Part shown: piece after piece, positions 1 through 28,073 of the stretch
Numbering within the stretch: the first letter of the stretch is position 1
Layout of the letters: each line of letters begins with the position of its first letter
Assembly (NCBI GenBank): GCA_000388065.2
Contig: KB932208.1
DNA length: 28,073 bases
Reading direction: 5' to 3' (one strand)
DNA from: Fonticula alba ATCC 38817
Taxonomy: Eukaryota > Protista > Nucleariida
Translations under genes and position numbers: made by a program
The notes under the pieces: model-generated
Told to the model about the DNA's origin: nothing
The model's input: only the letters and a program-made list of their open reading frames with translations
The model's database searches: none

Positions 1-197
1 GGGGGGGGGGGGGGGGGGGGGAACTGAGCCGAGCAGCGGAGGCCTGCTTTCCGTACCAAGCGCCAGCGCCTATCTTTCTCTGTCTTTTTCCCACTGCTTG
101 GGCTTTTCGCTGGCCGGGCGCCCCACATGGCGCGATGATGCACACCCGTGTGTTGACCCTGCCCTCGTTGTCTGGCCGCCTGCCTGCCGACCAAAAG

Positions 198-1995
198 ACT
201 TCTCCCTGCCTGGCGCGTACTACCACTGCACGCTGGATGTCACCGAGGCCGACTCGGCCGGGGTGTTCAGCTCGCGGATAAGCCTGCTTCGTGGGCACTT
301 TGCCCTGCTACGCGTATCTCGGAAGGTATGCACACATGAGCGCGCACATATGTGCACCTGCGGTTGCAGTTGCATTTGCACGGGCCCATCGGCCACCGGC
401 CGCGAGGTCTTGCATGTTGACCCTCCTTCCGTGTCCTCCCCCTGGTGCTGGGGCAATAGCGTTTCCCTCGCGGCGTCCGAGTCAGGGTTTGGCCAACACT
501 GGCGGCCGCCGATGCACCGACCCTGCGCTGCTTCCAGTTCCGGGACTCCGGGCTCATTGCCCTTGGCTCGGCCGAGTCCGGCCCTGGCACCCTGTCGGCG
601 ATGCTCGACGTGCATGTGGAGGTCCGCCATGCGACCGGGTCGCCTGCTCCTGGGGACATCCACGGCATCGGGTTTGTCCTTGGCGATGCCTCGGCCGCGG
701 TGGCCCTCAATCTGGAGAAGGTCCTCGACAATACTGGCCAGCTTGTGTGCGTGCCTGGCTCTGGGACTTGCCTGTCTTATTTTATCCCCCTCCCCTCCCC
801 CTTCGCTCGCGTTTCCTCTCTTTGGCCTCGTCCGCTCGACTGCCGGCCCTCTCCCTGACATGTCCCGTTACCTGCATATGCACATGCACACACGCATGCA
901 TACGCACACACACACACACACACACAACGACATGCAACGACACACACATAACAACACACAACACACACACACACTCATATACACAGTCCCAGGCCCGAGT
1001 CAAAGTCGCCTGCCAAGGAGAAGCCCACGCTGCCGGTTGCAACGACTGCCACGACCAATGCCCGTCGGCCCATTTCGCCCGCGTCGCCCATTTCGCCTGC
1101 TCGGGCGTCTCGAGAGCCGGCTGATCCTGCCCTGGACCCGGCTCGGGCGATTGCCGAGCTCCGACAAATCATCGCCCAGCATGAGAAGGTTCTCCACCAC
1201 TTGGCGGCGGCCACATTGTCCCTGGGCCCGGGGGCCGAGGACCCAACCTTCGAGCCGCCAAACCCGGCGGACGGGCGATCGCCCCTGGACCAGCTGTATG
1301 AGACGCTCAAGGCGCGCCAGCACTCGCGCGAGGCAACCTTCCTGGCCCGGCATCAGGGCTCGGGGGCCGAGCTGCTCGGCGCGACCCCGGCCACGGTCGA
1401 ACCCCCGGAGGGGCTACTCCAGCGGGCCCTGAGCGCCGTTCCACTTGGCGGCCTGCGTGAGTGGCTTGGTGGCAGGCTCGCCCCTCGGCACCCTCCGTCC
1501 GGGGGAAGCGCCATTTTCCTGTGCGGCGAGTGCGGCAGCACCCAGGGAGGCCCGATCGGCGGGCCGGGCTCCGGAGCAGGCCCCGGCGACACCACCAGCG
1601 CCGGGGGGCTGCTGGGGACCTTCTCCTCGTCGCTCTGGCTGCCCGGCTTCGGGAAGCACTACCCGACGCGGCGGCGCCCGGGCACCGCCGGCCCCGCCAT
1701 CCAGGGCGGCCCGGTGCCCGGGAATTGCCCGCACTGCGGGTGCCCGATAGCCGTCGGCCCCAACGGAGCGGCGGGCCCGCAGCCCTCGGCCTCGCTATCC
1801 ACGCATCGGCTCTTCGGCCTCGGGGCCACCGGGTCCCTCGAGGAGGAGGATCTGGCCCCCCTGCCGCTGATGCTGATGCTCATCGCCCTGGCAGCCTTGT
1901 TCGGGTATCTGGTGGGGGCGTGGATTGTCCGTCGCGGCGGGGGGGCCGGTGGAGCCGGGGTCGGAGCCGATCCCGGTGCCATTGCCAGCCACTAG
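198..1995 (+). CDS. Hypothetical tail-anchored membrane protein (C-terminal TM helix, two CxxC motifs, short coiled coil); 5' end uncertain or upstream of the window
   Basis: Hand-spliced exons ~198-325, 538-746, 987-1995. Donors GTATGC (326) and GTGCGT (747), CAG acceptors at 537 and 986, phases 0 and 2 keep one open frame to TAG 1993-1995. Hydrophobic segment LPLMLMLIALAALFGYLVGAWIV then RR near the C-terminus. The first acceptor (AAG at 195-197) is tentative. No family recognised. Confidence 0.6.
901..986 (+). repeat. Imperfect (CA)n-rich tract ending at the 3' splice site of gene 1 intron 747-986
   Basis: Directly visible: acacacacac...actcatatacacAG. Confidence 0.9.
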
Positions 1996-2634
1996 CGCAT
2001 GTCCCTCTCTCTCTCTCTCTCTCTTGTGATCCTTCTGCGCGCGCTTCGGCCGGCCGGCTGGCCGCAGCCGAGTGCGGAGAGTCGCGATCGCAGGTGGCCG
2101 TCCTCCCGGCTTTTTTTTCCCCCTCCTGCCCCTCGGCTGGCGACACCCTTGTGCCCCCTCTCCCGCGCGGAGACATACTATACGAGCCTTTCTTGGATGC
2201 GTTTGTGCATCTTTTTGCCTTCTCCCCCCTTGCCCTCCTGCCTTTCGGCCCCCAAGCCTGGCCGTCGTGGATGTACCACTGTGCAGATCCGGGCGGGAGC
2301 ATACACATGGAACTTGCTCGGGCGCATGCACGCATGCACCCTGCAAACGCGCGTGCTGTGCCGCATACCGGGGCAAGCCCGCTTGCTTCCCGGAGACAGG
2401 GAAATGGACAGGTGCACACATTTGCATACATACGGGCGCGGGGGGCGGGGGGGGGGGGGGGATATGCACGCGTGCAAATGAACACAGCCGCATTTGCGTG
2501 CCGACTTTTCATTCGGAGGATCTCAAGGACAAACAGGGGGGAGGGGGCCAGAGGGGAGAGAGAGAGAGAGAGGGGGGGGGGGGACAGATGACGGGGACCG
2601 GCCAAGGGAAGGCCACAGACCCGAGCGGGCCCTG

Positions 2635-3422
2635 CTACCACCCAAGATCGAAGTCTTCGTCCTGGTCGGCCAGGTAGGAGGTGGAGTCCGGGCTGCCATG
2701 CTGCGCGGCGGTGTCGCCGGTCGTCGGAGACACGGCGTCGTTCGCGGCATCCCCCTCGCCGGCAGGCGGCGATGGCCCCTCCCCGGGGGTGGGAGCATGC
2801 CCGGAAGCGGCCGGCTGGCCTGGCGCACCGGGCAGGTGCCCGGCGAAGCTGGAAGGGGTGCCCCCGAGCCCGGGACCAGGCGCCTCTTCGGCCGTCCAGT
2901 GGAATGTGCTTCCGGCGTCGCCGGGCGACGTGACCCCGCCCGGGGCCGGGCCACCGGGGCCCTCGGTGGCCAGCTGCCCGGACAGCTGCCGAAGCTCGTC
3001 CTCCTCCATGTCCGAATAGTCCGACTCGTGGTGATCGCCCTCCATGCCGTAGAACATGGCCATGACATCCGGATAAGCCTGGGCCGGAGGGTGCTGCGCG
3101 AGTGCCGAGCCTGCTGCCACCGTGGCCGAGGCCGAGCCATCGGCAAAGCCGGCATCCTCGGGAGCCTCGGTCGACTTGGCGGCGGCTGCGGCTGCGGCGG
3201 CGGCCGCGGCAGCGGCCGCCGCTTGCGACCCAGTATCCGTGGCCCCGCGGGCCGACGCCTCCAGAGTCATTTGCATGAGGCCCGAGATGGCCATCATATC
3301 GACCGTCGGATTGGGCGGCATATGCGGCGTGAAGGGGAGGTTGGGGTTGGACTTGGGTGGGGCGGTGCTCGTGTAGCTGACTCGATGCGAATAGGACACC
3401 AGGCTGTCGACGGTCATCTTGG

Positions 3423-3458
<36 letters not shown>

Positions 3459-4293
3459 ATGTGTGTGGATGTGTGTGGATGTGTGTGGATGTGTGTGGAT
3501 GTGTGTGGATGTGTGTGGGTGTGGATGTGGGTGTGCGTGCGGAGCTGGGATTAGCAAGGGGTACCCGAGGGCGCTGGACGGGGTCCAGCCTAAGGCACGG
3601 AGAAAGAGAGAGAGAGAGAGAGAGAAAGGGAGAGAGAAAAGGGGGACTGAGAGAAAAAACACGCACCCTTGGAAGCCATATCCATGAGGGCCAGGCTCTG
3701 CTGGGCCATTTCGGCATAGTGGTCCAGCTGCGTCTCAGATGAGTGGAGCAGTTGCAGGGCATTGACGATATCCCGCTCGGCTGATTGATACGCCTCCTCA
3801 ATCAGGTGAATGCGCCGTTGCATCATCTGGTGCAGGTGGACTGGGGAGGACGGCGAGCAGGAGGAGGGAATCAGAGCCGGAAGCCCGCCAACACCCCGGC
3901 CCGGGGACGGGGACAGGGACAGCCATGCCAAGGCCGGGCCCGGAGGCCAAAGAAGGGAGAAAACGCACGCTCATCGAGATCCCGCTGGAAGATGGAATCC
4001 ACCTCGACCAGGGCATCGGTCACACTCAGCACGCGGTGGGCGTTGGCCCCGATGGGTGCTGTGACAGTTCGGCTGCCGGCCGGGGTGAGCTCTGCCCGAG
4101 GTGCGGCGCTGTCCCTCCCATGCGGGGAGCCGACCCCAAGGGCAGCCCCGGTGGGTGCCGGCCGCGAGTCTGTCCCAGGATCCGCCGGGCCAACGCCCTG
4201 CGTCGCCAGGGTATTCACGGCCAGGATCAGCTCCTCGGCCAGCTTGGCATACGCGTCGAGGGACACCAACAGCCGTGTCTTCAGGTTGGCCAT
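2635..4293 (-). CDS. MED4: Mediator of RNA polymerase II transcription subunit 4
   Basis: Exons 4293-3969, 3840-3667, 3422-2635 total 1287 nt (428 aa); both donors GTGCGT, phases consistent. N-terminal helical/coiled-coil region followed by VDSLVSYSHRVSYTSTAPP...PFTPHMPPNPTVDMM, matching the MED4 pattern L-x-x-YAHRIS...AP...P-x-P-T-x-x-x-M. Confidence 0.85.
3424..3538. repeat. Compound microsatellite (TG)n plus (GTGTGTGGAT)x6 in MED4 intron 2, abutting the acceptor
   Basis: (TG)n from 3424, six 10-bp units at 3451-3510, degenerate copies to ~3538. Confidence 0.95.
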
Positions 4294-4405
4294 GGCGCTG
4301 GTGGAGCTGGCGGATGGAAGACACGAGGAGAGGCGCGGCGCACGTGCGAACGGAAGGGAGGGAGGAAAGCCGCGAGGGTAGGGGCCCGAGAGGGAGAGAG
4401 AGGGA

Positions 4406-4415
<10 letters not shown>

Positions 4416-4458
<43 letters not shown>
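4416..4458. repeat. (GA)n microsatellite upstream of the MED4 ATG; similar runs at ~2005-2023, 3602-3626, 5027-5060, 18476-18503, 21102-21135
   Basis: Directly visible dinucleotide runs. Confidence 0.95.
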
Positions 4459-4461
<3 letters not shown>

Positions 4462-5022
4462 AAGGGGGGGAGGGAGGCAGTGGGAGGGAAGGAAAGGAGG
4501 CGCAAGGGCGGGGCAAGGGGGGGGGGGGGGTTCCTGGGGTGGACTTCAAGGGCGGGGCGAAGCGGGCTGAGGGGCGGGGATGCTTTCGACCAGGCGAGGA
4601 ACCGGGGCGCGGAGTGGGGTGGAGGTCGCGCACCGGCCGAACGATCGTCGGGGGAGGTCGCCTTTAGACTAGTCGGGTCATGTGATCCGCGTCCGGCTAT
4701 TTTCCACACACATAAAATCCCCGCATCCATGGGAGTGGGCTGGGGGGAGAGGGGGGGGGGGGGATGGCGCAGGGGGCGACCAAAAGGCAGGGGGGAAGGG
4801 CTGGGCAAGATAAAAGTACAAGGACTACCATCCGGCGCAATGGGGCGAGGGGCAGTCTGAGGTGTGAGAGGGGAGGGACATCTCTGTGCGCAACCGGGAG
4901 GCGGTCGGGTGTTGGAAAGTGCGCGTGCGTGTGCGTGTGTATATGCTTGAACACACATGCACCGCGCACGCACGAGGGCAGGAAAAGAGGAGCAGCCAAT
5001 GTGAAAACGCCGGTAGCTGTGC

Positions 5023-5063
<41 letters not shown>

Positions 5064-5132
5064 CGACGTCAGGACGGCACAAGGCACAAGGAGAGCTGTG
5101 TGCGTGTTGACGAGCGCATGAGTGGGTTCCGC

Positions 5133-7320
5133 TCAGAGCTTCTGGTAGTCGAGCTTGGTCTCCAGCTGCTTGGCCTCGGCCAGCTTACGAGTGGCCTTCA
5201 TGAAGTCCTCCTGAATGACATAGTCGCGCTCATCACGGATGGCAAACATGCCGGCCTCGGTACAGATGTTCCGGAGATCGGCACCGTTGAAGCCGTCCGA
5301 CAGCTTGACAATGGCCTCGTAGTCTGAGAGAAGGAGCGCATGGGGAGAAGGAGAGGGAGAGAGAAAGCAGGGATGTCAGAAGGCGTGCGGGGGAGAGAGA
5401 GAGAGAGAGAGAGAGCCGGAGAACGTCCAGCCGTGCGCGTGTATGTTTGTCTTCAGATGTGCCCACACACAGGAGGCGGTAGAGGGAATGACGCACCAAT
5501 CTCCTCCTCGCCACGGGCAAGAACCGACGCATGAATGCGAAGGACATCCAGGCGGCCCTGCTCATTGGGCAGGGGGATCTCGATCTTGCGGTCCAGACGA
5601 CCAGGGCGCATGAGCGCCGGATCCAGGGTATCTGGCAAGTGAAGAAGAGGAGGAGGGGGGGGGGGGCAAGAGCCAAGGGAAGGATGAGTTAGTGGGAGCC
5701 GGAAGGGGCGGGGGCGGATGGCGGAATGGCAGACGAACCAGGACGGTTGGTGGCCATGATGATCTTCACCTGGCCAAGGACGTCGAAGCCGTCCATCTGG
5801 TTGAGGAGCTGGAAACAGGACAGACGAGGAGGGAAGAGGTTCGGGAGGGGGGGGGGGACATATGAGTCAACGAGATGGAGCGGGGCGCAAAAAAAAAAAG
5901 ACACATGCGCAGACATACCTCCATGAGGGTGCGCTGAATCTCACGATCGGCCGACGTGCCCTCGGAGAAACGCCGGCCACCAATGGCGTCGATCTCATCC
6001 ATGAAGATGATGCATGGCTGGTGGTCGCGAGCGTAGTCTGTGCAATGGGAAAGGCGGGGTCAGTGAACGGTCGGCTGCTAAGAGCAAGAGAGGGAGAGAG
6101 GGAGAGAGGGAGATGGAGGCACAAGGGGAGGGGCGAGCAAGGTCCCCCCCCCCCGCAAAAGGGGAGAATGGCGGCGCACCGAACATCTCACGGATCAGGC
6201 GGGCCGACTCGCCAATGTACTTGTCCACCAGGGCCGAGGACACGACCTTCAGGAAGTTGGCGTCGACATTGGACGCAATCGCACGAGCGATCAGGGTCTT
6301 GCCGGTACCGGGCGGGCCGTACAGGAGAACACCCTTGGGCGGCTTGATGCCCACGCGCAGGAAGAGGTCCGGGTTGTTGAGGGGAAGCTCGATGACCTGA
6401 AGCACACCCGGCAATCGGGGAAGCATGGAAGGGGGGCGCGAGAGACCGGGAAAGCGGTGGCGAAGGTGAGCCAAGCCGGAGGGGGAGGAGTGCTGCAGAA
6501 GGCAAGGGTGACGCACTTCGCGAATCTCGCGGATCTGCTCCTGCAGACCACCGACGGCGCTGTATGGCACGTCACCGGGATCCTCAACGGCCATGTTGTA
6601 CACAAGAGGGTCGACCTCACGAGGCAGCTGAGAAGGGCCCGCCACCGGGGGGGGTATAGAAACGCACAGACGAAGGGGGGGGCGGGGGGGATGGCCAGTC
6701 AGCGGGGCGAGGTGGCGGGCTGGTGGGGGGGGAAACACCGTGGGAAGGGATGATGACGGCCCGCAAGCCGGCAGCAAGTACCTTCTTCATGATGGTCAGA
6801 GTGGTCATGTCCAGAGACACGCGCGTGCCCTGGGTGAGCTTGGTCTTGTCGATGCGGGTCCGGCAGCCAACCACATAGCGCGGGCCGTTGGAAGCCTTGA
6901 CGATGACTGGGCGCGCGGGGCAGGTGTGTCAGGAGCAAGCGGCAAGAGGAAGATGGCCCAGGCAGGGAGGCAGACGCACAGCGCTCATCGTCAAGCTGCT
7001 TCAGCACCTCGCCGACGATCTGACCGACGGACTGCAGGGCCTTCAGGTCATTCTCCGACTTGTTGATGTCGCGCTCGAGACGGTCATTCTCGGCGCGGAC
7101 TGCCAGCGCGAGGGGAGGAAGAGCACACCAAGGGGGCCGGGCGGGAGAAGGGTCAGAGAACGCTCGAGGAGAGAGGGGTGGTTTTGGAGGAAGGGGGCGA
7201 GGGGGGAGGGGCAAGGAAAGCCGGTCGGAGAGACGCACGCGTCTGGAAGCGCGAGCTGACACGCTCATAGCGGTTCTTCGAATCGGTGAACTTGTTCAAG
7301 AGCGCGGCACGGTCGGACAT
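5133..7320 (-). CDS. RPT4: 26S proteasome regulatory AAA-ATPase subunit RPT4 (PSMC6/SUG2)
   Basis: Nine exons: 7320-7263, 7099-6980, 6906-6782, 6627-6517, 6396-6180, 6037-5919, 5808-5739, 5631-5497, 5323-5133 total 1146 nt (381 aa). RPT4-type [20 protein letters not shown], Walker A GPPGTGKT, pore loop KYIGE, Walker [18 protein letters not shown]-terminus KLDYQKL. Confidence 0.97.
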
Positions 7321-8740
7321 CTTCTCTTCTTCTTGGTGTTCGGCCGGGGATCGCTGGCCACGACATCACGCGAACCGGGCCGGAGGAAGGCGGGAGGGTC
7401 AGTCGCGCGTGGGAGGCAACAGGGGCAGCAAGACAGGCCCAGGGGATGAGCGGAGGAGGGCGAGGGGGGCGGCGGGCGGGGGAGGGAAANNNNNNNNNNN
7501 NNNNNNNNNNNNNNNNNNNNNNNNNNNNNNNNNNNNNNNNNNNNNNNNNNNNGGGGGGGAGGGAGTGGCGGAGAGTGCTGTTAAGGAGCGCCTCCGCAGC
7601 GGGAAGAGCGAACGACAACAGCCAGTGAAAAACCCGCCCCCCACCACCCGCCGGGGGTGGGGGAGCGGGGGGGCGGGGGGGGGGGAAGAACGACGAAAAA
7701 AGAGAACGCCGGGGGGGAACGCAAATCTGGCGCAACGACGGGAGCCGGTATCGGGATGAACAGCCCGCCGAGTCCCCACCTCCGGTCGTGCTATTCCCCG
7801 GGCGTTGCTAGATTTTTCTTTTCCAACCCAAGCAGGTGTGGCGACGCCCCGGGCAAGGCCCGCACCAGGTGTGCTCCCCCGATCGCCGCGGCCCCTGGAA
7901 ATGTCACACCGGCGCCTGCTGCTGCCACCGCGCCGGGACAGGCAGGGGGGCCGGCGGGAGGGAGGGCAGATCTGCGCGCCCAGCCTGGCCATTGGCCACC
8001 GGGGGGTGCCGTGTCGCGTCCGGAGGGAAGGTGATGGCACGGCGGGATGTGCGTGTGTGTGTGTGTGTGTGTGTCTGTCGAAGCGGGTGGACACGGGGGG
8101 GGGGGGGCGGACATCGACTGGCACCTGAGCACAAAAGTCTACGTGTACATATTCGGAAGATAGAGTCTATTTTGTGTTGGGTACAATCACCCGCGCCGGG
8201 CAGGTCTCATGCTCCTCTCTCCTGAGCGCTTTGTGTGTGCGTGTGTGCGAGGGGGGGTCCTTCACCCTGCCCCCTCCCCCCGGGATACATGGATGGAGGA
8301 GGGGGGGGGGGGATGCGGACGCGTCTGTCGGGGAAAAGGGGTATGGGGTCTTCTGACAAGATGATTTTCGCCAGCTGGCGAGCCGAAAATTGGCAGCCGA
8401 AACCCTCCTGTCATTGGGGCCAAACACCATTCGGATCTACTAATGTAGAGTTGGTGGATGTTACGTTGGGGGCTGGGCCGGGGCTGGAGAGGAGTGGTGG
8501 GAGCTGGCATGCGCGCGCGCGCGCATGTGCATGCGTAGGGCCTGCCCCCCCTCCTTCCGCAGGAGGTCGCGTGCACGTACACACCCACACACACAGACAC
8601 ACACACACGCAGGCCCCTATGCGCAAATGCGTCGGAGAGATGCAGGGGAGAGGGAAAAAAAGAGGAAATGGGGAAATGGGCAAGAAGGGAGGCGCGCGCA
8701 TGACCACGTCCGCCGTGTGGGTGCTGCTTGGCCGGCGATC

Positions 8741-9072
8741 TCAGAGAAGGGCATTGAAGTGGCGGCGGTTGTGAGAAGTGGACATGATCGGCTGCTGGAT
8801 CTTGACCATGGGGCTGCCGTTGTGACTCCGGAGGAACTGAATGGGAGTGTGGTGGCAAAGCGCACGAGGGGAAACGAGAAGCGGGAGGAGAGGAGAAGGC
8901 CAAGGTCAGGGTGGCGGATGCAGATGCGAAAGATTGCGAAGAGGATGATGCCGGCCAGAGGGAGGGAGAGGCAGGAAAGAAGGGCGCAGTTCTCCCGCAC
9001 CATCATGAACTCATGAACCTTCTCCTCGGGGAGGTTCTTGACACCGATGGACTTCTGAGAGCCGTTCACTGA

Positions 9073-9141
<69 letters not shown>

Positions 9142-9596
9142 GCAATGCGAGAGGAGAGGAGGGAGGCGGGTCAATCATCAGAACAGGCGGCAATAAGATC
9201 ATAGACAGGGCCCCAGAGGTGGCATATCGGCAACCGGTGAGGGAGGAGTGGCGACGTACGATACTCGGCACGAATGAACGGATGCGCGCAAGGACGGTGG
9301 TTGACAGCGATCACAATGGAGGGGTTCTGGCGCGCAAACTCCACAATGTGCTCGTTGATGTAGTTGCTGTGACAGAGGGGGGGGGGGGGGGAAGCAATGC
9401 CAAGTCAGCGAAAGGGGAGAACGAAGGATACAACGCACAGGGGGGGGTGGAAGAAAAAAACGAACCGGACAAAGCGGCTGCTGCCAGAGTGCTTGCAGAA
9501 GTTGATCATGATCTTGTGGCAGGGCTGAACGAAGGCGCCAGTGCCGTTCTTGATGACGGCGGTGGCGGCCTTCTTGGCAGCAGCGATGGAGCTCAT
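8741..9596 (-). CDS. MRPL43: Mitochondrial large ribosomal subunit protein mL43 (MRPL43 / yeast Mrpl51 family)
   Basis: Exons 9596-9466, 9366-9260, 9068-9001, 8836-8741 total 402 nt (133 aa): MSSIAAAKKAATAVIKNGTGAFVQPCHKIMINFCKHSGSSRFVRNYINEHIVEFARQNPSI...HPFIRAEYLNGSQKSIGVKNL...FLRSHNG. The motifs NGxGxFV, FCxxxGSS, FAxxNP, HPxxRAEYxNG and VKNL match the mL43 family. Confidence 0.87.
9073..9141. repeat. (ATG)n / (CAT)n trinucleotide repeat, ~23 copies, in MRPL43 intron 2 adjacent to the acceptor
   Basis: Directly visible. The sense strand reads ...catcatcattcAG|TGAACGGC. Confidence 0.95.
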
Positions 9597-9757
9597 GGTG
9601 TATATGTAAAGGCGGGAGCTGCGAGGGGGGTCAGGAAGATCCGGACTGGAAGGCGGAGTGGAGCGGGGAGAAGGAGGAGAGGGGGAGAGGGGGAGAGGGA
9701 GGAAGGAAAGAGGGAGGAGAGGGAGAGAAAACAGGTCGGGCGAAACGGGAGAGGCGA

Positions 9758-9811
9758 GACAGGCAGCGGAAGAGGGACAGGCAGCGGAAGAGGGACAGGC
9801 AGCGGAAGAGG
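9758..9811. repeat. Perfect 18-bp tandem repeat x3 (GACAGGCAGCGGAAGAGG)
   Basis: Three identical units at 9758, 9776 and 9794 with no spacers. Confidence 0.95.
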
Positions 9812-9819
9812 GTAGGTAC

Positions 9820-11210
9820 GGGGAGCGAGGGGGCAAAGGTGCGGCCGTCTGACCAGGGCAGGAGGGGAGATGGAGGGGGATGGCTGAAGTGTGGAGATGT
9901 GCCAGGGCCTGAATGCATCCCTTTGAGAGTCAAAAGAGGAGCCAATGCACCAGGGGTGGCCGTGCGCTCGACTCGCCGCAAGTCGAGGGGGATCCGAAAG
10001 GCGGCCTCCCCCGTGCCCCCTCCCTCTCTCTCTCTCGGCTCCCAAGAAGAAGTCCGTGCGTGTGTGTCTGCGGGCACGGGCGCCGGCCCCCGGGCCGGGG
10101 GGGGGGGGGGGGGGAGATCCCAGGCACACAGACCGGGGCGCCAGCACGGGACACTTCACGTGAGACTGGCCCGGCGCCGGGATGGTGTCCGATCGCAGAT
10201 CCGGGTGTCAGTCCAGCGCCGGGCATCATGTGCCATACGCGCGGGCGTGCGCGCGCGCGCGCGCCCTTGGCGGCGAGCTTTCCGGACCGGGCTTCCGTTC
10301 CCCGCCGTGGGCGCAGGCCTCCCCGCCGGAGGAGGAAGGGCGGCGGGCCAGGGCAGTTGGGCTCTCACGTTCGCGCGTGTCGCCGGGTCGGCGAGCCTTA
10401 CCGTGTCCCCTGGGAGCCGGCTTCCACGGAGCCAAGCTGGGCCCCGTGCGACCGGGGGCCGCCGAGCGGCAGGCTGGTGTCCCGGTGAGCTCGCACCCCC
10501 GCCGCCCACAGCAGGCGGGCCGGGGGGGGGGGCAGGTAACCGAAAGGCGGAGCAGCAGCACTTTTGACCAGCCATGTGACACATTCCGGCGGCGCCGCGG
10601 CGTCGCCCCGCGCCCCACAGATCTACGGCAGCCCACAAGTGCGTGTGGGATGGGGAACAAGCGCCGGCGTGGCTGGCGGGAGCCGGGAGTTCCCAGCCCC
10701 CTTCTCGTCGGGGCCGACACTTGGGCGTGGGCGTGGGCGCGCGCGCGCGCGCGCGGCAGGGACAGGGCTGGCACCGAGCCGCGGCTCGCCGGCTCAGCCA
10801 ATGGCTCAGATGCCCGCGGTGGCGGACACATTCTCTGTGCTCTCCCGGGGGAGCCGGCCCACGGGTAAGGGGGCCGGGCAGGCGCACGCCCCCCCCCCAC
10901 CTTCCCCTTTTTTTCTCCCCCCTTTTTTTTTTTTCGGGGGGGCCGCCCCCCCCCCCCCCCCCCCCCCCGCCCCCCCTGCCCGGCACAGATACACGCTGCC
11001 CTCCTCCTCCTCCTCCCCCATCCGAGGGGCCCCTGATCTGATGGCCTGGCGGGCCCGGCCCGAGCCGACCGCGCCCAAACGCCCACGGCACAGCCTCCTC
11101 CCCCTCCCCCCCCCCCCCTCCGCCCCACCACTCCCGCCCACGCCGCCCCCCGTCCGCCCGAGTGCATCTCTCTCCCCCTCTCGGCACTTGGACCCGGAGC
11201 TGTGTGCAGG
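9820..11210. promoter_or_regulatory. Candidate divergent promoter region between MRPL43 (-) and gene 5 (+)
   Basis: Head-to-head gene geometry. AGCCAATG at 9940 and 10796, TCACGTGA at 10156, CATGTGAC at 10573, (GC)n runs at 10249 and 10737, and a G-rich to C-rich strand switch near 10880. Motif function is inferred. Confidence 0.35.
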
Positions 11211-11467
11211 TGCGCCGCCCTTCTGCCTGATTCGCGTCCGGCTGTCACCGCGCGGCAAGCCGCTCACCCTCCAGTCTTCTCCCCCGGCCTCTTTCCACGC
11301 CCTGTGCACAGTGCCCTTCCACCACCACCACCGCCACCGCCACCACCGCCGCCGGCACCCCTGCCCACTGTTCCCCCGGCCCACCCTCCTGTTGGTGCAT
11401 CCCCACGTACCTGCACGCCCGAAAACCGGTCAATGAGCGCTGTGCCCGGACAGGCAGCCCCGCTCGA

Positions 11468-14090
11468 ATGACTGGCCTTTTCGTGCCCTCCCCATTCGTC
11501 GATCATGAGCCCTCCCGCCCCCTAATCCCCTGCCAGCTGCCGCCGGCCATCTCCTCATTGCTGCACTTTCCGGTTGTCGTGACCCTGGTGACCGCACTCC
11601 TCTTTGCCGTGGTCAGCTTTGCCCTGCTGTCGATCTTCCTCGATGTGACCGACGAGGAGGCCGACCCGGCCTCCGAGGGCCCCTGTCCCCACCATCCCCA
11701 TGCCGGTCACCGCTGTGACCACCGCCACCCCCATCGCCACTGCTCTCGCCCGGCTGACGCGCGCTGCCCGACCCTGGTCGACGCCCGCGCGCCGGGCTGC
11801 TCCCGCCACCGTCGCTGTGCATCAGCGCTGACAGGAGCGCGGCCGGTGACCGAGCCCCATGCGACCGATCTGACCGGGTCCGCTGGTGGCGGTGGCGGTG
11901 GCAGTGGCGGCGACCATCATCCCGGCGACTCGGCCGCCGATGACCGGTGCTGTGCCGGCGACTGCTGCGACGGGGCCCACGAGCACGACCCGCATGATGC
12001 CCACTACTCCGACAACATGGACGGCTATACGGACGACGAGTACACCGACTCCGATCATGCCGAGGAGGGCGAGCACTGCCATTCGATCTCCGGCCCGGCG
12101 GCCGCCGGCCCCGCGGTCTTCCTGTCGGTGGAGTACATCGGCCCGACGTTCATTCTCCTCCAGTGCCGGCAACAGCTGGCCTCCGGCAGGCAGCCCGACG
12201 AGGCCCTCGCCCCGCCGCCCTTCGATCTGGTGGCCGGCCGCCGGGCCGAGATGCCGGCCCACTGCCCCGGCGCCGGGGCCTGTCAGGCTGGCCTGGTTGG
12301 GGTTTGCGCGATCTCGGCTGCCCGGCCGGCGGCCCGGCCTGCTCCGACGGTCTTGGTCAATGGCCTCGCATTTGGCGAGGATGCCGACAGGGCGCCCGGT
12401 GACGGCCCTCCCGGGGGGGGCCTCGACTCGACAGCCGTCTGGGCCCGGGGCTGCTCGGACCCCAGCCTGCCACCCCGGGGCCCCCCCTCGGTCAGCCTGG
12501 CTGGGGCCCTACCTCGCCCACTTGTGACCTTTTTCTACAGCGCCCACCAGCCGGGGGGCCGGCCGCTCGATACTGCCGATACTGTTGATGCTGCGGACAC
12601 TGCCGATGCTGCCGATGCCGCGGACGCTGCCGATGCTGCCGATGCCGCACGCCCCCAACTCAAGCTCCTGGTGCGTATGGACCGAAGGGGGGGGGGGGGG
12701 GTGCTCTTTTGCAGCCGCCCCCCGGACACATGCATTTGGCCACGATGACCATACTCACACCGACCTTCTCTGTGGCAGATCTCCGGCCTTGTCCCCTGCA
12801 AATCCTACAGCATCGAGATGAGCCTGTCCGGGCCCCTGCTCCCGATGTCCGACCGGGTTCACGTCGTGACACCTGCCACCAAAGGTGCGTCCCAGGGCCA
12901 GCCGAGCCGGGCCGCTGTGTGGCCGGACAGACACTGGCTGACCCTCTCTCGCTCCCCCCCCCCCCCCCCCCCCCCCCCCTCCCCCTCCTTGGATCGTGTC
13001 TCCGCCCGCCCGAACGCAGAGACCCCGCCCCCGGCTGATTGTGCCCTGGTGGTGGCCCTGCTGGCCCAACACTTCCTGGGGGCACCGGCCCCGGATGGGA
13101 ACTTCGGCCAGGCACCATGCATGGCCATGCAGTTGGAGGACGCCCCACCCGACCAGCATACTCCATCATCACTCTCATCGTCAACGGGGCTTACCGAGCC
13201 GGCTGCTCAGCTTCTTTCGGCCTTGGACCACTCGCTGCTGGACAAGCTGGCCCTCACGCGAGGACCGGCGCTCGATGCCCGGACGGCCGAACTCCTGCGC
13301 ATCACGATTGACCGCCTGGTTGCCGAGATTGAGGAAGCGGTACGTGTCGACACTGCTCGTCCTCCCCTCTCCCCTCTTCCCCCCCCCCTCTCTGTATTTT
13401 TGCGTCTCGTTTATCGGGGAGATGGCCACTCTGCGTGCCTGCACATGCGGCCATTCGTCACTCACCGCCACTGTCTTCTCTGGTGCCCGCAGAAATTGGC
13501 CAAGGCCGCCGCCGAATCGGAGACCCGCCGACGCAAGCGCGAGATGGCCCGTCTGGCTCGCAGCTCCCGGGCCAACCTCACTGTAGCCCAGTCCTCGCTC
13601 GAGCGGTACGTATGCATGTCTGCCAATTGCTCCCTCCTCCCACTCTCCCCCTCGATGGCAATCTGTGCGCATCTAACTCGAGGAATGTCCCCCCTTACCC
13701 GTCGCCGGTCTCCGGTATTGCACACAGTGAGGAGTCCAAGATCAGGAAAGAGAGTCAGCGCGCCGATGAGATGGCCAACCTGATCAAGCATATCGAGAGT
13801 GCGTTACTGTGAAAAGGCAGAGGGAGGGAAGGTGAGAGACCGCCTCCTCTCTTCTCCATTTGACGCGGCGCTAGGTCTTCCGCATCGGTGTCTGACATAT
13901 CGAATGCGGCTTTCTCGGCCCCGGGGGGGGGCCATCCACAGATCAACAGGAGACCGAACGCCTGGCCCTGGACGCTCGGATTCTCGAACGGGATGCCTTG
14001 CGCGGCCGGGTTCAACAACTCGAACAGAGTCACGACCGTGCTCTTGACGCTGCCCGGCAAGTGCGTCCAGCAGCCTCCATCTCCCTCCTG

Positions 14091-14125
<35 letters not shown>

Positions 14126-15344
14126 AGCACATATGATTTGCTTCCTCACACCCATCCTCATGACCCCCTCCCCCCGGCCCAGCTGGCCAAAACACTAGAG
14201 CAGCGTCTGAGCGACTCCAAGCGACTTTTGTCTGACCGCCTGACCGAACGCGGTGCGCATTCCTCCCATGCCCGGGATTTGCCCATGCCCCAGGGCCCCC
14301 CCCCCCCCCTCCCCCTTTTCCCCCCTCTGCCTAACACCTCGACCCTGGCGCTCGGCTGGCGCGGCCACGCGCTCACAGATGAACTTCGAACTCGGCAGCG
14401 CGAGCTGACCGCCGAATTGGCCACCCTTCGGTCAGAGCTCCGCGAAGACCGAGCTCCTCTCGAGCCACCCGCCCCAACCGGGCCCGCGTACGCCCCTGGC
14501 CGGGTGCTTGCCTTGCTGGACACCAACACCGGTGTCCAGCTTGAGAGTCTAACAGCCCATGTCCGGGCCTTGGTCGACTCGCCAGCCCGCCGGGACTGGC
14601 TCCAGGCCGTCCGGGCCCAGATCTCAGATGTGCGCCTGTCAGAGGGCCAGCGGCCAGCCTTTTCCTTTCAGTCCGCCTTTTTGTGCCTTCGCCCATCCTT
14701 CCGACCATGCCCCCATTGCTTACATCCGTGTTTTTGACGCGCGACGGTGCAGCTTGAATCCCGGCTCCCGGCGGCACAGGCACATACCGGTACGTCCAAG
14801 GGCTCCCCTCGCTCGCCGTCCATGCAGCCGGCCCTGTCTCCTTTCCGCCGGGTAGCTCGCTCGCTCGCTCACTCGGCGTGCCCCGCCCCCCCCCCCCCCC
14901 CCCCCACTCCCCATGTGCATGGCCACCTGTGTGCACAAATGACAGATGACTTGTCCCGGAATACCGGCCCCGGGCGAACCACCTATCAACAACGGTCCTC
15001 TCCGTCGGGTGCGGCCCCCGGCCCACGGCCCGGGGCAGATGCCACCCAGGCGGCATATCCCTTCCGGCCGCGGGGGGCCTTCCCTCGACCGGGTGGACGC
15101 TGGCCCGGTGCTCATCACACGCAGAATGGGTCCCCCTCACCGCCGCCGCCGCCACTACCAACCACGCCGTCCGGCGCCGGAGTCACCACGACTGCAATGA
15201 CTCCGCCACCACCTCCCTCCCCCTCGCCGCCCCTGCCGGCGGATCTCTCCGGCTCGCCTCGGCTTCGGGCCAGCGTGCGTGCTCCCTGCTCCACCTTGCG
15301 CGCTCCCTGCTCCGCCCATCGACGCCCGCCTCTCACTCGCCTCC

Positions 15345-15398
<54 letters not shown>

Positions 15399-15752
15399 TG
15401 TGATTCGCCATCTCCGCAGAAACCTCGCCAAGGTGGTATGGCTGACCTCTCGGCTGCCGGGCCTGCCCGCGGTCAGGGGCACTTCCCTGCGCAAACCAGC
15501 CCGGCCTTTTTCCCCTCGACATCAAAGACAAGTCGTCGTGGCGCATCGGGGCCCGGTGGATCGCCGGCCACCCTGGGGCCTCCGCGGCCCCCAGCTCCCG
15601 TTGGCCGGCATTCGGCGGCGGCTGCTTTCACCCCGCCCCTGCCTCCCCCTGGACCTTCGCTCACCCTCCCGCCGGGCCCCTCCACCCGGGCGCCCACTCT
15701 GTCATACGCACGAGCTGCGGCCTCCACACAGTCGGGCGCCCGGCCGACGTGA
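11468..15752 (+). CDS. Hypothetical membrane protein: N-terminal TM helix, His/Cys/Asp-rich segment, interrupted fibronectin type III-like domain, long coiled coil, Pro-rich tail (~983 aa)
   Basis: Eleven exons: 11468-12670, 12779-12884, 13020-13339, 13493-13605, 13728-13798, 13942-14060, 14183-14252, 14379-14629, 14753-14789, 14946-15274, 15420-15752 total 2952 nt. All introns GT-AG and phase-consistent. TM: FPVVVTLVTALLFAVVSFALLSIFL. FN3-like: LSVEYIGPTFILL and ISGLVPCKSYSIEM...SDRVHVVTP. Heptad-rich exons 3-8. Exon 1 may hide further introns. Confidence 0.7.
12569..12649 (+). repeat. Coding 9-bp tandem repeat x9 encoding (D-[AT]-[AV])n in gene 5
   Basis: gatactgcc gatactgtt gatgctgcg gacactgcc gatgctgcc gatgccgcg gacgctgcc gatgctgcc gatgccgca. 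Confidence 0.9.
15346..15398 (+). repeat. Poly-C run (~53 nt) in the last intron of gene 5
   Basis: Homopolymer directly visible between donor 15275 and acceptor 15419. Confidence 0.9.
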
Positions 15753-16485
15753 GGCCGCCCCGGGGCGTTTCTCGCCGACCGGCCGCCCATGTCGGAATGC
15801 GTCGGCCGGAAGGCAGGGCCGAGCGGGGGGGAGGGGGGAGAAAGACAGGGAGAGGGCGGCGACTCGGGGTCAGAGGGTGGAAGTTGGCCTGCCGGCTGCT
15901 TGTGGTCCGTCATTGCCCGGCTGTGTTGGGCCCTCGTCTGTCAGGGCAGCTCCCTGCATGTGTTCCCCCATTTGCAGGATGCCACCCTGCTCGTAACTGT
16001 ATATTAGCTTCGCTTTTCCCTTCCCCCTCTCGTCTCTTCTTCCCTATATCCCCAAAAGACCCTTCTATCTGCCGGAAAAAAAAGAAAACAAAAAGAAAAA
16101 GCGCCTCCCGATGCGCTCCACTGCATCCGCGTGCTCGATCGCTGGCGCCGAATATAGATAATCCCCCCTTCCCCGTCATTTTGCCCCTGCTTGCCGTGAC
16201 TCTGTCCGTGCACTCGTCCTCCCCCTCCCTCTCGCCCTCCTCTTTCTCCGCCGCTCGCTCCCTCTCTCCATATATAGACATATATCCGCATATCGATGTG
16301 CTCCCAGAGGGGCAGAAGGAGGGGGGAGACGAGGCGCAAGCACTGACAAGGATGCTCTTAAGGCTGGCACGCGTATATTCCAATGCACCTGGCAGAAAAA
16401 AGAAAGGGGAGAGACAGCACACAACAGGAGGTCCTCGTCCCGCGGAGGCCTCGGGCCATCGCTCGGCCGGGCAATTGTTCGACCA

Positions 16486-18470
16486 TTAGTCGCTCTTGCT
16501 GGAGAGGGCCACGACACCGGGGAGCTGGATGCCACTCAGGAGCTCGAGGCTGGCACCACCACCGGTGGAGACATGGGAGAACTTCTCGGTCAGGCCAAAC
16601 TTGGCGGCCGCGGTGATGGTATCACCACCGCCTGCAGGAGGGGGAGGAGGGGCGGCAAAGCATCAATGGGGAGTGAGTACAGGCGCGGGCCGGCCCCAAA
16701 GGAGCAGGAAGAGCCGGGGCAAAAGGCAAGAGGAACACCAACAGCCATGGACAAGCTGGACGCACAGACAATGGAGGTGGCGCCGTCGGCAGTGGCCGCG
16801 ACCACGGCGTCGGCAATCACACTGGAGCCCTTGGCAAAGGCATCGAACTCGAAGACGCCAGCCGGGCTGGGCACATGACATGCGGAAGGCAGCGATGAAA
16901 GCGGCCGCGAGTGTCAGTCGCGCAAGTGGGCGACCGGCAGGAAAGGGCGAGACACGGGGGGCGGGATGTGGATGTGTAGGCGGGCGCGGGCGCGGGNNNN
17001 NNNNNNGGGGGGGCGGCGGCGGCGTAGGCGCACCCGTTCCAGACAACAGTCTTGGCAGTGCGAATGGCCTTGGCGAAATTCTCCGCGGACTCGCTGCCGA
17101 TGTCCAGGCCCATCATGCCATCGGGAATGCCCGAGGCGTCGGTGGCATGACCGACCGTGGCATCGGGGGCGAAGCTGGCGACACGAGGATGGAGGAGCGA
17201 GGAGGGCAGGGGTGCTGGAGTTAGACCGGAGGGCATCGAGCGGGTGGGAAAGAAGAGCCGCATGCGTACCGGTCGGCGGTCACATAGTCCACCGGGAGGT
17301 GAATGGTGACGCCGCGCTCCTTGGCGCGATCAATGATCTGCTGGCAGAGGCTGGCGGACTCCTCGTCGAAAAGGGAGTTGCCGATCTTGACATTCTCAAT
17401 GGTCTTCTTGAATGCGAAGGCCATGGCGCCACCGATGATCAGCGAGTCGACCAGATCCAGGAGGTGCATGATGAGTTGGATCTTGTCGGACACCTTGGAC
17501 CTGCACAGCAGGGCCGAGGAGTAATCGCGAGACGTCAGCATGGAGTAGCCGAGGCAATGATCGAGAGGGGCAAGGGAGGCCTCGGGAAAGGGGCCACACG
17601 CGGGCATGTGCGCGTAGGACACGTACCCGCCCAGGATGGCAACCAGCGGCCGCTGCGGCCCCTCAAGGACCTTGGAAAAGTAGCGCAGCTCGCGCTCCAT
17701 CAGCAGGCCCGCGGCCCGGATCGGCAGGGACACACCGACAACGGAGCTATCCAAGAATGGGGTCAGTAAGTGCATGGGGGGGGGGGGNNNNNNNNNNNNN
17801 NNNNNNNNNNNNNNNNNNNNNNNNNNNNNNNNNNNNNNNNNNNNNNNNNNNNNNNNNNNNNNNNNNNNNNNNNNNNNNNNNNNNNNNNNNNNNNNNNNNN
17901 NNNNNNNNNNNNNNNNNNNNNNNNNNNNNNNNNNNNNNNNNNNNNNNNNNNNNNNNNNNNNNNNNNNNNNNNNNNNNNNNNNNNNNNNNNNNNNNNNNNN
18001 NNNNNNNNNNNNNNNNNNNNNNNNNNNNNNNNNNNNNNNNNNNNNNNNNNNNNNNNNNNNNNNNNNNNNNNNNNNNNNNNNNNNNNNNNNNNNNNNNNNN
18101 NNNNNNNNNNNNNNNNNNNNNNNNNNNNNNNNNNNNNNNNNNNNNNNNNNNNNNNNNNNNNNNNNNNNNNNGAAGCACGGGCCGAGGAGGGTGGGGTGCC
18201 GATCAAAAAAAAAAGCAGAACAAGCAGCGGAAGCATTCCGGCGTTTACCTATGGGCACGGTGGGCGGCGCCGAAGGCATCATTGATGTAGATGTCGCCAA
18301 AGCTGCTGAGGGCATCGCAGAAGGTCTTGATGTCCTCCTTGGAGGCAGTAAGCTATGTGACACCAGAGGAGGTGGCGCGGGGCGGCGGAGGGAGGGCGCG
18401 AGCGAGAGCCGGAGTGCGAAGGCGAGTGGCGGGTGAGGAAGGGAGCCGTGCTCGGGGGGGGGGCCGGGCC

Positions 18471-18512
<42 letters not shown>

Positions 18513-19013
18513 ATGGATGGGCGAGGGGAGGGGGGCCAAGCATGCCAGCAGGGTGAAACCCACCTTCTTGCCATCGACGACGGACTTGCCCTCCTCGAAG
18601 GGGGAGAAGCGAATGTTCTCCAGCATGAAAACCTGACCATCGGACGCGGCAGACAGCTTGTTGCGGATGGCCTCGCAGTCGGTGGAAATGTTCTCGGTCA
18701 GCAGGGTAACCGAAGACCCGAGCAGGCCGGCCAGGTGCGTGGCCACCGGGGCCAGGGAGTACTTGGGCACGACGCTGCCATCCGGCCGGCCCAGATGGCT
18801 GATCAGGACAATGGCCGCCGGCTTGAGAGCCTGCAGAGCCTGCAGGGTCGGCAGGGTGGCGGTAATGCGGCTGTCATCGGTGATGGTAGCCCCACGACCG
18901 GCCTCGTGCTTCAGGGGGACGTTGAAATCCACGCGCACGAGGACGCGCTTTCCGGCCACCTGCTCCGGCTTGATGTCGGAGAGGCTGAGCTTGTTGGACA
19001 GGAGGGTGGACAT
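16486..19013 (-). CDS. PGK1: Phosphoglycerate kinase
   Basis: Exons 19013-18564, 18352-18249, 17746-17627, 17500-17270, 17174-17034, 16866-16766, 16631-16486 total 1293 nt (430 aa). Motifs [64 protein letters not shown]. The gaps lie inside introns 2 and 5. Confidence 0.98.
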
Positions 19014-20897
19014 GGCTGGACGAGGCAAGGAACGGGACAAGGGGAGAGCGCGAGCAAAGAGCTGCGCGCGGCAGGGCGTCCAATTGAACAACGCCAAGGG
19101 GGGATGCAATTCGGTGGGGGGGGGTGAGAGTGGCAGTCAGAGGCAGGGGAGACAAGTGTCGTGGGCATTCCGGGNNNNNNNNNNNNNNNNNNNNNNNNNN
19201 NNNNNNNNNNNNNNNNNNGCTGTCTCGCTGGCGCCTGCATGCCAGTCGAGGTGTCAAAGGAACACTGGGGGAGAGTATGAAAGAGGAAAGATACCTGCAT
19301 CAGGGGGAGGGAGAGCGGGGGAGGGGGGCTGTCGGGGCAGCTGGTGACTCTCGAAGGGCCAGTTTCTCTTCTTCCTCTTCCGCGCCTTACTCGCGCCACA
19401 CACACACACACACACACACACACACCATGCGAGGCACATGCATTTTCGCGCACATCCTGGTCCCGTCCGGATCCCTGTCCGTCTCACGGGGGGCCTCCGC
19501 CGCGAAAAGGATCTGGCAACCCCGCAGGCCCTCCTGCAGATGCTCTGTTGTGATGATACCCCGATTGACATGGCGACGCTAGTGGCAATGCATTTGTCAG
19601 GACACCCCGCGCCACCGGTGGCTAGACGGGACGCGTCAGCACCTGGGCACCGGCAGAAAGGGGGGCATTCTCTGGAGCCTCTCCTGCGAAGCCCTCCCCC
19701 GCCCCCCCCCCCGCCCCGGTCCGCTGGCCAGACTTCTGCCTGGTACGCTCCGACCGGCGCCCTCCCCGCCTCCCAGGGGCTGACACCCAAACTCCCACAC
19801 CGGACGTGGGAATCTTCCCGCACATTTCGCGGATGATGCCACTCCCGGGGGGGACGAACTCCCATCGGACGCCCCGAGCAAGCGGTCTGTCCGCCGGCAT
19901 GAAACCTCTCGCCCGGGGGGGGAAGGGGGACAGGGCCGGGGCGTGTCCCCGGCTGGCTGCCCCAGCACCGGCTCCCGGCTCCTCGGCGCGGCAGGGGGGA
20001 ATGTCTGGCCTGGGGGGAGGGAATATCCCGCGATGCGCGAGGTGCCTTCCCCCCCCCCCCCCCCGAATGGAAGCGCCCCGACGGTCTGACGGCGCACGCA
20101 CGGCCCATCGAAAGACAAGGGTATATTGGTTGGGGACGGGCGGGGCGCGCGCGCGGCATGAACATATGCCAGCGCGCGTCCGACGCGCACATCCACACCA
20201 GACATGAGAGGGGGAAGAAGAAAGAGGGAGAGAGGGACAAATAACAAGGGACATGGACACAAGTGGAGTGAAGGGTGGTGGAGATATGGAGCAGGGCCGC
20301 GGGGGACACATGCCAAGCCGGCAGAGAACACACGCCTGGGGGGGGAGGGGGAGGCGGGGGGAAGGGTGGCAGACCGCTCCCGGGACGTGTGCGCTGCTGG
20401 CCGCCGACCTGCGAGGGGAAGAGAAGGGGTGTTGCGTTGCTGGGCGCGAGGGTGTCCTGGGCACGACTGGGACTGGAGCCGGCGCCGGGGCCACACACAC
20501 ACGCGCGCGCGCACGCACGCACGCGCGTCCGGAGAAAAAAAACAAGTACAGAGCGCCGCACAATCCAGGGGGAGAGAGAGAGAGAGAGGGAGAGAGGGAG
20601 AGCGGGAAGAAGGGAGAACGGGAAGAGCATGCACGCGCGCATGGGCCAAAGCATATGAACACGCGCACACGCACGCATACATACGCGCACACGGTGCTAG
20701 ATCGGCCACGCCACGAGACAGCATCTAATTGTGCTGCCGTAGGGGAAACCTGGCGGTGTGTGGCGCATGCATTGCAGCTTACGCGCATGGCCCCCCGAGA
20801 CCTTGCCGCGGTGCTCCGCCTTCGCCTTCTCTGTGGGGAGGGGCATGGTACACTACTGACTGTTGAATGTTGGGAAAGGAATAGGCACCGCGCGTTC

Positions 20898-21096
20898 TTA
20901 CCTAAGGAGGATGAATTCCGCGGCGAAATCCCTCGACATTCCGGGGTGAACCCCATGCTGCAGACCAAGTGCGAAGACGTAATTCCTGATCGGTGGGGAG
21001 GAGGGGCCGGGGCCGATTGGGTGGTTAATGAAAGAGCATGAATGGGCGGCCAGGCCCCTGCGGGCATGGACAAGACACCGCGGATGGAAAGGGAAA

Positions 21097-21139
<43 letters not shown>

Positions 21140-24100
21140 TGGAAAGGGCCACGCACTGAAGCCAGACAAGCAGCTCGGGCAGATGGCGCGAGGCCCAGAA
21201 GCCAATCCGACAGCCGCTGTGCCGGCGCTGAACGACCACACCATTGATCGCAAGATCCGGGTGCTCGGCAGCCAGGGCGGCGGTGGACAGGCGCAGGGCA
21301 TCGCCGAGACGAGGACCGCCGAGAATCGGCGACAGAACCTCATGCGTCAGGGCCAAGTCAGCGGGGGACACCGGCTGGCGCATCTGCTTCAGGACCGACA
21401 TCATGGCGTTCGCACGGTCCACATCGGCTGGGCGATGCGCATGCAGAGTGGACAGCAGCGTGCCGGACACGGCACCGAGGGTCATGAAGTCCAGGAAGGC
21501 CTCGCGCAGGGATGTGAAGCTTCGCTCATGCGAGCGGTCGTCGGCCGCGAAGGGGATGAACACGAAATAGTGACAGCCCTTCAGGCAAAAAAAAGCGGGG
21601 ACACAGGAGGGGGGGAGGAAAGAGAGAGGGGGAGACGAAGCGGCGAGGGGGCAAAGTGGCTGATGTCAGAAAAGCCGATGCATAGGGGGGAGAGAGAGAG
21701 AGAGAGAGAGAAAGAAAGAGGCAGGGGGGGGGAGAAATCAAGAAAGAAGAGACATACCCCGCTGTTTTGCGGGTGGCTCCAGTCCGGGAGGATGTCATTG
21801 CGGAACATCAGCATCTGAGAGCGGAAGGGGAACTCCTGGGATACCGGGCTCTCGAGATTAGACAGGACGGTGAACATCTCGGCCGGGGTCTGCATCACGG
21901 CCAGCGGGACCATGCACCGGTTGTACAACTCGTCAGCCGGCAGGCGCAGCGCCTGTCCCGGGCTCTGCAGGGCCGCCGCGGCCTGAGCCGCGGCCACCTG
22001 CTGCTGCAAGCCCGCCTGCTCTTGGACATTCGGCAGGAAGTACACGGTCCAGGGGAAGCGGAAAGGCTGCCGCAGGGCAGGGCTGTCCCCGGACCGGGGC
22101 TCGGCCGGCAGGAAGTCCACCGCAGGTGGCGGGCTGGCCGGGTAGGCCCGAGCCACGATGGCAGCCACGGTGGCCGCCGAGCATGGCCGATCGGCCGGGG
22201 CCACCGCCGAGAAGGACTCCCCAGCCCCAGAACAGGGGCCAGTTCCCGGGTGCTGGAGCTGCAGGCCTTGCTGCTGCTGCTGCTGCTGAACCAGAGACCC
22301 GCGCTCGAAGAGAGTTGGCGCCGGGGCTCCCGAGGCCGAGGGGCCTGGGATGTCCGAACGGGAGATGCCGGCAAAGTCGCGACCGGCGGTGCGCCCGGGG
22401 CCAGCCGTACCGGCTGCCGAGGAGGGCGTGCCAATCGCCGGGTTGCCGCTGCCGGCTGCGACGCCGGGGGCCGAGCTGAGGGAACTGGTGACGAAAGGAC
22501 CACCACGACCGAGCTCACGGCCGAGGGACGATGCGGAGCTGGGAACCGGGCTCGAGACCGAGGCGGAAGAGGTGGCCGAGCTGCTGCTGCCGCCGCCGCC
22601 GCCGCCGATGTTCTCACCACGACCAAAGGGATTGGCGGGCTTGTCGGTCAGGGTGGCCGGGGCCAGAGGAGCCGGCGCAGCAGCAGCACCGGCCGCCGGG
22701 GCATCGGCAGCCGGAGTGGCGGCATTTGCGACGGCAGCCATGGTCGCAGGCGTGACGGAAGTGGCAGAGGCAGGCGGCGAGGCCTGGCGCGCCGGGCGTG
22801 GCAGGCCCAGGCCGGTGATCGGCTGCAGGAGCGAGCGGCTGGGACTGATGGCGGCGGCCGGGGAAAGGGCGCTGGCCGCCACGGCCGAGCCGGAAGTGCC
22901 GGTGGTAGCGGCCGACGGGCCAGCCGAGGAGGCGGACGGGGACAAGGAGGAGGAGGAGGAGGAGGAAGAAGAAGAGCAAGTCGCGGGCGATGCCGTCGAG
23001 TTCAGGAGATCCTGCGGGTGAGGGGCACCACTGCCGTCGGTGTCCTCGATGACCGGGACCCACACACCGGAGTCCAGCTGACGCATGGTGGACATGGTGA
23101 TGGTCTCGACCGTCGGCGTGGCAACATACACCCCGGAGGGGGTGGCCTCCAGGTTGTCGGTAACCTCGTAGACGGGCTCGGGCCGGGCAACTGGACGACT
23201 GGCCGTTGGCCGAGCCGGAGTCACTGGGGCCGGGGCCGAAGCCGAAGCCGAAGCCGAAGCCGAAGCCGGAGCGGCGTCGCCACCGCCCACCGGGGCCGGA
23301 GTGGCCATCGGCCCAGCCGAGGCAGCCACCGAATCGACCTCGGCCTCATCGGCCACGGGCCGGGATGCGGCCACATGGCCGACTTCCCCCTGCAGGGTCT
23401 GGATGCTGATGGCCTGCGAGGACCAGGACTCCTCGATGAGGTTGGCTGCCGAGGAGGGCTCCGCCATCGACACGTGCGACCGCGCGGACGGGGCATCCGC
23501 CTCGGCGGAGGTCGAGCCTGGTGACGCGGAGGAAGTGGCCCCGCCGAGGGCACGCTTCCCGGCAAGCAGCATGAGCGGCGACTGCCGGGGGAGCACCCCA
23601 CTGGAGGAGGACGAAGAGCCGAGGGGGGCTGCCGCGTCCGCCGGAGAGGAGGCCCGGCTGCCGCCGCGAGTGCGCTGCTTGGAGCCAGGCGCCTGGTGCT
23701 GCTGCTGCTGAGGGCCCGAGGGGCCAACGCTCGGCGCCACTGTGGCCGTGGTGGCCGAGATGCCAGGACGCGCGTCCGAAGTGGCAGCACCCCGCGCGGC
23801 CGGGGGAGCCGACGCCGAGACGGTCGATGTGAAGCTCGAGGGGGAATCCCGCGGGGCCAGGTCCGGAGACATTGCGGGGGCAGCCTTCTTGGCGACTGGC
23901 GGCTGCGGCTGCGGCTGCGGCTGCGGCTGCGNNNNNNNNNNNNNNNNNNNNNNNNNNNNNNNNNNNNNNNNNNNNNNNNNNNNNNNNNNNNNNNNNNNNN
24001 NNNNNNNNNNNNNNNNNNNNNNNNNNNNNNNNNNNNNNNNNNNNNNNNNNNNNNNNNNNNNNNNNNNNNNNNNNNNNNNNNNNNNNNNNNNNNNNNNNNN

Positions 24101-25802
24101 NNNNNNNNNNNNNNNNNNNNNNNNNNNNNNNNNNNNCTGCGACTGCGACTGCGACTGCGACTGCGACTGCGGCGGTGGCTGCATATGCGGCAGGGAATGC
24201 ATATGCGGCTGCGGCTGCTGCGGCTGCTGCTCGACCATCATCTGACGCGGGAGGTATGCCCCAGGAACTGGGGGGTAGTGCTGCTGCATGGACACAGGAG
24301 GATACTGCGGATGAGGGAAGGACTGCGGAGGCGCCAACAACGTGTGGTGGTGAGCATGGGGATGGTGCGCCGGCAGGAAGGCCCCCTGCTGAGCATGGTG
24401 GGGCATAGCTGGGTAGCCGGGCTGGGGCGGCAGCAGAACCAGATGAGAGTGCTGTCCGGGGTACGGATGGAGCAACAGTTGCTGCTGCTGCTGCTGCTGT
24501 TGCTGCTGGGACTGCGACTGCGGCTGCGGCTGCGGCTGCGGCTGGGATGGTGGCTGCTGGTAAGTCGAGTGGAACATGTGCTGCTGGCCGCGGCCGGTGG
24601 TCGGTGGGGCAAACCCGGCCCCCGGGTGGCCCTGACCGGAGAGCGGGGCAAATGCCCCGCCAGTCGGGTGCGGCCTCACGGGGTGATGCGTGTCCGGCCC
24701 GGCCACTGGTGGCCGAGCATGGTGGTGCTGTGCCGCGAGCGGCCGAACTCCTGGGACCCCGGGACCGGGAGCCATGTGCTCGGCAGCCGCCGGGGCCGGT
24801 GAGGGGGTGCGGCCATGGCCACCGGCACGCTCAGCAGCACGCTCGGCGGCCCTGTTGCGCCTGTTGCGCTGCTTGCCGGAGGGAGGCGCCGATCCGCCGG
24901 GCGCAGGGGACGCCTGCTTCGGCGAGTCGGCCACCACCGGAGTGGCGGCGCCCTTGCCCTTGGCCGGCTTGTCCTTGCGGGGCTGCGACTGCGACTGCGA
25001 CTGCGACTGCGACTGCGACTGCGACTGCGACTGCGACTGCGACTGCGACTGCGACTGCGGGGATTGGCCGGCATGGGCACCGGTGTCGGGGCGGCCCTGC
25101 TTGTCCTTCCGACCGGAACGAGAGCCTCCGGCCTTTGGGCCCTTTTCGGGCCTGTCGGGCTTTTCAGCCTTATCAGCCTTATCGGCCTTTTGGGAGGTGG
25201 GGGCGGGAGAATCCGGGGTTGGAGACGAGTGCGCCTGCTGCTGGCGCTGCTTGCGTGAAGCCTTTGGCTGCTGGCCCTGCTGCTGGCCCTGCTGCTGATT
25301 CTGCGGCTGGCTCTGGGGCTGGCTCGGTTTGCCAGCGGCAGAGGAGCCGGCCTGGCCGCGGGACTTGCCCTGCTTGCCGCCAGGCGAAGGGCCACCAGCC
25401 TTCGCAGGGGCATCCTTCGCAGAGCGAGACCCCTTACCACCGGAAGGGCCCCTGCCAGCGGCATCCGCAGGGGAGACACCCGGGACGGTGGAAGGGGAAG
25501 AGGCGGCGGCCGCGGCCGCGGCCGCGGCACTGGTGCTCGTTGTCCGGCGCGCGGAGAAGGCCAGACCGACGGTTGGCTCGCCGGTCCCCGGGGCCGGGGA
25601 CATGCCAGAGCCCTTGCCCCCACGGGGGGCATGGCTCTTGCCGCCGGCCGAGCTCGCGGCAGGAGCCGCAGCAGGCGCCTTCGGGCGGGCTGTCGATCCC
25701 GTGCTTCCGGCCTTGGGCGCGGCGGCAGGGGGAGTAGGTTGCATGACGGAAACGGGTCTCTCCCGGGTCGGGTGAGGGGAGGGGGGCTGGGTGATGCTCA
25801 AG
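20898..25802 (-). CDS. Divergent eIF4E-family protein with ~1,200 aa low-complexity N-terminal region (~1,500 aa; termini uncertain)
   Basis: Large exon 25802(or ATG 25744)-21758 crossing a 205-N gap, then 21578-21157 and 20985-20898(TAA). The C-terminal part aligns by eye to eIF4E: QPFRFPWTVYF (cf. HPLQNRWALWF), MFRNDILPDWSHPQNSGG (cf. LFKDGIEPMWEDEKNKRGG), INGVVVQRRHSGCRIGFW (cf. VCGAVVNVRAKGDKIAIW). An acceptor at 25803 implies possible upstream exon(s) in the 25878-26801 gap. Confidence 0.75.
24983..25059 (-). repeat. Coding hexamer repeat (CAGTCG)n encoding (QS)n; related QP and QS arrays flank the 23932-24136 gap and an (AS)n array lies at ~23235-23266
   Basis: About 13 CTGCGA units on the + strand, in frame with gene 7. 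Confidence 0.92.
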
Positions 25803-25877
25803 CTGGGAGAAGGGGAAGGGGGAGAATGAAAGGTCTATGACACAAGGACAGGGCCAGGTCGCTCGCTGCTTTTGGGA

Positions 25878-26801
25878 NNNNNNNNNNNNNNNNNNNNNNN
25901 NNNNNNNNNNNNNNNNNNNNNNNNNNNNNNNNNNNNNNNNNNNNNNNNNNNNNNNNNNNNNNNNNNNNNNNNNNNNNNNNNNNNNNNNNNNNNNNNNNNN
26001 NNNNNNNNNNNNNNNNNNNNNNNNNNNNNNNNNNNNNNNNNNNNNNNNNNNNNNNNNNNNNNNNNNNNNNNNNNNNNNNNNNNNNNNNNNNNNNNNNNNN
26101 NNNNNNNNNNNNNNNNNNNNNNNNNNNNNNNNNNNNNNNNNNNNNNNNNNNNNNNNNNNNNNNNNNNNNNNNNNNNNNNNNNNNNNNNNNNNNNNNNNNN
26201 NNNNNNNNNNNNNNNNNNNNNNNNNNNNNNNNNNNNNNNNNNNNNNNNNNNNNNNNNNNNNNNNNNNNNNNNNNNNNNNNNNNNNNNNNNNNNNNNNNNN
26301 NNNNNNNNNNNNNNNNNNNNNNNNNNNNNNNNNNNNNNNNNNNNNNNNNNNNNNNNNNNNNNNNNNNNNNNNNNNNNNNNNNNNNNNNNNNNNNNNNNNN
26401 NNNNNNNNNNNNNNNNNNNNNNNNNNNNNNNNNNNNNNNNNNNNNNNNNNNNNNNNNNNNNNNNNNNNNNNNNNNNNNNNNNNNNNNNNNNNNNNNNNNN
26501 NNNNNNNNNNNNNNNNNNNNNNNNNNNNNNNNNNNNNNNNNNNNNNNNNNNNNNNNNNNNNNNNNNNNNNNNNNNNNNNNNNNNNNNNNNNNNNNNNNNN
26601 NNNNNNNNNNNNNNNNNNNNNNNNNNNNNNNNNNNNNNNNNNNNNNNNNNNNNNNNNNNNNNNNNNNNNNNNNNNNNNNNNNNNNNNNNNNNNNNNNNNN
26701 NNNNNNNNNNNNNNNNNNNNNNNNNNNNNNNNNNNNNNNNNNNNNNNNNNNNNNNNNNNNNNNNNNNNNNNNNNNNNNNNNNNNNNNNNNNNNNNNNNNN
26801 N
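25878..26801. other. Assembly gap (largest); other gaps at 7490-7552, 16997-17006, 17788-18171, 19175-19218, 23932-24136
   Basis: Runs of N, mostly flanked by homopolymers or microsatellites. Confidence 1.
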
Positions 26802-28073
26802 GAGGGAGCACCGCCGGTGCCGACGGCTGCCGGCCGTCTTCTTGTCGGCGTTAGTCTCCTTTTGGCGCTCCCCTTCACGCATTCACGCATGCATATACAC
26901 ACGGACCGGGAGAAACGGCCTGGCTCTGTCGCCCGCATCCTCCGTCCCCCCCTCCCCCGCGGCAGAAGGGACAAGCAAAAACACGCCCCAACCTCTCGAG
27001 AGACGCATGCCGGGGGCGTTCGACACGCACGCGTTGGGCCCTCTCTCTCCAGCCTCGCCCCCTGTCTCGCGGGTGGATAGGGTCACACACATATGTTGGC
27101 TTCGTCCCTCGGCCGATACCCCCCGCCCCCGAAAGACCGGCTCGCACAAGGATGTGGGCACGGAATTTTTCCAACGGACACTTCTCCACACCCGGAGTGC
27201 GCATCCCTGGGGCGCGGGGGATGCCGCCGATCCGGGCAGCCGGGGGCGACTCGCCACCCCCCCCCCCCGCTCCTACCCCGAGAGGGGGTCGCGGCCAGCA
27301 AAGCGAGACCGACGCGCCCGGGCACGAGCATATATATCCGTCCTGGGCACCCTCTCTCCCCCACTCGCACCAGACACCCCGCACACGCCCCGCCGCTAGA
27401 GACACTCTTGGGAACTACTGGCTGTTCTGCTATCTCGGGGGCGGGGGGGGGACGTCTGGCGAGACTCCTGCTCTCTCGGCCTCCCCTTCGCGCGTGTCGC
27501 GATCCCATCGCTGCCCCTCCCCTCTTCGGAATCCCCCCCCCAGTTGAGAAGATGCTGGTGCATACACACACACACACACACACACACCTCCTCCCCGGCC
27601 AAGTGTAACATTGCTCGACGCCCCCGCGACGAATGGAAATACGACGTAATCGAACGCCTTTCGAGTTAATGTGTTGTGTGATTTTGATGGCACGTGGACG
27701 CGGCGTGATGTGGGGCCGGCGGGGCCGGCGGCGGAAGCATCTCGAAGGTGTCTCCCAGCGTGCAAGGGGGCCTGGCGAACGGGTCGGACGGAGGGGGGCG
27801 TTCCACGCCCTCCAACACTGTCGCCTCTTCTCCCCCCCGCCCCTCCCCATCTGGCCTCCAAAAGGGGGGGGGGGGAACGGGGGCCGAGGTAGCTTGGCTT
27901 AGGTACAGTAACCGAGGGATCATACCGGATGATGTGACAGCAAGGGGGGGGAGGGATTACAAGAGAAAGAAATGGGGCGGCCAATAAATAAATATTTCGG
28001 CTATTTGTGCGTACCCCGGCGTATTTCTCGAAAGCACGGATCCCGGCCTGAACCGGAGGGGCAGAGGCGTGGC

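Follow-up and report, generated by a model that had tools for sequence, protein, structure and literature searches.

Can a member of the eIF4E family dispense with the glutamate that reads the guanine of the cap, and, if it can, what is left for such a protein to do? eIF4E is the textbook cap reader, and its family is classified by the state of a handful of residues. In the classification of Joshi et al. (2005; PMC1260017), W102, E103 and W166 were identical in all the classified members and W73 was nearly universal; W73 and V69 were required for the binding of eIF4G and of the 4E-BPs. Class III was defined there by a kept W43 and by the replacement of W56 by Cys or Tyr. In Class II, W56 is replaced by Tyr or Phe and W43 by Tyr, Phe or Leu, except that fungal Class II keeps W43. 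A subsequent analysis of 1,462 fungal eIF4Es (Hernandez et al. 2024; PMC11791286) called E103 and W166 invariant in all eukaryotes studied, added the change of K162 to Ile, Val or Leu to the definition of Class II, and found both Class I and Class II in six of the six fungal phyla studied. It also described the F-Classes IV-VII, in which W56 is replaced by Tyr, R112 and K162 are changed as well, and the proteins bear insertions along with extensions that can reach 900 residues; most of the extended fungal-class eIF4Es failed to complement yeast (PMC11791286).

The locus that raises the question lies in a window of 28,073 nucleotides of GC-rich eukaryotic DNA (G000:C8:843245-871317), part of a 31.3-Mb assembly. 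The genome is that of Fonticula alba, whose lineage is sister to the fungi. A sequence-only reading of the window had proposed that positions 20898-22075 encode an eIF4E domain that has lost key residues for the binding of both the cap and eIF4G. Here, we examine the structure of this gene, the degree to which its domain can be aligned to known eIF4Es, and the functions that its residues would allow.

Gene structure and transcript evidence

The interval 20898-22075 (minus strand, like all the features of this gene given below) is the 3' end of a transcribed and correctly spliced three-exon gene. A 2052-base RNA contig, present in four of four runs, joins position 21758 to 21578 and 21157 to 20985, and both gaps are minus-strand GT..AG introns with a (CT)n tract: intron A, of 179 bases (21579-21757), and intron B, of 171 bases (20986-21156). 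Thereafter the contig continues unspliced to 20610. This RNA evidence consists of contigs from four runs of one study, and is informative on presence and splicing, not on the level of expression. Since the introns are mapped by RNA and the TAA stop lies at 20898-20900, the interval proposed earlier coincides exactly with the end of the gene that encodes the domain and includes the introns; its other limit, 22075, lies a short way upstream of QPFRFPWTVYF, the motif of the first strand. The coding segments of the eIF4E-like domain, for about 275 residues in all, are thus 21758-22075, 21157-21578 and 20901-20985.

As delimited by Pfam, phmmer and hhalign, the N-terminal half of the domain forms the end of exon 1 (21758-22084), which closes with NSG in phase 0 at 21758; intron A interrupts the conserved GG that precedes the R112 and W113 positions. 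Exon 2 (21157-21578) begins with GCHYFVF, the presumed strand 4, continues with a helix, an insertion of some 65-70 residues and the beta5-beta6 motif; its 3' end is in phase 2. The coding part of exon 3 (20898-20985) supplies the last 28 residues (NYVFALGLQ...EFILLR) and the stop. The third-position GC content is 0.88, 0.78 and 0.66 in exons 1, 2 and 3, and the introns have a GC content of 0.55-0.60. The 3' untranslated region is at least as long as the part covered by the RNA contig (20610-20897). A separate RNA contig of 388 bases lies at 20213-20462, about 150 bases past the end of the 2,052-base contig, and a simple repeat (20463-20609) separates the two; the 3' untranslated region may extend to about 690 bases, or the shorter contig may be another small transcript.

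The encoded protein has about 1,500 residues, of which about 1,240 are of low complexity and precede the very divergent eIF4E-family domain. An open frame of 1,406 codons (21581-25801) extends into the domain-coding interval; its mechanical start is 25801, with the first ATG at 25744. The position of the true 5' end is uncertain because a run of 924 N (25878-26801) lies just upstream. A second run, of 205 N (23932-24136), falls inside the frame between SQ and QP dipeptide repeats, and the frame is open across it. These are two of the six N runs in the window, the others being at 7490-7552, 16997-17006, 17788-18171 and 19175-19218. By the list of open reading frames, its composition and Pfam, the low-complexity region occupies 22085-25801 of exon 1; it is made up of Ala (17%), Ser (15%), Pro (15%), Gly (10%) and Gln (9%), and is probably disordered. 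A Pfam search of the 1,406-codon frame returned no domain besides IF4E, and no YxxxxL-phi (4E-binding) motif was found in the N-terminal region.

The two halves of the domain and their residues

The first half of the domain is, by profile and pairwise comparison, homologous to eIF4E. Exon 1 alone matches the Pfam IF4E family (PF01652) with 22.9 bits (E 8e-5, profile positions 2-73), a score below the curated cut-off of 28.7 bits that is that of a single exon and not of the spliced domain. When it was compared with solved structures by phmmer, exon 1 was aligned to yeast eIF4E (E 2e-4) and was also matched to the eIF4E structures of Schistosoma and Chaetomium. A comparison by hhalign with a profile built in this analysis gave P 9e-4 and reproduced the register between V69 and E103; this alignment stops short of W56. 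The register of W102 and E103, and of these two residues only, was also obtained by a local hmmsearch.

On this register most of the substitutions proposed earlier for the first half are borne out. The alignment to yeast eIF4E places Tyr at W56 (codon 21923-21925), and phmmer and hhalign both place Phe at W73 (21872-21874). At the centre of the pocket the codons TGG AGC (21776-21781) encode the kept W102 (21779-21781) and, at the position of E103, a serine (21776-21778); phmmer, the local hmmsearch and hhalign concur on both, and in the phmmer alignment PDWSHP stands opposite PEWEDE. None of the eight residues that follow W102 is acidic, and an Asp directly precedes it. The (S/T)VxxFW motif of the dorsal surface reads TPAEMF, so that by phmmer and hhalign V69 is replaced by Pro as well; together with QPF in place of the HPL motif, the changes on this surface are H37Q, V69P, F72M and W73F. 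A kept W43, W46>Y and H37>Q agree with this register and are covered by the Pfam match (profile positions 2-73), and we regard them as plausible but less securely placed. The first strand with W43 and W46 gave no significant match when compared alone with the mini-profile described below (533 of 3000 shuffles scored equally well or better). Between the positions of W46 and W56, the loop in this half of the domain is lengthened by an A/Q-rich insertion of about 30 residues.

Neither exon 2 nor its sub-pieces were matched to eIF4E when Pfam and the PDB sequences were searched. A mini-profile (alignment A1) was built from the near-canonical eIF4E paralogue of the same genome, referred to below as the C5 paralogue, and from four of five metagenome loci with typical eIF4E genes; the five loci came from a metagenome scan with that paralogue as the query. 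With the HMMER filters off, hmmsearch aligned INGVVVQRRHSGCRIGFW of exon 2 to the ICGVVVDIRNKVDKISIW block, in the expected place and with 9.1-9.2 bits, a score reached by none of 3000 shuffles. The comparison of this motif with the beta5-beta6 block by hhalign gave P 1.7e-4, and when all 180 open stretches of the window that have 100 or more residues were scored against the mini-profile, the frames of the two exons took the top two ranks. By these comparisons, the second half can be recognised as eIF4E in its beta5-beta6 block. The motif has 18 residues, spans strands 5 and 6 (21195-21248), and contains R157, a basic residue (Arg) at the position of K162, and W166 (21195-21197), as had been read earlier.

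The rest of the second half is less securely aligned. Because the RNA-proven splice junction rebuilds the conserved GG (NSG|GCHYF), the residues that follow it can be read as R112>C and W113>H; of the Tyr or His formerly suggested at W113, it is the His that appears plausible, and both readings are weaker than those of the beta5-beta6 motif. W130>F was read by eye alone, in the helix of exon 2. The insertion between helix 2 and strand 5 (21255-21452), predicted by AlphaFold2 to be helical, is present in the mature RNA and hence is not an unrecognised intron. An AlphaFold2 model of exon 2 alone has a pLDDT of 41, which is unreliable and too low for a fold search; the order of its elements (a short strand, a helix, the four helices of the insertion and a beta hairpin) is compatible with eIF4E.

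The eight Trp positions (43, 46, 56, 73, 102, 113, 130 and 166) are consequently occupied by W, Y, Y, F, W, H, F and W, those at 113 and 130 being assigned by position or by eye. The previous count of only three remaining Trp (W43, W102 and W166) was correct; seven of the eight positions are aromatic and the eighth is His. Of the cap contacts, the domain has W102, R157, W166 and, as Arg, K162; the change of W56 to Tyr is conservative, and those of E103 to Ser and R112 to Cys are not; both motifs for the binding of eIF4G and the 4E-BPs are altered (TPAEMF, QPF). An acidic residue at E103 and a Trp at 73 are absent from the alignments, which have Ser and Phe in these places. The earlier view that the domain differs from a canonical eIF4E, which binds both cap and eIF4G, therefore retains its force, as far as E103>S, R112>C and TPAEMF can indicate.

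The term “pseudo-4E” that had been attached to the domain is a different matter: the divergence is real, but the label goes too far for a domain with seven of eight aromatic positions, with the Y56/W102 pair, W166 and R157/R162 kept, and with in-frame splicing. It nonetheless calls for a consideration of decay, that is, of a functionless gene copy or an annotation artefact in which the eIF4E-like residues are remnants. The single-exon Pfam scores under the family cut-off would suit such a history, as would the isolation of the domain: an exhaustive HMMER search with exon 1 found no homologue or orthologue of it among 1.84 billion representative proteins, and a protein-language search, made with the features of the ESM Atlas, yielded nothing usable for either exon 1 or exon 2. 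Word-index protein searches with the exon 1 domain region, in two length windows, also gave no match, nor did one with the canonical paralogue. The HMMER search did return two hits for exon 1, one a protein with cadherin-like repeats and the other a protein of low complexity, and these were rejected as spurious repeat matches to the A/Q-rich loop. Against decay, the gene is transcribed, its two introns are precisely removed and its frame is intact to the stop; its GC3 is high, the aromatic character of the Trp positions is maintained and the beta5-beta6 motif is significant. We consider decay very unlikely; the pattern of residues looks like that of a remodelled fold, not of a decaying one.

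Class signatures and possible functions

To which of the known eIF4Es could such a protein be compared? It had been stated that the residue pattern matches none of the signatures of Classes I, II and III, and this is formally wrong. Class I has Trp at both 43 and 56, and position 56 is Tyr here; however, W43 with Y56 is the signature of Class III and of fungal Class II (PMC1260017). Membership in the Class III clade is nonetheless unlikely outside the Metazoa, to which this clade belongs (PMC1260017, PMC11791286). For Class II, W43/Y56 fits the fungal form, while position 162 is Arg instead of Ile, Val or Leu, and both E103 and W73 are changed. Members of Class III and fungal Class II all keep W102, E103 and W166, and almost all of them keep W73; they lack long extensions and core insertions. 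On the alignments above, the departure of the Fonticula domain from the recognised classes lies at E103, at W73, in its two insertions and in its giant N-terminal extension.

The fungal Class II signature is the starting point for an alternative in which the gene encodes a much-diverged Class II (4EHP-like) eIF4E, binding the cap weakly without eIF4G and acting as a cap-competing repressor recruited through its long N-terminal region. It would be in keeping with the presence of Classes I and II in all six fungal phyla studied (PMC11791286), given the two IF4E genes found in this genome, and with the retention of W102, W166, R157 and R162. Class II proteins, however, keep E103 and W73 and by the definition of 2024 have Ile, Val or Leu at 162, where this domain has Arg; moreover, the PDB search with exon 1 returned no 4EHP structure, even with E values up to 10 admitted. 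We regard this alternative as unlikely.

Giant, insertion-bearing and degenerate eIF4E paralogues are already known from fungi (F-Classes VI and VII), from trypanosomatids and from Toxoplasma (eIF4E3), to which the present gene adds an example from the nucleariid side. The general phenomenon is therefore a known one, and what is unusual is that an expressed member lacks E103. F-Classes VI and VII are Holomycota paralogues that resemble the window gene in having Tyr (or Trp or Phe) at 56, core insertions and N-terminal extensions of hundreds of residues; they do not complement yeast cdc33 (PMC11791286). In F-Class VII R112 is replaced by Ser or Ala and K162 by Asn, Ser or Ile; the R112>C of the window gene is likewise non-conservative, and its position 162 is basic. 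Unlike the Fonticula domain, with its Ser, both of these F-classes retain E103, and they also retain W102, R157 and W166. The window gene further differs from them in its longer extension (about 1,240 residues) and its second insertion, of about 65-70 residues.

Toxoplasma gondii eIF4E3 (TGME49_312560), compared here by its published description, is a protein of 214 kDa whose aromatic residues and eIF4G motif are degenerate (Holmes et al. 2024; PMC11237481). Like the window gene it is very large, has a degenerate IF4E domain and exists beside a canonical paralogue, eIF4E1, which alone bound the m7G resin with high affinity in that study (PMC11237481). Our first guess, that the window gene was an apicomplexan orthologue of this protein, was dropped once Fonticula alba was known to be the source genome; the Apicomplexa are an unrelated lineage, and the likeness is one of analogy and not of orthology.

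All that can be said of binding by the divergent domain we infer from its residues. We think it rather probable that the gene encodes a non-canonical member of the eIF4E family that retains the fold and the stacking and phosphate-binding pocket, that has given up guanine reading and canonical eIF4G binding, and that takes part in the regulation or scaffolding of mRNPs, general translation being served by the C5 paralogue. The domain would retain the cupped-hand fold and a stacking pocket formed by Y56/W102, W166, R157 and R162. With the guanine-reading Glu (now Ser) and R112 (now Cys) lost and the dorsal partner surface rebuilt (H37Q, V69P, F72M and W73F), it would probably bind the m7G cap weakly or not at all and would not join eIF4G via the canonical motif; for the same reasons general translation would probably be left to the other paralogue. 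Its likeliest role would be that of a regulatory or scaffolding mRNP component, in which the eIF4E-like module might provide a specialised contact with an RNA end or a protein, and the giant repeat-rich region might provide multivalent interactions. Given that E103, a contact reported to be the same in every eukaryote studied, is lost, the domain probably has a job other than the gripping of the cap.

Several observations speak against parts of this reading. W56>Y alone does not abolish cap binding, and Class II proteins carry the same change. W73>F stays aromatic, and the documented disruptive replacements at this position are only non-aromatic ones. An acidic residue, the Asp directly before W102, is close at hand. 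Finally, the retention of W102, W166, R157 and R162 argues for continued selection on a pocket for nucleotide or phosphate.

The last of these points lends itself to a further explanation, that of a pocket with a changed specificity, which might accommodate a different 5' end (a hypermethylated, an unmethylated or a non-guanosine cap) or some other ligand that stacks on aromatic residues. The domain has lost the base-reading residue but kept the stacking pair, W166 and two basic phosphate contacts, and the eIF4Es of Giardia and of nematodes have altered cap preferences. We nevertheless consider this quite unlikely: it would depend on a single sequence, with no orthologues to show that the Ser is conserved, and the alternative ligand is purely hypothetical. 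A bolder proposal, of similarly low probability, is that of an eIF4E-fold module devoid of guanine recognition, the first member to lack the Glu reported as invariant, with a new specificity for a 5' end or a ligand and fused to a repeat region of about 1,240 residues that drives the assembly of RNA granules.

The serine at E103 in an expressed family member shows that this supposedly fixed contact can disappear from a domain whose stacking and phosphate contacts persist, and the domain offers a natural test of the rest of the pocket without guanine reading. Because the finding comes from a single sequence, for which the searches returned no orthologue that would reveal whether the unusual residues are conserved, its weight is moderate.

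The second eIF4E and other loci

Searched with the Pfam family, with the canonical paralogue and with alignment A1, the genome yielded only one other IF4E locus, the C5 paralogue at G000:C5:451791-452324, which is near-canonical and of which a single exon scores 65.7 bits on Pfam IF4E. BLASTP between the C5 paralogue and the divergent gene detected no significant similarity. Both nevertheless have an insertion in the loop that separates position W46 from position W56, Ala/Pro-rich in the C5 paralogue; both also begin the beta5 motif with ING and possess a long low-complexity segment, which in the C5 paralogue is a tail. They differ in that the C5 paralogue retains W43 together with W56, TIEDFW, W102-E103, R112, W130 and W166, of which the divergent gene has altered W56, the TIEDFW motif, E103, R112 and W130.

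Other residues are changed in the C5 paralogue itself: W46 and W113 are both replaced by Phe, and the Arg of R157 is probably missing. In the surrounding locus (L001, G000:C5:450507-453824, minus, about 1285-2290) an intron stays open in frame; the open frame has 536 codons overall, and a Gly/Ser-rich C-terminal tail runs past the end of the listed frame of 415 codons. Two metagenome contigs, L004 (Ga0247628_1006761, 515-1159) and L008 (Ga0170475_133682919, 451-969), carry intron-free canonical eIF4E coding sequences that are complete or nearly so. L008 has WEH, not WED, at W102, and its beta5 motif begins with ING..RR, as in the window gene.

The downstream neighbour of the divergent gene in the window (17221-19320, minus strand) is a phosphoglycerate kinase gene, matched by Pfam PGK with E 1e-30 on two pieces of open reading frame; the N run at 17788-18171 lies inside it, and RNA confirms its introns at about 18353-18563 and 19062-19294.
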